DNA of 64,000 nt from an uncultured Actinomycetota bacterium. GTDB taxonomy: Bacteria; Actinomycetota; Actinomycetes; Actinomycetales; Microbacteriaceae. The stretch spans positions 7,334 through 71,333 of the forward strand of contig CAWBJK010000004.1 of the NCBI GenBank assembly GCA_963789095.1. The letters are read 5' to 3'. The first letter of the stretch is position 1; every line of letters begins with the position of its first letter. Made by a program: the position numbers and the translations under genes. The notes beneath the pieces were generated by a model. That model saw nothing but the letters and a program-made list of their open reading frames with translations. It ran no database searches and had not been told where the DNA came from. Shown piece by piece: positions 1-64,000 of the stretch.

Positions 1-2226
1 TACCTCCCGTTCGAGAGCGCCGACGATCTCGGAGACCGCGTCGCGGGCGACCTCGCGACGCTGCTCGCCGAGCGTTTCGACCAGTCGCGGCAGACCGACG
101 AGACGCCCCCCGCGACGAGCTCGCTCGTGGCGCGCGTGCCGGTGCCCTACACGCGCACGATCGGGCGCGACGACGACATCGGCGCCGTCGTCGATCTCCT
201 CGCGCGCGGCGAGGACCGCGTGGTCAGCCTCATCGGTCCGGGAGGGATCGGGAAGAGCCGCCTCGCGATCGAGGTGGCTCTGGCCGCCGAGCAGCACTTC
301 CCCGACGGCGTGTACTTCGTGCCGCTGGAGAACGTGCTCGAGCCGGGACTCCTGCTGCCGACGATCGCGTTCACCCTCGGCATCCGCGACAACGGCGAGG
401 CCGCGCTCGAGGAGCGGCTGTCGCGGGCGCTGGAGCACCGGCGCGTGCTGCTGGTGCTCGACAACTTCGAGCAGGTGGTGGAGGCGGCCCCCGTGCTCGT
501 GCGCCTCTACACGGTGGCACCGCTCGCGAGCTTCCTCGTGACGAGCCGCATCGTGCTGCGGATCCGCGGCGAGCGCGTGTACGAAGTGCCGGCGCTGTCG
601 GCCCCCGCGGCGGGAGCTCCCCCCACGCGGGAGCGCGCGGAGCAGCTCGCGGCGTGTGCGCTGTTCGTCGACCGGGCCGGCGCGGCCAAGCCCGGCTTCG
701 CGCTCACCGACGCCAACGCCGGCGCGATCATGGACATCTGCCGCCGGCTCGAAGGGCTCCCCCTCGCGATCGAGCTGGCCGCTGCGAAGGCACGCATGCT
801 GTCGCCCCAGCTGATCGCCGAACGGCTGGAACGCGGCCTGCCGCTGCTCACCGCCGCGGTGCGCGACCTTCCGGAGCGGCACCGGACGATGCGGGCGACG
901 CTCGAATGGAGCGTGAGCCTGCTGCCTCCCGAGCAGCGGGCGATGCTCGACGACCTCGGGGTCTTCGCCGAGCGGTTCACCCTCGATGCGGTGGAGGCGC
1001 TGGGGGCCGGACGCTTGTGGGAAGGAGAGGCGCTCGACGGACTCGTCGCGCTCGTCGACGCGTCGCTCGTCAAGCAGAACGAGGTCGGCGGCCGCACCGT
1101 GCTGTCGCTGCTCGCGATCGTGCGGGAGTACGCCATCGGGCGGCTCAAGGAGCGCGGCGAGGCCGATCTGATGCGGGCCGCCCACGCCGACTACTATCGG
1201 GCGCTCGTGGCGCGCCTCGCCCCCGAGTTGCGCGGGCCGGGGCAGGCCGACGTGCTCCCCGAGCTCGGGCTGCAGCTCGCGAACCTCCGCGCCGCCGTGC
1301 GTCACCTCGTCTACACCGACCGCCTCGACGACGCCGCCGACTTCACCTGGAGCCTCCTCATCTACTGGTGGATCATGGGCCTGTTCGGCGGGGTGCGCGT
1401 GTGGATGCTGGAACTGCTCGCCAAGGAGAAGCCGATCACTCAGCATTCGCGGGCGATCGCATGGTTCTTCGCGCTGTGGGGCGAGCTGTGGCAGCGCCCC
1501 GCGCAGGAGGTGGTGGCCGGTCTCGGCGAGGTGGTGCGCCTGTTCGCCGAGAGCGGCGACGAAGACGCGTCGGCGATGGCGTTCGCGGCGCGGGCGACGG
1601 CGCGCGTGCAGCTGCCCGATCCCGACATCGACCTGGCGGAGCGGGAGCTGACCGACGCGGTCGAACGGCTCCACGCCGTCGGCAACGCCTGGGGGGAGGC
1701 GATCACCCGCGTGTCGCTCGGGCGGGTGTCGTGGTTCCGCGGCTCGATCGACGACGCGCTCGCGCACCTGGAGCGCGCGACGGCGATCGCGATGGCGCGC
1801 GGCGACCGGTTCACGCTGTCGGTGGCGGGAAACCAGCGCGGGCGGCTGCTCATCGTCCGCGGCGCGATCGACGAGGCCGAGGAGGTGTTCGTGCAGACGC
1901 TCGTGCAGTCGGTGCGGCTGCACCACGAGGAGGGCGTCGCCTACGGCCTGGAGGGGCTGTGCGCCGTGGCCGCCGCGCGCGACGACGCCGAGCGCGCCGG
2001 CGAGCTGTCGGCGGCGGCCTCCTCGATCCGTCAGCGCGTGGGCGTGTTCGACGTCGAGGCCTTCACGGTGCACTCCCTGTCGCTCGACGCGGTGCGGGCG
2101 CGGCACCCCGAGAGGGTGGCGGCCGGCGAGGCGCGCGGGCGTGAACTCACCGCCGCGGAAGCCGTCGCGCGGGCGCTGCCGGAGGCCGAGGCGCGCATGG
2201 CGGCGGAGCTGTTCCAGCACTGGTGA
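1..2226 (+). CDS. STAND-class P-loop NTPase (NB-ARC-like ATPase plus C-terminal TPR-like helical repeats); 5' end lies outside the window
   Basis: The frame of ORF 127..2226 stays open back to base 1. Walker A GPGGIGKSRLA and Walker B-like RVLLVLDNFEQ are present, followed by a long Leu/Ala-rich helical repeat C-terminus. No HTH is visible in the part seen. Confidence 0.7.
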   Translation, partial: YLPFESADDLGDRVAGDLATLLAERFDQSRQTDETPPATSSLVARVPVPYTRTIGRDDDIGAVVDLLARGEDRVVSLIGPGGIGKSRLAIEVALAAEQHFPDGVYFVPLENVLEPGLLLPTIAFTLGIRDNGEAALEERLSRALEHRRVLLVLDNFEQVVEAAPVLVRLYTVAPLASFLVTSRIVLRIRGERVYEVPALSAPAAGAPPTRERAEQLAACALFVDRAGAAKPGFALTDANAGAIMDICRRLEGLPLAIELAAAKARMLSPQLIAERLERGLPLLTAAVRDLPERHRTMRATLEWSVSLLPPEQRAMLDDLGVFAERFTLDAVEALGAGRLWEGEALDGLVALVDASLVKQNEVGGRTVLSLLAIVREYAIGRLKERGEADLMRAAHADYYRALVARLAPELRGPGQADVLPELGLQLANLRAAVRHLVYTDRLDDAADFTWSLLIYWWIMGLFGGVRVWMLELLAKEKPITQHSRAIAWFFALWGELWQRPAQEVVAGLGEVVRLFAESGDEDASAMAFAARATARVQLPDPDIDLAERELTDAVERLHAVGNAWGEAITRVSLGRVSWFRGSIDDALAHLERATAIAMARGDRFTLSVAGNQRGRLLIVRGAIDEAEEVFVQTLVQSVRLHHEEGVAYGLEGLCAVAAARDDAERAGELSAAASSIRQRVGVFDVEAFTVHSLSLDAVRARHPERVAAGEARGRELTAAEAVARALPEAEARMAAELFQHW

Positions 2227-2252
2227 CCATCGCCGTCGGGGTGGACGCGGCG

Positions 2253-3881
2253 TCAGCGCGTGTGCCGGAAGCGCACCCGCGTGCCCGGCCGCACCTGTCC
2301 GAGCAGGTCGCGGGCTGAATCGGCGACGACCGCGATGACCGGGTAGCCCCCCGTGACGGGACCGTCCGGTCCGAGGATCACGGGTCGCCCCGAGGGCGGC
2401 ACCTGCACAGCGCCGGGAACCATTCCCTCGCTCGGGAGTTCGTCTTCGACCACGCGCGGGAGGGCGGGCCCGTCGAGGCGGATGCCGACACGGTCCGCCT
2501 CGGCCGACACCGTCCACACCGTGTCGAACAGCAGGTCGAGCGCATGCGGTGCGAACCAGTCGGCACGAGGGCCGGGCGCGAGCGGCAGCTCGACCGTATC
2601 GAGCGGCGGACCCCACGGGTGGAGGTCGACGGGCGGCACGCTTCCTGCGAGGTCGGCTGCGAGCGCCAGCTGGTCGCCAGGGCGGAGCGGCGGCGGTCCG
2701 ATGCGTGCGAGCGTGTCGGTGGACCGCGATCCCGCGACCGGCTGCGCCTCGATCCCACCGCGGATCGCGAGGTAGCCGCGCGTGCCGTGCGCGAAGGCAT
2801 CGACGTGCAGCTCGGTGCCCGCACGCCAGGGATGCGCCTCGTACGGGTCGACCCTGCGCGCGTCGACCGTCACCGGTCCCCACGCTCCCGTGACGGCGAA
2901 CCACAGATCGGCGAGGGCGACGGCCCGGAACCCGCCCAGAGTGATCTCGATGCCCGCCGCCGCTTCCGCATTGCCGATGAGACGGTTTCCGGTGCGCAAC
3001 GCTCCGCGATCGGCCGCGCCCGACGGCGAGATCCCCTCGGCCGCGTGGCCCGGGCGACCCTGATCCTGGATCGTGGCGAGGAGCCCCGGCGCGATGACCC
3101 GCAGCGACGGAGCGTCGCCCACGGCAGGCGGGGTGGCTGTCGGCGCGGGGGCTGTCGACGTGAGGGCGGTCGGTGTGGGGGCGGTCGGCGCGGGGGCGGC
3201 GAGCGCAGTCGCCGGAAGCTTTCGACCCGCTGCGTCTCCCGCCTCGATGCGCGCCCGCCGCGGGACGAACCTCACCTGCGCTCCCGGCTGCAGGAGGGCG
3301 GGCGGCTCGGCGGCGGGGTCGAAGAGAGGTGCCGAGGTGGTGCCGATGAGCTGCCAGCCGCCGGGGGTGTCGCGCGGGTACGCACCCGTGAACTCGCCTG
3401 CGAGCGCCACGGCTCCCGCCGGCACGCGAGTGCGCGGACTCGCCCGCCGCGGCACGAGGTGCGGCCAGTCCGGGCTCACGAGGTAGCCGAAGCCGGGGGC
3501 GAAGCCCGTGAAGGCGACCGTCCATTCGGCGGTGCTGTGCCGGCGCACCACCTCCTCCGTCGAGCATCCGAGGAGCGCGGCGACGTCGGCCAGGTCGTCG
3601 CCGGCGTACACCGTCGGAAGTTCGACGAGCGTGGAGGCCGAATCTCCCGCTGCGGGCGACGCCCCGGCAGCCGACCCCATGACCCACGCGCGGGCCGCCG
3701 CGAGCGTCAGCACGGCGGGATCGACGGTGACGAGCACCGACCGCGCAGCCGGCACGACGTCGACCACACCGGCCGGTCGCGCGACGCTCAGGCGGGCCGA
3801 GAGGTCGAGCACAGCGCCGAGGTCGTCGACTTCGGCCAGCAGCGCGCGGTCGCCGAAGGGACGCACCCGGAGTGTCACCAC
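2253..3881 (-). CDS. pxpBC: Fused 5-oxoprolinase subunits B and C (KipI/KipA-type domains) joined by an Ala/Pro/Thr-rich linker
   Basis: The homologous part of ORF 2253..4319 begins at GTG 3881 (VVTLRVRPFGDRALLAEV, a PxpB-like N-terminus). The second half (SLRVIAPGLLATIQDQGRPG...GGYPVIAVV) is PxpC-like. The rest of the long ORF overlaps pxpA and is not coding. Confidence 0.8.
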   Translation of the reverse strand: MVTLRVRPFGDRALLAEVDDLGAVLDLSARLSVARPAGVVDVVPAARSVLVTVDPAVLTLAAARAWVMGSAAGASPAAGDSASTLVELPTVYAGDDLADVAALLGCSTEEVVRRHSTAEWTVAFTGFAPGFGYLVSPDWPHLVPRRASPRTRVPAGAVALAGEFTGAYPRDTPGGWQLIGTTSAPLFDPAAEPPALLQPGAQVRFVPRRARIEAGDAAGRKLPATALAAPAPTAPTPTALTSTAPAPTATPPAVGDAPSLRVIAPGLLATIQDQGRPGHAAEGISPSGAADRGALRTGNRLIGNAEAAAGIEITLGGFRAVALADLWFAVTGAWGPVTVDARRVDPYEAHPWRAGTELHVDAFAHGTRGYLAIRGGIEAQPVAGSRSTDTLARIGPPPLRPGDQLALAADLAGSVPPVDLHPWGPPLDTVELPLAPGPRADWFAPHALDLLFDTVWTVSAEADRVGIRLDGPALPRVVEDELPSEGMVPGAVQVPPSGRPVILGPDGPVTGGYPVIAVVADSARDLLGQVRPGTRVRFRHTR

Positions 3882-3918
3882 GTCGTCACCAGGTCGTCGC
3901 CGCGTCGTCGCCGCGTCA

Positions 3919-4675
3919 TCACCATGGCGGACGCACCGCGACGCCCGCGTCGTCGAGCGCCGCGCGCACTGCGCGCGCCATCGCCACCGCGCCGGGAGAG
4001 TCTCCGTGGACGCACAGCGACACGGCCCGCGCCTCGACGAGTGTGCCGTCGATCGCTTCCACGACGCCTTCCGTCGCGAGACGCACGGCACGGTCGGCGA
4101 CCTCCGCCGCCTCGTGCAGGAGTGCTCCGGGGTGGGATCGCGGCACCAGCCGACCGTCGGCGAGATATCCGCGATCGAGGAACGCCTCCCGCAGGAAGGG
4201 GAGTCCCGCCCCTTCCGCCGCCGCGACGATGGCACCGTCGAGACCGAGCACCGGCAGCGCCCGCCCCAGCGTGTCGGAGACGTCGGCGATGGCCGCTGCC
4301 ACCGCGTCGGCGAGCGCACGGTCTGCCGACACGGAGTGGTAGAGCGCGCCGTGCGGCTTGACGTAGCGCAGCACTCCCCCGGCCTCGACGAGGTCGCCGA
4401 GCTGACGTCTCACCTGCTCGCGCAGCAGGGCGGGTTCCACCTCGAGCGCGACCCTCCCGAACCCGGCGCGGTCGACGAACGACGGATGAGCGCCCACCGC
4501 GACCCCGTGCCGCTCCGCGCGCTGCAGCGACGCCCGCATCGACTCCGCATCGCCCGCGTGCCCGCCGCAGGCGACCGACGCGCTCGAAGATGAGGGCGAA
4601 CAGCGCGTCGTCGTCGGCCGTGGGCACGCCGTCGACGGTCTCGCCGAGGTCGGCGTTGAGGTCGATCACCGTCAT
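3919..4675 (-). pseudogene. pxpA: 5-oxoprolinase subunit A (LamB/YcsF family) interrupted by a 1-nt frameshift
   Basis: The N-terminus MTVIDLNADLGE...ALFALI (frame of ORF 3875..4675) continues as SSASVACGGHAGDAESMRASL...HPSF...CVHGD only in the frame of ORF 3919..4539. The total length of 757 nt is 3n+1. The junction is near 4583-4591. Confidence 0.75.
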
Positions 4676-4784
4676 ACGGCAACGGTACCCGCGCGCCCTG
4701 CCCTACGAGGAGAGCGCGTTACGAGTGGATAAAGACCGCGAACTGCCCCGTGCGCCGCAGGCGGCGGCGGGGCAGGATGGTCGC

Positions 4785-6521
4785 ATGCCTCTCGAGACTC
4801 AGCCCGCAGCGCCCGCACCGCTCCTGCAGGTGCGGGACATGGCCGTCGACTTCCAGACCGTGGCCGGCGTCGTCCACGCCGTGGAGGGCGTCGACCTCGA
4901 CATCGCCGCGGGCGAGACGGTCGCGATCGTGGGCGAGTCGGGCTCGGGGAAGTCGACGACGGCCATGGCGCTCATCGGTCTCCTCCCCGGCAACGGCAAG
5001 ATCGTCCGCGGCAGCATCCTCCTCGACGGCGAGCAGCTCGTCGGCGCGAGCGAGTCGCGGATGCGCCGCGTGCGCGGCGCGCAGATCGGCCTCGTCCCCC
5101 AGGACCCGATGTCGAACCTGAACCCGGTCTCCAAGATCGGGACGCAGGTCGCCGAGACGCTGCTCGCACACGGACTCGCCACCTCGAAGGATGTCGACCG
5201 CAAGGTGGTCGAGACCCTCGCCGCCGCGGGCCTCCCCGACGCGGAAGAGCGCGCCAAGCAGTATCCGCACGAGTTCTCCGGCGGCATGCGCCAGCGCGCG
5301 CTCATCGCGATCGGCCTGGCGTGCAACCCGCGCCTCCTGATCGCCGACGAGCCGACGAGCGCGCTCGACGTCACGGTGCAGAAGACGATCCTCGATCAGC
5401 TCGACCGGATGACGAGCGAGCTCGGCACGTCGGTGCTGCTCATCACGCACGACCTCGGCCTCGCCGCCGAGCGGGCCGCCCGCGTCGTCGTGATGCATCG
5501 CGGCAAGATCGTCGAGCAGGGTGCGGCCCGCAAGATCCTCGAAGACCCGCAGCACCCGTACACGCAGGATCTCGTGCGCGCCGCGCCGTCGGTCGCGGTC
5601 GCCCGCCTGCGGCCTCAGGTGTTCACCACCACCCCCGCCGGCCAGACTCCCGCCGTCACGACCGAGCGCGTCGCCTCCGCCGGCACGACGCCCCACGCCG
5701 ACACGACGCCCCACGCCGACACGACGCCGAAGCCCGACAACATCGTCGAGGTCGACGACCTCACGAAGATCTACCCCATCCGCGGCAAGAAAGAGGACTT
5801 CGCGGCGGTGGCGAACGTGTCGTTCGCGATCCCACGGGGCGAGACCGTCGCCATCGTGGGCGAGTCAGGGTCTGGCAAGACCACTACGGCGCGCATGCTG
5901 CTGAAGATCATCGAGCCGACGTCGGGCGCGATCCGGTACGAGGGTCAGGACGTCACCCAGCTCAAGGGGAAAGCGCTGCGCGATTTCCGTCAGAAGGTGC
6001 AGCCGATCTTCCAAGACCCCTATTCATCGCTCAACCCCATGTTCACGATCGAGCGGATCATCGCCGAGCCCCTGGAGTTCTACAAGCGGGGGTCGGCGAA
6101 AGAGCGCGACACGCGCGTGCGCAAGCTCCTCGACGACGTGGCCCTGCCGCAGACGATGCTCCGCCGCTACCCGTCGGAGCTGTCGGGCGGGCAGCGTCAG
6201 CGCGTCGCCATCGCGCGCGCCCTCGCCCTCAACCCCGAGCTGATCGTCTGCGACGAGCCGGTGTCGGCGCTCGATGTGCTGGTGCAGGACCAGATCCTCA
6301 CCCTTCTGCGCGACCTGCAGGGCGAGTACGGCCTGAGCTATCTCTTCATCTCCCACGACCTCGCCGTCGTGCGGCTCATCAGCGATTACGTGTGCGTCAT
6401 GAAGGACGGCCGGCTCGTGGAGGCCGCGTCGAGCGAGGAGATCTTCACGAATCCGCGCGACCCCTACACGCGGCGGCTGCTGGCGTCCATCCCCGGCAAC
6501 GAACTCGACATCGCCGTCTGA
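4785..6521 (+). CDS. Peptide/nickel-type ABC transporter ATP-binding protein with two fused ATPase domains (DppD/DppF-like)
   Basis: Two Walker A motifs (GESGSGKST, GESGSGKTT) and two signature motifs (FSGGMRQR, LSGGQRQR). ATG 4785 (MPLETQ...) is the first plausible start inside ORF 4590..6521. Confidence 0.9.
   Translation: MPLETQPAAPAPLLQVRDMAVDFQTVAGVVHAVEGVDLDIAAGETVAIVGESGSGKSTTAMALIGLLPGNGKIVRGSILLDGEQLVGASESRMRRVRGAQIGLVPQDPMSNLNPVSKIGTQVAETLLAHGLATSKDVDRKVVETLAAAGLPDAEERAKQYPHEFSGGMRQRALIAIGLACNPRLLIADEPTSALDVTVQKTILDQLDRMTSELGTSVLLITHDLGLAAERAARVVVMHRGKIVEQGAARKILEDPQHPYTQDLVRAAPSVAVARLRPQVFTTTPAGQTPAVTTERVASAGTTPHADTTPHADTTPKPDNIVEVDDLTKIYPIRGKKEDFAAVANVSFAIPRGETVAIVGESGSGKTTTARMLLKIIEPTSGAIRYEGQDVTQLKGKALRDFRQKVQPIFQDPYSSLNPMFTIERIIAEPLEFYKRGSAKERDTRVRKLLDDVALPQTMLRRYPSELSGGQRQRVAIARALALNPELIVCDEPVSALDVLVQDQILTLLRDLQGEYGLSYLFISHDLAVVRLISDYVCVMKDGRLVEAASSEEIFTNPRDPYTRRLLASIPGNELDIAV
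5685..5738 (+). repeat. In-frame 18-bp tandem repeat (about 3 units) encoding TTPHAD-TTPHAD-TTPKPD in the inter-domain linker of the ABC ATPase
   Basis: acgacgccccacgccgac occurs twice perfectly, followed by a diverged third unit. Confidence 0.85.
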
Positions 6522-6533
6522 CGGTCGGCAGGG

Positions 6534-7490
6534 TCAGCGCGCGCGGGTGCGCGGATCCATCGCCTGTCGCAGCGCCTCTCCGAAGAGGGTGAAGCCGAAC
6601 GCCGTGATCGAGATGCACAGACCGGGGAGGAAGGCGAGCCAAGGTGCGATCGCCAGCTCCGACTGCGCGTAGGTGAGCATGCGACCCCACTCCGCCGTCT
6701 GCGGAAGTCCGCCGCCGAGACCGAGGAACGACAGCGCCGCGGCGTCGATGACCGCGGTCGCGAGAGACAGCGTCCCCTGCACGATGACCGGACCGACCGA
6801 GTTCGGGAGCACGTGGCTCATCGTGATGCGTCCACGGCCGAGCCCGAGCGTCTGCGCCGAAAGCACGTAGTCCGACGACCGCTGCTGCAGCATCGACGCG
6901 CGCAGCAGGCGGGCGAACACCGGCACCTGTGACGCACCGATGGCGATCATCACGGCCAGCTGCGACTGTCCGAGGATCGCCGCGATCGACACGGCCAGCA
7001 GCAGGTTGGGAACCGAGAGCAGGATGTCGACGAAGCGCATGATGATGCTGTCGACCCACCCGCCGAACATGCCGCACAGGAAACCGAGCAGCATGCCGCC
7101 GACGAGGCCGATCGCCGTCGAGATGACGCCGATCATGAGCGACGCCTGCGCGCCCCAGATCAGCTTCGACAGCACGTCACCGCCGAAGCGGTCGAGGCCC
7201 AGCGGGAACTGCGCGAGCTCGCCCGGGCCGGGGATGTGCGTCGGGGTGATGTAACGCTGGCCGGGCAGCTCGGTCGGCCCGAACGGCGCGAGGATCGGCG
7301 CGAGGGCGGCGACGAGCAGGAACAGGAGCACGATGACGGCGCCGATCCAGGCGGTCGGGTTGTGCCGCAGCCGCACGAACACGTCGCGCCAGAAGCCTCC
7401 TCCGGCGCGGGCTTCGAGCACCTGGTGGTCGGCCGCGTTCTCCTCGGTCGGGCCGCCGCCGGGGGCGGGCGGGAGCATGGCGGAAGTCAT
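6534..7490 (-). CDS. ABC peptide transporter permease (DppC/OppC-like)
   Basis: MTSAMLPP... has multiple TM helices and a binding-protein-dependent transport signature region. The ATG at 7490 overlaps the stop of the upstream permease (ATGA). Confidence 0.88.
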   Translation of the reverse strand: MTSAMLPPAPGGGPTEENAADHQVLEARAGGGFWRDVFVRLRHNPTAWIGAVIVLLFLLVAALAPILAPFGPTELPGQRYITPTHIPGPGELAQFPLGLDRFGGDVLSKLIWGAQASLMIGVISTAIGLVGGMLLGFLCGMFGGWVDSIIMRFVDILLSVPNLLLAVSIAAILGQSQLAVMIAIGASQVPVFARLLRASMLQQRSSDYVLSAQTLGLGRGRITMSHVLPNSVGPVIVQGTLSLATAVIDAAALSFLGLGGGLPQTAEWGRMLTYAQSELAIAPWLAFLPGLCISITAFGFTLFGEALRQAMDPRTRAR

Positions 7491-8491
7491 TGGACCCTCA
7501 CTCTCGGGTCGATGAGGCTGTACGAGACATCGACGAGCAGGTTGATGAGCGCGTACAGGAGTGCGATGAAGAGGATGAAGCCCTGCAGCACCGGGAAGTC
7601 GCGTGTGAAGATCGCCCGCGCGAGGAACGAGCCGATGCCGGGGAACGCGAAGACGGTCTCGGTGAGCACGGCGCCCGAGATGAGAAGGCCCGTCTGGAGT
7701 CCGATCGTCGTGACGACGGGCAGCATCGCGTTGCGGAGGATGAACCGGCTGCGCAGCGTCTGCTGCGAGATCCCCTTCGCCATGCCGGTGCGCACGTAGT
7801 CGGCGTTCTGCACCTCGAGCACCGAGGCCCGCGTGATGCGCACGATGATCGCGAGGGGGATCGTGCCGAGGGCGACGGCGGGGAGGATCAGGTGCAGGAA
7901 CGCGTCCCACGCGGCGTCGAACTCCCCCGTCAGCAGTCCGTCGAGCACGTAGAAGTTCGTGTAGTGCGTCGCGTCGATCCGCGGGTTCTGGCGTCCGTCG
8001 GACGGGAGCCAGCCCAGCTGCACGGCGAAGACGTACTTGAGGATGAACGCCAGGAAGAACACGGGCACCGTGATGCCGACGAGGCTCAGGGCCACCGCCG
8101 TGTGGTCGCCCCACTTGCCGTTGCGCCGGGCGGCCCAATAGCCGAGCGGCACCCCGATGCCGACGGCGAGGATCATGGCGACCACCGAGAGCTCGATCGT
8201 CGCCGGGAACCGCCGCGCGAACTCCTCCAGCACGGGCCGTGCCGTCTGGATCGACGAGCCGAAGTCGCCCGACAGAAGCCTGCCGAGCCAGGTGAAGTAT
8301 TGCTCGATGAGCGGGCGGTCGAACCCGTAGAGACGGTTGATCTCCGCGATGCGCTCCGGCGTCGCCTTCTCGCCGAGGAGCGCGACGGCCGGACCGCCCG
8401 GCAGGGCTCGCACCCAGAAGAACAGCAGGACGGTGAGTCCGAGAAGCGTGGGGATCAGCAGCAGAAGGCGCCGGCCGATGGTGCGTAGCAC
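7487..8491 (-). CDS. ABC peptide transporter permease (DppB/OppB-like)
   Basis: VLRTIGRRLLLLIPTLLGLTVLLFF is a typical DppB N-terminus. GTG 8491 is preceded by a GGAG RBS. The longer ORF start at 8545 is possible but less likely. Confidence 0.85.
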   Translation of the reverse strand: MLRTIGRRLLLLIPTLLGLTVLLFFWVRALPGGPAVALLGEKATPERIAEINRLYGFDRPLIEQYFTWLGRLLSGDFGSSIQTARPVLEEFARRFPATIELSVVAMILAVGIGVPLGYWAARRNGKWGDHTAVALSLVGITVPVFFLAFILKYVFAVQLGWLPSDGRQNPRIDATHYTNFYVLDGLLTGEFDAAWDAFLHLILPAVALGTIPLAIIVRITRASVLEVQNADYVRTGMAKGISQQTLRSRFILRNAMLPVVTTIGLQTGLLISGAVLTETVFAFPGIGSFLARAIFTRDFPVLQGFILFIALLYALINLLVDVSYSLIDPRVRVQ

Positions 8492-8576
8492 GAAGGCAAC
8501 TCCGGATCGGGGTCGAAGGAGAGGGCACGGATGCCGTGACCGCACACGGCGGTCACGGCATCCGCAGGTCGGGAGT

Positions 8577-10247
8577 CTATTCGGACAGCTCGACCATGTT
8601 GTACACCTCGTCCTGGACAGGGCTCGCCGGGTAGGACGTCACGCGCGAGTCGAACGCGAGCGTCGGCACCGGGTGGGCCAGCGGGACTCCGGGGATGAAC
8701 TGCGCGATCTGCTCGTTGATCGCCTCGTAGGCGGGCGTCTGCTCGTCTTCGCTCTTCAGCCCGCGCGCCTCGGTCAGCGCCGAGAAGAGCTCCGGGTTGT
8801 CGAAGCCCCACTCGTTCGTCTCGGCTCCGAAGAACACGCCCACGAAGTTGTCGGGGTCGTTGTAGTCGCCGGTCCAGCCGAGCAGGTGGATGCCGTGGTC
8901 GTCGCCGCCCTGCATCCGGTCGAGGTACTCGCCCCACTCGTTCGACTCGGCCGTGATCTTCACGCCGACCGCCTCGAGCTGGCTCTGCAGGTTCGCGAAG
9001 ATCTGCTCGGGGTTGGGCATGTACGGACGCGAGATGTTCACGGGGTAGTTGAACAGGAGCTCCAGCGGGTTCGACTCGTCGTAGCCGGCATCGGCGAGCA
9101 GCTCCTTGGCAGCCTCGGGGTCGTACGGGTAGGTCGTCACGTCGGAGTTCCAGCCGATGACGGTGTCGGGCATGAACTGGGTCGCCGCGACCGTGCCCTC
9201 CGGCAGCACCTGCGTGATGAGCGCGTCCTTGTCGATCGCCTGCGTGAGCGCCTGCCGCACCTTGATGTCGTCGAGGCCCGGGAAGGCCTGGTTGAACGCG
9301 AGGTACAGCACGTTGAACGGCGCGCGGTTGACGAGCGTGAAGCCGGCGTCCTCCAGCGCACCGAGGTCGGCGGGAGCGACGAGGTCGAAGCCGTCGATCG
9401 AGCCCGACTCGAGCGCCTGACGACGCGCCGTAGTGTCGCCGATGACCTTGAAGATCACCTTCTGCACCTGGCCCTGGTCGCCCCAGTACTCGTCGTAGAC
9501 CGAGAGCTCCGTCTGTGCGCCCGGCTCGTACGCGTCGAACTTGAACGGACCGGTGCCGGTGGGGTGTCCCTGGCCGTACTCGCTCTGCGTCGGTGCGTCG
9601 GCGGTGCCGCCCACCTCGTCGGCGCCGAACTCCTCGAGAGCCGTCGGGCTCTGGATGGCGAATGCCGGAAGCGACAGCGCCGGGATGAAGCCCGCGAACG
9701 GCTGCGTGAGGCGGAGGGTGACCTCGGTGTCGCTCGTCGCCTCGCAGCCGTCGTAGATCGAAGTGCCGGTGTCGGCGTAGCCGCGCATGAGAGCACCCCA
9801 GTAGTACGACATGCTCGGAGCTGCCGCGACGCCCGTGAAGTTGTTCTGACGGTCGAAGTTGAAGCACACCGCCTCGGCGTTGAAGGCGCTGCCGTCGTGG
9901 AAGGTCACGCCTTCTTCGAGCTGGAACGTGTACGAGAGACCGTCGTCCGAGACCGTCCACGACTTCGCCAGCAGCGGTGCCGGGTCGGCCGTGCCGGGCT
10001 CCACGCCCACCAGGCCCTCGAAGATCTGCCGCGAGATCCGGAACGACTCGCCGTCGCTGGCGAACGCCGGGTCGAGGCTCGACGGGTCGCCCGAGGCCCC
10101 GAACACGAACGTCGTGTCGACGTCGCTCGGCGCGTCGGTCTCGTCGTCGCCGCCGCCGCGCTGGCTGCTGCACGCGGTGAAGACGAGGGCGCTGATGGCG
10201 ATCGCCGCCACCCCCGTGAGTGCGCGCTTTCTCGAACTGGAGAGCAT
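8577..10247 (-). CDS. ABC transporter substrate-binding lipoprotein, family 5 (peptide/nickel, DppA/OppA-like)
   Basis: MLSSSRKRALTGVAAIAISALVFTAC is a lipoprotein signal with a lipobox Cys, followed by an SBP_bac_5-like body. GGAAGG RBS lies upstream of ATG 10247. Confidence 0.88.
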   Translation of the reverse strand: MLSSSRKRALTGVAAIAISALVFTACSSQRGGGDDETDAPSDVDTTFVFGASGDPSSLDPAFASDGESFRISRQIFEGLVGVEPGTADPAPLLAKSWTVSDDGLSYTFQLEEGVTFHDGSAFNAEAVCFNFDRQNNFTGVAAAPSMSYYWGALMRGYADTGTSIYDGCEATSDTEVTLRLTQPFAGFIPALSLPAFAIQSPTALEEFGADEVGGTADAPTQSEYGQGHPTGTGPFKFDAYEPGAQTELSVYDEYWGDQGQVQKVIFKVIGDTTARRQALESGSIDGFDLVAPADLGALEDAGFTLVNRAPFNVLYLAFNQAFPGLDDIKVRQALTQAIDKDALITQVLPEGTVAATQFMPDTVIGWNSDVTTYPYDPEAAKELLADAGYDESNPLELLFNYPVNISRPYMPNPEQIFANLQSQLEAVGVKITAESNEWGEYLDRMQGGDDHGIHLLGWTGDYNDPDNFVGVFFGAETNEWGFDNPELFSALTEARGLKSEDEQTPAYEAINEQIAQFIPGVPLAHPVPTLAFDSRVTSYPASPVQDEVYNMVELSE

Positions 10248-10427
10248 GGTGTGTGCACCTTCCGTGATGACTGTCCGGCGCAAGGCGCGGGTGCGCGCCC
10301 GCCGGGGATGGGAAAGACGCTACCGGCGAACCGGCGGAGCGACGGTTACACCTTTGTCTCGATCCTGTTTCGGTCGCTCCGGCCGCCCGGGCCGCTCGGG
10401 GGCGGGCGCTCCGGCTAGCGTGGAGGG

Positions 10428-11291
10428 ATGGCGAGGGCGCGGATCGAGCACGACGGGCCGTCACGGCGGCTGTCGGACGGGAGTGTCGCGCGCATCGTCC
10501 CGAGTCGGTTCGTGAACGGCTGGGAGCTCGACGTCGACGGCACACCGCAGTCGCACGTCGACCTCGACGACCCGACGCACCTGCACTTCGAATACGTCGC
10601 CCGCATGGGCGCGGTGATCGATCTGCTCCGGATGCCGGGCCAGCCGCTGACGGCGGTGCACCTGGGCGCCGGAGCCCTCACCCTGCCGCGCTACGTCGAG
10701 CACACCCGTCCGGGCTCGCGCCAGCAGGTGGTCGAGCTGGAGCAGCCCCTCATCGACCTCGTGCGCGAGCAGTTGCCGCTGCCGCGCGGCGCGCAGCTGC
10801 GGGTGCGGATCGGCGACGCGCGCGAGGTCGCGGCCAAGCTGCCGGCGGGTCTCGTGGGGGCGGCCGACCTCGTCGTGTCGGACGTGTTCGCGGGGTCGCA
10901 GACGCCGGCGCACCTCACGACCGTCGAGTACTACCGCACGCTCGCACGGCTGCTGGCGCCGGAAGGGGTGCTCCTGGTGAACGTCGCCGACGGCGCGGGC
11001 CTCGCCTTCGCGCGCCGGCAGGTGGCGACGGTACGGGAGGTGCTGGAGCACGTGATCGTGCTCGCAGAGGTGCAGACCCTGAAGGGTCGCCGCTTCGGCA
11101 ACCTCGTGATCGCGGCGTCGGCGGCGCCGCTTCCCACCGCCTGGCTTCCCCGCCTCATGGCCGCCGGACCGCACCCCGCGAAGGTCGCGCAGGGAGCCGA
11201 GCTGGACGAGTTCTCCCGCGGCGCGCGGGTGAGCATCGACAGCGACGCGCAGGCCTCGCCGAAGCCGTCGTCGGCTCTTTTCGAGCGCTGA
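10428..11291 (+). CDS. Spermidine-synthase-like SAM-dependent transferase family protein
   Basis: The pattern LHFEYV...VHLGAGALTLPRY...VELEQPLIDL...DLVVSDVF...LAPEGVLLVNVAD is typical of spermine/spermidine synthase-like proteins. Confidence 0.65.
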   Translation: MARARIEHDGPSRRLSDGSVARIVPSRFVNGWELDVDGTPQSHVDLDDPTHLHFEYVARMGAVIDLLRMPGQPLTAVHLGAGALTLPRYVEHTRPGSRQQVVELEQPLIDLVREQLPLPRGAQLRVRIGDAREVAAKLPAGLVGAADLVVSDVFAGSQTPAHLTTVEYYRTLARLLAPEGVLLVNVADGAGLAFARRQVATVREVLEHVIVLAEVQTLKGRRFGNLVIAASAAPLPTAWLPRLMAAGPHPAKVAQGAELDEFSRGARVSIDSDAQASPKPSSALFER

Positions 11292-11400
11292 ATTCCCGGC
11301 CCGAAGGTCGCGTCGGGAGGTGGCTCGGCGTGCCTCAGGCCGTTCGCAGGAGCACGGGCGACACTGGAGGGGCGAACCGCCAGCGGCGAAGGGAGACACG

Positions 11401-11922
11401 GTGAGCTACATCCTCGGATACGACCCGGAGACGCTGCGCGAGAAGGTCGATCCCCGCCGGTGCAAGGAACGCCTGCACGAGCTGGGCGACCAGCGGAGCC
11501 TGCCCGCTCTCCTCGAGCGCGTGTGGCTGCTGAAGGTGCTCGACCGCCTCGACGACGCCCTCGTGATCTCGGAGCAGTCTGTGCGCGTCGCCCGCATGGG
11601 CGGCACCCGGAAGGACCTTCTGCGCGCCCGCATCCTGCACGCCACGATCCTGCAGTTCCGCGGCGCGTACGCTGCCGCGGTGCAGGAGCTGACGACCTGC
11701 GCCGAAGAGGCGGAGGGGCAGGGCTGGTCGGCACTCGCGGCCTTCGCCTACCAGCACCGCGGCAAGGTGCATTTCGACGCGGAAGACTTCGCGGAGGCGC
11801 GCAGCGACTTCAAGCGCGCGCTGTTCCTCCGCCAGGAATCGGGCGCTCCGGAAGACCAGCTCGAGTCGACGCTCCTCGCGATCGAGGCCGCCGACCGCCG
11901 TCGCACCGCCGTCGCCAGCTGA
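11401..11922 (+). CDS. Hypothetical protein, TPR-like helical
   Basis: GTG 11401 is preceded by a GGGAGA RBS. The helical repeat content is TPR-like (AFAYQHRGKVHFDAEDFAEARSDFKRAL). Confidence 0.5.
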   Translation: MSYILGYDPETLREKVDPRRCKERLHELGDQRSLPALLERVWLLKVLDRLDDALVISEQSVRVARMGGTRKDLLRARILHATILQFRGAYAAAVQELTTCAEEAEGQGWSALAAFAYQHRGKVHFDAEDFAEARSDFKRALFLRQESGAPEDQLESTLLAIEAADRRRTAVAS

Positions 11923-11952
11923 CTGTCGGACCCCCGACGTAGCCTTGCCGGA

Positions 11953-12441
11953 ATGACAGACCTGCTCGCCGTCCGCCGCGACGCCGAGGCGCTCCTCGCA
12001 GAGCACCTCGACGCGTCGTGGAGCTTCGCGTTCGACAACGCCAAGCGCCGCGCCGGAGCATGCGACTACACCCGCAAGCGGATCACCCTGTCGCGCTACC
12101 TTGCGGCCCGCTACGACGACGAGACCAACCGCCAGACGATCCTGCACGAGATCGCCCACGCGCTGGCGGGTGCCCGGGCCGCTCACGGCACCGCGTGGAA
12201 GCGCACGGCTCGCGCGATCGGCTACACCGGCGGCGTCACGCACCACGGCGAGACGGCTACGGAACTGGCACCGTGGGTGGGCGTGTGCCCCGCGGGGCAC
12301 GTCGCCTACCGGCACCGCCGGGCAACCCGTCCCACCTCGTGCGCGGCCTGTTCACGTCGCTTCGACGACCGCTTCCTGTTCACCTGGACACGGCGTGAGA
12401 TCACGCCCGCCACGCGTCTCGCGGCGATGACGCCCCGCTGA
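11953..12441 (+). CDS. SprT-like zinc metalloprotease domain protein
   Basis: HEIAHAL zinc motif plus a C-terminal Cys-rich segment (CPAGH...CAACSRRF). Confidence 0.75.
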   Translation: MTDLLAVRRDAEALLAEHLDASWSFAFDNAKRRAGACDYTRKRITLSRYLAARYDDETNRQTILHEIAHALAGARAAHGTAWKRTARAIGYTGGVTHHGETATELAPWVGVCPAGHVAYRHRRATRPTSCAACSRRFDDRFLFTWTRREITPATRLAAMTPR

Positions 12442-12565
12442 CAGCGCGCCGTCCCGCTCCGCTGTCCGCCGGGCTGTCCGCTCGGCCGCGCACTGGGCGG
12501 TCCGCTGGCTGTCTGCCGGCATCCCGCGCGCGGGAGAGGCGTGGGGCGGGGGACGCCGCGGCGCG

Positions 12566-13207
12566 TTACGCGACGAAAGCGCCGGTGCGCGGGTCGAGGC
12601 GCGGCACGACAGCCTCGACGTCGTGTGCACCCGCGTGCAGCACGTCGTCACGCCGCCCGCGCTCCGCGAGTTCGCGACCCGAACCGCTCGCGGTGAGCAG
12701 GTGCCGCACGGCTCCCCGCAGTCCCCGGAACGACTCGCACGCCGCGGCGGCCTCGGGGGAGGTGTGATCGATGCCGAGCGCGCCGAGCGCATCGATGATC
12801 GCGCCAGCCCCGAGGAGGTCTTCCACCGCGAATCGGAGCCCTGCCGAGGCGTCGTCGCCATGAGGGAGCTCCCCCGCCGCGATGACCGCGATGCTCGTGC
12901 GCTCCCCGCGTCGCTGCTGCTCCGACAGGACGGCATCGGCCACGGCGCCGGCGTTGCGGAGCGCTCCGAGGAGCACGACCGACGAGGTGGAGGCGTGCGC
13001 CGCGACCGCCGCGCCGTTGAGCGACGCGGCGTGGGCGGCCGCGTCGAGCGGCACGGTCTCCCCGCCCGCGACACGGTCGATGACCGACGTCGAGAAACGC
13101 AGCACGTCCACGACGACCACGACGTCCGACGGTGCGAGCCGGTCGAGACCGGTGACTCCCCACTCGAAGCGCACCTGGTACCCGGACTGGTCGAACACGG
13201 AGGACAT
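12566..13207 (-). CDS. 2-phosphosulfolactate phosphatase (ComB) family protein
   Basis: The N-terminus VVVVVDVLRFSTSV and overall length are typical of the ComB family. Confidence 0.65.
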   Translation of the reverse strand: MSSVFDQSGYQVRFEWGVTGLDRLAPSDVVVVVDVLRFSTSVIDRVAGGETVPLDAAAHAASLNGAAVAAHASTSSVVLLGALRNAGAVADAVLSEQQRRGERTSIAVIAAGELPHGDDASAGLRFAVEDLLGAGAIIDALGALGIDHTSPEAAAACESFRGLRGAVRHLLTASGSGRELAERGRRDDVLHAGAHDVEAVVPRLDPRTGAFVA

Positions 13208-13276
13208 CCGTCCAGGCTACGGGCCCGCCGCACGCCTGCGGATCAGGCACGGCACGGCCGGTCGCCGGCGGCGGCG

Positions 13277-13374
13277 GTTCACAACTCCGGAGATCTGCGC
13301 GCCCTCCGGCAGCCGCACCGCGGACCCGCGCGGGCGCAGCACGCTGGCCGCACCGGATCGCAGGAGTTGTGAAC
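13277..13374. repeat. Small element flanked by terminal inverted repeats (MITE/REP-like), intergenic copy
   Basis: Perfect 12-bp inverted termini: gttcacaactcc (13277-13288) and ggagttgtgaac (13363-13374). Both ends match a second copy at 41540-41624. Confidence 0.6.
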
Positions 13375-13430
13375 ACACGAGCACCGCGAGTCGCTGAGCG
13401 CGGGCGGGGTCAGGGGCCGCCCGTGGGCGG

Positions 13431-13832
13431 TCAGGGGGTCGGGTCGACGAGGAGGTTGGTGATGCGTGCGGTCGCGACGGGCGTGCCGTCGGCGAGCGCG
13501 ACGGTGATCTCGTAGGTGGCGATGCGCGACCCGGCATGGAGGGGCACCGCGGTCGCGACGATCTCGCCGTCGCGCGCACCGCGGTGGTGGGTGATGTTGA
13601 GGTCGACTCCCACGCACACCTTGCCCAGCGTGCTCGCGTGGATCATCGCGGCCCACGACCCGGTCGCCTCGGCGAGCGCCGCGCTCGCGCCCCCGTGGAG
13701 GAGCCCGAGCGACTGCGTGTTGCCGACGACGGGCATGCGGGTCACGACGCGATCGACGGACTGCTCCAGCACCTCGATGCCGAGCTTGCGGTCGAGCTCG
13801 CCGAAGGTGATGGTCCACACGGGGCGGCTCAT
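13431..13832 (-). CDS. PaaI-family hotdog-fold thioesterase
   Basis: GLLHGGASAALAE...GVDLNITHHR is a hotdog thioesterase pattern. The ATG at 13832 overlaps the TetR stop (ATGA). Confidence 0.8.
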   Translation of the reverse strand: MSRPVWTITFGELDRKLGIEVLEQSVDRVVTRMPVVGNTQSLGLLHGGASAALAEATGSWAAMIHASTLGKVCVGVDLNITHHRGARDGEIVATAVPLHAGSRIATYEITVALADGTPVATARITNLLVDPTP

Positions 13833-14548
13833 GACGCGCCCTCCCGTGGTGGGGAGCCGGTCGTGAGCGGTGCGGCCTCGGACGACGGGTTCTGGAGACC
13901 GTCGAGGATGACGGTGAGGATGTCGTGGCCGAGCCGGTCGCCGTCGATCGCTCCGCCGGGGCGATACCACTCGACGACGGAGTTGATCATGCCGAAGATC
14001 AGGCGGGCGACCACCGGCGCGTCGACGTCGGTGCGGATATCGCCTTCGCTCTGAGCGGCCGCCACCAGTGCTGTCACCTGCTGGTCGAAGCGGCGCCGCC
14101 GTTCGAGTGCGGCGAGTTCGACGGCGCTGTTGCCGCGCACGCGCAGGAGGAGCGTGACGGACGGGAGATGGTCGAGCAGCACGTCGGTGGCGCGGCGGAT
14201 GACGTGCCGGAGGCGGTCGATCGCCGGCAGGTCGAGCGTGGCGGCCTGGCCGAGCGCCGCTTCGAGGCCGCCGAGAGCCTCGTCGAGGGCGATCTCCAGC
14301 AGCGATTCCTTCGAGGGGAAGTGGTGGTAGAGCGCCGACTTGGTGAGTCCGAGGCGCTGGGCGACGTCGGAGACCGAGGTGGCGTCGTAGCCCTGCTCGT
14401 TGAAGAGCTCGAGGGCGATGTCGCGCACGCGGTCGCGGTCGTAGCCGGGTCGTCCGCGTCGGGCGCGGGGCGGCAGCCCGGATACGGGCGCCTCGGAAAC
14501 GGGTTGCGGGTCTGAGGGCTGCAGGTCGGAGGGCTGCGCATCGCTCAT
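13829..14548 (-). CDS. TetR/AcrR family transcriptional regulator, candidate PaaR-type repressor of the paa genes
   Basis: TetR HTH (IALELFNEQGYDATSVSDVAQRLGLTKSALYHHFPSKE). It is divergent from the paa operon, with an operator-like motif in the shared intergenic region. Confidence 0.8.
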   Translation of the reverse strand: MSDAQPSDLQPSDPQPVSEAPVSGLPPRARRGRPGYDRDRVRDIALELFNEQGYDATSVSDVAQRLGLTKSALYHHFPSKESLLEIALDEALGGLEAALGQAATLDLPAIDRLRHVIRRATDVLLDHLPSVTLLLRVRGNSAVELAALERRRRFDQQVTALVAAAQSEGDIRTDVDAPVVARLIFGMINSVVEWYRPGGAIDGDRLGHDILTVILDGLQNPSSEAAPLTTGSPPREGAS

Positions 14549-14623
14549 CGTGTCAGTCTCGCATCCCGTCGCGGCGCCGCAGCGCGTCGACTTGCCGGGC
14601 ATGTCGTCATGCTCGTATTATTC

Positions 14624-14639
14624 CTGAACGATCGGTCTG
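14624..14639. promoter_or_regulatory. Candidate TetR (PaaR-like) operator, copy 1
   Basis: ctgaacgatcggtctg is an imperfect palindrome around aacgatcgg. The identical 16-mer recurs at 18908-18923 upstream of paaA. Confidence 0.55.
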
Positions 14640-14696
14640 CAATTTTTTCTGCCTGAGCGAAGACGCGCGGCGCAGAGGGGGCCAGGAGAGGACAGC

Positions 14697-15467
14697 GTGC
14701 CGCAGACGCCACCGCCCGAAGGCACCGGCCGCCCCTGTGTGCGGGTCGAACGCCGGGGCGACCGCGTCGTGGCCACGCTCGATCGCCCCGAGCGGCGGAA
14801 CGCGATCGACCAGCGCATGATCGACGAGCTGCACGCGCTCTGCGCCGAGCTCGAGGCGCAGCCGCGGGTGCTCATCCTCACCGGATCGGGAGGCGACTTC
14901 GCCGCGGGCGCCGACATCGCCGAGCTGCGCGACCGCCGCGCCGCCGACGCGCGCCGCGCCATCAACGCGACCGTGTTCGACCGCATCGCCGCGCTGCCGA
15001 TGCCCGTCGTCGCCGCGATCGACGGCTACGCGCTGGGCGGCGGCGCCGAGCTCGCCTACGCTGCCGACATCCGCATCGGGACGGCCGCGGCCCGCATCGG
15101 CAACCCCGAGACGGGCCTCGGCATCATCGCCGCCGCGGGAGCGACGTGGCGGCTGCCGCGGATCGTGGGCGCGGGTCGCGCCGCCGACCTCCTGCTGACA
15201 GGACGCATCCTCCCGGCCGACGAGGCGCTCGCCTGGGGCCTGCTCTCGGCGCTGCACGCCCCCGACGACCTCCTGCCCGCCGCCCACACGATCGCCGACC
15301 GCATCGCGGCGAACGATCCGCGGGCGACCATCCACACCAAGACCGCGCTGCGTGCCCCCGCGGGCGAGCATCCCGCGATCGAGAAAGAGCTGCAGGCGGA
15401 GCTGTTCGAAAGCCCCGAGAAGATGCTGCGCATGACCGCCTTCCTCGACCGCCGGAGAAAGACATGA
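14697..15467 (+). CDS. Enoyl-CoA hydratase/isomerase family protein (PaaF/PaaG-type)
   Basis: Crotonase fold motifs (LTGSGGDFAAGADI, AAIDGYALGGGAELA). It is the first gene of the paa operon. Confidence 0.85.
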   Translation: MPQTPPPEGTGRPCVRVERRGDRVVATLDRPERRNAIDQRMIDELHALCAELEAQPRVLILTGSGGDFAAGADIAELRDRRAADARRAINATVFDRIAALPMPVVAAIDGYALGGGAELAYAADIRIGTAAARIGNPETGLGIIAAAGATWRLPRIVGAGRAADLLLTGRILPADEALAWGLLSALHAPDDLLPAAHTIADRIAANDPRATIHTKTALRAPAGEHPAIEKELQAELFESPEKMLRMTAFLDRRRKT

Positions 15468-16333
15468 CCGCGGCGCGTCCGTCCGCCGCCCTTCCCGCGC
15501 ACGTCGGCGTCATCGGCGGCGGGCGCATGGGAGCCGGCATCGCGCACGCGTTCCTGATGAGCGGCGCACGAGCGACGATCGTGGAGCGCGACGAGCCCGC
15601 CGCGACCGCCGCCGCCGCACGCGTGCGCGACATGATCGGGCGCTCGGTCGCGAGCGCCGCCCACGGCGACCCCGACGAGATCGCCGGCAGGCTGACGACC
15701 GGCACCGATACGCGCCTCCTGTCCGAAACCGAGCTCGTGATCGAGGCGGTGCCCGAGGATCGCGCCCTGAAGGCCGAGACCCTCGCCCGGGCCGAAGAGG
15801 CGGCGCCGCATGCGGTGCTCGCCTCCAACACGTCATCGATCTCGATCGACGCGCTCGCGGCGGGACTCTCCCGGCCGGAGCGCTTCCTGGGGCTGCACTT
15901 CTTCAATCCCGTCCCCGCGTCGCTCCTGGTCGAGGTGGTGGTGGGCGCCGCCACCGACGCGCGGGTGCGCGACGACGCCGCCGCCTGGGTGACAGCGCTC
16001 CGCCGGCAGGCGATCATCGTGCGCGACTCCCCGGGGTTCGCATCGAGCCGGCTCGGCGTCGCGCTCGCCCTCGAGGCGATCCGGATGCTCGAAGAGGGTG
16101 TGGCCGAAGCCGCCGACATCGACGCGGCGATGGAGCTCGGCTACCGGCATCCGGTCGGTCCGCTGCGGACGACCGATCTCGTGGGCTTGGATGTGCGCCT
16201 TGCGATCGCGGAGGAACTTGCCGCCACGCTCGGCGAGCGCTTCACCCCTCCGAAGCTGCTGCGCGACCTCGTCGCTGCCGGCCGGCTCGGCCGCAAGACA
16301 GGCCACGGATTCTACGAATGGAGCGGATCATGA
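15464..16333 (+). CDS. paaH: 3-hydroxyacyl-CoA dehydrogenase (3-hydroxyadipyl-CoA dehydrogenase)
   Basis: Rossmann motif VGVIGGGRMGAGIA plus the HFFNP motif. ATG 15464 overlaps the upstream stop (ATGA). Confidence 0.85.
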   Translation: MTAARPSAALPAHVGVIGGGRMGAGIAHAFLMSGARATIVERDEPAATAAAARVRDMIGRSVASAAHGDPDEIAGRLTTGTDTRLLSETELVIEAVPEDRALKAETLARAEEAAPHAVLASNTSSISIDALAAGLSRPERFLGLHFFNPVPASLLVEVVVGAATDARVRDDAAAWVTALRRQAIIVRDSPGFASSRLGVALALEAIRMLEEGVAEAADIDAAMELGYRHPVGPLRTTDLVGLDVRLAIAEELAATLGERFTPPKLLRDLVAAGRLGRKTGHGFYEWSGS

Positions 16334-18441
16334 CGCGCATCGTCCCGAGCTATGTGAGCGGGGCCTGGTGGACACCCGACGACGACGACGCGACACCCGT
16401 CCACGACGCGTCGACGGGCGCGGAGGTCGCCCGGGTCAGTGCCCGAGGCATCGACCTCGCCGGCGCGCTCGACACCGCACGGCGCGAAGGGCAGGCGTCG
16501 CTCGGCGCACTCACCTTCCACCAGCGCGCACTGCTGCTGAAGGAGTTCGCGCTCGCGCTCACGGCCCGGAAGGACGAGCTCTACGCGCTCTCGGCCCACA
16601 GCGGCACGACGGTCCGCGATGCGCAGGTCGATGTCGACGGCGGCATCGGCGTGCTCTTCACCTATGCCTCGAAGGGCCGGCGCGAGCTGCCGAACGCGGC
16701 CGTGTACGTCGATGGAGCGGTCGAGACGCTGTCGAAAGACGGGTCGTTCCTCGGCGAGCACGTGTACACGCGCCTCCCCGGCGCCGCCGTGCAGATCAAC
16801 GCCTTCAACTTCCCCGTATGGGGTGCGCTCGAGAAGTTCGCCCCCGCGTTCCTGGCCGGCGTGCCGTCGATCGTGAAGCCTGCGACGCCGACCGCGTACC
16901 TCGCCGAGGCGTGGGTGCGGATCCTCGTCGACAGCGGGCGCCTGCCCGCGGGAACGCTTCAGCTCGTGAGCGGCAGCGTCCCCGGCCTGTTCGACCACCT
17001 CCGCCTGGGCGACCTCGTCGGCTTCACGGGAAGCGCGTCGACGGCAGCGCTGCTGCGCCGTCACGAGCGGGTGCAGTCGGGCGAGGTTCGCTTCACGAGC
17101 GAGACCGACTCGATCAACGCGTCGATCCTCGCGCCCGACGCCGGCCCCGGAACGCCCGAGTTCGATGCGTACGTGCGGCAGCTTCTCACCGAGCTCACGA
17201 GCAAGGCCGGCCAGAAGTGCACCGCGATCCGCCGCGCCATCGTGCCCGCCGCCCGCGTGCGCGACGTCGTCGATGCGCTGCGCGACCGGATCGACGAGCG
17301 CGTCGTGATCGGCGATCCGCGCGCCGAGGGCGTGACCATGGGTCCGCTCGTGTCGCGTGCGCAGCGCGAGGAGGTCGTGCGGAGGGTGGAGGAGCTCGTG
17401 GCTGCGGGAGGCGACGTGCTGCTCGGCGGGATCGATCAGCCCGACGTCGTGCACGCGGACGGCTCGGTGGCACCCTCGGTCGAGGGCGCTTTCCTCCGCC
17501 CCGTGGTGCTCGGGTTCACGGATCCGCAGACGCCCGCCGTCCACGAGATCGAAGCGTTCGGCCCCGTCGTGAGCGTGCTCGGCTACGACACCCTCGCCCA
17601 GGCCGCCGACCTCGTGGCCCGCGGTGGCGGATCGCTCGTGACGAGCGTCGCGACCCACGATCCGGACACGGCGGTCGAGCTGCTCACCCGCATCGGCGCC
17701 TACAACGGGCGCGTGCTGTTCCTCAGCCGCGACAACGCCCGAACCTCGACGGGCCATGGGTCGCCCGTGCCGCACCTCGTGCACGGCGGTCCGGGGCGGG
17801 CGGGCGGAGGCGAGGAGCTCGGCGGCATCCGCGCGGTGCTCCACCACATGCAGCGGACGGCCGTGCAGGGTTCGCCCGACGTGCTCACGGCACTGACGGG
17901 ACGATGGCACAGCGGCGCGGCCACGGGCGACGACGGCACGCACCCGTTCCGCAAGTCGCTCGCGGAGCTGCGCCTGGGCGACCGGATCGTGTCGGCCGAG
18001 CGGGAGGTGACGCTCGACGACATCGAGACCTTCGCCCATTTCACGGGCGACACCTTCTACGCCCACATGGACGAGGAGGCGGCGGCCGCCAACCCGTTCT
18101 TCCCGGGGCGCGTGGCGCACGGCTACCTGCTCGTGTCGTGGGCGGCGGGGCTGTTCGTCGATCCCGATCCCGGTCCGGTGCTCGCCAACTACGGGCTCGA
18201 GAACCTGCGATTCGTCACGCCGGTCTCTCCCGGCGACCGCATCCGCGTCAAGCTGACGGCGAAGCAGATCACGCCGCGCGAGACCGATCCGTACGGCGAG
18301 GTGCGGTGGGACGCGGTGATCCGCAACGATCGCGACGAGCTCGTCGCGACCTACGACGTGCTCACTCTCGTCGCCAAGACGCGCGTCGCCGCGGCGCCCG
18401 CCGACGTCGACGCGGCCGCGCGAGCGGCGGTGGCGCGGTGA
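16330..18441 (+). CDS. paaZ: Bifunctional oxepin-CoA hydrolase / 3-oxo-5,6-dehydrosuberyl-CoA semialdehyde dehydrogenase
   Basis: An N-terminal aldehyde dehydrogenase domain is followed by a C-terminal MaoC-like hydratase domain (FAHFTGDTFYAH). The ATGA overlap with paaH supports the start. Confidence 0.85.
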   Translation: MTRIVPSYVSGAWWTPDDDDATPVHDASTGAEVARVSARGIDLAGALDTARREGQASLGALTFHQRALLLKEFALALTARKDELYALSAHSGTTVRDAQVDVDGGIGVLFTYASKGRRELPNAAVYVDGAVETLSKDGSFLGEHVYTRLPGAAVQINAFNFPVWGALEKFAPAFLAGVPSIVKPATPTAYLAEAWVRILVDSGRLPAGTLQLVSGSVPGLFDHLRLGDLVGFTGSASTAALLRRHERVQSGEVRFTSETDSINASILAPDAGPGTPEFDAYVRQLLTELTSKAGQKCTAIRRAIVPAARVRDVVDALRDRIDERVVIGDPRAEGVTMGPLVSRAQREEVVRRVEELVAAGGDVLLGGIDQPDVVHADGSVAPSVEGAFLRPVVLGFTDPQTPAVHEIEAFGPVVSVLGYDTLAQAADLVARGGGSLVTSVATHDPDTAVELLTRIGAYNGRVLFLSRDNARTSTGHGSPVPHLVHGGPGRAGGGEELGGIRAVLHHMQRTAVQGSPDVLTALTGRWHSGAATGDDGTHPFRKSLAELRLGDRIVSAEREVTLDDIETFAHFTGDTFYAHMDEEAAAANPFFPGRVAHGYLLVSWAAGLFVDPDPGPVLANYGLENLRFVTPVSPGDRIRVKLTAKQITPRETDPYGEVRWDAVIRNDRDELVATYDVLTLVAKTRVAAAPADVDAAARAAVAR

Positions 18442-18866
18442 CCGACCCTCAGGAGGCGCGCGCGGCGACGCCGGACGGCCTTCGCCCGATGATGCAGCGC
18501 GACCGCGCGTCGATGGCCCTCGGAATGGTCGTCGAGCTCGACCTGCCCGGTGAGGCGGTGGTGTCGATGCCGGTGCGCGACGACATGACGAACGGGTTCG
18601 AGATCACGCACGGCGGCGTGGTGTTCGCGCTCGCCGACACAGCATTCGCGATCGCGTGCAACGAGGACCACCGGGTGACGGTGGCATCAGGCGCCGACAT
18701 CACGTTCCTGAAGTCCACACGCGCCGGCGCCGTGCTGACGGCGCGGGCGGTGCGGCGCACGCGCAACGGCCGCACCGGGATCTACGACGTGACGGTGACC
18801 GACGAGACCGGCCAGACGGTCGCCGAGTTCCGCGGGCGCTCGGTCACGACCGACCGCACCGTCTGA
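18438..18866 (+). CDS. paaI: Phenylacetyl-CoA thioesterase (hotdog fold)
   Basis: [24 protein letters not shown] motif. GTG 18438 overlaps the paaZ stop (GTGA). Confidence 0.85.
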
Positions 18867-18907
18867 CTCCGGCCTCTCCCTCCCCGGAGCAGGAAGCGGT
18901 ACACTTA

Positions 18908-18923
18908 CTGAACGATCGGTCTG
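18908..18923. promoter_or_regulatory. Candidate TetR (PaaR-like) operator, copy 2, just upstream of paaA
   Basis: Identical 16-mer ctgaacgatcggtctg, located 15 nt before the paaA ATG and overlapping the region of its RBS (aaaggag). Confidence 0.55.
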
Positions 18924-18937
18924 TAAAGGAGTCGACG

Positions 18938-19936
18938 ATGACGACCGCATACGTGAGCACGGCCGATGCCGGCGCAGACGACGACGCGCAGGCGGCCTTC
19001 GACGACCTCATCGCCGCCGACGCCCGCATCGAACCGCGCGACTGGATGCCCGACGCCTACCGCCGCACCCTCATCCGACAGATCTCCCAGCACGCGCACT
19101 CCGAGATCATCGGCATGCAGCCGGAGGGCAGCTGGATCCTCCGCGCCCCCAGCCTCAAGCGCAAGGCGATCCTCATGGCCAAGGTGCAGGACGAGGCCGG
19201 CCACGGACTCTACCTCTACTCGGCCGCGCAGACCCTCGGGATCACCCGCGACGAGATGACCGCGCAACTCATCGCCGGCACCGCGAAGTACTCGTCGATC
19301 TTCAACTACCCCACCCCGACGTGGGCCGACATGGGCGCGATCGGCTGGCTCGTCGACGGTGCCGCGATCTGCAACCAGGTGCCGCTGTGCCGCGCGTCGT
19401 ACGGCCCGTACGCGCGCGCGATGGTGCGCATCTGCAAGGAGGAGTCGTTCCACCAGCGACAGGGATTCGAGATCCTCCTCACCCTCATGCAGGGCACCCC
19501 CGCCCAGCGGGCCATGGCGCAGGATGCCGTCGACCGCTGGTACTGGCCGAGCCTCATGATGTTCGGTCCACCCGACGACGCCTCGCCGAACTCGGCGCAG
19601 TCGATGGCCTGGAAGATCAAGCGGTTCTCGAACGACGACCTGCGCCAGCGCTTCATCGGCATGCTGGTGCCGCAGGCCGCGGCCCTCGGCGTCACGCTCC
19701 CCGATCCCGAACTGCGATGGGACGACGAAGCGGAGCGCTGGCACACGAGCGACATCGACTGGGATGAGTTCCGCGAGGTGCTCTCTGGTCGCGGCCCGCT
19801 CAACGCGGCGCGCGTGCAGCACCGCCGTGACGCGCACGACGACGGCGCGTGGGTGCGGGAGGCGGCGGCCGCCTACGCCCGCAAAAAGGACGAAGCCGCA
19901 CCCGACCGGCCTTCACAAGCGAGTGAGGCTGCGTGA
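18938..19936 (+). CDS. paaA: 1,2-phenylacetyl-CoA epoxidase subunit A
   Basis: Di-iron ligand regions ([21 protein letters not shown]). Confidence 0.92.
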
Positions 19937-20241
19937 TGACGACCCCGGGCAGCTCGGCGGCGGAGCAGTGGCCGCTGTGGGAAGTGTTCATCCGCGCCGA
20001 CCGCGGACTCAGCCACGTTCATGTCGGATCGCTCCACGCGCCCGACGCCGACCTGGCCCTTCGAAACGCCCGCGACCTCTACACGCGCCGGAGCGAAGGC
20101 GTGTCGATCTGGGTGGTGCCCGCCGACGCCGTGACCACGAGCGACCCCGACGCGAAGGGCGCGTTCTTCGAAAGCCCCGCCGGCAAGAACTACCGGCACG
20201 CGCGGTACTACACCGCCTCCGAGGGGGTGCCGCACCTGTGA
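19933..20241 (+). CDS. paaB: 1,2-phenylacetyl-CoA epoxidase subunit B
   Basis: [26 protein letters not shown] is typical PaaB. The start overlaps the paaA stop. Confidence 0.9.
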
Positions 20242-21132
20242 GCCACACCGACACGAGCGAGCTCGACCCGCACGGCGACGTGACCGTCGACGACGTCGCC
20301 CTCTCGGCCGAGCTGGCGGGCGCCGAAGGGAGAGCGCTGTCTCCCGACGTCGCCGACGTACGCGCTGCGGCTCGGCGACGACGCGCTCGTGCTGTCGCAG
20401 CACCTCGCCTGGTGGATCGCCCGCGCCCCCGAGCTCGAGGAAGACGTCGCGCTCGCCAACATCGCGCTCGACCTGCTCGGCCACGCCCGCTCACTGCTGC
20501 GCTACGCGGGGAGCATCGACGGCCGCACGGAGGACGACCTCGCCTACCAGCGCGACGAGAGCGGGTTCCGGTGCGCGTGGCTGTTCGAGCAGCCGCACGG
20601 CGACTTCGCCCAGACGATCGCGCGCCAACTGCTGGCATCCGCCTACATGTACGAGCTGTACCGCGCTCTCTCGGCGTCGGCAGACCCCACGCTGGCGGCC
20701 ATCGCCGCCAAAGCGGTGAAGGAGGTCGAATACCACCGCGATCACGCCGTGCAGTGGAGCCTGCGCCTCGCGGGCGGCACCGACGAGTCGCGCCGCCGCT
20801 TCGTCGGCGCGCTCGAAGACCTCTGGCCGTACGTCGACGAGCTCTTCCGCGACGACGAGCTCATCGAGCGCCTCGCCGACATGACGCCGGGGATGGGCGC
20901 CGCCGACGGGAACCCTGCCGGCCGCACGATGCCGGTCGCCGTGCCCCCGTCGAGGCTGCGGGCCCCCTTCGACGCCGTGATCCATGCCGTGCTCGCCGAG
21001 GAAGGCGTCGCCGTGCCCGACGCGGCACCGTCGCGTGCAGGAGGCCGCAGCGGCATCCACCACCCCGCACTCGGCCCGCTCCTCGCCGAGATGCAGGTGC
21101 TCGCTCGCGCACACCCGGGGGCGACATGGTGA
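20238..21132 (+). pseudogene. paaC: 1,2-phenylacetyl-CoA epoxidase subunit C with an apparent 1-nt frameshift near the 5' end
   Basis: GTG 20238 overlaps the paaB stop (GTGA) and opens frame 0. The conserved YALRLGDDALVLSQHLAWWIARAPELEED lies in frame 1, which has a stop at 20281 and no ATG/GTG before 20389. The total length of 895 nt is 3n+1. Confidence 0.65.
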
Positions 21133-21641
21133 CCGCGCTCTCGCCCGCCTGGACGGTCGCCGCTGCTGTGCCCGACCCCGAGATCCCCGCGCTCACGATC
21201 GCCGACCTCGGGATCCTCCGCGACGTCCACGAGACGGATGGGCGGGTGTCCGTGACGCTCACACCGACCTACTCGGGATGCCCCGCGATGGACGCCATCC
21301 GTCAGGACGTCGAGCTCGCCCTCACCGCGGCCGGCTACGACGACGTCGACGTGCGCTTCACCCTGTCGCCGGCGTGGACGACGGAGTGGATGAGCGCCGA
21401 GGGTCGGCGGAAGCTGCAGGAGTTCGGGATCGCGCCGCCGAGCGGCCTGCAGACCTCGGGCACCCGCCGGACCGGCCCGGTGCCCGTCGTGCTCTCGCTG
21501 CGCCGCCCGCCGACGGTCGCGTGCCCGCGCTGCGGATCGACCGACACGCGGGAGGTGTCGAGGTTCGCCTCCGCACCCTGCCGAGCGCTGTACAGCTGCC
21601 GTGCTTGTCTCGAGCCGTTCGACCACTTCAAGGACCACTGA
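21126..21641 (+). CDS. paaD: 1,2-phenylacetyl-CoA epoxidase subunit D
   Basis: DPEIPALTIADLGILRD...TPTYSGCPA plus a C-terminal Cys cluster (CPRCGS...CRAC). Confidence 0.88.
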   Translation: MVTALSPAWTVAAAVPDPEIPALTIADLGILRDVHETDGRVSVTLTPTYSGCPAMDAIRQDVELALTAAGYDDVDVRFTLSPAWTTEWMSAEGRRKLQEFGIAPPSGLQTSGTRRTGPVPVVLSLRRPPTVACPRCGSTDTREVSRFASAPCRALYSCRACLEPFDHFKDH

Positions 21642-22738
21642 TGCCGGCGCAAGAACGACGGCGTGCGCGGTTCCACCCGCTCGAAGTGCGTGACGTGCGA
21701 CCTCTCACCGCCGACGCCGTCGAAGTCACCTTCGCCGTGCCCGACGACCTCGCCGGCGAGTACGACTACCTTCCCGGGCAGTACGTCGCCCTCCGGGCCC
21801 ATCTCGACGGCGAGGAACTGCGCCGCTCGTACTCCCTGTGCCGCCCGCCCCAGCGCGGATCGCTGAGTGTGGGCATCAAGCGCGACGTGGGCGGGCGCTT
21901 CTCGTCGTGGGCGCAGACCGAGCTGCGCCCCGGCGACCGGCTCGATGTCATGAGCCCGCAGGGCACGTTCACCTCGCGCCTCGACGATCTCGCCGACGCG
22001 CATGTCGCGGGCATCGCCGCCGGGTCGGGCATCACGCCGCTCGTCGCCCTCGCGACGACGGTGCTCGCGCGATCCGATGCCAGTCGGTTCACGCTCGTGT
22101 ACAGCAACCGGTCGACCCTCGACGTGATGTTCCTCGACGAGCTCGCCGACCTCAAAGACCGCTACCCCGCGCGGTTCGCCCTCCATCACGTGCTGTCGCG
22201 CGAGCGGCGTGCCGCGCCGCTCCTGTCGGGACGTCTCGACGATGAGCGGCTGCACCGCATCCTCACGTCGCTCGTGCTGCCCGCGACCGTGGACGAGTGG
22301 TTCCTCTGCGGGCCTCTCGACCTCGTCGCGCGCACACGACACCTGCTCGACGACCTCGGTGTCGCCCCCGAACGCGTCCACTTCGAACTGTTCACCACCG
22401 GCGAGAGCGACGACCGCACGCCCCGGCCGGCGGTCGCGGTACGCGACGACGAGCCCGTGCACGCAATCGACTTCACCCTCGACGGGCAGTCGTCGACCGT
22501 CAGGAGCCCGGTCGCCGCGCGCGAATCGATCCTCGACGCCGCTCTGCGAGTGCGCTCCGACGTGCCGTTCGCCTGCGCGGGCGGCGTCTGCGGCACCTGC
22601 CGCGCGCGGCTCGTCAGCGGGTCGGTGACGATGCGCGAGAACTACGCCCTCGAACCCGACGAGATCGAGCGCGGCTACGTGCTCACCTGCCAATCCCATC
22701 CGACGACCGACCGCGTCGTCGTCGACTACGACGTCTGA
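21641..22738 (+). CDS. paaE: 1,2-phenylacetyl-CoA epoxidase reductase subunit E (FNR-like with a 2Fe-2S ferredoxin domain)
   Basis: RSYSLC flavin motif, GIAAGSGITP NAD motif and C-terminal CAGGVCGTCRA. The ATG shares a base with the paaD stop. Confidence 0.9.
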   Translation: MPAQERRRARFHPLEVRDVRPLTADAVEVTFAVPDDLAGEYDYLPGQYVALRAHLDGEELRRSYSLCRPPQRGSLSVGIKRDVGGRFSSWAQTELRPGDRLDVMSPQGTFTSRLDDLADAHVAGIAAGSGITPLVALATTVLARSDASRFTLVYSNRSTLDVMFLDELADLKDRYPARFALHHVLSRERRAAPLLSGRLDDERLHRILTSLVLPATVDEWFLCGPLDLVARTRHLLDDLGVAPERVHFELFTTGESDDRTPRPAVAVRDDEPVHAIDFTLDGQSSTVRSPVAARESILDAALRVRSDVPFACAGGVCGTCRARLVSGSVTMRENYALEPDEIERGYVLTCQSHPTTDRVVVDYDV

Positions 22739-22783
22739 ACGCCCCCACCGCCCGCCCGTCAGGGCACGATCCGAGGAGACCCC

Positions 22784-23560
22784 GTGAGCATGATCGACCT
22801 CCGCATCGCCGACGACGTCGCGACCGTCGTGCTCGACAGCCCCGACAAGCTCAACGCACTCGACGAGACCGCCCTCCGCGACCTCGACGCGGCCTACCGC
22901 GAGGCCGAATCCGCCCGAGTGCGAGCCCTCGTGCTGCGCGGCGAGGGGCGCGCCTTCTGCGCCGGTCGCGACATCTCCCGCGTCGACCCTCGCACCGACG
23001 ACGTCCCCGCCTACCTCGACGGGCTCGTGACGCCGCTGCTGCAGCGGATGGCCGCTTTCCCGGCGCCGACCTTCGCCGCCGCACAGGGCGCGTCGCTCGG
23101 GGTCGGCCTCGGCCTTCTGATCGCGACCGACGTCGTGTACGTCGCCGACGACGCGAAGATCGGCTCCCCGTTCGCCGCGCTCGGCGCCACCCTCGACTCG
23201 GGCGGCCACGCCCTGTTCTACGAGCGGCTCGGAGCGCACCGTACGCTCGACCTCATCTACTCCGGCGAGCTGCTGTCGGGGGCGGAGGCCGTGCGATCGG
23301 GTCTCTTCTCGCGGGCGCTCCCGGCGGCCGAGCTCGCCGACGCCGTCACCGCCGCCGCCCGGACCGCCGCCCGCGGGGCGACGGCCGCGTTCCTCGCGAG
23401 CAAGCGCCTCATCGCTCGACTTCGCGACGAGAGGCTCGGCCTGTGGACCGCGATGACCGACGAGAACCGCGCGCAGGCGGCCCTGTGCGACACCGACGAC
23501 TACCGCGAGGGCTTCGCGGCCTTCCAGGAGAAGCGCCGTCCCGTCTTCCGCGGGCGCTGA
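22784..23560 (+). CDS. Enoyl-CoA hydratase/isomerase family protein (PaaF/PaaG-type)
   Basis: Crotonase fold motifs (RGEGRAFCAGRDI, AAAQGASLGVGLGL). Confidence 0.85.
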   Translation: MSMIDLRIADDVATVVLDSPDKLNALDETALRDLDAAYREAESARVRALVLRGEGRAFCAGRDISRVDPRTDDVPAYLDGLVTPLLQRMAAFPAPTFAAAQGASLGVGLGLLIATDVVYVADDAKIGSPFAALGATLDSGGHALFYERLGAHRTLDLIYSGELLSGAEAVRSGLFSRALPAAELADAVTAAARTAARGATAAFLASKRLIARLRDERLGLWTAMTDENRAQAALCDTDDYREGFAAFQEKRRPVFRGR

Positions 23561-23588
23561 CGACGACCTCCTCGCGAACCGGCGGCAA

Positions 23589-26054
23589 TCAAGCCGAGGC
23601 GGACCGCGCGTCGATCACCGGCGCCAGGGCGAGCACGAGCGCGAGCACGTTGCGGGCGCCGCGCTGAAGCTCACCGACCGTGAGGCCGTCGGGGCGTGCG
23701 AGCGCCTCGAGGATCGTGTCGTCGGCGTAATCCTGCGGGCCGCTCTCGGTCTTCACGCCGCCCGGCATCAGCACGTCGACCTGCGCGCGCACGCGGTAGG
23801 CGTTGTTCTCCAGCGCGGGGAAGTCGGGGTCGACCGCGTCCTCCATCCACCAGTCCGTGATGACGCAGCCCTCGTAACCCCACTCGCCGCGCAGCACGTC
23901 GGTCACCAGAGCATCGTGGTAGTGCGCCCACACGCCGTTGATCTTGTTGTACGACGTCATGAGCGCGAGCGGACGCGCCTCCCGCACGCACAGCTCGAAC
24001 CCGCGCAGGTAGATCTCGCGGAAGGCGCGCTCCGACAGACGCGAATCGTTCCGCGTGCGGTTGGTCTCCTGGTTGTTCGCCGCGAAGTGCTTGGGGCACG
24101 CCGCGACCCCCTGGGACTGCACCCCCCGGACGACCGCCGCCGCCGTGCGACCGGTGACGAGCGGGTCTTCCGAGAAGTACTCGAAGTTGCGGCCGCAGAG
24201 CGGATCGCGGTGGATGTTCATGCCGGGACTGAGCAGCACGTCCGACCCCTTGCGGATCATCTCCTGGCCGTGCAACGCCGTCAGCTCGCTCACGAGAGCG
24301 GGGTTCCACGTCGATGCGAGGGCCGTGCCGGACGGGAGCAGCGACGCGTAGGCCGACAGACGGATGCCGCTCGGGCCGTCGGTCGTCGTCACCGGGCGCA
24401 CGCCCTTGGCGCGCAGCGACGCCGAGACACCGCCGAGCACCCCCGCGTTGCCTGCCGCGCCGAGCGGCGAATGCATCGTGACATCGCCACGCGCGATGAC
24501 GGCGAGCTCCTCGTTCGACAGCTGGGCGACGAAGTCGTCGAGCGTCGCCTCACCGGCTGCCACCGCATCGAGCGTGATCCCGGCGTCGCCTGTCTGCGCG
24601 AGAGCGGGCGGCAGTGCCGCGAGCACGCGCGCCCGGCGGTCGGCCGTCGCGGTCGGCACCGGCTCCCAGCCCACGCGGGCCGCGCCGTCGGCGTCGCGGA
24701 CGACCGTCATCCGGTCGAAGGCTTCGACGGGCGCGGTGACTTCCGCCACGTGCCGCACCACGTGGAGCTCGTCCATCGTCACGGAGGCGGCGTGGGCCGC
24801 CGATCGCACATCGGATCCCACGAAGAAGCGGTACTCGCCTTCCTCTCGCACCCACGCGTGACGGTGCCCGGTGACGCCGGAGTCGTCGAACGACGCGAGG
24901 TCGTCGAGCGCGACCGTCAGGGTCACCCTCTCCGAGGCGCCGGGGGCGAGCAGCGCGGTCTTCGCGAAGGCGACGAGGCTGCGCGCGGGCTGCGCGAGGC
25001 GCGTGCCGGGGGCCGAGACGTAGAGCTGGACGGTCTCGCGCCCATCGCGTCTGCCCGTGTTCTCGACGTCGATCACGACGGTGACCGCCTCGTCGTCACG
25101 CGAGGTCTCGACGACCGTCAGCGAGAAGTCGGTGTACCCGAGGCCGAAGCCGAACGGGAACTGCACCTTCTCGGGCGCGAACGTCTCGAAGTAGCGATAG
25201 CCGACGAAGATGTCTTCGGCGTACACGTTGACGTCGGGGTCGCCGAAGTTCGCGGCGCTCGGATAGTCGTCGTACGACCAGGCGATCGTGTCGGTGAGCT
25301 TGCCGCTCGGCGCCTCCTCGCCCGACAGCACGGCGGCCACGGCGCGGGCACCTTCCATACCGCCCTGCCATGCATACAGCACGCTCGCGATGCGGTCGCC
25401 GTAGTCCGCCAGCCACGACAGGTCCATCACGTTGCCCGCATCGATCACGACGACGGTGCGCTCGAACGCCGACGTCACCGCGTCGAGCATGGCCCGCTCG
25501 TCATCGGTCAGGTAGAAGCTCCCGGGGGTGCGCAAGCTGTCGCGCGCCTCGCCGGCTGCGCGTCCGATCACGACGACGGCGACGTCGGCGCGTTCCGCCG
25601 CGGCCGCGGCGACGTCCGGGGCGAGCGGCATCTCCGGAAAGTGGTGCGGCCACTGGCCCCACGTGCCGGTGAGCGCGGGCGGGTTCGCCACGCACCAGGC
25701 GGCGTAGGTGTCGGCGGTTTCGCCGTCGAGCTCGATGCCCGCATCGCGCAGACCTGCCACGAGGTTCCAGACGTAGGGGACCTTCACGTCGCCGCCCGAG
25801 CCGTATCCGACGGCGAACCAGTCGAACTGCACGCGTCCGAACAGAGCGACGCGGCGGCCGGCCAGGGGCAGGACGTCGCCGTCGTTGCGGAGCATCACGA
25901 TCCCCTGGGTCGCGACGCGGCGGGCCATGCGGCCGAGTTCGGGATCGAGCGTCGGGTCGGTGTCTTCGAGGATCGTCGACAGCTGCGCGACCGACTCGAT
26001 GGCGGTCGCGCCGTGGGAGCGGTCGCCGGACTCGATGGAGGGACTGAGGGGCAT
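23589..26054 (-). CDS. Glycoside hydrolase family 3 (beta-glucosidase-like) with permuted domain order
   Basis: The GH3 C-domain-like start (IVMLRNDGDVLPL) is at the N-terminus, the Fn3-like segment (ETVQLYVSAPG) is central, and the catalytic N-domain motifs (KHFAANNQE, GCVITDWW) are near the C-terminus. AAGGAA RBS precedes ATG 26054. Confidence 0.85.
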   Translation of the reverse strand: MPLSPSIESGDRSHGATAIESVAQLSTILEDTDPTLDPELGRMARRVATQGIVMLRNDGDVLPLAGRRVALFGRVQFDWFAVGYGSGGDVKVPYVWNLVAGLRDAGIELDGETADTYAAWCVANPPALTGTWGQWPHHFPEMPLAPDVAAAAAERADVAVVVIGRAAGEARDSLRTPGSFYLTDDERAMLDAVTSAFERTVVVIDAGNVMDLSWLADYGDRIASVLYAWQGGMEGARAVAAVLSGEEAPSGKLTDTIAWSYDDYPSAANFGDPDVNVYAEDIFVGYRYFETFAPEKVQFPFGFGLGYTDFSLTVVETSRDDEAVTVVIDVENTGRRDGRETVQLYVSAPGTRLAQPARSLVAFAKTALLAPGASERVTLTVALDDLASFDDSGVTGHRHAWVREEGEYRFFVGSDVRSAAHAASVTMDELHVVRHVAEVTAPVEAFDRMTVVRDADGAARVGWEPVPTATADRRARVLAALPPALAQTGDAGITLDAVAAGEATLDDFVAQLSNEELAVIARGDVTMHSPLGAAGNAGVLGGVSASLRAKGVRPVTTTDGPSGIRLSAYASLLPSGTALASTWNPALVSELTALHGQEMIRKGSDVLLSPGMNIHRDPLCGRNFEYFSEDPLVTGRTAAAVVRGVQSQGVAACPKHFAANNQETNRTRNDSRLSERAFREIYLRGFELCVREARPLALMTSYNKINGVWAHYHDALVTDVLRGEWGYEGCVITDWWMEDAVDPDFPALENNAYRVRAQVDVLMPGGVKTESGPQDYADDTILEALARPDGLTVGELQRGARNVLALVLALAPVIDARSASA

Positions 26055-26126
26055 GGCGATTCCTTGCGTGTGCGCGTCGCGCGATTGTTGGGAGCGCTCC
26101 CACGGTAGCCCATAACCCCACCCCTG

Positions 26127-26633
26127 GTGCAAGACTTGAGGATGCGGATTCTCCTGAAGCTGGTGCTCGACTGTGACGCCGACGCCGCGTGGCGCGCACT
26201 CCACTCGCCGCGCGCGGTCGCCGAGCTGTACGGGCCGTTCGTGGAACTCGAACCCCTCGCCGAGCGACTGCCGACGGCGCTCACCCCCGGGCTGGACGTT
26301 CCCGTTCGCATGTCGGTGGGGGGCGTGGTCCCGCTCGGGGCCCAGCTCATCCACACGACCGACCGCTACGTGGAGGATTCCCGCGGACCGGTGCGGATCC
26401 TCCGCGACAGCGGCATCCCCCTCACGGGGCCGCTCGCCGCACTCGACGTCTGGGATCACCAGATGGCGGTGTCTCCCGCACCCGGCGACCCGAGCCGCAC
26501 CCTGTGGCGCGATCGGCTCGTGATCGGCGGGGGCGCCGCGGCACCGCTGTGGCCGGTGCTGTGGAGCGTGTGGCAGTGGCGAGGGCTGCGCCTCCGGCAG
26601 CTCGCCCCCACGTGGGCGCACGACCCGGACTGA
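26127..26633 (+). CDS. Hypothetical protein (possibly SRPBCC/START-like)
   Basis: The ORF shows codon-position GC bias. No motif was recognised with certainty, and the start (26127 or 26142) is uncertain. Confidence 0.45.
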   Translation: MQDLRMRILLKLVLDCDADAAWRALHSPRAVAELYGPFVELEPLAERLPTALTPGLDVPVRMSVGGVVPLGAQLIHTTDRYVEDSRGPVRILRDSGIPLTGPLAALDVWDHQMAVSPAPGDPSRTLWRDRLVIGGGAAAPLWPVLWSVWQWRGLRLRQLAPTWAHDPD

Positions 26634-26644
26634 CGGCCTCCGGC

Positions 26645-26730
26645 GGGACATGTCCCCGTTTCGGTAGGGGATGTCCCGAATTCGGTTGCCAGCGCCCCAC
26701 CGAAGCAACCGAAATCGGGACATGCTCCCC
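26645..26730. repeat. Three copies (two direct, one inverted) of a ~22-bp unit GGGA(C)ATGTCCCG-A/T-TTCGGT(TGC), forming a long hairpin between convergent genes
   Basis: The perfect 12-bp palindrome gggacatgtccc lies at 26645-26656. Arm 26674-26689 (tcccgaattcggttgc) pairs 15/16 with 26705-26720 (gcaaccgaaatcggga). Confidence 0.7.
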
Positions 26731-26739
26731 GCACCCGCC

Positions 26740-28212
26740 TCAGTCCGCGAGCACCTCCACCGGCGCGGCCCGCGTCGCCAGCCGCGTCGGGACGACCGCC
26801 GCCACGAGCGTCAGCACGACAGTGGCGGCCACGACGATCAGGGTGGGCACGAGCGGCACGGCCGGCAGCACGAAGGTGGGGGCCTGCCAGGCAGGCGGCA
26901 TCGGCACCGAGCCGAGAACCGACTGCGCAGCGACCCAGCCGTAGGTGATGCCGAGCAGGAGCCCGAACGCGAGGGCCGTCACCGTCACGTGGGCGGCCTC
27001 GAGGAGCACCATGCGGCGCACCTGCGCCGACGTGAGTCCGAGCGCGCGCAGCAGCCCGAGCTCGCGGCGGCGCTGCACCACGCCGATCGTGAGCAGATTG
27101 ACCAGGCCCACGGCTGCGATCACCGCGCTGACGGCGACGAGGGCCATCATGACGCCCGAGAACGAATCCATCATCTGGGTGAAGTACACGTCGGCGTCGC
27201 CGCCGCTCGATGCCGCCACGAGCACCTTCACCGACTCGGCGGCCACGGCGAACATGGTGACGAGCGCGACGCCCATGACCACTCCGATGGCCATACGGCT
27301 CGATCGCTCCGGGTAGCGCAACGCGTTCTCGGCCGCGAGACGCGCAGGGGTCGAGCTGCCGAACAGCCGCCCCGTGAGGCGCAGGAGCGGAGGCATGATC
27401 GCCGCTGCCGACAGGCTCAGAGCGGTGAACGAGAACAGTCCGCCGAAGAACGCGATGACGACGCCGAACGGGCTCAGGAGTCCGAAGAGCACGCCGATGA
27501 GGAGGAGCGCGACCCCGAGCGCGCCCAGCACGATGCTCACGGCGTTGCGGCCCCGGCGGTGCGTGACCTCTTCGTGCGTCTGCTCGACGGATCCGCCGAG
27601 CGCCTGCAGCGGTGTGACGGCGAGCACCCGGCGCGAACCCGCCCAGGCCGCGGCCCAGGTGGTGAGCGTCACGGCGACCGCAGGCAGCAGCAGTTCCCAG
27701 CGCGCGACGGTGTAGTCGACGCCCGCGCCCAGCACACGACCGAGGACGGGGAGGGCCGCCGCGACCGCCGCGGTGCCCAGCACGAGACCGGTGACCGCGC
27801 CGAGCGCGCCGACGAAGAACCCCTGACCGGCGATCTCGGTGCGCTGCGAGCGCGCCGACGCGCCGACCAGGCGCAGGAGGGCGATGCGACGGGTGCGTCC
27901 GGCGACGATCGTCGCGAAGGTGTTGGCCGTCACGATGGCCGCGACGTACACGGCGACGGCAAGCAGCAGCACGCCGAGGATGGCGATGATCGCGACGAGG
28001 GTGTCGGACTCGCCGTAATAGGGGTTGGCGGCGAAGACCGCGGCGATGTAGCCGGTCGCCGAGACCAGCGCGACACCGAAGACGGTCGAGATGGCCGACA
28101 CGAGCACGGTCGCCCCCATGCCGCGCTCACGCAGCCAGGCGAAGCGCGACGGAGCGAGCTGCCGCGGAAGAGGCTCGACGTCCGCGCCGGGAGCCGTAGC
28201 GAGCGCGGTCAT
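26740..28212 (-). CDS. ABC transporter permease, FtsX/MacB-like
   Basis: Multi-TM protein with duplicated FtsX-like segments. Its start overlaps the stop of the upstream ATPase (ATGA-type overlap at 28209-28212). Confidence 0.8.
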   Translation of the reverse strand: MTALATAPGADVEPLPRQLAPSRFAWLRERGMGATVLVSAISTVFGVALVSATGYIAAVFAANPYYGESDTLVAIIAILGVLLLAVAVYVAAIVTANTFATIVAGRTRRIALLRLVGASARSQRTEIAGQGFFVGALGAVTGLVLGTAAVAAALPVLGRVLGAGVDYTVARWELLLPAVAVTLTTWAAAWAGSRRVLAVTPLQALGGSVEQTHEEVTHRRGRNAVSIVLGALGVALLLIGVLFGLLSPFGVVIAFFGGLFSFTALSLSAAAIMPPLLRLTGRLFGSSTPARLAAENALRYPERSSRMAIGVVMGVALVTMFAVAAESVKVLVAASSGGDADVYFTQMMDSFSGVMMALVAVSAVIAAVGLVNLLTIGVVQRRRELGLLRALGLTSAQVRRMVLLEAAHVTVTALAFGLLLGITYGWVAAQSVLGSVPMPPAWQAPTFVLPAVPLVPTLIVVAATVVLTLVAAVVPTRLATRAAPVEVLAD

Positions 28213-29006
28213 GCTCCCACCTCCGCAGCCAGCATGTGGGCCGATACCTGCTCGGCGGTCTGGCGCGGCTTGTCGGCGACGATGCGTCCGTCGCCGAGGA
28301 AGACGACGCGGTCGGCATAGGCGGCGGCGACGGGGTCGTGCGTGACCATGGCGATGGACTGCCCGTGGTCGCGGCTCGCGGCCGCCAGCAGCGACAGCAC
28401 TTCGCGTCCCGACCGCGAGTCGAGATTGCCGGTCGGCTCGTCGGCGAACAGCAGGTCGGGAGCGGTGGCGAGGGCGCGGGCGATCGCGACGCGCTGCTGC
28501 TGCCCGCCCGAGAGCTGGTGCGGCCGATGGCGCAGCCGCGGTCCGAGTCCGAGCGATTCGATCAGGCCGTCGATGCGGGCGCGCTCGAGCGCCGAGGGGC
28601 GACGCCCGTCGAGGTCGAAGGGAAGGAGGATGTTCCCGAGGGCGTCGAGGGTCGGCACGAGATTGAACGACTGGAAGACGAATCCCACGCGGCGGCGCCG
28701 GAGGATCGTGAGGTCGAGGTCGGACAGCCCGGTGATCTCGGTGTCGCCGATCCAGGCGCGACCCGACGTGGGGGCGTCGAGGCCCGCCATGATGTGCATG
28801 AGCGTCGACTTGCCGGAGCCGGAGGGCCCCATGATCGCGGTGAACTCGCCGCGTCGGATGCCGACGGTGACGCCGTCGAGGGCACGGACGCCGCTCTCGC
28901 CGGCGCCGTAGGTCTTGGTGAGGTTCTGCACCCGGGCAGCCAGGCCCAGGTCGGTCGTGGTGATCTCCATGTCTTCGACGCTACGGATGGGCGCGTGCGA
29001 GGACAT
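28209..29006 (-). CDS. ABC transporter ATP-binding protein (MacB/LolD-like)
   Basis: [26 protein letters not shown] and [12 protein letters not shown] motifs. The start is ambiguous (29006 or 28970). Confidence 0.88.
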
Positions 29007-29056
29007 CGGCCCGCAGTCGCGGGTGCGTACATCGCAAGGATGATCCGCGTCGGAGG

Positions 29057-29704
29057 TCAGGCGAGTCCGTGCTCGAACGCGAACACGACGAGCTGTACGC
29101 GGTCGCGGAGGCCGAGCTTGGTCAGGATGCGGCTGATGTGCGTCTTGACGGTGGCTTCGGACAGGTACTCGCGCGTCGCGATCTCGGCGTTCGACAGTCC
29201 CCGGGCGGCGAGCGCGAAGATCTCCCGCTCACGGTCGGTGAGGTCGGCGTACTGCGGCGGCACGGCCTTCGCCGATGCCTCGGCGAAGTGCGCGAACAGC
29301 TCGCGGGTGGCGGCGGCGGCGATCACCGACGAGCCGGCATGCACGGTGCGGATCGCGGCGAGGAGGAACTCGGGGTCGGCGTCCTTGAGGAGGAACCCGC
29401 TGGCCCCTCCGCGGATGGCGCGGGCGGCGGCCTCGTCGAGGTCGAAGGTGGTGAGCATCACGACCTTGGGCGGGGTGGGATCGTTCAGGAGCTCGGCGGT
29501 GGCGGTGAGGCCGTCCATCACCGGCATCCGGATGTCCATCAGCACCACGTCGGGCCGTTGCGCGCGCACGACGGCGAGCGCTTCCGCTCCGTCGCCCGCC
29601 TCGCCGACCACCTGCAGGTCGGGCTGCGAGTCGATGACCATGCGGATGCCGGCGCGGAACAGCGCCTGATCGTCGACGAGGACCACGCGGATGGGGTCGC
29701 TCAT
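29057..29704 (-). CDS. NarL/LuxR-family two-component response regulator
   Basis: A receiver domain (VVLVDDQ...DVVLMDIRMP) plus a C-terminal LuxR HTH (LTDREREIFALAARGLSNAEIA). Confidence 0.9.
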   Translation of the reverse strand: MSDPIRVVLVDDQALFRAGIRMVIDSQPDLQVVGEAGDGAEALAVVRAQRPDVVLMDIRMPVMDGLTATAELLNDPTPPKVVMLTTFDLDEAAARAIRGGASGFLLKDADPEFLLAAIRTVHAGSSVIAAAATRELFAHFAEASAKAVPPQYADLTDREREIFALAARGLSNAEIATREYLSEATVKTHISRILTKLGLRDRVQLVVFAFEHGLA

Positions 29705-30899
29705 GCCATCCCTCCGATCGGCAGGCTTGCCGCCACGACGTAGTCATCGCCGCGGGGGCCGGCCTCGAACGTCCCGCCGACGAGCTGCGCGCGCTCCCTC
29801 ATACCCACGAGGCCGTGCCCGCGGCCGTCGCCGGGGGCCGGCTCGCCGAGCGGGTTGGTGACGGAGAGGTCCACCCGATCAGGATGCCAGGCGAGCGCGA
29901 CCGCGACGGTGGGCCGCTCCCCCGCGCCGCGCCCACCGTGGCGGAGGGCGTTGGTGAGCGCTTCCTGCAGGATGCGGTACACGGCGAGCTGCGCGGCGGC
30001 GGGCGGCTCCCCGTGCGGGGCGGGATCGATGTCGACGCGCAGGTCGACGCCGGCGGCCCGCACCTGGGCGTACAGCTGCTCGAGGTCGGCGACGGTCGGC
30101 TGCGGGGCGTCGGCCTGCCGGTGGCGCAGCTGAGTGAGGAGCACGCGCACGTCCGACAGGGCGGAGCGCGCCGTCGTCGAGATGGCTCCGAGCGCTTCGG
30201 TGGCAGCCTCGGGCCGTGTGCCCGCTGCGTAGCGCGCACCATCGGCCTGTGCGATGACGACCGCGAGGGAGTGGGCGACGACGTCGTGCATGTCGCGGGC
30301 GATCCGGTTGCGCTCGGCCTCGATGGCGGTCTCGGCCTCGGCGCGCTGCTGCGCCTCTCGGTTCTCACGCGCGCGCACGCCGGTGCGCACGAGCGCGCCG
30401 ATGGTCCACGCGAGCAGCAGTGCGAGCGATGCGCTCACGAAGAACGTGACACTCACGGCGATGTTCGCGTCGAACCCGTCGGCGAAACGCCACCCTCCGC
30501 GCACGAGCGGGAAGATCACGAGGTACACGGTCATGGCGGCGGCGCCGACGAACGACGATCCGAAGCTCACCCAGAACAGGACGCGAGAGCCGTACGCCGC
30601 CGCGGCGTACAGCACGCCGAAGATCGCAAGGTTGGCAGCCATCGGGGCAGCCCGAACGCCATCTGGGTGATCGCCCCGCCCCATGCCACGGCGAGGGCGA
30701 GCGGCGGCGACCACCGGCGCAGCCCCAACGCGACGGCGAAGACGCCGCTCAGCACCACCGCGACCCCGATCTGCATCGGCGTGTCGATGCCGGGCCATCC
30801 GCCCGCGGAGGTCGTCAGCAGGAGGACCGTCGCGGCGAAGAACACGGCGGCCGTGATGGCGTCGATGATCATCCGATAGGTCGGCAGGGGGCGGAACAC
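29701..30899 (-). pseudogene. HisKA_3-type sensor histidine kinase with an apparent 1-nt deletion separating the first TM helices from the rest
   Basis: The kinase core (RIARDMHDVVAHSL, HATPase_c) is in ORF 29701..30798. The N-terminal membrane segment MFRPLPTYRMIIDAITAAVFF...ITQMAFGL is in ORF 30567..30899, a different frame. The frames meet at a CCCC run around 30643-30646. The total length of 1199 nt is 3n+2. Confidence 0.65.
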
Positions 30900-30957
30900 C
30901 CTTCGACGCTACGGGAGAGCGGCCGCGGTCGTCATCCGTCGCAGGATGTATGCCGCG

Positions 30958-31413
30958 TCAGTGGCTGGCGGGGAGCAGGGGCCGGTTCTCGAAGAACGTC
31001 TGGAGCACGACCGTCGTGCGGGTGCGCACCGACGCGGCGGCGCGGATCTCGCGGATGAGCTCTTCGAGCGCCCGCGGCGTCGAGACGCGGACGAACAGCA
31101 TGTAGGCGGCGTCGCCGGCGACCGAATGGCACGCCTCGATCGCGTCGAGGTGCTGAAGCATCTCGGGCGCGTTGTCGGGCTGCGCCGGGTCGAGGGGGGT
31201 GATCTCGATGAACGCCGCGAGCGGCTTGCCGACCGCCTCGGGGTCGATCGTCGCGCGGTAGCCGGCGATCGTGCCGTCGGCTTCGAGACGCTTGAGACGG
31301 GCTTGCACGGCGGAGACCGACAGCCCGACCTCGGCCGACAGGTGCGCCAGCGTGGCGCGTCCGTCGCGGGCGAGCGCCCGGACGATGCCGGCATCAACGT
31401 CAGAGAGGGTCAC
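30958..31413 (-). CDS. Lrp/AsnC family transcriptional regulator
   Basis: HTH_AsnC (DAGIVRALARDGRATLAHLSAEVGLSVSAVQARLKRLE) plus a RAM/AsnC_trans_reg C-terminus. Confidence 0.9.
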   Translation of the reverse strand: MTLSDVDAGIVRALARDGRATLAHLSAEVGLSVSAVQARLKRLEADGTIAGYRATIDPEAVGKPLAAFIEITPLDPAQPDNAPEMLQHLDAIEACHSVAGDAAYMLFVRVSTPRALEELIREIRAAASVRTRTTVVLQTFFENRPLLPASH

Positions 31414-31424
31414 AGGATCACGCT

Positions 31425-31441
31425 ACAGGAAACTTTCCTGT
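31425..31441. promoter_or_regulatory. 17-bp palindrome in the Lrp / unknown-gene divergent promoter region
   Basis: acaggaaa-c-tttcctgt has perfect 8-bp arms and begins 12 nt upstream of the Lrp start. A TAGTAT -10-like hexamer lies at 31472-31477 facing the + strand gene. Confidence 0.45.
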
Positions 31442-31517
31442 CGCCATCTTCATGAAGCGGAAGAACTCTCGTAGTATGGCCTGAATCCCGCACACTCGAC
31501 AGGATCGGAGGTTCAAC

Positions 31518-32936
31518 ATGTCCCTGACCGCGCACACGCCCGCCACCGTCATCGGCGAACCCGAGGTCGTCGAGGACGGCCGGCCCCTGGCCGCACAGCC
31601 CGCCTGGATCGCCCTCAAAGGCGCCGCGACCGCGCTGCAGGCGATGCAGTCGCAAGACGGGTCGGTCGCCGACCCCGCCGACCACGACGCCGCAGCACGC
31701 CACGTCGAGACGATCACCCGTGCGATCACCGCGCTCGCCCCGCTCTTCCCGCACGACGCCGACTACCTCACCGCCAGCGTGCGCGATTTCGAGCGCTGGG
31801 TCGCCTCCGGGTTCGTCGTGCCCGACTTCCTCGACTCGCTTTCCGCGTTCCAGCCGCAGCAGCATCGCGTCGACGGGCTCGCGCACCTCGTCGTGTTCCC
31901 GATGTACACGCAGAACGGCTCGCGCAACCGCTACGTCGAGGCGGTGCTCGTCGAGGTCATCTGGCCGGAGTTCATCGCGGCGCTGGAGACGACGTACACG
32001 AACACGCTGTTCGTGTCGCTGCGTCTGCTCGACTTCACCCCCGGCTACGACACCAATTCGGCCGTGCTGTTCCCCGAGACCGTCGCGATGCGCGAGATTC
32101 CCACCTTCACGTGGGGCGCGATCTTCCAGGACCGCGAAGCGGCACGCTACCGGCGCGTCGTGCGCGCCGCCTCCGAGATCACGAAGCTCGACCTGCCCCC
32201 CGACGCCGCGCGCATGCTCGACGACCAGGCGCTCACCGAGAAGACGTTCGTGATGTGGGACATCATCCACGACCGCACCCACATGCGCGGCGACCTGCCG
32301 TTCGACCCGTTCATGATCAAGCAGCGGATGCCGTTCTTCCTCTACTCGCTCGAAGAGCTGCGCTGCGACCTCACGGCCTTCCGCGAATGCGTGCAGATCG
32401 AGAAGCGGCTGCGCGAGCGTTCCGACGAGCTCACCGCCACGGAACGGGAGATGCTCGAGCACGCCCACCTCGTGCAGTACGCCGTCATCTTCGACCGGAT
32501 CTTCCGGTTCGCGATCACCGGCACCCGCGTGCGCAACTACGACGGCGTCGGCGGACAGCTGCTGTTCGCCTGGCTGCACCAGCGCGGCGTGCTGCACTGG
32601 ACCGACACGGCACTCGCCTTCGACTGGGACGCCGTGCCCGCCGCCGTGGTCGCACTCGGCGACGCGATCGACGAGCTCTACTGGCGCTCGATCGACCGTC
32701 CCAAGGTGGCGCACTGGCTCGCCGCGTACGACCTGGTGCGCGCGACGCTGACGCCGCATCCCGCGTCGCAGTGGGCGCGCGGCCTGTCCGACGAGATCCT
32801 CGCGGGGCCGCCGAAGGGGTACACGGACGCCGTGCACGACGACGAGTTCCCGCTGTCGATGTTCTTCGAGGCGCTGGAGAAGAAGATGCGCGATGTGATC
32901 GTTTCGACGTCGGGCATCACGGGGGCCGATGCCTGA
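31518..32936 (+). CDS. Conserved hypothetical protein (472 aa) with an HxxxH...EExRxD motif pair
   Basis: Strong coding bias and GGAGG RBS before ATG 31518. The motif is WDIIHDRTHMRGD...SLEELRCDL. I cannot name a family with confidence. Confidence 0.6.
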   Translation: MSLTAHTPATVIGEPEVVEDGRPLAAQPAWIALKGAATALQAMQSQDGSVADPADHDAAARHVETITRAITALAPLFPHDADYLTASVRDFERWVASGFVVPDFLDSLSAFQPQQHRVDGLAHLVVFPMYTQNGSRNRYVEAVLVEVIWPEFIAALETTYTNTLFVSLRLLDFTPGYDTNSAVLFPETVAMREIPTFTWGAIFQDREAARYRRVVRAASEITKLDLPPDAARMLDDQALTEKTFVMWDIIHDRTHMRGDLPFDPFMIKQRMPFFLYSLEELRCDLTAFRECVQIEKRLRERSDELTATEREMLEHAHLVQYAVIFDRIFRFAITGTRVRNYDGVGGQLLFAWLHQRGVLHWTDTALAFDWDAVPAAVVALGDAIDELYWRSIDRPKVAHWLAAYDLVRATLTPHPASQWARGLSDEILAGPPKGYTDAVHDDEFPLSMFFEALEKKMRDVIVSTSGITGADA

Positions 32937-33606
32937 CGGCGCCGCGGGGGGCGGCGTCGTCGGGCGACTCGTGCTCGTCGCGGGAGCGACCAGCGCGAGC
33001 GGAACGGCGGCGACGCGTGCGCTGGTGGGGGCCGGCGCACGCGTGGTCGCGGTGGGCCGCGACCCCGAGCGGCTCGCGGCACTGTCGGCGCTCGGAGCCC
33101 ACGTGGAGGTGTGCGACCTCGCCGACGAGGACGACGTCACCGCCCTCGCCGCCCGCCTGCACGCGGCAGGCGACCGCATCGACGGCATCCTGCATCTCGT
33201 CGGCGGCTGGCGCGGCGGCGGGGGCCTGGCCGGTCAGACCGACGCCGACTACCGCTTCCTGGAGCGTGCGCTCAGCGCCCTCCGGTTCGTGACGCGCGCG
33301 TTCGCCGACGATCTGACGGCGGCCGGCGCGGCGCGGCTCGCGATCGTGTCGTCGACCGCCGTCGAGCGACCGCTCGCCGGCAGCGCGAACTACGCCGCGG
33401 TGAAGGCCGCTTCGGAGGCGTGGACCCGTGCGGTTGCGCAGGGGTGGGCGAAAGCGGCGCGAGACGGCGGCGAGCCGCTGCGCGCCGCTGCCGTCGTGTT
33501 CAGGGTGAAGAGTCTCGCGGGGCGCGAAGACGCGCTCGCGAACGCCTACCTCGCCCTGTGGGACGTTCCCGCCGACGCCGTCAACGACACGGTCACGACG
33601 CTGTAG
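32929..33606 (+). CDS. Short-chain dehydrogenase/reductase (SDR) family protein
   Basis: The Rossmann motif VAGATSASGTA and catalytic YAAVKAA are present. The start overlaps the 3' end of the upstream gene by 8 nt. Confidence 0.75.
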   Translation: MPDGAAGGGVVGRLVLVAGATSASGTAATRALVGAGARVVAVGRDPERLAALSALGAHVEVCDLADEDDVTALAARLHAAGDRIDGILHLVGGWRGGGGLAGQTDADYRFLERALSALRFVTRAFADDLTAAGAARLAIVSSTAVERPLAGSANYAAVKAASEAWTRAVAQGWAKAARDGGEPLRAAAVVFRVKSLAGREDALANAYLALWDVPADAVNDTVTTL

Positions 33607-33619
33607 CCCGGGTTGCCGG

Positions 33620-35131
33620 TCACGTCCGGTCGGCGACGCCTCCCCGCGCCTGCGGCGCGGCGGCGGGAGGCACAGCAGCGCCCGCGCTGCCGGCGGCGCT
33701 CGATCCATCGGACTCGTCAGCGCCGTCGGGGGCTTCGGAGCTCTCGGGTGCGGTCGCATACTGCGCCGACAGGGTCCGGTAGGAACGGGTCGCGAAGGCC
33801 AGGATGGCGAACACGATCATGACGCTGCCGGCGACCAGGAACACGAGCGCGATCCCCCGCGCTTCGCCTTCGCCCAGCAGCCAGCCCCACGCCTCCTGGC
33901 CCTCGGCCGAGTTCATGTACGGGATGATCCAGAACTCCGCGAGCGGAGCGATGAGGAACGCCGTGACCGGCGCAGCCGCCACCTCGATCGCGGTCGCCGC
34001 TCCGAAGACGCGCCCCTGCCGCTCGAACGGCACGACCTTCTGGATGACGGTCTGCTCGGCGGCTTCGATCGCGGGGATCAGCATCATGTACAGCCAGATT
34101 CCGAGCGCGTACAGCCACCACCATTCGCGGATGGTGAACAGGGCGCCGAGCATCCCCATCACGATCACGAGGAGCAGCATCGTGCGGATCGGATTGCGCC
34201 CGAGACCCCGCGAGGCCACGACACCGCCGCCGATCAGGAAGCCCGTGGCCGTCACGCCGAGCACGACCCCCCACCATTCGACGGGGAAGAGCGTGAGCCC
34301 GTAGGGGTCCATGAGCGCCATGTACACGCCGCCCACGAGGTTGTTGAACGTGGAGAACAGGATGAGCGCGAACAGTCCGGGGACGACACGGATCGCCGCC
34401 GCAGCACCCTTCACGTCGATGAGCTTGCTGCCCTCGGCTCGCTCCGGCTCGTCTTCGGGAAGGTGGAGGGTAAGCAGGTGGCCCAGCGCGAGAGCGGTGA
34501 AGGCGATCGCGATGACGAGCGTCCACCCCATGCCGAGCAGACCGATCGACAGCCCCGAGAACACACTGGTGATGAGGAAGGCGAGGCCCTGAACGGTGCC
34601 CACGAGGCCGTTGGCATTGGCGTGGCGCTCGGTGGGCACCAGAAGCGTGACGGTGGTCGACAGGGCGATGTTGCGGAGGTTCTCGACCACGGCTCCCGCG
34701 AGGATGATGCCCGAGAAGAGCCAGAACCACGGTCCGCCGAGGTCGAGCAGCGCCGCCTCGGGCTGCGCCAGGTACAGGCCGCCCGCGATCAGGAACGCCG
34801 CGAGGGTGACGAACGCCGACAGCACCATGACACGGTGCTTGCGGTGGCGGTCGACGAACGTGCCGAAAACCATGCCGAAGACCGCGAGGAGCAGCATGTA
34901 CGCCCCGCCGATGATGCCCGTCGCGAGCACCGAGCGGGTCTCGAGGTACACCCAGAACGTGAGCGCGAACCACAGGTAGCTCGTCGTGACGTTGGCCGCG
35001 GCCGTGTTGACCAGCACGTGGAGGAACGTGCGCATGCCGTGCGGTGGGACCTGCCGAGCAGGCACGCTGTCGCCCGGGGAGGGCGCGTCGACCGAGCTCG
35101 GGGAGTCTGCCGAGGAGAGGGCGTCGGACAT
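33620..35131 (-). CDS. MFS transporter
   Basis: About 12 predicted TM helices. ATG 35131 (MSDALSS...) is the first plausible start in ORF 33620..35266. Confidence 0.8.
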   Translation of the reverse strand: MSDALSSADSPSSVDAPSPGDSVPARQVPPHGMRTFLHVLVNTAAANVTTSYLWFALTFWVYLETRSVLATGIIGGAYMLLLAVFGMVFGTFVDRHRKHRVMVLSAFVTLAAFLIAGGLYLAQPEAALLDLGGPWFWLFSGIILAGAVVENLRNIALSTTVTLLVPTERHANANGLVGTVQGLAFLITSVFSGLSIGLLGMGWTLVIAIAFTALALGHLLTLHLPEDEPERAEGSKLIDVKGAAAAIRVVPGLFALILFSTFNNLVGGVYMALMDPYGLTLFPVEWWGVVLGVTATGFLIGGGVVASRGLGRNPIRTMLLLVIVMGMLGALFTIREWWWLYALGIWLYMMLIPAIEAAEQTVIQKVVPFERQGRVFGAATAIEVAAAPVTAFLIAPLAEFWIIPYMNSAEGQEAWGWLLGEGEARGIALVFLVAGSVMIVFAILAFATRSYRTLSAQYATAPESSEAPDGADESDGSSAAGSAGAAVPPAAAPQARGGVADRT

Positions 35132-35220
35132 ACGGCGAGGGTACCGACCGCGTCCGACATCCGTAACCCGTCCCGGACAGGTGCGAGCTGGTGTACTACC
35201 CCGACAACGCCTGATCAGCA

Positions 35221-35256
35221 GACGCATCGGCCGGTCAGGACGACGGCCGATGCGTC
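35221..35256. promoter_or_regulatory. Perfect 12-bp-stem inverted repeat in the MFS/ltaE divergent region
   Basis: gacgcatcggcc, a 12-nt loop, then ggccgatgcgtc. It ends 26 nt before the GTG of the aldolase gene. Confidence 0.3.
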
Positions 35257-35281
35257 GCTGCGGCAACTAGGCTGGGATGTC

Positions 35282-36352
35282 GTGACGACGCTCCACGACA
35301 CCAGCATCCGCGGCTTCGCCAGCGACAACTACTCCGGTGTGCATCCGGAGGTCCTCGCGGCCATCGCCGCCGCCAACGACGGACACCAGATCGCCTACGG
35401 CGAAGACGCCTACACGGCGCGGCTGCAGGAGGTGTTCGCGGCCCACTTCGGCGAGGGGGTCGAGGCGTTCCCGGTGTTCAACGGCACGGGCGCGAACGTC
35501 GTCGGGCTGCAGTCGATGCTTCCGCGCTGGGGCGCCGTCATCGCGGCGTCGACCGCGCACATCAACGTCGACGAGGGCGGCGCGCCCGAGCGCGTCGCCG
35601 GCATCAAGATCCTCAACGTCCCCACCGACGACGGAAAGCTCACGCCCGAGCTGATCGATCGGGAGGCGTGGGGCTGGGGCGACGAGCACCGCGCGCAGCC
35701 ACTGGTGGTGTCGATCACGCAGTCCACCGAACTCGGCACGCTGTACACGCCCGACGAGATCCGCGCGATCGCCGATCATGTCCACAGCCGCGGCATGCGC
35801 CTCCACCTCGACGGGGCGCGCATCTCGAACGCCGCCGCCGCACTCGGCCTCCCGCTGCGCGCCTTCACGCGCGATGCGGGCGTCGATGTGCTGAGCTTCG
35901 GCGGCACGAAGAACGGCGCCATGCTCGGCGAGGCCGTGGTCGTCCTCGACCCGGCCGCATCCGACGGCCTCCTCTTCCTGCGCAAGCTCAACATGCAGCT
36001 GTCGAGCAAGATGCGATTCGTGTCGGCCCAGCTCATCGCGCTCCTCGAGGGCGACCTCTACCTCCGCAACGCCCGCCATGCCAACGCGATGGCGGCGCGC
36101 CTGCGGTCGGCGGTCGAGGAGGGCGTGGCCGACGGGTCGATCCGAGGCGTCGCGTTCTCGCAGCCCACACAGGCCAATGGCGTGTTCGCGACGCTGCCCG
36201 ACGGCGTCGCCGACCGCCTGCGCGAGAAGTTCCGGTTCTACGACTGGGACGCCGCGAAGAACGAGGTGCGCTGGATGTGCTCGTTCGACACGACGGAAGC
36301 CGACGTCGACGCGTTCGTCGCCGAGCTCGGCCGTCTCACGACGTCCGCCTGA
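35282..36352 (+). CDS. ltaE: Low-specificity L-threonine aldolase (PLP-dependent)
   Basis: FASDNYSGVHPEVLAAI...FNGTGANVV...SFGGTKNGA is the beta-eliminating lyase / threonine aldolase pattern with a PLP-binding Lys. Confidence 0.8.
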   Translation: MTTLHDTSIRGFASDNYSGVHPEVLAAIAAANDGHQIAYGEDAYTARLQEVFAAHFGEGVEAFPVFNGTGANVVGLQSMLPRWGAVIAASTAHINVDEGGAPERVAGIKILNVPTDDGKLTPELIDREAWGWGDEHRAQPLVVSITQSTELGTLYTPDEIRAIADHVHSRGMRLHLDGARISNAAAALGLPLRAFTRDAGVDVLSFGGTKNGAMLGEAVVVLDPAASDGLLFLRKLNMQLSSKMRFVSAQLIALLEGDLYLRNARHANAMAARLRSAVEEGVADGSIRGVAFSQPTQANGVFATLPDGVADRLREKFRFYDWDAAKNEVRWMCSFDTTEADVDAFVAELGRLTTSA

Positions 36353-36374
36353 CCTCGCGGCGAGCCCGAGCGGG

Positions 36375-37769
36375 TCAGTCCTTCTCGTAGGAGGCGACCT
36401 TCTCGACCGACTCCTCGAGCTCGGTCTGGGCGACCGACTCCTCGGGAGCGGACTCGTCGGCACCGGAACCGGCGGCGTCCGCATCCTCGCCCTCGGCGCG
36501 CCGCTCGTCGGAACCGGCGGCATCCGCTCCCGCATCCGTCGCATCGGCGTCAGCGTCGATCGCGCGCTCGCCGTCGCCTGCGCCCGCACTCCCGGACTCT
36601 CCGAGCGCGTCGGAGCGCATGAGCTCTCGCACCTCCGACATGAAGCTCGTGAGCTGGTGCTGCTGCCAGCGCAGCTGACGCGCGCGGTCCTCCGCGTCGC
36701 GCAGCACCGACTCGGAATGCGCGGTGACGGTCTCGAGGATCTGCTGGGCCTTCACGCGCGAACGGTCGAGGTGCTCGCGTGCGCGCAGCCGCGCGTCGGC
36801 CTCGATCTGCTGGGCCTGGGCCCGCATGAGCCGGTCGAAGTCGTCGGCCTTCGCGGTGATGCGCTGGGTGTGCTCCAGCGACGCGGCGACCTGGTCGTTC
36901 GCGTCTTTCGTGATGCGCTCGGCGTGGGCGACGGCCTGGTTGTGCAGCACGAGGAACTCCTGCTGCGCGTCGTCCTGCCGCCGGGTGAGCGACTCCTCGA
37001 ACTCGAGCGTGCGCATGCGCAGCTCGCGGACCGCTTCCTCCGCCTCGGCGCGCGCCTGCTCCGTCTCGCGGGAGACGAGCGAACGCAGCGCCGCCGCGCC
37101 CTTCTCGGCCTCGGTGCGGATGGTTGCCGCCTCCTGCTCCGCCTGCGACACCTTCTCGGCGGCGTGGGCGCGTTCGCGCTCCAGCTGGGCCGCGTGCGCG
37201 GTGAGCTCGGTCTCGATCCGCACGCGCGCCTGGCGGGCATCGTGCTCGGCGCGCGCGATGATCGCATCGGCTTCGGCCTGCGCATCCTTGCGCTTGTTCT
37301 GGATCTCCTCGTTCGCCGCCGCGAGCAGACGATCGGCCTGCACGCTCGCGTTCTTGATGAGCACGCTCGCCTGCTCCTCGGCGACGTGCAGCACCTCCTC
37401 GAACTGGCGGCGGTTCGCCGACTCGCCCGACGCGCCCAGAAGCTCGTCGGTAAGCGTCTGCACCTGCTCCTCCGCGTTGGCGGCCTGAGCGGTCGCGACG
37501 GCGAGCTCGGCCTCGAGCTCCTCCACACGCTTGCTGCCCTGGGCCTTCGCGGAGGCGACCGAACGGCGGTAGCGGTCCTCGAGCTTCGCGAGCTCCTCGT
37601 TCTTCGCGCGCAGGCGGGCTGTGAGGTCGGCGAGCGCCGCGTCGACCTCGCCCTTGTCGTAGCCGCGGAACGCCGTCGTGAACGACGCGTCGGCGGCGTT
37701 CTGCTGGGCGAGGAAGAGGTCGTCGAACGACGTCTGGGGGTCGTGGGAGGGTGTCTGGTCGTCAGCCAT
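36375..37769 (-). CDS. DivIVA-domain coiled-coil protein
   Basis: DivIVA motif FRGYDKGEVDAAL is followed by about 350 aa of heptad-rich coiled coil and an acidic tail. Confidence 0.8.
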   Translation of the reverse strand: MADDQTPSHDPQTSFDDLFLAQQNAADASFTTAFRGYDKGEVDAALADLTARLRAKNEELAKLEDRYRRSVASAKAQGSKRVEELEAELAVATAQAANAEEQVQTLTDELLGASGESANRRQFEEVLHVAEEQASVLIKNASVQADRLLAAANEEIQNKRKDAQAEADAIIARAEHDARQARVRIETELTAHAAQLERERAHAAEKVSQAEQEAATIRTEAEKGAAALRSLVSRETEQARAEAEEAVRELRMRTLEFEESLTRRQDDAQQEFLVLHNQAVAHAERITKDANDQVAASLEHTQRITAKADDFDRLMRAQAQQIEADARLRAREHLDRSRVKAQQILETVTAHSESVLRDAEDRARQLRWQQHQLTSFMSEVRELMRSDALGESGSAGAGDGERAIDADADATDAGADAAGSDERRAEGEDADAAGSGADESAPEESVAQTELEESVEKVASYEKD

Positions 37770-37853
37770 GAGGGACTCCGCAAGAAGTGGGGAATGCGTG
37801 CGAGGGCACGCACCTCGAAGAGTACCCCTCCGACGCCGTGCCGGTCGATGCGG

Positions 37854-38669
37854 TCAGCGACGGCCGAGCAGCATCGTCGACAGGCCTTGACGCCAGTGCC
37901 GCGCGACGTACGTGACCGCCTCATCGACGGTGAACGCGCGCGTCGAGTTGCCGACGCGCACCCACAGGTCGGTGATCTGCCCCTGCGTCAGGAAGACCGG
38001 CTCCGGGGACCGCGGGCAGCGCACCGCGCACAGCGTGCGGCCGTCGATCTCGGCGAAGCGGATGCGCGGGAGCGCAGCGGCGTTCTTGCCGAGGGTGGTC
38101 GACAGCAGGTCACGCAGCCACAGCTCGAAGCGGTCGGCGTCCGGCTCTCGGAGCGTCGAGAAGTCGCGGTCGAGCCCCACAGGCGCGCCGTGGTCGTCGG
38201 CGCCGATCACGAGCGTGCCGCCGCGGCTGTTGAGGAACGCCGCGACGGTCTTGGCGACCGCCACCTCCATCCGGGCGTCCTTCTTGTCGTCGCGCACGTT
38301 CCAGCGTGCGGTCTCCTTGAACTCGACGCGGTCGGACTCTCCCGACGCCAGCAGCGCCGCGACGTCGACGTCGCCCGTATCGCGCCGCACGAAAGCGACG
38401 ACGGCCGCCACCGCGAGGGAGAGCCCCAGGCTGCAGCCGGCCGCGAGCAGCAGCGCCGTCGGCATCCACAGCCGCAGACCGAAGAAGAACCATCCGGCGA
38501 TGAAGAGTCCCACGCTGAGGCCCAGCACCGAGACGAGCGTCATCACCGACAGTGGCAGCGACAGTCGACTGCCGAACAGCCGCCGCAGCGCCCACGCGAT
38601 GAGGAATGCGACGACGAGCGCCACCGGCAACGCCACGGCGAAGTCGACGAGCAGCGCGCTGCGGGGCAT
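37854..38669 (-). CDS. Membrane-anchored AlbA_2 (Schlafen-like) domain protein
   Basis: Three to four N-terminal TM helices, then ESDRVEFKETARW...AKTVAAFLNSRGGTLVIGADDHGAPVGL, the AlbA_2 core pattern. The ATG shares a base with the upstream stop (TGATG). Confidence 0.7.
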   Translation of the reverse strand: MPRSALLVDFAVALPVALVVAFLIAWALRRLFGSRLSLPLSVMTLVSVLGLSVGLFIAGWFFFGLRLWMPTALLLAAGCSLGLSLAVAAVVAFVRRDTGDVDVAALLASGESDRVEFKETARWNVRDDKKDARMEVAVAKTVAAFLNSRGGTLVIGADDHGAPVGLDRDFSTLREPDADRFELWLRDLLSTTLGKNAAALPRIRFAEIDGRTLCAVRCPRSPEPVFLTQGQITDLWVRVGNSTRAFTVDEAVTYVARHWRQGLSTMLLGRR

Positions 38670-39328
38670 CAGCGGAGGGCGCCGACCGAGGCCAGCCCCA
38701 GACGGACAAGGGTGCCCCGACCGCCTTCCATCTCGGCGGCGAGCGAGTCGGAGGCCGCCTCCTCGGGCGTCATCCAGGTGACTTCGAGCGCGTCCTGGCG
38801 GGGTTCGCATGTGCCTGTGACGGGAACGACGTACGCGAGCGACACGGCATGCTGGCGGTCATCGTGGTAGGCGCTCAGCCCGGGAATGGGGAAGTACTCG
38901 GCGACCGTGAACGGCACCGGCTGCGGCGGCAGCAGCGGGAACGCCATCGGCCCGAGGTCGTTCTCGAGGTGGCGGAACAGCGCGTCGCGCACGGTCTCGC
39001 CGTAACGCACGCGCCCCGAGACCGTCGACCGCGTGATTTCGCCGAGCGGCGTCGCCCGCAGCAGGATGCCGACCTCGGTGACGGCGCCCGTGCCGTCGGT
39101 GCGCACCGGAAGGGCCTCGACGTACAGGATCGGGAGCCGCCGGCGCGCTTCGGCGAGTTCGATCTCGCTCAGCCAGCCGGGGTTGGACGCGCTGCCGGGC
39201 GTCGGCGAACCGAATCCGCCGTCGCCGCCGGGCGCGCGTCCGAAGGGGCCGCCGAGCCCGCGCAGCGGGTCGCCGGGCGTGCCCTCGTCGTTCTCTTCGG
39301 GGTCGGGGTCGGGGGTGCGGACGGCCAT
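38669..39328 (-). CDS. Nudix-fold-like protein with a degenerate Nudix box (DUF4916-like)
   Basis: GRVRYGETVRDALFRHLENDLG fits Gx5Ex7R-U but replaces REUxEE with RHLEND. The N-terminus is disordered and Gly/Pro-rich. ATG 39328 is the start. Confidence 0.6.
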   Translation of the reverse strand: MAVRTPDPDPEENDEGTPGDPLRGLGGPFGRAPGGDGGFGSPTPGSASNPGWLSEIELAEARRRLPILYVEALPVRTDGTGAVTEVGILLRATPLGEITRSTVSGRVRYGETVRDALFRHLENDLGPMAFPLLPPQPVPFTVAEYFPIPGLSAYHDDRQHAVSLAYVVPVTGTCEPRQDALEVTWMTPEEAASDSLAAEMEGGRGTLVRLGLASVGALR

Positions 39329-39447
39329 GCTCCATGTATACCCGCTCGTCCCGCGCGGCGCCGCAGTCGCCGGTGGTCCTGCGGCACCGTGCGCGGCTCC
39401 CGACGGCGTCGCGGGCCGGAGTCGCAGGGTTTTGCGAGAATGGCGGG

Positions 39448-40107
39448 ATGAGCGAGATCCCCCCGCTGGACGCCGACGCCGCCGTCTGGTCGACCCCGCC
39501 CGCCGACCGCGCCGGCCGCCCCCTGCTCGTGCTGCTGCACGGCTACGGCGCGGACGAGCGCGACCTGTTCGGGCTCGCCCCGCACCTTCCCGAGAGCTTC
39601 GTCGTCGCGTCGGTGCGTGCGCCGCTCGCACCGCCGTTCCCCACCCCGGGTTGGTCGTGGTACCCGCTGCAGGCATCGACGATGCGCGATTCGGCCGCGA
39701 TCACGGGCGCCGCCGAAAGGTTCCTGCAGTGGCTCGACGCGGCGACCGACGCGGCCCACGTCGGCCTGCTCGGCTTCTCACAGGGTGCGGCGGTCGCGCT
39801 CCAGGCGATGCGGCTGCGGCCACAGCGCTTCGCCTTCGCCGTGAACCTCGCGGGCTTCGTCGATGCCGGTCCCCTCCCGCTCGACGACGAGCTCGCCGAG
39901 CGCCGTCCGCCCGTGTTCTGGGGGCGCGGCGCGAACGACGAGGTGATCCCCGCCGACCGTCTCGCGCACACGGTGCAATGGCTCCCCGAGCACGTCGACC
40001 TGAGCGGTCGCGTGTACCCCGGCCTCACCCACAGCGTGTCGCAGGACGAACTCGACGACGTCGTCGTCTTCCTGCACAAACGACGGGAAGACCTCGACGC
40101 CACGTGA
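39448..40107 (+). CDS. Alpha/beta hydrolase, phospholipase/carboxylesterase family
   Basis: LLVLLHGYGADERDL and the nucleophile elbow GFSQGA. Confidence 0.8.
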   Translation: MSEIPPLDADAAVWSTPPADRAGRPLLVLLHGYGADERDLFGLAPHLPESFVVASVRAPLAPPFPTPGWSWYPLQASTMRDSAAITGAAERFLQWLDAATDAAHVGLLGFSQGAAVALQAMRLRPQRFAFAVNLAGFVDAGPLPLDDELAERRPPVFWGRGANDEVIPADRLAHTVQWLPEHVDLSGRVYPGLTHSVSQDELDDVVVFLHKRREDLDAT

Positions 40108-40133
40108 CAGGGGTGCCGCGTCTGGGCTACACT
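40104..40133 (+). promoter_or_regulatory. Candidate sigma-70-type promoter for the ABC-F gene
   Basis: -35 GTGACA (40104-40109), an 18-nt spacer, then -10 TACACT (40128-40133). It overlaps the esterase stop codon. Confidence 0.35.
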
Positions 40134-40167
40134 CGCACGGTCCCTGTCCCGAGTGTGAGGAAGACCG

Positions 40168-40194
40168 TTGAAGGGTTTCGACGCCGCGCTGTGA
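40168..40194 (+). other. Possible 8-codon leader uORF (TTG start; M-K-G-F-D-A-A-L-stop)
   Basis: A GAGGAAG Shine-Dalgarno-like sequence ends 4 nt before TTG 40168. It lies in the leader of the ABC-F gene. Speculative. Confidence 0.2.
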
Positions 40195-40234
40195 TCCCGC
40201 GCTGAGCCGTCGACCCCTCCGTCCTCCAAGGAGA

Positions 40235-40362
40235 CCCGCCTTCTGGGCGATCCGCCTCTCAGGCCATCCGCCTCTCAGGCGATCCGCCTTCCACAGGCGA
40301 GTTCGACGCGTCAGCGCATTCCATCCGCGCTGACGTCCCGCACCCTCCGCCTCCCCAGGCGG
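40235..40362 (+). repeat. Array of four short hairpin repeats CCGCCT-N3-5-AGGCG, plus a 9-bp-stem hairpin, in the ABC-F 5' leader
   Basis: gatccgcctctcaggc, catccgcctctcaggc, gatccgccttccacaggc and ccgcctccccaggcgg are present. The extra hairpin cgtcagcgc-N9-gcgctgacg lies at 40308-40334. Confidence 0.7.
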
Positions 40363-40408
40363 CCTCGGTGTCTGCGGTGTCAGCGCACCCCGACATCTGG
40401 GAGGCACC

Positions 40409-42049
40409 ATGCCCGCACACACCTCCGCGGTCACCCTCGACCGCGTCTCCTTCCACTGGCCCGACGGGACCGTCGCCCTCGACGGCGTCTCCGGGTCGTT
40501 CTCACACGGACGCACCGGGCTCGTCGGCCGCAACGGCGCCGGCAAGTCCACGTTGCTCACGCTCATCTCCGGCGAGCGCACTCCACTCTCGGGTCAGCTC
40601 ACCGTCGCGGGCGCCGTCGACCGGTTGCCGCAGCAGCTGACGCTCGATGTCCATCGCGCCGTGGCCGACCTGCTCGGCATCGATGACGCGCTGCGAGCCG
40701 TGCGCGCCATCGCCGACGGCGACGTCGATCCGCGGCACTTCGACACCGTCGGCGACGACTGGGACGTCGAGGCGCGCGCCGTGGCGGCGCTCGCCGACGC
40801 CGGGCTCCCCGCCGACGCGCTGGACCGCCGCGTCGGGTCGCTCTCGGGCGGTGAGGCGGTGCTCGCCGCGCTCGTCGGCGTGAGGTTGCGTCGAGCCCCG
40901 ATCGTTCTGCTCGACGAGCCGACGAACAACCTCGACCGCGATGCGCGGGAGCGTGTCTACGAGCTCGTGCGCTCGTGGCGTGGCACCCTCATCGTCGTCA
41001 GCCACGACACCGCGCTCCTCGACCTCATGGACGAGACGGCGGAACTGCACGCCGGGGAGATGTCGGTGTACGGCGGCCCCTACACGGCGTGGCGCGAGAA
41101 CTTCGAACGCGAGCAGGCGGCCGCACGTCAGGCGGAGTCAGCGGCGCGACAGGCGGTGCGGCGCGAGAAGCGCGACAGGATCGAGGCCGAGACGAAGATC
41201 GCCCAACGTGCGGCGACGGGCAGCCGCGCTCAGCGCGAGAAGCGCGTGCCGGGGATCGTCGCCGGCAACCGTCGCAGCGCCGCCCAGGTGTCGGCCGGGA
41301 AGCTCCGCACGGAGGCGTCGGAGAAGCTCGCGGAGGCCCGGGCCGGCCTCGATGCCGCCGGGCGGCGGGTGCGCGACGACGACTCCGTGCGGATCGACCT
41401 GCCCGATCCGGGCGTGGGGGCGGGCCGGCGGCTCGCGACGCTGGGCGACGGCGAGCGCACGTGGGTCATCCAGGGGCCGGAGCGGGTCGCACTCGTCGGG
41501 CCGAACGGCGCCGGCAAGACGACGCTGCTCGAGCAGCTCGTTCAGAACTCCGGAGATGCGGGCGAGCGCGGCCCGGCCGAGGCGTACAGGAACGCCGAGG
41601 CGCCGACTCTCCGGAGTTGTGCACACGCGACGGCGCACACCGACCGGGTCGGCTACCTGTCGCAGCGGGTGGACGGGCTCGACGACTCCTCGTCGGTGCT
41701 CGACAACCTGCGCACGCCCGGGGTCGGCGACGTCGAGCTGCGCAATCGGCTCGCGCGGTTCCTGCTGCGGGGGGCGACCGTGCTCCGGCCCGTGTCGGCC
41801 CTGTCGGGCGGCGAGCGGTTCCGGGCGGCGCTCGCGCAGCTGCTGCTGGCCGATCCGCCGCCGCAGCTGCTCCTGCTCGACGAGCCGACCAACAACCTCG
41901 ACCTCGACACGGTCGACCAGCTGGTCGAGGCGGTGATGGCGTACCGCGGGGCGGTGCTCGTGGTGAGCCACGACGACGGCTTCCTGCGCCGGATCGCCCC
42001 CGACGTGGTGCTCGAGTTGCGGGACGGCGTCTTGCACGAGAAGGGGTAG
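40409..42049 (+). CDS. ABC-F family ATPase (two ABC domains, charged helical linker, no TM domain)
   Basis: [11 protein letters not shown] and [11 protein letters not shown] Walker A motifs, with LSGGE signatures. The Arg/Glu/Ala-rich inter-domain linker ([28 protein letters not shown]) is typical of ABC-F. GGGAGG RBS precedes ATG 40409. Confidence 0.88.
41540..41624. repeat. Second copy of the TIR-flanked small element, located inside the ABC-F coding sequence
   Basis: The left end gttcagaactccggagat and right end ggagttgtgcacacgcga match the 13277-13374 element with 1 and 2 mismatches over 18 nt each. The encoded segment [29 protein letters not shown] sits between Walker A and the Q-loop of NBD2. 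Confidence 0.55.
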
Positions 42050-42097
42050 TCGCGAAAGCCCTGCCCGGATGTCGGTGGGGGCGACGAAGATGGAACG

Positions 42098-45000
42098 ATG
42101 GCCGTCGTTCTGGAGCGCTTCGGTCCTGCCACGCAGGACTGGTTCCGTTCGGCATTCGCCCAGCCCACCGACGCGCAGGCGGGCGCGTGGGAGGCGATCT
42201 CGGCGGGCAAGCACGCCCTCGTGGTCGCCCCCACCGGGTCCGGCAAGACGCTGTCGGCGTTCCTGTGGGCCATCGACCGCCTCTTCCACGACAAGCAGGC
42301 CACCGCGGCTGCGGCCGCGCCCCGCGACAAGGGCGTCCGCGCCGCGGGAGCACCCGACGAGGGAGCACCGGGGAAGAAGGCCCGGAACGGGAGCGCGCGC
42401 GAGGCCCGGTCCTCCCGCACGAAGGTGCTCTACATCTCGCCGCTGAAAGCATTGGGCGTCGACGTCGAGCGCAACCTCCGGTCGCCGCTCGTGGGCATCG
42501 GCCAGTCGGCGCGGCGCCTGGGCATCACGGCGCCCGACATCGCCGTCGGCGTCCGCTCCGGCGACACCACCTCGGCCGATCGGCGACGCCTGTTGTCCGA
42601 TCCGCCCGACATTCTGATCACCACTCCCGAGTCGCTGTATCTCATGCTCACGTCGCAGGCGTCCGAGACGCTCCGCGGAGTGCACACCGTCATCATCGAT
42701 GAGGTGCACGCCGTCGCCGCCACCAAGCGCGGCGCGCACCTCGCGGTGAGCCTCGAACGGCTCGACGCCCTGCGGCGCGCGGCAGCGGTCGAAGCGGGCG
42801 ACGCGACCGGCGGCGCCCCCGCGCAGCGGATCGGCCTGTCGGCAACCGTGCGCCCGATCGATGAGGTGGCGCGGTTCCTGGGCGGCACGGCACCGGTCGA
42901 GATCGTGGCGCCGAAGGCGAGCAAGGCGTTCGACCTGTCGGTGGTCGTGCCGATCGACGACATGCTCAACCCGCCGCCTCCCCCCGGCACCGACGACGCC
43001 GCCACCCCCGACATCGCCGGCGATCACGACGGAGACGGAGACGGAGACGGCGCCTGGTACGGCGGGGGTGCCGCGGCGGGCGCCGCGCCCGAGGCCACAG
43101 GCTCCGTGTGGCCGCACGTGGAAGAGGCGATCGTCGACCGCATCCTCGCTCACCGCTCCACGATCGTGTTCGCGAACTCCCGCCGTCTCGCCGAGCGGCT
43201 CACGGGCCGCCTCAACGAGATCTACGCCGAGCGGGTCGGCATCGACGTGCCCGATCCCGCGCTGCCTGCCGCGATGATGGCACAGGCCGGCATCTCGGCG
43301 GGAGTCGAGCCGGTCCTCGCGAAGGCGCACCACGGCTCGGTGTCGAAAGAGCAGCGTGCGCAGGTCGAAGACGAGCTGAAGTCGGGCGCCCTGCGGTGCG
43401 TGGTGGCCACGAGCAGCCTCGAGCTCGGCATCGACATGGGCGCCGTCGACCTCGTGATCCAGGTCGAGGCACCGCCGTCGGCCGCGTCGGGGCTGCAGCG
43501 GGTCGGCCGCGCCGGGCACCAGGTGGGCGAGGTCAGCCGCGCCGCCCTGTTCCCCAAGCACCGCGGCGACGTGCTGCACACGGCCGTCGTCACGGAGCGG
43601 ATGCTCGCGGGGCAGATCGAGGCGATCGCGGTGCCGCAGAACCCGCTCGACATCCTTGCGCAGCAGACGATCGCCGCCTGCGCGACCGGTCCCATCGACG
43701 TCGAGGGCTGGTTCGAGACCGTGAAGCGGTCGGCCCCGTTCCGCACCCTGCCGCGCTCGGCGTACGAAGCCACGCTCGACCTGCTGTCGGGGCGGTTCCC
43801 GTCCGACGAGTTCGCCGAACTGCGTCCGCGCGTCGTGTGGGACCGCGATCACGGCATCCTCACGGGTCGACCGGGCGCGCAGCGCATCGCGGTCACCAGC
43901 GGCGGCACGATCCCCGACCGGGGCCTGTTCGGCGTGTTCATCCAGGGCGAGAGCCGCAACGCACGCGTGGGCGAACTCGACGAGGAGATGGTCTACGAGT
44001 CGCGCGTGGGCGACGTGTTCACCCTCGGGACGACAAGCTGGCGGATCGTCGAGATCACGCACGACCGGGTCAATGTGCTGCCCGCGTTCGGCCAGCCCGG
44101 CAAGCTCCCCTTCTGGCACGGCGACGGCCTCGGCCGCCCCGCCGAGCTGGGCGAGGCTCTCGGCCGGTTCTCGCGCGAGGTGTCGTCGGCGGCTCCCGAG
44201 AAGGCGAAGCAGCGACTGCGCGCGTCGGGCCTCGACGACAACGCGATCAGCAACCTGCTGTCGTACCTGGCGGAGCAGCGAGAGGCGACGGGCACGCTCC
44301 CCACCGACACGACCCTCACGGTCGAACGCTCTCGCGACGAAGTGGGCGACTGGCGCATCATCCTGCACTCCCCCTACGGCATGCACGTGCACGCCCCGTG
44401 GGCTCTCGCCGTCAACGCCCGCATCCGCGAGCGCCTCGGCGTCGAGGGGTCGGCCGTCGCGAGCGACGACGGCATCATCGCGCGCGTTCCGGATGCCGAG
44501 GCGGAGCCGCCCGACGCCGAGCTGTTCGTGTTCGACCCCGACGAGCTCGAGCAGATCGTCACCGACGAGGTGGGCGGGTCGGCGCTGTTCGCCTCGCGCT
44601 TCCGCGAGTGCGCCGCCCGCGCCCTCCTGCTGCCGCGCCTCAACCCCAACCGGCGGTCGCCGCTGTGGCAGCAGCGCCAGAAGTCTGCGCAGCTGCTCGA
44701 AGTCGCGCGCAACCACCCGACGTTCCCGATCATCCTCGAGACGCTCCGCGAAGTGCTGCAGGACGTCTACGACCTGCCCGCGCTGCTGCGGATCGCCCGG
44801 TCGATCGGCGACCGCCGCATCCGCCTCGTCGAGACCACCACCTCGCAGCCGTCGCCGTTCGCGCGCGACCTGCTGTTCGGCTACGTCGGGGCTTTCATGT
44901 ACGAGGGCGACTCGCCCCTCGCGGAGCGGCGCGCGGCCGCCCTGTCGGTCGACCCGGCGCTGCTGAGCGAGCTGCTCGGCAAGGTCGAGATGCGCGAGCT

Positions 45001-46978
45001 CCTCGATCCGGGCATCATCGCGCAGTACGAGCGCGAGGCGCAGCGCCTCGACCCCACGCGGCGCGTGCGCGGCATGGAGGGTGTGGCCGACCTGCTGCGC
45101 CTCCTCGGCCCCCTCGACGCCGACGAGGTGGCGGCGCGCCTCGCCGCGTCCGACGATGCCGCGACCGCCGACGCGCACGTCGACCCGTCGCGGTCGCGCA
45201 CGGCCGAGCCGCGGGAGGTCGAGGAGCCGGAGACCGCCCACGCGACGGTCGCCGCGGCGACGGCACACCTCGACGCGCTGGTCGAGGCGCGCCGCGCGAT
45301 CCGTGTCACGATCGCGGGCGTCTCGCGCGTCGCGGCGATCGAAGACGCCGGTCGCCTGCGCGACGCCCTCGGGTCGGCGCTCCCGGTCGGCATCCCCACC
45401 GCGTTCCTCGAACCCGTCGCCGATCCCCTGGCCGACCTCGTCGCCCGGCACGCGCGCACCCACGGCCCCTTCCGCACAGCCGACGTGGCGGCCCGGCTCG
45501 GGGTCGGTGCCGCCGTGGCCCGGCAGACGCTGCAGCGGCTCGAAGCGCAGGGACGACTGTCGAGCGGCTACTTCCTGCCCGAGCCGTCGACCCGCGCCGG
45601 CACGGCCTCCGGGGACGACCTCGAATGGTGCGACACCGAGGTGCTGCGACGCCTGCGGATGCGGTCGCTCGCGGCCATCCGCGGGGCTGTGGAGCCGGTG
45701 TCGCCCGAGACGTTCGCCCGGTTCCTTCCCACCTGGCAGCATGTCGCCGGCGCCGAGACGAGCCGCGGGCTGGAAGGCATCGACGGCGTGCTCGCGGTGA
45801 TCGAGCAGCTCGCGGGCGTTCCGCTTCCCGCCAGCGCGTGGGAGTCCCTCATCCTCCCGAGCCGCGTCGTCGACTATGCGCCCGCGATGCTCGACGAGCT
45901 CACCTCCACGGGCGAAGTGCTCTGGTCGGGCCACGGCTCGCTCCCGGGACGTGACGGGTGGATCGCGCTCCACCCGTCCGACACCGCCACCCTCACGCTG
46001 CGCCCCGAAGAGGATGAACCCGCCTCCGAGCTCGAGCGACAGCTGCTCGTCGCGCTCGACGGGGGTGGCGCTTTCTTCGCGTCGCAGCTCGTGCCGCTCG
46101 TCGGTGCGGAGAACGAGCAGTCGGTCGTCGACGCGCTCTGGAACCTGGCGTGGACGGCGCGGGTGACCAACGACACCTTCGCACCCGTGCGGATGCTGCT
46201 GGGCGGCGGCTCGCAGGCGCACCGCACCGTGCGGCGCACGCCTCGCGCGCGCATGTTCCGCGGCACGCCCATCGCCCGTCCGCAGGCAGCCCCGCAGCGC
46301 CCCCCGCTCGTGGGCGGACGGTGGTCGCTCCTGCCGCAGCCCGAAGCCGACGCCACGCTGCGCGCCGCAGCCGCCGGGAGTCTGCTGCTGGAGCGCTACG
46401 GGGTGGTCACGCGGGGGTCGGTGCAGGCCGAGGAGGTGCCGGGCGGGTTCGCACAGGTGTACCGCACGCTCGCCGGGTTCGAAGATGCCGGACACTGCCG
46501 TCGGGGGTACTTCATCGAGAAGCTCGGCGCCGCGCAGTTCGCCACGTCGGCCACGGTCGACCGGCTCCGCACCTTCGGCGGTTCCGATCCCGACGACGGC
46601 GCACCACAGCTGCACGCGTTGACGCTCGCAGCGACCGACCCGGCCAACCCGTACGGCGCCGCGCTCGGCTGGCCGCCCCAGGACGGCGGGCACCGCCCCG
46701 GGCGCAAGGCGGGCGGTCTCGTGGTGCTCGTCGACGGGGCGCTCGTGCTGTACCTGGAGCGCGGCGGCAGATCTGCCCTGCACTTCAGCGACGACGAGGT
46801 GGTGCTTGCCGTCGCGGCGAGGAGCCTCGCCGACACGGCGCGGACACGGCGGCTCGACACGATCACGATCGAACAGGTCGACGGGCAGTTCGTGTACGGC
46901 ACGGCTGTAGGTCGCGCGCTCCGCGACGCGGGATTCGTCGAGTCGAGCCGGGGCCTCACTCTGCGGAGGGCACGGTGA
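42098..46978 (+). CDS. lhr: Lhr-type large ATP-dependent DNA helicase (DEAD/DEAH box plus Lhr C-terminal domains)
   Basis: The N-terminus LERFGPATQDWFRSAFAQPTDAQAGAW, APTGSGKT, IIDEVH and the 1626-aa size fit Lhr. Confidence 0.92.
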   Translation: MAVVLERFGPATQDWFRSAFAQPTDAQAGAWEAISAGKHALVVAPTGSGKTLSAFLWAIDRLFHDKQATAAAAAPRDKGVRAAGAPDEGAPGKKARNGSAREARSSRTKVLYISPLKALGVDVERNLRSPLVGIGQSARRLGITAPDIAVGVRSGDTTSADRRRLLSDPPDILITTPESLYLMLTSQASETLRGVHTVIIDEVHAVAATKRGAHLAVSLERLDALRRAAAVEAGDATGGAPAQRIGLSATVRPIDEVARFLGGTAPVEIVAPKASKAFDLSVVVPIDDMLNPPPPPGTDDAATPDIAGDHDGDGDGDGAWYGGGAAAGAAPEATGSVWPHVEEAIVDRILAHRSTIVFANSRRLAERLTGRLNEIYAERVGIDVPDPALPAAMMAQAGISAGVEPVLAKAHHGSVSKEQRAQVEDELKSGALRCVVATSSLELGIDMGAVDLVIQVEAPPSAASGLQRVGRAGHQVGEVSRAALFPKHRGDVLHTAVVTERMLAGQIEAIAVPQNPLDILAQQTIAACATGPIDVEGWFETVKRSAPFRTLPRSAYEATLDLLSGRFPSDEFAELRPRVVWDRDHGILTGRPGAQRIAVTSGGTIPDRGLFGVFIQGESRNARVGELDEEMVYESRVGDVFTLGTTSWRIVEITHDRVNVLPAFGQPGKLPFWHGDGLGRPAELGEALGRFSREVSSAAPEKAKQRLRASGLDDNAISNLLSYLAEQREATGTLPTDTTLTVERSRDEVGDWRIILHSPYGMHVHAPWALAVNARIRERLGVEGSAVASDDGIIARVPDAEAEPPDAELFVFDPDELEQIVTDEVGGSALFASRFRECAARALLLPRLNPNRRSPLWQQRQKSAQLLEVARNHPTFPIILETLREVLQDVYDLPALLRIARSIGDRRIRLVETTTSQPSPFARDLLFGYVGAFMYEGDSPLAERRAAALSVDPALLSELLGKVEMRELLDPGIIAQYEREAQRLDPTRRVRGMEGVADLLRLLGPLDADEVAARLAASDDAATADAHVDPSRSRTAEPREVEEPETAHATVAAATAHLDALVEARRAIRVTIAGVSRVAAIEDAGRLRDALGSALPVGIPTAFLEPVADPLADLVARHARTHGPFRTADVAARLGVGAAVARQTLQRLEAQGRLSSGYFLPEPSTRAGTASGDDLEWCDTEVLRRLRMRSLAAIRGAVEPVSPETFARFLPTWQHVAGAETSRGLEGIDGVLAVIEQLAGVPLPASAWESLILPSRVVDYAPAMLDELTSTGEVLWSGHGSLPGRDGWIALHPSDTATLTLRPEEDEPASELERQLLVALDGGGAFFASQLVPLVGAENEQSVVDALWNLAWTARVTNDTFAPVRMLLGGGSQAHRTVRRTPRARMFRGTPIARPQAAPQRPPLVGGRWSLLPQPEADATLRAAAAGSLLLERYGVVTRGSVQAEEVPGGFAQVYRTLAGFEDAGHCRRGYFIEKLGAAQFATSATVDRLRTFGGSDPDDGAPQLHALTLAATDPANPYGAALGWPPQDGGHRPGRKAGGLVVLVDGALVLYLERGGRSALHFSDDEVVLAVAARSLADTARTRRLDTITIEQVDGQFVYGTAVGRALRDAGFVESSRGLTLRRAR

Positions 46979-47041
46979 CGGTCGGCCCCGATGTCCGCCG
47001 TCGTGTCAGGGACGGGGGCCGGATCGGCGCCAGGGGGCGAC

Positions 47042-47815
47042 GTGCCTGAGGGCGACACCGTGTTCCGCACCGCGCGCCGTCTCCACGAAGCGCTCGCGGG
47101 GCACACGGCGACCCGTTTCGACATCCGGGTCCCGGGGAGCGCCACCGCCGACCTCACGGGCGAACTCGTGCGCGAGGTCGTGCCCCGCGGCAAGCATCTG
47201 CTGCTGCGCGTCGGCGGCTTCACCCTCCACTCGCACCTCAAGATGGAGGGCCACTGGGACGTCTATCGCCCGGGCGACCGGTGGCGAGCGCCTGCGTTCC
47301 GTGCCCGTGCGATCGTCGGCACCGCCGGCGCCGAGGCTGTCGGCTTCGACCTGGCGATGGTCGAGGTGCTCCCCACCGCCGACGAGGATCGTGTTGTCGG
47401 CCACCTCGGGCCCGATCCGCTGTCGCCCACCTGGGACGCCGCCGAAGCCGCACGGCGTCTGGCCGCCGACGAGCGCGCCGTGCACGTCGCCCTGCTCGAC
47501 CAGCGGAACGTCGCAGGCTTCGGCAACGAATACGTCAACGAGCTGCTGTTCGTCCGCGGCATCCTCCCCACGACGCCCGCCACCGAGGTCGATGCCGCAG
47601 GACTCATGCAGACGGGGGCGCGGATGATCCAGCTCAATCGCGACCGCAGTGGCCGCACCTTCACGGGAGACGCCCGACCGGGGCGCCAGACGTGGGTGTA
47701 CCGCCGCGAGGGCAGGCCCTGCCGCCGGTGCGGCACCCTCATCCGCAAGACGGAACTGGGCGCGAACCCCACCGCGGAGCGGATCGTGTTCTGGTGCCCC
47801 CGCTGCCAGACCTGA
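47042..47815 (+). CDS. nei: Fpg/Nei family DNA glycosylase/AP lyase (endonuclease VIII-like)
   Basis: The family requires an N-terminal (M)PEG; GTG 47042 gives VPEGDTVFR. The H2TH region and C-terminal zinc finger CRRCGT...CPRCQ are present. Confidence 0.85.
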   Translation: MPEGDTVFRTARRLHEALAGHTATRFDIRVPGSATADLTGELVREVVPRGKHLLLRVGGFTLHSHLKMEGHWDVYRPGDRWRAPAFRARAIVGTAGAEAVGFDLAMVEVLPTADEDRVVGHLGPDPLSPTWDAAEAARRLAADERAVHVALLDQRNVAGFGNEYVNELLFVRGILPTTPATEVDAAGLMQTGARMIQLNRDRSGRTFTGDARPGRQTWVYRREGRPCRRCGTLIRKTELGANPTAERIVFWCPRCQT

Positions 47816-47826
47816 GCCGGCGACGG

Positions 47827-48507
47827 TCACCGCCCGAGATAGCGGCCCGGGCGGTGGTTGAGTGCGAGCACGAGGTTGAGCAGCACGGCACCGCCGGCGC
47901 TCAGCAGCACCATCGGCCACGGCACCACGAGGAGGGCCGCCACGATCACGAGCACATCGAAGACCATGAGCGTCCAGCCCGCTCGCATGCCGGTCCGTTC
48001 CTGCAGCAGCAGCGCGACGATCTGCACGCCGCCGACGCTCGCCCGGTGCCGGAACAGGATGAGCACGCCCACCCCCGCCAGGAGGTTGCCCGCGAGGGTG
48101 CCGTACACGGGGTCGACGGCGCCCAGCGGGAGGAAGTTCTCGTGCACGATCGCGAAGCCCGACACCAGCCCGATCGCCACGACGGTGCGGATCGTGAAGT
48201 CCCATCCCTTCTTCCACACCGCCAGCACGGCGAACGGCACGTTGATCACGGCGAACAGGGCCCAGAACGGCCATTCCGTGCCGTAGCCGAGCAGCAGCGA
48301 AAGGCCCGCCGTCCCCCCGGTCACGGCGTGCACGGCATTGAGCAGATACAGCCCCAGCGACGCGGCGAAGGCGCCTGTCAGGATGCCGAGCACGTCTTCG
48401 ACGACGCCGTGCTCCTGCGCCTTCGCGTCGAACACGAGCGAAGGGCCCGTCGTGACGTCGCCGGCACGGGCGGCAGCGGCAGAGGTGTCGGCATCGTCGA
48501 GAGTCAC
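47827..48507 (-). CDS. YitT-family (DUF161-type) integral membrane protein
   Basis: Multi-TM protein with GGTAGLSLLL and FRHRASVGGVQIVALLL motifs. GTG 48507 is preceded by a GAGGA RBS, and longer starts are possible. Confidence 0.65.
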   Translation of the reverse strand: MTLDDADTSAAAARAGDVTTGPSLVFDAKAQEHGVVEDVLGILTGAFAASLGLYLLNAVHAVTGGTAGLSLLLGYGTEWPFWALFAVINVPFAVLAVWKKGWDFTIRTVVAIGLVSGFAIVHENFLPLGAVDPVYGTLAGNLLAGVGVLILFRHRASVGGVQIVALLLQERTGMRAGWTLMVFDVLVIVAALLVVPWPMVLLSAGGAVLLNLVLALNHRPGRYLGR

Positions 48508-48604
48508 CGTCCCATCCTCGCAACCACAGCGGTCGCCTGTGAGGGATGTGTGCACGGGAATGAATATTTGACCAGGCATGTTGTCTTCATCGATAGGAGG
48601 TCCA

Positions 48605-49012
48605 GTGGGCAAGAACTACGTCGACATCGAGAACGACCACGGAGAGACGCTGCGGTATCGCAAGCACGCCAACGGTCGTGGCCTCATCGCGAACGGGGCC
48701 AAGGTGCACCCGAGCGCGCTGGTCGAGGCGGGGGCATACATCGAACCCGGGGTTCAGATCGCCGCGGGCGCACACATCGGTCGCGGTGTGTGGATCGAGC
48801 CGGATGCCGTGATCGGCCCGGAGGCCGAGATCGCGCCGCACGCGCACATCGGCCCGGGGGCGGCAATCGGTCCGCGAGCCCGGATCGGGGTGCGCACGTT
48901 CGTCGGAGCTGGCGCACGCGTGGCGGGCGGCTCGCTCATCGGCGACGACCAGTCGATCCGCGACGGCGAGAAGATCGCCACCGACCGACGCGGACTGCAC
49001 CTGGCGGCCTGA
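48605..49012 (+). CDS. Small left-handed beta-helix (hexapeptide-repeat) protein
   Basis: Consecutive hexapeptide repeats (VHPSALVEAGAYIEPGVQIAAGAHIGRGVWIEPDAVIGPEAEIAPHAHIGPGAAIGPRARIG). AGGAGG RBS precedes GTG 48605. Confidence 0.65.
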   Translation: MGKNYVDIENDHGETLRYRKHANGRGLIANGAKVHPSALVEAGAYIEPGVQIAAGAHIGRGVWIEPDAVIGPEAEIAPHAHIGPGAAIGPRARIGVRTFVGAGARVAGGSLIGDDQSIRDGEKIATDRRGLHLAA

Positions 49013-49032
49013 CCGGCAGCTCTCCCTCGAAC

Positions 49033-49064
49033 GGCGTCCGCTCAGGCGGGCGCCTTCGTCTTTT
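49033..49064 (+). terminator. Rho-independent terminator-like hairpin after the beta-helix gene
   Basis: ggcgtccgc-tcag-gcgggcgcc is followed by ttcgtctttt. Confidence 0.5.
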
Positions 49065-49072
49065 CCAGGACG

Positions 49073-49471
49073 TCAGGCGAACAGGAAGAGCACGAACGCG
49101 ATCAGCGGGAGAGTGCCCTGCACGGTCGCCGGTCTCAGATACTTCGCTCCGGACGTCACGAGCACGAGCGCCGCAGCCAGCATCGACCCGACGCTGAACA
49201 GCACGAGCGTGCGGCCCGCGACACTCGCGGCCGACCCGGCATCGCCCGCCCAGAACAGCGCGAGCCCGATGACCGTGCCGATCGCGAGGAAGAGGTTGTA
49301 GAAGCCCTGGTTGTAGGCCATGGGCTTCACCGTGTCGGCCGAAGCCTGGTCGGGCACGCCGAAACGGCGCCACACGCGGGGCTGCGTCCACTGGACGCTC
49401 TCCATGACGAAGATGTACACGTGCAGCAGCGCGGCCAGGGCCGCCGCAATCGTCGCGATGATCGACACCAT
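49073..49471 (-). CDS. DUF1304-like small membrane protein
   Basis: ALLHVYIFVMESVQW...AYNQGFYNLFLA pattern with 4 TM helices. Confidence 0.7.
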   Translation of the reverse strand: MVSIIATIAAALAALLHVYIFVMESVQWTQPRVWRRFGVPDQASADTVKPMAYNQGFYNLFLAIGTVIGLALFWAGDAGSAASVAGRTLVLFSVGSMLAAALVLVTSGAKYLRPATVQGTLPLIAFVLFLFA

Positions 49472-49502
49472 GCGCTGACGATAGCGCGGCTACGCTGATC
49501 GC

Positions 49503-50321
49503 ATGGCTGGAGCACGCGGATCCCACGGCGGGAAAGGCCAGAGCGGGAAAGGCCAGAGCGGGAAAGGCCAGAGCGGGAAGCGTCCGGGAGGCAAACGCCC
49601 GAACCCCGCGTCCGGCCGCCTCGCGGCGAAGCCGACGCGGGCCGTCCGGCCGTCCCGCCCGGCGCCGGCGTTCGACGAGCGCGCGCCGGAGCCTCCCGCC
49701 GGGCCCTTCCGCCTGGGAGCTGTGCCCGGCACCACGCCGGGCAAGTGGATCGACACGTGGCACGCGCGACTGCCGCAGACGGCGCTCGAACTGGTCGCGC
49801 TGCCCGTTTCGGCGCAGCGTGACGCGGTCCTGGGCGATGCCGCGTCGGGCGGCGCGGTGCGGGGCCGCACCGTCGACGCAGCTCTCGTGCGCCTCCCCCT
49901 CGATCGCGGCGGGCTCCACGTCATCCCCCTGTACGACGAAGTGCCGGTGGTCGTCTGCGCCGTCGACTCGCATCTGACCGCCGCCGACGAGCTGACCGCC
50001 GACGATCTGGCGGGAGAGGTCGTGATCGTCCCCCGCGACGCCGTGATCGAGGCTGACGTGCCGGGGGCGGTCACGCCCGCCTTCGCCGCGCCGGAGACGA
50101 CGGAAGAGGCCGTCGCGACGGTCGCCGCCGGCGTGGGCGTCGTGATCGTGCCGATGTCGCTCGCTCGCCTCCATCACCGCAAAGACGTCGCCCACCGGCC
50201 CCTCGCGGATGGACCGACATCGACCGTCGCCCTCGCGTGGCCCACCGAAGACCATTCGCCTCTCGTCGACACGTTCGTCGGGATCGTCCGCGGCCGCACG
50301 GCAAACTCGTCACGCGACTGA
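49503..50321 (+). CDS. LysR substrate-binding-domain protein lacking the HTH, with a basic Gly/Lys-rich repeat N-terminus
   Basis: The C-terminal ~200 aa resemble a LysR effector domain (FRLGAVPGTTPGKWIDTW...VGVVIVPMSLARL). The N-terminal ~70 aa are low-complexity (GKGQS x3, Pro/Arg-rich) with no wHTH. Confidence 0.55.
   Translation: MAGARGSHGGKGQSGKGQSGKGQSGKRPGGKRPNPASGRLAAKPTRAVRPSRPAPAFDERAPEPPAGPFRLGAVPGTTPGKWIDTWHARLPQTALELVALPVSAQRDAVLGDAASGGAVRGRTVDAALVRLPLDRGGLHVIPLYDEVPVVVCAVDSHLTAADELTADDLAGEVVIVPRDAVIEADVPGAVTPAFAAPETTEEAVATVAAGVGVVIVPMSLARLHHRKDVAHRPLADGPTSTVALAWPTEDHSPLVDTFVGIVRGRTANSSRD
49531..49575 (+). repeat. Perfect 3 x 15-bp in-frame tandem repeat encoding GKGQS
   Basis: ggaaaggccagagcg is repeated three times without mismatch. 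Confidence 0.9.
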
Positions 50322-50324
50322 GCG

Positions 50325-50337
50325 CCCCCCCCCCCCC
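50325..50337. repeat. C13 homopolymer tract
   Basis: Thirteen consecutive C residues begin 4 nt after the stop of the LysR-like gene. Confidence 0.95.
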
Positions 50338-50657
50338 GGCCGCACGGCGTCGCACCGATCGCGAGCCGCCGCCACCGGTCGGGAGCCGCTGCGCGGGCAC
50401 GAAGACGGGCCGGCGGTGCCCCCCGACCCCGCCGGCCCGAAGTCCGGACGTACCCCCCAGCTCGTTCCGGACTTCGCGAACGACCTGGCATGAATTCTCC
50501 CCATAGGGACGACGAGTGCATCCCCATGCGGTCGTCGGTGGTCGTTCATGGATCAAGAGCAGACCTCAGGGGGCGTGATACACCTGCGGTGAGATTTCTC
50601 TCAGGATTTCGCTGAGACCTCCGCAGCCGCATCCCCGGCCGGGGGCGTCAGCGGCCG

Positions 50658-53171
50658 TCAGAATCCGGCGCCGTGACACTGGAACGGAGCCACGATGCCC
50701 GTGTCGCGCTGAGCCGCCGCCAGGGCCTCCGCCGGCGCGCGGCCCGCCGCCAGCTCGGCGTGGACGGCGCCGAGCAGAACGCACGCGTCGTCGTCGGCGA
50801 CCATGACGGGCGCCGCGATCACGCAGCCGACGCCCGCGTGCAGCCAGGCCCGCGTCATCCCGACCGCCTCCTCGCCCCACCGCACGGACGAACGTCCCAC
50901 CTCGCACGCCGACAGGATGACGACGCCGGGAACGGGGGCGATGTGGTCGATGTCGTGCCCGAACAACACGCCGTCGGACAACTCGAGACCGGAGAACAGC
51001 GGGTTGTCGCCCGAATGGCGACCGTGCGCCGCGACGTGGAGCAGATCGACCTCGGCGGCAAGTCCGGAGACCGCGGCGACGGTCGCCTCACCGGCGATCA
51101 GCCGACGCGATCCGGGCCACGCGGAGGCGGCCGTCTCGATCTCCTCGGCTCCGCGTGCGACGCGGGGACCGGCCGCGAATCCGACGGTCTGCGGAGGTGC
51201 GACGGTCGAGCGCACCCACCGCGACGCGGACGCTGCGAGGGTGACGGGTCGTCCGACGAGAGCCGGGAGCATGCTCCACGGGAGTCCTGCGAGGATCCCG
51301 GGCGACGTGATCACCAGACGCCGGGCACCCGACTGCTCCAGCGGGCGGTCCATGAGCGCCCGGGACAGGTCAGCAAGCCGGCGCACGAGCGAGGCGCGCA
51401 CGACGTCGGCCACCGGGCCGGTGCGCACGGTCGCGACCATGTCGAGGTCGGCGCGAAGGCCGGCGAGCGCGGCGCGAGCGTCGCCCCATTCGGGCAGGTC
51501 GACGACGCTCGCGCCGTTCGCGGTCACGACGACGCAAGACAGCCCGGCGGACCCGAAGACGTACGAGAGCACGGCCGTCTCGTCGTCGAGGCGGGCCTGC
51601 ACCGATGCGAGCGACGCGTGCTCCTCGACATGATCGGCTTTGGTCGCGGCCCACTGCCTCTGCCGCACGCGGTCGCCGAGGGCGATCGCACGAGGATCGG
51701 TGAGCCAGTCGGCCTCCGACAGGTCGGCGCGCAGCATGCGGAGCTCGGCGAGGTCGGCGGCGAGCGCGGGATCCGGCGGGGGTCTGAGCGGCAGCACCTG
51801 CTGGCTCAGCTGGCGGGCGCGCTCCGACCACTCGAACACGTGCTCGGGGCGGCCGGAGCGCACGGCGGCATCGATGCCGACGAGCATCAGACCGAGCCCG
51901 TGCATGACCAGCGAGGTCTGCAGATCGAGGCTGCCGTAGCCCGAGCGCCATGACGTGAGCTCGGCCAGTCCGTCGGCGGCCCGCCGGCGGGCCTCGGCGT
52001 CGCGGCCGGCGACGAACGCGCGCAGGGCACGGGCCTCGTGGGCGAGGAGCTTCACTTCGAGCGACGTCGAGGTCGACAGGCGCGGAATGCGTCCCGCCGG
52101 ACGTCCCGTTCGGGCGCGCCACACCTCGCGCGTCAGCCTCAGCGCCGCCGCCTCGTTCTCGAATCCCGAGCGGGCGAGTTCCCGCGCCACCCGGTCGACG
52201 TCGGCGTCGCGGACGGGGCGGCGGGAGCCGGCGACGAACCGCACCGACTGCACGATGAGACCGCCGGCCAGTCGGGCCCGCAGCCCGATGCCCTCGGCGC
52301 GTGCCGCCCACGACGCTGCGCCGAGGCTCGTGAACCGCCGTGCAGCGGTGCGCGCCATGTCTTCCGCGCGATCGGGGTCGTGCCGCAGCAGCGAGGCGGC
52401 GAGGTTGAGCTCCGCCTGACCGCGGGCCTGCGGCATCCCGTCGGCCCCGAAGGCCTCGGCTGCCGTCGCGAGGAGCCGTTCCGCATCCGTGACGAGACCG
52501 GCATCGCGCAGCACTTCTGCGCGGTCGGAGTCGCTGATGGCGGCGTTGACCGGCGACAGGGCGGCGAGCGTCGGGCGGGCGAGTGCCATCTCGCGCATCG
52601 CCTGCACGAGGTCGCCGCCGATGAGCGCGGCGTAGCCCAGATTGTGGCGGGCCTCGGCGACATCGATCTCAGACCCGCGTTCCTCGAAAACGGCGAGCGC
52701 CGCCTCGAGGTCGGCGCGGCTGGCGGCGAGATCGCGGCGCTGCATGTGCACGACGCTGCGGTTGAGGCGGAGGTTGGCGACGGCGAGCGGGTCGTCGGGG
52801 ATCGTGTCGATCGCGAGTCCCAACCAGCGGAGCCCCTCGTCGAGCTTGCCCTGGTGCACGAGCACGCTTCCGAGCTGCCCCGCGAGCACTCCGCGCGTGT
52901 GCGGGCTGAGGTGATCGTCGGCGAGCACGGCACGACAGGCGCGTTCGCCTTCCTCTGCAGCTCCCGTCTGTGTGAGGGCGTACGCGCGGGTGCCGACGAT
53001 GCGGGCCGCGAGGTCGGCGTCGGTCGCGAGGACGACGGCATCGGCGAGCACAGCGGCCGCTTCGACATAGCGCCGCTCGCTGCTCAGCTCGCGTCCGCGC
53101 GCGTAGAGCTCATCGGCCGTGTGAACCACTCGACCAAGCATGCCGTGATCGCCCGCGCCGCGCGAGATCAT
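50658..53171 (-). CDS. TPR-repeat CHAT-domain (caspase-like) protease, no signal peptide
   Basis: About 550 aa of TPR-like helical repeats are followed by a C-terminal CHAT core with the His/Cys dyad (LLHVAAHGRH ... VVILSACEVG). ATG 53171 lies 26 nt after the S8 stop. Confidence 0.8.
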   Translation of the reverse strand: MISRGAGDHGMLGRVVHTADELYARGRELSSERRYVEAAAVLADAVVLATDADLAARIVGTRAYALTQTGAAEEGERACRAVLADDHLSPHTRGVLAGQLGSVLVHQGKLDEGLRWLGLAIDTIPDDPLAVANLRLNRSVVHMQRRDLAASRADLEAALAVFEERGSEIDVAEARHNLGYAALIGGDLVQAMREMALARPTLAALSPVNAAISDSDRAEVLRDAGLVTDAERLLATAAEAFGADGMPQARGQAELNLAASLLRHDPDRAEDMARTAARRFTSLGAASWAARAEGIGLRARLAGGLIVQSVRFVAGSRRPVRDADVDRVARELARSGFENEAAALRLTREVWRARTGRPAGRIPRLSTSTSLEVKLLAHEARALRAFVAGRDAEARRRAADGLAELTSWRSGYGSLDLQTSLVMHGLGLMLVGIDAAVRSGRPEHVFEWSERARQLSQQVLPLRPPPDPALAADLAELRMLRADLSEADWLTDPRAIALGDRVRQRQWAATKADHVEEHASLASVQARLDDETAVLSYVFGSAGLSCVVVTANGASVVDLPEWGDARAALAGLRADLDMVATVRTGPVADVVRASLVRRLADLSRALMDRPLEQSGARRLVITSPGILAGLPWSMLPALVGRPVTLAASASRWVRSTVAPPQTVGFAAGPRVARGAEEIETAASAWPGSRRLIAGEATVAAVSGLAAEVDLLHVAAHGRHSGDNPLFSGLELSDGVLFGHDIDHIAPVPGVVILSACEVGRSSVRWGEEAVGMTRAWLHAGVGCVIAAPVMVADDDACVLLGAVHAELAAGRAPAEALAAAQRDTGIVAPFQCHGAGF

Positions 53172-53197
53172 GCACGCGGCGCCGGACGCGCGGCGAA

Positions 53198-54871
53198 TCA
53201 GCCGCCGCTGTCGACCACGCCCTTCACCGCGGCGACCGTCGCCGTCACCGACTCGTCGGACGACTCCGGGGCCCCGGGCAGCGCCGTGAGCGCCGCCGCG
53301 ACGCGGCCCGCCACGAGCGGCGCCGCGAACGACGTGCCGCTCCACACGGCGAAGCCGCCGCGGAAGTCTTCGGGCCCGATCGTGAGCCGCTGGCGCTCGT
53401 ACTGGTCGTCGCGGGCCGACGCCTGCAGACCTCCGTAGAAGTCGGGGAGCGTGCTCACGATCGACGCCCCCGGGGCGTACGTGCGCACCCACGGGCCGAC
53501 GTTCGAGAACAGCGCCGTGGTACGCCGGTCGGGGTTGAGCGCACCCACCGAGATGAGCGGCGCGCCCCCGTCCGGGATGATGCCGTTGTCGCTGCCCGGC
53601 CAGTCCCACAGCGACGCCGGGAACGTGGGGCGATCGATCGCATCGTTGCCGGCCGAGACGATCACCGCCGTACCGAGCCCGCGGAGCACCGCGAGGAGGT
53701 CGTACAGGTCGCGGGAGTAGAAGCCGTCCTGCGGGGTCTCGTGGTAGTAGCCGAGCGACAGGTTGAGCACGTCGATCGGGCGTCCCCCCTTCTTGCCGTG
53801 ACGGTGGCGGTACACGAGGACGCCGAGGTCTTCGATCACCTCCAGCAGGGCCGACTCCTCCACCATCCCGAGCGCGTCGGCCACGCGCACAGCCAGGATG
53901 TCGGCGTCGGGCGCCGCCTGCCGCACGATGCCCGCGATGAAGGTGCCGTGCCCGGCGACATCGTCGAGCTGGCCGTCGAGCGGCCCGTACAGGTCCGGGT
54001 AGATCTCAGGGTTCGCCTCATCGTCGAGGCCCACGGGCTGGCCGTCGAGCGTGACGTGCCGGTCGACGATGTCGTCGGGCAGCCAGTCATGGGCGCCCGC
54101 CCCTGTGTCGAGCACGGCGACGACGGCGCGGCGGCACCCCTTGGGCGTGTCGGCGCGAGACGGCGCGGCACCCACCCAGGCGACCGGCTGACGCCCGCCG
54201 GAGCCATGGTCCGCGTACTCGCCCACGGGGTTGGTCTTCGTGAACGGGTTCGTCTTCGTGAACGGGTTCGTCTTCGTGAACGGGTTCGTCTTCGTGAACG
54301 GGTTCGTCTTCGTGTACGGATTGACCCCGATCGGGTCGACCGTGAGCACATGGTCGAGAGCGACGCGGTCGGCGCCCGTCGCACGCAGGGTCGCCCCGAC
54401 GTCCACGGTGCCGTCGTCGCGCAGCACGGCGCCGCGCGCAAGCGCCTCACGACGCACCTGCTGCAGCACGCGCCACGCGTCGGGGAGCGCGGGAGAGATG
54501 CCCCGCGCGCTCTCGTCGGGGGTCGTCAGCCGCACCCGCAGCACGCGGGGCGCACCGGGCAGACGTTCCGTGCGCTCCTGCCGCTGCAGGGCCTCCGCCG
54601 TGCGCCCCTCCGGCACGACGCCCCAGCCGAACGACTCCGCCGCCGACCGCACGAGCCGGTACGGACCCTTGTCGACCTCGAGGTCGTCGTCGCCGCCGAG
54701 GCTCACCAGCAGCCGGTGCGGGACGTAGGCGGTCTGGAACGCCTCGACCCCGTCGAGCGGCTCGGTGCCGGGGTCGAGCACGACCGCCGAGATCACCGAT
54801 CCGCGCGCGCGATCACGCCACGACCACCCCCGCGGGTGCGGAGAACCAGAACCGCGTCCCTCATCGACCAT
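53198..54871 (-). CDS. Subtilisin-like S8 serine peptidase, cytoplasmic (no signal peptide), with a ~190-aa N-terminal region and a hexapeptide repeat linker
   Basis: Catalytic motifs are in order: D (AVVAVLDTGAG), H (AGHGTFIAGIV), N (VSAGND) and S (SGTSFAAPLVAG). GAGAGGA RBS precedes ATG 54871. Confidence 0.85.
   Translation of the reverse strand: MVDEGRGSGSPHPRGWSWRDRARGSVISAVVLDPGTEPLDGVEAFQTAYVPHRLLVSLGGDDDLEVDKGPYRLVRSAAESFGWGVVPEGRTAEALQRQERTERLPGAPRVLRVRLTTPDESARGISPALPDAWRVLQQVRREALARGAVLRDDGTVDVGATLRATGADRVALDHVLTVDPIGVNPYTKTNPFTKTNPFTKTNPFTKTNPFTKTNPVGEYADHGSGGRQPVAWVGAAPSRADTPKGCRRAVVAVLDTGAGAHDWLPDDIVDRHVTLDGQPVGLDDEANPEIYPDLYGPLDGQLDDVAGHGTFIAGIVRQAAPDADILAVRVADALGMVEESALLEVIEDLGVLVYRHRHGKKGGRPIDVLNLSLGYYHETPQDGFYSRDLYDLLAVLRGLGTAVIVSAGNDAIDRPTFPASLWDWPGSDNGIIPDGGAPLISVGALNPDRRTTALFSNVGPWVRTYAPGASIVSTLPDFYGGLQASARDDQYERQRLTIGPEDFRGGFAVWSGTSFAAPLVAGRVAAALTALPGAPESSDESVTATVAAVKGVVDSGG
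54229..54318 (-). repeat. 5 x 18-bp tandem repeat encoding NPYTKT-(NPFTKT)4 within the S8 peptidase gene
   Basis: The units are ggttggtcttcgtgaacg, then ggttcgtcttcgtgaacg x3 (identical), then ggttcgtcttcgtgtacg. Confidence 0.95.
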
Positions 54872-54955
54872 CGATCATCCTCTCGTTGTGGCCGCACGCG
54901 CGGCAGGTTCGGCGACGCCGACCGGCGTCCGTCCTCGACGGCATATGCGGGCGGA

Positions 54956-55417
54956 TCACACCTCGAAGCGGGGGGTGCGCAGCTCGCCCGGCACGGTCTC
55001 GTCGTCGGCGGCTACGACCACGCGCAGCCGGGTGATGCCGCTCGGCACGTCTTCGAAGGCGAAGCGCCCCTGCTCCGCCGTCGTCGTCCAGGATCTGTCG
55101 CTCTGTTCCAGTTCGATCGACGTCGAGGCCGCATCGACCCACCCGTCGATCCGGCGCAGCCCCTCACCTGACGGCACCACGTGCACGAGCACGCTCGTCG
55201 TGCCGTCGCTGAACTGCATCGTGAGCGCGTCGGCATCGCCGCGCACGGGCGCGAACTCCGACTGCGACACGAGCGTCAGCAACGCGTACTCGCGCGACAG
55301 GTCGGCACTCGCGACGGCCGCGACCATGCGGTCGACCAGATCGGTGGGAAGCGGGTCGATCCGCTCCCAGATCCGGCGCAGCGCCCGGAACATCTCGGCG
55401 TCGGTGTCAGCGGCCAT
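54956..55417 (-). CDS. Small soluble protein, candidate sigma partner/anti-sigma, with a beta-sandwich (carboxypeptidase-regulatory-like) C-terminus
   Basis: AGGAG RBS lies 6 nt before ATG 55417, and the gene overlaps the sigma gene 3' end by 11 nt. The N-terminus is helical (MFRALRRIWERIDPLPTDLVDRM). The C-terminus GRFAFEDVPSGITRLRVV resembles CarboxypepD_reg-type folds. No TM helix and no HxxxCxxC motif. Confidence 0.6.
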   Translation of the reverse strand: MAADTDAEMFRALRRIWERIDPLPTDLVDRMVAAVASADLSREYALLTLVSQSEFAPVRGDADALTMQFSDGTTSVLVHVVPSGEGLRRIDGWVDAASTSIELEQSDRSWTTTAEQGRFAFEDVPSGITRLRVVVAADDETVPGELRTPRFEV

Positions 55418-56057
55418 CGGCGTCTCCTGTCCATCCATCAGCGGCGAGCTTCACCCGCAGCTTGCCCAGGCATCGTTGCCGGGTGGGGCCGATCGAACCG
55501 ATCGGCATCGCAAGGTCCTCCGCGATGCGCGCGTAGTCCGGGCGATCCTCGAACGCGACGATCCGCAGGAGGCGCCGGCAGCGCTCCTCGAGCGTCTGCA
55601 CCGCCCGCCACAGGCGCGATTCGATGTCGGCGCGTTCGGCGCGCGACTCCGCCGACGCCTCGGTGGGCAGCCGCGGCTCGAGTTCGGTGTCCTCCACGGC
55701 ACGCACGCGCTGGTGCGACTTCGCCGTGCGCCAAGCCTCACGTCGCGCGCACGTCGTGAGCCACCCGGCGACCGCCCGGTCGTCGGCGATCGTGTCGTGA
55801 CGGCGCACGAGGGTCATCCAGGTCGTCTGGACGACGTCCTCGGCCAGCGACCGCTCGAGCCCGTATGCGCGCACCACATGCCACAGGACGGGCGTCATCG
55901 CGCGCACCAGGTCGTCCATCGCGCGGGCATCGCCTTCGCGCCAGCGGGTGAATGCCTCCGCCGCGCGATCCCAGATCGTGGGCACGCCCGACGACCCCCC
56001 GTCGTCGTCGGGTTCATCCCGCAGGAACGACGGGTCGGTAGCAGTCATACCGCCCAT
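55407..56057 (-). CDS. ECF-type sigma-70 family RNA polymerase sigma factor
   Basis: Region 2 (LAEDVVQTTWMTLVRRHDTI...AWLTTCARREAWR) and region 4 HTH (YARIAEDLAMPIGSIGPTRQRCLGKLR) are present. The start is 56057 or 56048. Confidence 0.85.
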   Translation of the reverse strand: MGGMTATDPSFLRDEPDDDGGSSGVPTIWDRAAEAFTRWREGDARAMDDLVRAMTPVLWHVVRAYGLERSLAEDVVQTTWMTLVRRHDTIADDRAVAGWLTTCARREAWRTAKSHQRVRAVEDTELEPRLPTEASAESRAERADIESRLWRAVQTLEERCRRLLRIVAFEDRPDYARIAEDLAMPIGSIGPTRQRCLGKLRVKLAADGWTGDADGR

Positions 56058-56155
56058 TGTGGCCACAACCTGAGGAGGGGGCCAGAGCCCGCGTGATACG
56101 TCACGCACGGCCACTCGTCCTGGCCCCGATCCGCGCCGCCGCCTAGACTCGGCGC

Positions 56156-56881
56156 ATGCTTCCGCTCGTCTACCTCTGCGTCCGGCCGCAGCAGGGAGCC
56201 GCCGCCGCAGAGTACGAGTCGTTCCGGAGCGCGATGCGGCTGACTCCCGACGAGCTGCACGAGTGGGACCTCGTGCGGCATCCGCTCCCGGACGACGCGC
56301 TCGACCGCTGGCGCGGCTTCGCCATCGGCGGGAGCCCCTTCAACATGACCGACCCCGAGACCAGCAAGACCGATGTGCAGCGGCGACTCGAAGCCGACCT
56401 CGCGCGCATCGCGGTCGCCGCGGCCGACGGCTCCACCGCCGCCCTGTTCACCTGCTACGGGATCGGTGTCGCCAGCCGCGCGCTCGGCGGCGAAGTCACC
56501 CGCGCCTACCCGGAGGACACCGGACCGACGACCGTCTCCCTCACCCCCCACGCCGCCGGCGACCCGCTTTTCGGGGGCCTCGCCGACACCTTCTCGGCGC
56601 TCACGGCGCACAAGGAGGGGACGAGCCGCGTCCCCGACGGCGCCGTGCTCCTCGCGACCAACGAGGCGTGCCCCGTGCAGGCCTACCGGGTGGGCGACCG
56701 GCTGTACGCGACGCAGTTCCACCCCGAGCCCACCGGTCGCGCCTTCACCGAGCGCATGGCCGTCTACCGCGACGACGGCTACTTCGCGGCGTCCGACTAT
56801 GACGCCATCGCTGCCCGCGTGCTGGCCGCCTCGCTCACCGAGCCCGTCCGCATCCTGCGGGCCTTCGCACAGCAGTTCTGA
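56156..56881 (+). CDS. Class I glutamine amidotransferase-like protein
   Basis: Nucleophile elbow FTCYGIG and the His motif ATQFHPE. Confidence 0.8.
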   Translation: MLPLVYLCVRPQQGAAAAEYESFRSAMRLTPDELHEWDLVRHPLPDDALDRWRGFAIGGSPFNMTDPETSKTDVQRRLEADLARIAVAAADGSTAALFTCYGIGVASRALGGEVTRAYPEDTGPTTVSLTPHAAGDPLFGGLADTFSALTAHKEGTSRVPDGAVLLATNEACPVQAYRVGDRLYATQFHPEPTGRAFTERMAVYRDDGYFAASDYDAIAARVLAASLTEPVRILRAFAQQF

Positions 56882-56884
56882 GCG

Positions 56885-57262
56885 CTACGGCGCATCGGCG
56901 GCGCCGGTCTCCGTCACCGTGAGGAGCACCTGGAAGCCGTCGGGATCTTCGATCGCCACCGCGTTGCGCTACCAATACGGATTCGCCGCGCGCACGACCG
57001 TCGCGGCTCGTGCACGCAGGCGGTCGACCGCTGCCTGGTCGGCGAGATACAGCACCAGGACAGACTCCGGATGAGGTGCGGGAGCCCCGTGCTCGCCGCC
57101 CGTCGTCAGCTCGAACTCCGCATCTTCACCCGGCACCCGGAGAATGATGCCGTCGTAGCCGTCATGGTCTTCGAAGGTCCCGGAGACGGTGAAGCCGAGC
57201 ACGGTGCGGGAGAAGTCCGCGACCTCCGTCAGCCGGTCGGTGTGCCGTGCGATTCGGATCAT
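56885..57262 (-). pseudogene. VOC (glyoxalase/bleomycin-resistance fold) family gene with an in-frame amber codon
   Basis: ORF 56969..57262 ends ...AANPYW-TAG. The same frame continues RNAVAIEDPDGFQVLLTVTETGAADAP-TAG, which is the expected final beta-strands of a VOC domain. Confidence 0.65.
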
Positions 57263-57331
57263 CCGACCACGCTAGACGAGCCGATCGACGGCGCTCGGGA
57301 GACAGCGGGCCCGCGTGCGAGGGATGCCTCG

Positions 57332-58630
57332 TCAGGCGGCGAGGACCGCGGCCGCTTGGCGCGCGGCGCCGAGCGCCACATACTCCCCCGGCGCCGGCAC
57401 CTCCACAGGCACCCCGAGCACGTCGGGCGCGATCCGCCGCACGGCCTCGGACTGCGCCGCACCGCCGATCAGCAGGGCGCGACGGATCGGGACGCCGAGG
57501 TCGCGAAGGGCATCGAGCCCGGCGGCGAGCCCTCGCAGCATTCCCTCCACCGCCGCACGCGCGAGGTTCTCGCGCGTGGTCGAAGCGAGGGTCATGCCGG
57601 TGAGCGACGCCGTGGCGTCGGGCAGATTGGGCGTGCGCTCACCCTCGAAGTAGGGCACGAGGGTGAGCCCCGACGCCCCGGCCGGTGCGTCGAGGGCGAG
57701 TCGCGACAGCTCGTCGTGGTCGACGCCCAGCAGGCGGGCGATCGCATCGAGCACCCGCGCCGCGTTGAGCGTCACGACGATGGGGAGGAAGTGTCCGTCA
57801 GCGTCGGCGAAGCCGGCCACCGTGCCGCTGGCATCGCGCACCGGTTCCGCGCTGATCGCGAAGACGGTGCCGCTCGTTCCGATCGACACGACGACGTCGC
57901 CGACGCCGGCGCCGACGCCGAGGGCCGCACCTGCGTTGTCTCCGGCCCCCGGGGCCACGATGCGCCCGTCGGCGTCGCGGACCGCCTCGCGCGGACCGAG
58001 CACGCGGGGCAGGATCGCGTCGTGACCGAGCGCGGCCACCAGCAGCTCGCGGTCGTAGCCGTCGTCGGCCGGATTCCAGTAGCCGGTGCCCGACGCGTCC
58101 GATCGATCGGTGACGAGCTCGTCGAGCGGGGCGCCCGCGGCGGAAGCCGGCCCGAAGCCCCGAAGCCGCCACGTGAGCCAGTCGTGCGGCAACGCGACGG
58201 CCGCCACGCGGGCCGCGTTGTCGGGCTCGTGGTCGCGCAGCCAGCGGAGCTTCGTGATGGTGAACGATGCGACGGGCACGAGACCGGTGCGCGCGACGAG
58301 CGCGTCGGCACCGAACTCGGCGATGAGGTCGGCCGCCGCGCCCGCCGACCGGGTGTCGTTCCAGAGCAGGGCGTCGCGGACGACGCGGCCCTCAGCGTCG
58401 AGCGCGACCATGCCGTGCTGCTGGCCGCCGATCGACCAGGCGACGACGTCATCCATGCCGCCGGCCGCAGCGATCGCCTCCTGCAGCGCCGTCCACCACG
58501 CCTCGGGGTCGACGCTCGTGCCGTCGGGATGCGACGCGCGCCCTTCGCGCACGATCGCGCGGGTCTCGGCGTCGGTCAGCACGACCTTGCACGACTGCGT
58601 CGACGAATCGACACCCATCACCAGCGCCAT
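57332..58630 (-). CDS. xylB: Xylulokinase (FGGY carbohydrate kinase)
   Basis: The N-terminus [18 protein letters not shown] and FGGY C-terminal motifs are present, and the gene is adjacent to xylA. Confidence 0.88.
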
Positions 58631-58760
58631 GCCGGCATCCTTTCCCTCTGTCAGGTATCACCCCCACCGACCGCGAAACGACGTCTGTGAGCCGAGAACA
58701 TGGGGTTACCCCAGGGTCTCGGCGCGCAGTCGTCGTCTCGCGGTCGGCAGCGGGCTGCGG

Positions 58761-59948
58761 TCAGCGGGCGCCGAGCAGGTGCTCGGTGGCCAGCTGCTGC
58801 AGCCGGACGAAGCCGAAGCCCTTGCCGCCGAAGTAGACGGACGGGTCGAAGTCCTCGTACGCCGAGCGGTCGGCGACGAAGTCGTCGTAGGTCTCACCGG
58901 CGCCGAAGGTCGGCTCACCGAGCTCCGCGACGCGGGCGGCGGCGAGCGCCTCCTGCACCTCGGGGTCGGCGCGGAACGCCGCCGCACGCTCCTTGAGCAG
59001 CAGGTAGGTGTTCATATTGGCCTTGGCCGACTCCCACACGCCCGTCTCGTCTTCGGTGCGGCTGGGCTTGTAGTCGAAGTGGCGAGGACCCTCGTAGGCC
59101 GGGCCGCCGTTCGGGCCGCCGTTCTCGAGCAGGTCGACGAGAGCGAAGGCGTTGTGGAGGTCGCCGTGACCGAAGACGAGGTCCTGGTCGTACTTGATGC
59201 CGCGCTGGCCGTTGAGGTCGATGTGGAAGAGCTTGCCGTGGTACAGCGCCTGCGCGATGCCGGCGGCGAAGTTGAGGCCCGCCATCTGCTCGTGCCCGAC
59301 CTCGGGGTTCAGACCCACGAGCTCGGGGCGCGCGAGCGATTCGATGAACGCGAGGGCGTGGCCCACCGTCGGCAACAGGATGTCGCCGCGCGGCTCGTTG
59401 GGCTTCGGCTCGATCGCGAAGCGGATGTCGTAGCCCTTGCTGACGACGTAGTCGCCGAGGAAGTCGACGGCCTCGCGGTAGCGCTCGAGGGCCAGGCGGA
59501 TGTCTTTCGCGGAGTCGTACTCGGCGCCCTCGCGGCCGCCCCACATGACGAACGTCTGCGCGCCGAGCTCGGCGCCGAGGTCGAGCTGGCGGAGCACCTT
59601 GCGGATGGCGAACCGGCGCACGTCGCGGTCGTTCGAGGTGAAGCCGCCGTCCTTGAACACCGGCGCGCTGAAGAGGTTGGTGGTGACCATCGGGACCGTG
59701 AGCCCCGTGTCGGCCAGGGCGCCCTTGAGGCGGTCGATCTGCGTCTGGCGCTCGCTGTCGGTCGACCCGAACGCGAACAGGTCGTCGTCGTGGAAGGTCA
59801 GGCCGTACGCGCCGAGCTCGGCGAGCTTCTCGACGGCGTGCACCACGTCGAGCGCGGGACGCGTCGGACCACCGAACGGGTCGGCCCCGTTGTAGCCGAT
59901 GGTCCAGAGACCGAACGTGAACTTGTCGGCGGGGGTGGGCGTGGGCAT
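58761..59948 (-). CDS. xylA: Xylose isomerase (actinobacterial class I)
   Basis: FTFGLWTIG...FHDDDL...[13 protein letters not shown] is the hallmark of class I XylA. Confidence 0.95.
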
Positions 59949-60027
59949 GGTGCTCCTTCGGTAATTGTTGCTACAGACAACCTATAGGGTGAATATCGCG
60001 TCGTCCAGTGTCGGAGACGCTTCGAAA

Positions 60028-60049
60028 GTTGCGCTACGTTAATCGCAAC
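60028..60049. promoter_or_regulatory. Candidate LacI-family operator in the xylA / regulator divergent region
   Basis: gttgcg-ctacgttaat-cgcaac has 6-bp inverted arms around a cgttaa core. It lies 25 nt before the regulator ATG. Confidence 0.3.
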
Positions 60050-60073
60050 CGCCCCTCTCCGCCCGAGGAATAC

Positions 60074-61081
60074 ATGTCCGCTCCCCGCGTCACACTCGCC
60101 GAGATCGCCGCCGAAGCCGGGGTGTCCCTGGCCACGATGTCGAAAGTGCTGAACGGGCGGAGCGACGTCGCACCCGGCACGCGCGCTCGCCTCGAAGAGC
60201 ACCTCAACCGGCACGGCTACACGCGCCGCCCGTCGGCCCAGCGCAGCGAATCGATCGAGCTGGTGTTCCACGAGCTCGAGGCCAGCTGGTCGATGGAGGT
60301 CATCGAAGGGGTCGAGGAGGTCGCGCACGCAGCCGGCCTCTCGGTGGTGCTCACGGTCAGCGGAGACCGGCATGCACCGTCGCCCGGATGGATCGACGGC
60401 GTCCTGCGCCGGCGACCGGTCGGGGTCGTGCTCGTGTTCTCCGACCTCGCCCATCCCCACCGCGAGAAGCTGCGGTCGCGCGGCGTTCCGTTCGCGATCG
60501 TCGATCCCGCCGGCGACCCCACCCCCGACGTGCCGTCGGTCGGGTCGGCGAACTGGTCGGGCGGCCTCCACGCCACACGCCATCTCATCGAGCTCGGCCA
60601 TCGGCGGATCGCGGCGATCACGGGCCCCGACGACATGATGTGCTCGCTCGCCCGCATCGACGGCTACCGCTCGGCGATGAACGCGGCGTCGCTTCCCGTC
60701 GACCCCGACTGGGTGCGCTTCGGAGATTTCCACCCCACGGGCGGTGAGCGCCACGCCCGCGAGCTCCTCGCCCGCGACGACCGCCCGACGGCGATCTTCG
60801 CAGGGAGCGACCTGCAGGCACTCGGCGTCATCGCCGCCGCCACCCAGGCGGGGCTCACGGTCCCCCGCGACCTGTCGGTGGTCGGCTACGACGACATCGC
60901 GCTGTCGCGCTGGCTCACGCCGCAGCTCACCACCGTGCACCAGCCGCTGCGGCGCATGGGCGAGGAGGCGGCGCGGATCGTGCTGCGCCTCGCGAACGGC
61001 GAACCCGTCGATACCCTGCGCATGGATCTCGCGACGCACCTCGTCGTGCGCGCCAGCACGGCGGCCCCGCCCGACGCCTGA
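60074..61081 (+). CDS. LacI family transcriptional regulator (likely xylose/xylan locus repressor)
   Basis: HTH VTLAEIAAEAGVSLATMSKVLNGR plus a periplasmic-binding-protein-like core. GAGGAA RBS precedes ATG 60074. Confidence 0.88.
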   Translation: MSAPRVTLAEIAAEAGVSLATMSKVLNGRSDVAPGTRARLEEHLNRHGYTRRPSAQRSESIELVFHELEASWSMEVIEGVEEVAHAAGLSVVLTVSGDRHAPSPGWIDGVLRRRPVGVVLVFSDLAHPHREKLRSRGVPFAIVDPAGDPTPDVPSVGSANWSGGLHATRHLIELGHRRIAAITGPDDMMCSLARIDGYRSAMNAASLPVDPDWVRFGDFHPTGGERHARELLARDDRPTAIFAGSDLQALGVIAAATQAGLTVPRDLSVVGYDDIALSRWLTPQLTTVHQPLRRMGEEAARIVLRLANGEPVDTLRMDLATHLVVRASTAAPPDA

Positions 61082-61127
61082 CGCCTGACGCCTGACGCCC
61101 GACGCCACACGCTTGACGCCTGACGCC
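61072..61127. repeat. 8 x 7-bp tandem repeat (TGACGCC/CGACGCC) spanning the regulator stop codon
   Basis: The units are cgacgcc, tgacgcc x3, cgacgcc, acacgct, tgacgcc x2. Confidence 0.9.
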
Positions 61128-61256
61128 GGACCGGCGGCCGTCGAAAGTACCGAGACAAGTTTCGTAACATTTCGGCTACGACCTGGCTTCTGTGCGTTCC
61201 GGAATCCATATGTTGGTCGCGTCCACAAATGGCCACAATGCGCAAAGGAGCGCCCT

Positions 61257-64000
61257 GTGAGACGTCGACACCCCCTCTTCCCCGCATCCGCCGCGACCAT
61301 CGGACTCATCCTGGCCGCACTGGCGGCCCCCGCCGCCGCACACGCCGCCCCCGTCTCCGCCGTCGACTTCGAAGACGGCACGATGGGCACGTGGACCGCG
61401 AGCGGCCCGCCCGCCCTCGCCGTCATCGACGACCCCACCGGCGGCCCCGGCAAGGTTCTGAGCGTCTCGGGACGCACCGAGGGCTGGCACACCGTCCAGA
61501 GCGCGACCGGCCTGTTCGACGAAGGCGAGGAGTACACCCTCTCGGCGCGCGTCAACACTGCCGTCGCCGGACAGGCGCGCTTCATCGTGAAGGACGGCTA
61601 TCACTGGGTCGGCAACACCGACACCGCCGCCGGCGCCTGGACCACCGTGTCGGGCACCTTCACTGCCGACGCCGACGACACGCAGGTGTACATCGAGGTC
61701 GCTCCCGGCACGAGCGACTTCCTCCTCGACGACGTCGTGATCGAGCAGGCGGGAGGCGGCGGCGAGAATCCGCAGGAGCCGGGGACCGTGCTGATCGACG
61801 GGACGTTCGACGACGGCGAGCTCGGCGGATGGTCCCCCCGCGCCGGATCCGACACGTCGGCACCGGCCACCACGGTCGTCGCAGGCGGCGCCGCCGACAC
61901 CGCCTTCGCCGCCGAGGTGTCCAACCGGACGCACGAGGGCGACGGCATCCAGCTCGACGTCGCCGGCACACTGCTGGCCGGTCAGACCTACGCGCTGTCG
62001 GCCGCCGTGCGCTTCGCGCCCGGATCCGACGCCGGGCAGGGCCTCACCGTCTCGATGCGCACCGTGACGGGCGGGTCGACGAGCTACACCAACCTGCTGC
62101 AGATCGAGAACGCCACCGCCGCCGACTGGACCACCGTCGAAGGGCAGTTCACGGTGCCGGCGTATGACACCGCCGCGGAGCTGTACATCGAGGCGCGCTA
62201 CAACAGCGGCAACACCTCGACGTTCCTCGTCGACCAGGTGCGGGTGTGGGTCCCCGAGCCCGAAGTGGTCGACACCAGCCTCACGCCCCTCAAGGACTCC
62301 GTCGACTTCCCGCTCGGCGTCGCGATCGACTCGCGCGAGACCACGGGTTCTGCCTCGCAGCTGCTGCTCCACCACTTCGACCAGATCACGCCCGAGAACC
62401 ACATGAAGGTCGAGGCCTGGTACGACGCCGACAAGCAGTTCACGCGGCACGCTCAGGCCACCGCCCTCCTCGACTACGCGCGGGACAACGGTCTGCGGCT
62501 CTACGGCCACGTGCTGGTGTGGCACTCGCAGACTCCTGACTGGTTCTTCCAGGACGACACCGGTCGTGAGCTGACGTCGTCCGAAGCCGACAAGCAGTTC
62601 CTGCGCGAGCGACTCTGGACGCACATCGACGACGTCGCCAAGTCGATCGCCGACGACTACGGCCCCTACGGGTCCGCCACCAACCCGCTCGTCGCATGGG
62701 ACGTCGTCAACGAGGTCATCTCCGACCAGTCCACCGCGGACGGCCTCCGCACGAGCCGCTGGTACCAGGTGCTCGGCGAGGAGTACATCCACCTCGCGTT
62801 CCGCTACGCCGACGAAGCGTTCAACGATCGCTACGCCGCGGCCGGCACTGACCGCCCCGTCACGCTGTTCATCAACGACTACAACACCGAGCAAGACGTG
62901 AAGGGCGCGCAGTACGAGGCGCTCGTGAAGCGTCTCCTCGCCGCCGACGTGCCGATCGACGGCGTCGGCCATCAGTTCCATGTCTCGGTCAACACGTCGA
63001 TCGCGTCGCTCGACGCGGCCCTCGACCGGTTCGCCGGGCTCGGCCTGCTGCAGGAGGTCACCGAGCTCGACGTCACGATCAACCCCGCCACGGACGCCAC
63101 CCGCATCCGCCAGGGGCACTTCTACCGGGACGCGTTCGAGGTCTTCCGCAACTACCACGCGGCGGCACCGGTCGACGAGAAGCTGTTCGCGGCCACCGTC
63201 TGGGGGCTCACCGACAACCGTTCGTGGCGCTCCGAGCAGCAGCCGCTGCTGTTCGACGCGGCACTGCAGGCGAAGCCCGCCTACTTCGGTGCCGTCGGCG
63301 ACGACGACGGGCTGCCTCCGCTCGTGACCACCGCCAATGTGTTCCAGGGCGACGTCGCGATCGCCACCGGCTTCGCCGACGACATCGCGTGGCGGAACCT
63401 CCCCGAGAACCCGCTCACCGGCGGGGCGGGCGGCTTCCAGCTGCGCTGGAACGCCGACCATCTCACCGCCCTCGTGCGCACCACCGTCGCGCCCGAGCGG
63501 ATCGAGTTCACCTACGACGGCGCCGACTTCGTCTACACGCCGGGGGGCGCCAGCGGCACCCCTGCCGGCGCCGTCCCGGGCGCTACCGTCACGGTCGGAG
63601 GCGAGCGCTTCAGCGTCGTGCACCTGCCGCACACCGATGCCGCGCGTGGCGACACCGCCGCGTTCGACGTGCGGGTGGTGTCTGGCGGTTCGGTGGCCGG
63701 GGCGTGGAACTCGCCGGGCGCGACCGGGCAGCTCACCTTCCTCGAACCGCTGTCTTCGCTCGAGATCCCGCAGCTGGCGGCGCCGACGGTCGACGCGGTC
63801 GTCGACCCCGTGTGGACGCAGGCGGCGACCGCCACCACCGCGACCCGCGTCGAGGGCGATGCCGCCGGAGCCACCGCTCAGGTGCGCACCCTCTGGCAGG
63901 GCAACATCCTGTACACGCTGTTCGAGGTGACCGACCCGGTCGCCGACAACACCAACAGCGACCCGTGGAACCAGGACTCCGTGGAACTCTTCCTCGACCT
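61257..64000 (+). CDS. Secreted multidomain GH10 endo-1,4-beta-xylanase (two N-terminal CBM4/9/22-like modules, GH10 catalytic domain, C-terminal CBM9-like module); 3' end outside the window
   Basis: This ORF is not in the ORF track because it has no stop within the window; I translated it by hand. AAAGGAG RBS precedes GTG 61257. A signal peptide (RRRHPLFPASAATIGLILAALAAPAAAHA) is followed by the GH10 acid/base WDVVNE, the nucleophile EVTELDV, and the CBM9-like DPWNQDSVELFLD at the window edge. Confidence 0.85.
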   Translation, partial: MRRRHPLFPASAATIGLILAALAAPAAAHAAPVSAVDFEDGTMGTWTASGPPALAVIDDPTGGPGKVLSVSGRTEGWHTVQSATGLFDEGEEYTLSARVNTAVAGQARFIVKDGYHWVGNTDTAAGAWTTVSGTFTADADDTQVYIEVAPGTSDFLLDDVVIEQAGGGGENPQEPGTVLIDGTFDDGELGGWSPRAGSDTSAPATTVVAGGAADTAFAAEVSNRTHEGDGIQLDVAGTLLAGQTYALSAAVRFAPGSDAGQGLTVSMRTVTGGSTSYTNLLQIENATAADWTTVEGQFTVPAYDTAAELYIEARYNSGNTSTFLVDQVRVWVPEPEVVDTSLTPLKDSVDFPLGVAIDSRETTGSASQLLLHHFDQITPENHMKVEAWYDADKQFTRHAQATALLDYARDNGLRLYGHVLVWHSQTPDWFFQDDTGRELTSSEADKQFLRERLWTHIDDVAKSIADDYGPYGSATNPLVAWDVVNEVISDQSTADGLRTSRWYQVLGEEYIHLAFRYADEAFNDRYAAAGTDRPVTLFINDYNTEQDVKGAQYEALVKRLLAADVPIDGVGHQFHVSVNTSIASLDAALDRFAGLGLLQEVTELDVTINPATDATRIRQGHFYRDAFEVFRNYHAAAPVDEKLFAATVWGLTDNRSWRSEQQPLLFDAALQAKPAYFGAVGDDDGLPPLVTTANVFQGDVAIATGFADDIAWRNLPENPLTGGAGGFQLRWNADHLTALVRTTVAPERIEFTYDGADFVYTPGGASGTPAGAVPGATVTVGGERFSVVHLPHTDAARGDTAAFDVRVVSGGSVAGAWNSPGATGQLTFLEPLSSLEIPQLAAPTVDAVVDPVWTQAATATTATRVEGDAAGATAQVRTLWQGNILYTLFEVTDPVADNTNSDPWNQDSVELFLD

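Follow-up and report, generated by a model that had tools for sequence, protein, structure and literature searches.

Why should an ECF sigma factor be encoded together with two proteases and a small protein, and what could such a group of genes do inside the cell? The question is raised by four co-directional minus-strand genes of the window, which is the whole 64,000-nucleotide stretch of DNA that was analyzed. They lie in the order ECF sigma factor, 153-aa partner, S8 subtilase and TPR-CHAT protease (Table 1). The tight packing described in an earlier sequence-only reading is present in the open reading frames: sigma and partner genes overlap by 11 nt (sigma stop at 55407-55409, partner ATG at 55417, with AGGAG 7 nt upstream of that ATG), a gap of 84 nt containing GAGAGGA precedes the S8 ATG at 54871, and 26 nt separate the S8 stop at 53198 from the CHAT ATG at 53171. 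The domain calls held as well, as HMM searches matched CHAT (E = 1.2e-23, aa 599-823), Peptidase_S8 and, in the sigma factor, Sigma70_r2 (E = 8.4e-9), with a weak match to TPR_12; the partner has no Pfam match at E <= 0.01. The sigma factor also reaches 67.8 bits against TIGR02937 (sigma70-ECF; cut-off 42.9) over aa 65-223 of the longest ORF. The sequence-only reading placed its gene at 55407-56057; we prefer GTG 56066 to ATG 56057 as the probable start codon, since the ATG is replaced by ATT in several orthologues and the GTG is kept.

Table 1. Features of the sigma-protease locus (window positions)
Feature	Position	Strand	Remarks
ECF sigma gene	55407..56066	-	start GTG 56066 (preferred) or ATG 56057
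Partner, 153 aa	54956..55417	-	helix hairpin, disordered linker, Ig-like beta-sandwich
S8 subtilase, 557 aa	53198..54871	-	Peptidase_S8 E = 3.4e-21, aa 249-542
Tandem DNA repeat, 18 bp x 5.1	54228..54319	-	found by TRF; encodes (NPFTKT)n in the S8 linker
Caspase-like TPR-CHAT protease of clan CD, 837 aa	50658..53171	-	His716/Cys756 dyad
Bipartite promoter-like motif	56073..56099	-	GTATCA 56099-56094, 16-nt spacer, CTCCT 56077-56073
Second promoter-like copy	50555..50581	-	GTATCA 50581-50576, 16 nt, CTCTT 50559-50555; 77 nt past CHAT stop
Candidate non-coding transcript, ~150 nt	50400..50548 (ends approximate)	-	UGGGG(A) motifs, terminal GC-rich hairpin 50438-50407

We scanned species genomes for the cassette, examining loci as 8-kb blocks, and obtained 119 true loci in Microbacterium, Nocardioidaceae, Propionibacteriaceae, Dermatophilaceae and Nitriliruptorales, plus one Frankiales genome. 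The complete four-gene set occurs in 77 loci, and nearly all of the others are truncated by the limits of their 8-kb block; sigma orthologues in the loci found are 44-82% identical. The gene set recurs in 119 independent genomes, which exceeds chance: the four genes constitute a single conserved cassette, which travels across orders of Actinomycetota while its flanking genes differ from genus to genus. In L021 and three related metagenome-assembled genomes (L014, L058 and L103), partner, S8 and CHAT are kept with no adjacent copy of sigma, and L102 retains sigma, partner and CHAT and is missing S8. These partial sets indicate that parts of the cassette are separable, and that partner, S8 and CHAT may serve some function independently of sigma.

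The sequence-only reading knew of no characterized system with this composition. The gene set in fact matches the published context of group ECF54, which combines carboxypeptidase(-regulatory), subtilase and CHAT proteins with no anti-sigma factor, and for which proteolytic control has been proposed (PMC8999054, citing Huang et al. 2015 and Casas-Pastor et al. 2021). Like ECF54, the present locus has an actinobacterial ECF sigma factor with no recognizable anti-sigma factor, neighbors that include a subtilase, a CHAT protein and a protein with a carboxypeptidase-regulatory-like domain, and a mode of control for which proteolysis is proposed; it differs in that the 4Fe-4S protein reported among ECF54 neighbors by Casas-Pastor et al. 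2021 is not seen here. The locus is best explained as a Microbacterium member of an ECF54-type module, an assignment made by genomic context and not by ECF Hub models. An ECF group already explaining these neighbors as a characterized pathway would have spoken against the sequence-only reading; ECF54 has been described by its gene context but is uncharacterized as a pathway. In the papers that we read, we found neither the GTATCA-N16-CTCCT box, its second copy and the adjoining non-coding unit, nor the S8 peptide repeats or the invariant linker Arg of the partner.

Both proteases appear fit to act within the cell. The S8 residues H308, N409 and S514 align with H64, N155 and S221 of subtilisin BPN', D255 falls inside the stretch matching the Pfam Peptidase_S8 profile, and each of the four is kept in 82-85 of 85 homologues. 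The caspase-like dyad of the CHAT protein, H716 and C756, is invariant in 41/41 homologues. By these alignments the two enzymes are catalytically intact, as had been claimed from their motifs, and both active sites are under purifying selection. Kyte-Doolittle scans revealed no N-terminal signal-like or transmembrane segment in the proteases, as stated before, nor in sigma and partner, and the hydrophobic maxima of the four proteins are internal core strands; all four are predicted to be cytoplasmic.

A promoter-like box provides a first clue to regulation. The motif GTATCA-N15-17-CTCC was counted 104 times over 1.01 Mb of loci but twice in the reversed-sequence controls; its spacer measures 16 nt in 83 cases and 17 nt in 21, and the GTATCA upstream of sigma is exact in 96/104 loci. 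At L005, where S8 is the first gene, the box is relocated upstream of S8; it stays with the first cassette gene, whichever gene that is. We infer that its two parts are -35 and -10 elements. As the box ends 6 nt before GTG 56066, the transcript is probably leaderless. The promoter proposed previously, AGGAC-N16-CGTA, is present literally, but AGGAC is not conserved at other loci and the 'CGTA' is part of the GTATCA box, so that the proposal was out of register. If the box is the sigma factor's own promoter, the operon would regulate itself.

Such a promoter could also mean that partner, S8 and TPR-CHAT are simply the output of sigma, namely an inducible cytoplasmic proteolysis module serving stress, development, cell death or defence, with sigma controlled otherwise. 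All four genes do lie behind the sigma-type box, which is still found upstream of partner-S8-CHAT in sigma-less loci, and in other genera the same box precedes further protease and inhibitor genes: in Nocardioides-type loci, a second box is followed by a papain-like protease (Peptidase_C1) and a chagasin-type inhibitor (Inhibitor_I42). Moreover, CHAT and S8 proteases are activators of effectors in other conflict systems. However, no gene for a substrate-like toxin, a gasdermin or an NTPase is found near the cassette, nor any CRISPR-like array within the 64-kb window; the absence of gasdermin, NTPase and CRISPR array had been noted correctly. PADLOC yields no defence system above noise, and the housekeeping flanks, a position conserved within one Microbacterium clade and identities that follow taxonomy are not what mobile defence islands show. 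An autoregulated ECF operon, besides, normally contains its own regulators. We therefore consider a pure output role rather unlikely. The sigma-coupled intracellular proteolytic module put forward by the sequence-only reading agrees with the packing, the joint travel across Actinomycetota and the purifying selection on the active sites, whereas its extension to defence or cell death is not favored by the PADLOC result, the flanks and the conserved position.

The partner may be a regulator of sigma. Its family comprises 819 clusters at 50% identity (E <= 1e-3). An N-terminal two-helix hairpin is followed by a linker bearing R59, a CarboxypepD_reg-like beta-sandwich and, at the C-terminus, the invariant T-P-x-F-E-[IVL]; CarboxypepD_reg itself matches weakly in 20/42 family members. 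The AF2 model (mean pLDDT 84.9) has helices at 2-20 and 27-54 and eight strands, with pLDDT below 50 at 47-49 and 51-60. R59, which sits within L-[AG]-[AG]-[VT]-R-[GS], is invariant in 115/115 homologues, as are T148 and F151. The N-terminus matches no anti-sigma family, and the PDB holds no specific relative, a fold search giving generic Ig-like matches only. The overlap with sigma, 11 nt here, is 1-4 nt in L001-L005, and the partner is, judging from this arrangement, translationally coupled to sigma. Such coupling is usual for sigma/anti-sigma pairs.

We favor, tentatively and at somewhat less than an even chance, a self-regulated operon in which proteases gate the release of sigma, by analogy with Craspase and Csx30. 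The partner would be a soluble anti-sigma-like inhibitor whose two-helix N-terminus grips sigma. TPR-CHAT would act as a signal-sensing protease cutting the partner after Arg59 in the disordered linker, and may also cleave an S8 zymogen at the conserved GGR227-Q. Freed of its N-terminal domain, S8 would finish degrading the partner, and sigma would thereby be released. Several points count against this model: the partial gene sets show the parts to be separable, the partner's N-terminus resembles no anti-sigma family, and the cut after Arg is an assumption taken over from other enzymes of clan CD, Craspases cleaving at other sites.

The closest mechanistic precedent, missed by the sequence-only reading, is the type III-E system. 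There, Csx30 inhibits the ECF-type CASP-sigma until it is cleaved by Csx29, a TPR-CHAT protease, and sigma motifs lie inside the locus (PMC10028731). Both systems encode a cytoplasmic TPR-CHAT protease beside an ECF sigma factor and a non-canonical partner. Unlike Craspase, our locus lacks Cas7-11, crRNA and a CRISPR array and has an additional S8 protease; its 153-aa partner is not Csx30-sized, and its TPR-CHAT protein has no sequence-level relative in the PDB, solved Csx29 included. A TPR-CHAT domain is also tied to ECF sigma control in DdvA-DdvS of Myxococcus xanthus, where autoproteolysis is the proposed trigger, but DdvA is a single transmembrane protein that combines a zinc-binding anti-sigma domain with a TPR-CHAT domain in the periplasm and requires RseP (PMC11506125), whereas TPR-CHAT here is a separate, soluble protein with an invariant His-Cys dyad. 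The proposed logic, in which a sensing protease cuts first, a second one finishes and the ECF sigma is freed, is that of the RseA (DegS/RseP/ClpXP) and RsiW cascades; these cross the membrane and rely on S1, M50 and AAA+ proteases, while the present module would be cytoplasmic and use S8 and clan CD enzymes.

Alternatively, the proteases might degrade sigma itself and keep its level low, the small protein serving as adaptor or protector. Sigma proteolysis has been proposed, by analogy with AntA/ClpXP, for groups devoid of an anti-sigma factor, ECF54 being named (PMC8999054). A sigma N-terminal extension of ~45 aa, in which an acidic stretch precedes region 2, would suit this, and sigma and proteases in one operon would give negative feedback. 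This leaves unexplained both the sigma/partner coupling and the invariant Arg in the partner's linker, sigma-less loci retain the other three genes, and the two characterized TPR-CHAT/sigma cases work via an inhibitor, not on sigma (PMC11506125, PMC10028731); we judge it improbable.

The S8 protein has features relevant to its activation under protease-gated release. An N-terminal alpha/beta domain (aa ~30-178; AF2 pLDDT >90) is joined to the catalytic domain by a disordered repeat linker (pLDDT ~50) and the conserved GGR227QP, a disordered segment whose R227 is retained in 77/85 homologues. The N-domain has no PDB match (best E = 0.38), its top weak fold matches being ferredoxin-like. The 18-bp repeat encoding the linker peptides is the top tandem repeat of the window (TRF score 170, 97% identity), and an exact tandem peptide repeat occupies this position in 92/93 homologues, with a period of 6 aa in 84, 5 aa in 7 and 8 aa in 1, and 2-7.3 copies. 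The unit is identical within a protein and different between species, around a core x-P-[FYLHWMV]. S8 could be freed via these tandem x-P-Phe sites, which resemble AAPF, the classical subtilisin substrate. Subtilisin pro-enzymes likewise have an N-terminal alpha/beta domain before the catalytic domain, a propeptide removed autocatalytically, and aromatic P1-type sites are found at the junction here. The N-domain of our protein differs in its size (~150 aa), in having no significant I9 or PDB match and no secretion signal, and in a junction made of an array of 2-7 identical sites, of which we know no case among characterized subtilases.

The repeats could also be a product: S8 might be a self-processing precursor releasing the hexapeptides as a multi-copy small peptide or signal. 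Precursors with repeated cores cut by S8 proteases exist, such as yeast alpha-factor with Kex2 and cyanobactin PatE with PatA/G. Identical copies of a species-specific unit, near-identical at the DNA level, would agree with this, as would the disordered linker and a core in which Pro would occupy P2 and an aromatic residue P1, as in suc-AAPF-pNA. Yet the cassette encodes neither an exporter nor a modifying enzyme, a cytoplasmic location is predicted for each of its proteins, the unit is constrained at only 2-3 positions, and a flexible multi-site tether or docking motif fits the same data, so that we give this idea very little weight.

The box also recurs beyond the cassette: of the 51 loci whose sequence extends far enough, 29 have a GTATCA in the roughly 300 nt that follow the CHAT stop. 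In Microbacterium it usually lies no more than 30 nt from the stop and precedes a candidate non-coding RNA. This unit holds no conserved ORF, the frame differing between the window and L076, and has no Rfam match; a long-range helix was not significant, and a subclade covariance model did not recover the window copy. Internal hairpins find support within one subclade. Across 24 sequences we counted 51 copies of UGGGG, where shuffles give 14.3 +/- 3.2 and the opposite strand has a single one, and the terminator hairpin covaries, with 9/10 pairs compensated.

The four genes lie head to tail on the minus strand of a window of about 72% G+C, and the overlap, gaps and ribosome-binding-site-like stretches described in the sequence-only reading are all present in the sequence (see table). 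The domain searches for which that reading had called returned Sigma70_r2 and TIGR02937 for the sigma factor, Peptidase_S8 for the subtilase, and CHAT with a weak TPR_12 match for the last protein (Pfam and NCBIfam), and by hydropathy scan none of the four products has a signal-like or transmembrane stretch, as had been claimed for the two proteases. The composition itself had been presented as new; the gene set is in fact already on record, as the context of the ECF54 sigma factors in the brief account of a 2022 review (PMC8999054). The locus is thus an additional member of a known but uncharacterised ECF54-type module.

Features of the module, its flanks and the units behind the second box (window coordinates, or locus coordinates where a locus is named)
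Feature	Position	Strand	Details
Four co-directional ORFs	50658-56114	minus	reading of the sequence
ECF sigma gene	55407-56066	minus	probable GTG start at 56066
Partner gene	54956-55417	minus	153 aa
S8 gene	53198-54871	minus	
TPR-CHAT gene	50658-53171	minus	
Sigma stop / partner start	55409-55407 / ATG 55417	minus	11-nt overlap; AGGAG 7 nt 5' of ATG
Partner-S8 gap	84 nt, S8 ATG 54871	minus	GAGAGGA in gap
S8-CHAT gap	26 nt, CHAT ATG 53171	minus	S8 stop, then CHAT start
First box	56099-56094 and 56077-56073	minus	GTATCA and CTCCT
S8 linker repeat (NPFTKT)x5	54228-54319	minus	18-bp unit, 5.1 copies, 97% identical
Second box	50581-50576 and 50559-50555	minus	GTATCA, 16 nt, CTCTT; 77 nt after CHAT stop
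Candidate non-coding unit	within 50400-50581	minus	about 150 nt; UGGGG(A) motifs, terminator-like GC-rich hairpin at end
Flank, one side			divergent GATase-like gene, xylulokinase, xylose isomerase, LacI-type regulator
Flank, other side			LysR regulator, DUF1304, YitT-family protein, Nei glycosylase, Lhr helicase
Peptidase_C1 and chagasin-family I42 inhibitor	L102 6118-8000		downstream of second box
Peptidase_C1	L104 6831-7998		downstream of second box
Short ORF	L004 12842-13156; also L040, L123		after second box, in place of Peptidase_C1

The sigma factor scores 67.8 bits against TIGR02937 (cut-off 42.9; amino acids 65 to 223 covered), and matches Sigma70_r2 at E = 8.4e-9, as expected of an ECF (group 4) sigma-70 factor, a type with sigma-2 and sigma-4 regions only. 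We filed it as ECF54 on genomic context, following the review's one-sentence description of a conserved neighbourhood that holds a carboxypeptidase, a subtilase and a CHAT-domain protein and lacks an anti-sigma factor. The S8 and CHAT neighbours agree clearly with that sentence and the partner weakly, through a CarboxypepD_reg match, and all true loci among the matches listed (at least 119) belong to Actinomycetota. Casas-Pastor 2021 placed ECF54 among 16 groups in which a canonical regulator is missing and of which no member had been studied, and reported a 4Fe-4S cluster protein near ECF54, which is an association and not a strict criterion; no Fer4-type domain occurs among the window neighbours or in the five neighbourhoods fetched first (L001-L005). 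Proteolytic control of ECF54 is proposed in PMC8999054, which cites Huang et al. 2015 and Casas-Pastor et al. 2021 in its brief treatment of the group. The literature proposal, namely that the proteases degrade the sigma factor itself, seems improbable to us.

The four-gene arrangement is real and strongly conserved. Five divergent members of the partner family whose neighbourhoods were read, including those of Aeromicrobium, Micropruina and an assembly labelled Micromonospora sp., carry the same cassette among unrelated flanks; the locus flanks in the Micromonospora-labelled assembly are of the window's Microbacterium type. A survey of one genome per species, by a degenerate DNA pattern built on three motifs of the partner, yielded at least 120 stretches; the pattern recovers four of six known copies, and one of the 120 matches listed was false (Gemmatimonadetes). 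Divided by record title, the true loci (at least 119) fall into Microbacterium and other Microbacteriaceae (at least 57), Nocardioides, Aeromicrobium, Marmoricola and Nocardioidaceae (at least 22), Micropruina and Propioniciclava (at least 7), Dermatophilaceae and Branchiibius (at least 2), Nitriliruptorales (at least 3), Frankiales (at least 1) and other Actinomycetota genomes (at least 27). A tblastn comparison of the four window proteins with the 119 listed loci, together with the five fetched before, detected the complete set of genes in 77 loci, which bears out the co-occurrence that the sequence-only reading had asked to see checked. The order is sigma-partner-S8-CHAT in 70 of the 77, and S8-sigma-partner-CHAT or sigma-partner-CHAT-S8 in a few. 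One Microbacterium clade shares the flanks of the window, with the GATase gene upstream in 23 loci and LysR downstream in 11, and the protein identities of the module track taxonomy; its behaviour is therefore that of a chromosomal unit inherited vertically rather than of a mobile island.

Nearly all loci that miss a gene end at the edge of the 8-kb block examined. The genuine exceptions are L014, L058 and L103, from related genomes, and L021, all without an adjoining sigma gene, and L102, without S8. The four sigma-less loci retain partner, S8 and CHAT, with a divergent FemAB-like gene in the place of sigma, which may be encoded elsewhere or lost. In L102, sigma-partner-CHAT stands without S8 in its 8-kb block and is followed by a pair of C1 protease and I42 inhibitor genes, so that S8 appears dispensable or replaceable. 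L021 and L074, neighbouring blocks on a single Nitriliruptorales contig (JAGXFT010000027.1), hold two modules in a row, S8-partner-CHAT lacking sigma and next to it S8-CHAT-sigma-partner, an arrangement suggestive of duplication and rearrangement in this lineage.

Of the four genes, the partner marks the module most specifically. A family of 819 clusters at 50% identity (E <= 1e-3), nearly all of 150 to 170 amino acids, emerged from an exhaustive profile search; the relatives closest to the window protein come from Microbacterium (identity up to 94%; 73% in Microbacterium sp. LjRoot45). The partner has no Pfam or NCBIfam match at E <= 0.01, and no anti-sigma Pfam family was detected in it or its relatives. 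Its C-terminal half matches CarboxypepD_reg at E = 0.012, and 20 of 42 relatives also match this family, all below the Pfam cut-off; these weak matches fit the one-sentence ECF54 context in PMC8999054. The AF2 model (mean pLDDT 84.9) predicts helices at residues 2-20 and 27-54, disorder at about 47-60 and, after this linker, a sandwich of eight strands (pLDDT above 90). Fold searches gave generic Ig-like matches only, and the partner profile matched no PDB sequence. Two elements are constant among 115 relatives: R59, in the disordered linker, is invariant (115/115) within L-[AG]-[AG]-[VT]-R-[GS], and the extreme C-terminus, T-P-x-F-E-[IVL]-COOH (the last six codons of 55417-54956), keeps T and F in 115/115. 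This conserved terminus suggests a free end that is recognised, with binding by the TPR domain and a degron function as two examples. An apparent sigma-partner fusion, P0167 (339 aa), was rejected as a read-through caused by a frameshift and not a natural fusion.

Both proteases are intact, as the sequence-only reading had concluded from their motifs. The CHAT protein matches PF12770 at E = 1.2e-23, and all of its 41 homologues (41 of 41) share H716 and C756; this His then Cys dyad, for which motif and conservation are the grounds of assignment, places it among the clan CD caspase-like peptidases. The subtilase matches Peptidase_S8 at E = 3.4e-21 (Pfam) and has the Asp-His-Ser triad in order together with the oxyanion Asn: H308, N409 and S514 align with H64, N155 and S221 of subtilisin BPN', D255 lies inside the Pfam match, and the four residues are kept in 82 to 85 of 85 homologues from other genomes. 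A T7SS mycosin identity was rejected for this protein, which scores 60.8 bits against TIGR03921 (cut-off 278.75) and is devoid of a signal or TM segment. Its N-terminal alpha/beta domain (amino acids about 30-178) is modelled confidently by AF2, and a fold search with it gave no significant PDB match, the weak top matches being ferredoxin-like.

The disordered segment that follows this N-domain holds a tandem repeat, absent from the earlier note, and the conserved sequence GGR227QP, whose R227 is shared by 77 of 85 homologues. The repeat is the strongest in the window, and an exact tandem peptide repeat occupies the same linker position in 92 of 93 homologues (among L002-L125), with a period of 6 amino acids in 84, 5 in 7 and 8 in 1, and 2 to 7.3 copies; across these 92 homologues it ends 29 to 58 amino acids N-terminal of the catalytic Asp. 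The copies are near-identical at the DNA level within a gene, yet the unit varies from species to species (NPFTG, NPLTRG, NPYHDS, HPFDVG, HPWDIP, SPYHTP and others) around a core [NHDS]-P-[FYLHWMV]. The standard subtilisin substrate is suc-AAPF-pNA, which the unit resembles by analogy if its Pro is placed at P2 and its aromatic residue at P1. Release of hexapeptides from the linker as a precursor would be another use of such an array, one that we hold to be very improbable.

In the sigma upstream regions of about 100 loci, two blocks are conserved, (A/G)TGTATCA and, 16 nt later, (G)CTCCT, with the GTG start 6 to 9 nt after the second block. Over 1.01 Mb of loci there are 104 instances of GTATCA-N15-17-CTCC, 83 with a 16-nt and 21 with a 17-nt spacer; reversed-sequence controls contain two. 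This bipartite box, which stands at the operon's 5' end, replaces the promoter AGGAC-N16-CGTA suggested by the sequence-only reading: AGGAC is unconserved across loci, and the 'CGTA' belongs to the GTATCA block. In S8-first loci (L005) the box stands upstream of S8, not of sigma. It is retained upstream of the partner gene in L014, L058 and L103, which have no adjoining sigma, and is absent from L021. We infer that the box is the -35/-10 pair of the sigma factor itself, driving a leaderless operon. In 3617-4881, L005 has an additional GTATCA-N17-CTCC box, 74 nt upstream of a 396-aa protein without Pfam match (it starts MTVTEDLG... and includes YYCGAASAQMVL), after which comes an uncharacterised 131-aa ORF; both ORFs are possible further members of the regulon.

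A second box lies just past the CHAT stop in 29 of the 51 loci with enough sequence, ahead of a neighbouring unit. In Nocardioides-type loci this unit is a Peptidase_C1 (papain-family) gene (E about 1e-37), in L102 with an I42 inhibitor gene; a short ORF that replaces it in some loci has no Pfam match (L004 searched). The box ahead of papain-family and I42 genes indicates that the putative regulon is protease-centred. Such extra protease genes behind the same box, and the existence of sigma-less loci, favour a reading in which the three non-sigma proteins are the output of the sigma factor, an inducible proteolysis module; we regard this as possible, on the unlikely side.

In Microbacterium loci the second box is followed by about 150 nt without a conserved reading frame, and similar units lie 3' of CHAT in many of them. 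The terminal hairpin covaries, with compensatory changes in 9 of 10 pairs, and UGGGG occurs 51 times in 24 sequences, where shuffled controls have 14.3 +/- 3.2 and the opposite strand has a single copy. In one subclade internal hairpins are supported, one of them with UGGGG in its loop. MAFFT and RNAalifold on all 24 sequences recovered the terminator alone, a covariance model built from the single subclade matched that subclade only and missed the window copy, and a long-range closing helix spotted by eye did no better than shuffled controls, so that one RNA structure conserved across Microbacterium is not demonstrated. No Rfam family (4227 covariance models) matched, either in the region 50100-50800, searched at E <= 1, or in the entire window, searched at gathering score. 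We rate the unit as a candidate for a sigma-dependent small RNA and do not claim an established family.

Two characterised systems join TPR-CHAT proteins to ECF sigma factors. One belongs to type III-E CRISPR systems, where Csx29 cuts Csx30, which inhibits CASP-sigma (PMC10028731); the other is DdvA, a membrane anti-sigma factor whose TPR-CHAT domain is periplasmic (PMC11506125). Membership of the Craspase system (Cas7-11, CRISPR array, Csx30/Csx31) was rejected: the 64-kb window has no CRISPR-like array and the neighbours are metabolic and repair genes. The CHAT protein, moreover, has no sequence match to the solved Csx29. Unlike DdvA, which joins an N-terminal zinc anti-sigma domain to a TM helix and TPR-CHAT in one polypeptide, the TPR-CHAT protein here is separate and soluble, with no TM segment and no anti-sigma domain, and a DdvA-type identity was likewise rejected. 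No gasdermin-like ORF and no Pfam or PADLOC match to a gasdermin/protease system was found in the operon or its flanks; the earlier statement that CRISPR array and gasdermin are missing stands. As for catalogued anti-phage systems, PADLOC 2.0 gave no system-level match, its best matches being generic (subtilase model 4.5e-6, IetS 1.5e-4, BovA 0.009). A role in defence or cell death is not supported by the genomic context.

Given the conserved cassette and the intact proteases, the sigma-coupled intracellular protease module put forward by the sequence-only reading is reasonable. Our own, tentatively preferred reading is protease-gated release of the sigma factor, which we hold to be quite possible. 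The box would be the autoregulated promoter of sigma and the partner a soluble anti-sigma-like inhibitor, as translational coupling and the helical N-terminus suggest. TPR-CHAT would sense a signal and cut the partner at R59, and perhaps also the S8 zymogen at R227; S8, freed from its N-domain via the repeat array, would complete the job, and sigma would be released. In its logic the model follows Csx29/Csx30/CASP-sigma, as well as the DegS/RseP/ClpXP cascade on RseA. A more elaborate proposal is a fully cytoplasmic, CRISPR-independent, Craspase-like sigma switch: the TPR-CHAT sensor would cut a two-helix/Ig-fold anti-sigma at the invariant Arg and activate an S8 zymogen bearing an evolving array of identical sites (for self-cleavage or docking), and the freed sigma would transcribe the leaderless operon and a new UGGGG-rich small RNA or, in other genera, the papain/chagasin pair; we judge it unlikely in this full form.

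ECF54 is among the few ECF groups without a known regulator, and the locus with its relatives (at least 119) offers testable handles: a promoter box, a candidate anti-sigma with an invariant linker Arg, two intact proteases, an S8 linker array resembling tandem subtilisin sites, and a second sigma-type unit with a candidate small RNA. If protease-gated release holds, it would extend TPR-CHAT control of ECF sigma factors beyond CRISPR (Craspase) and the membrane (DdvA), would represent a widespread housekeeping-type circuit in soil Actinomycetota, and could serve engineering as a compact protease-to-transcription switch. A sigma-dependent non-coding unit would bring an RNA arm into the regulon.

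The window neighbours are ordinary chromosomal genes with metabolic and repair functions. Immediately past the stop codon of the LysR-type gene, between that gene and the candidate RNA terminator, lies a minus-strand run of G13 (50325-50337; plus strand C13), which may be slippage-prone or an assembly artefact. The LysR-type ORF (49503-50321, plus strand) carries at its 5' end (49528-49579) a perfect tandem repeat of 3.5 copies of 15 bp (GCGGGAAAGGCCAGA).
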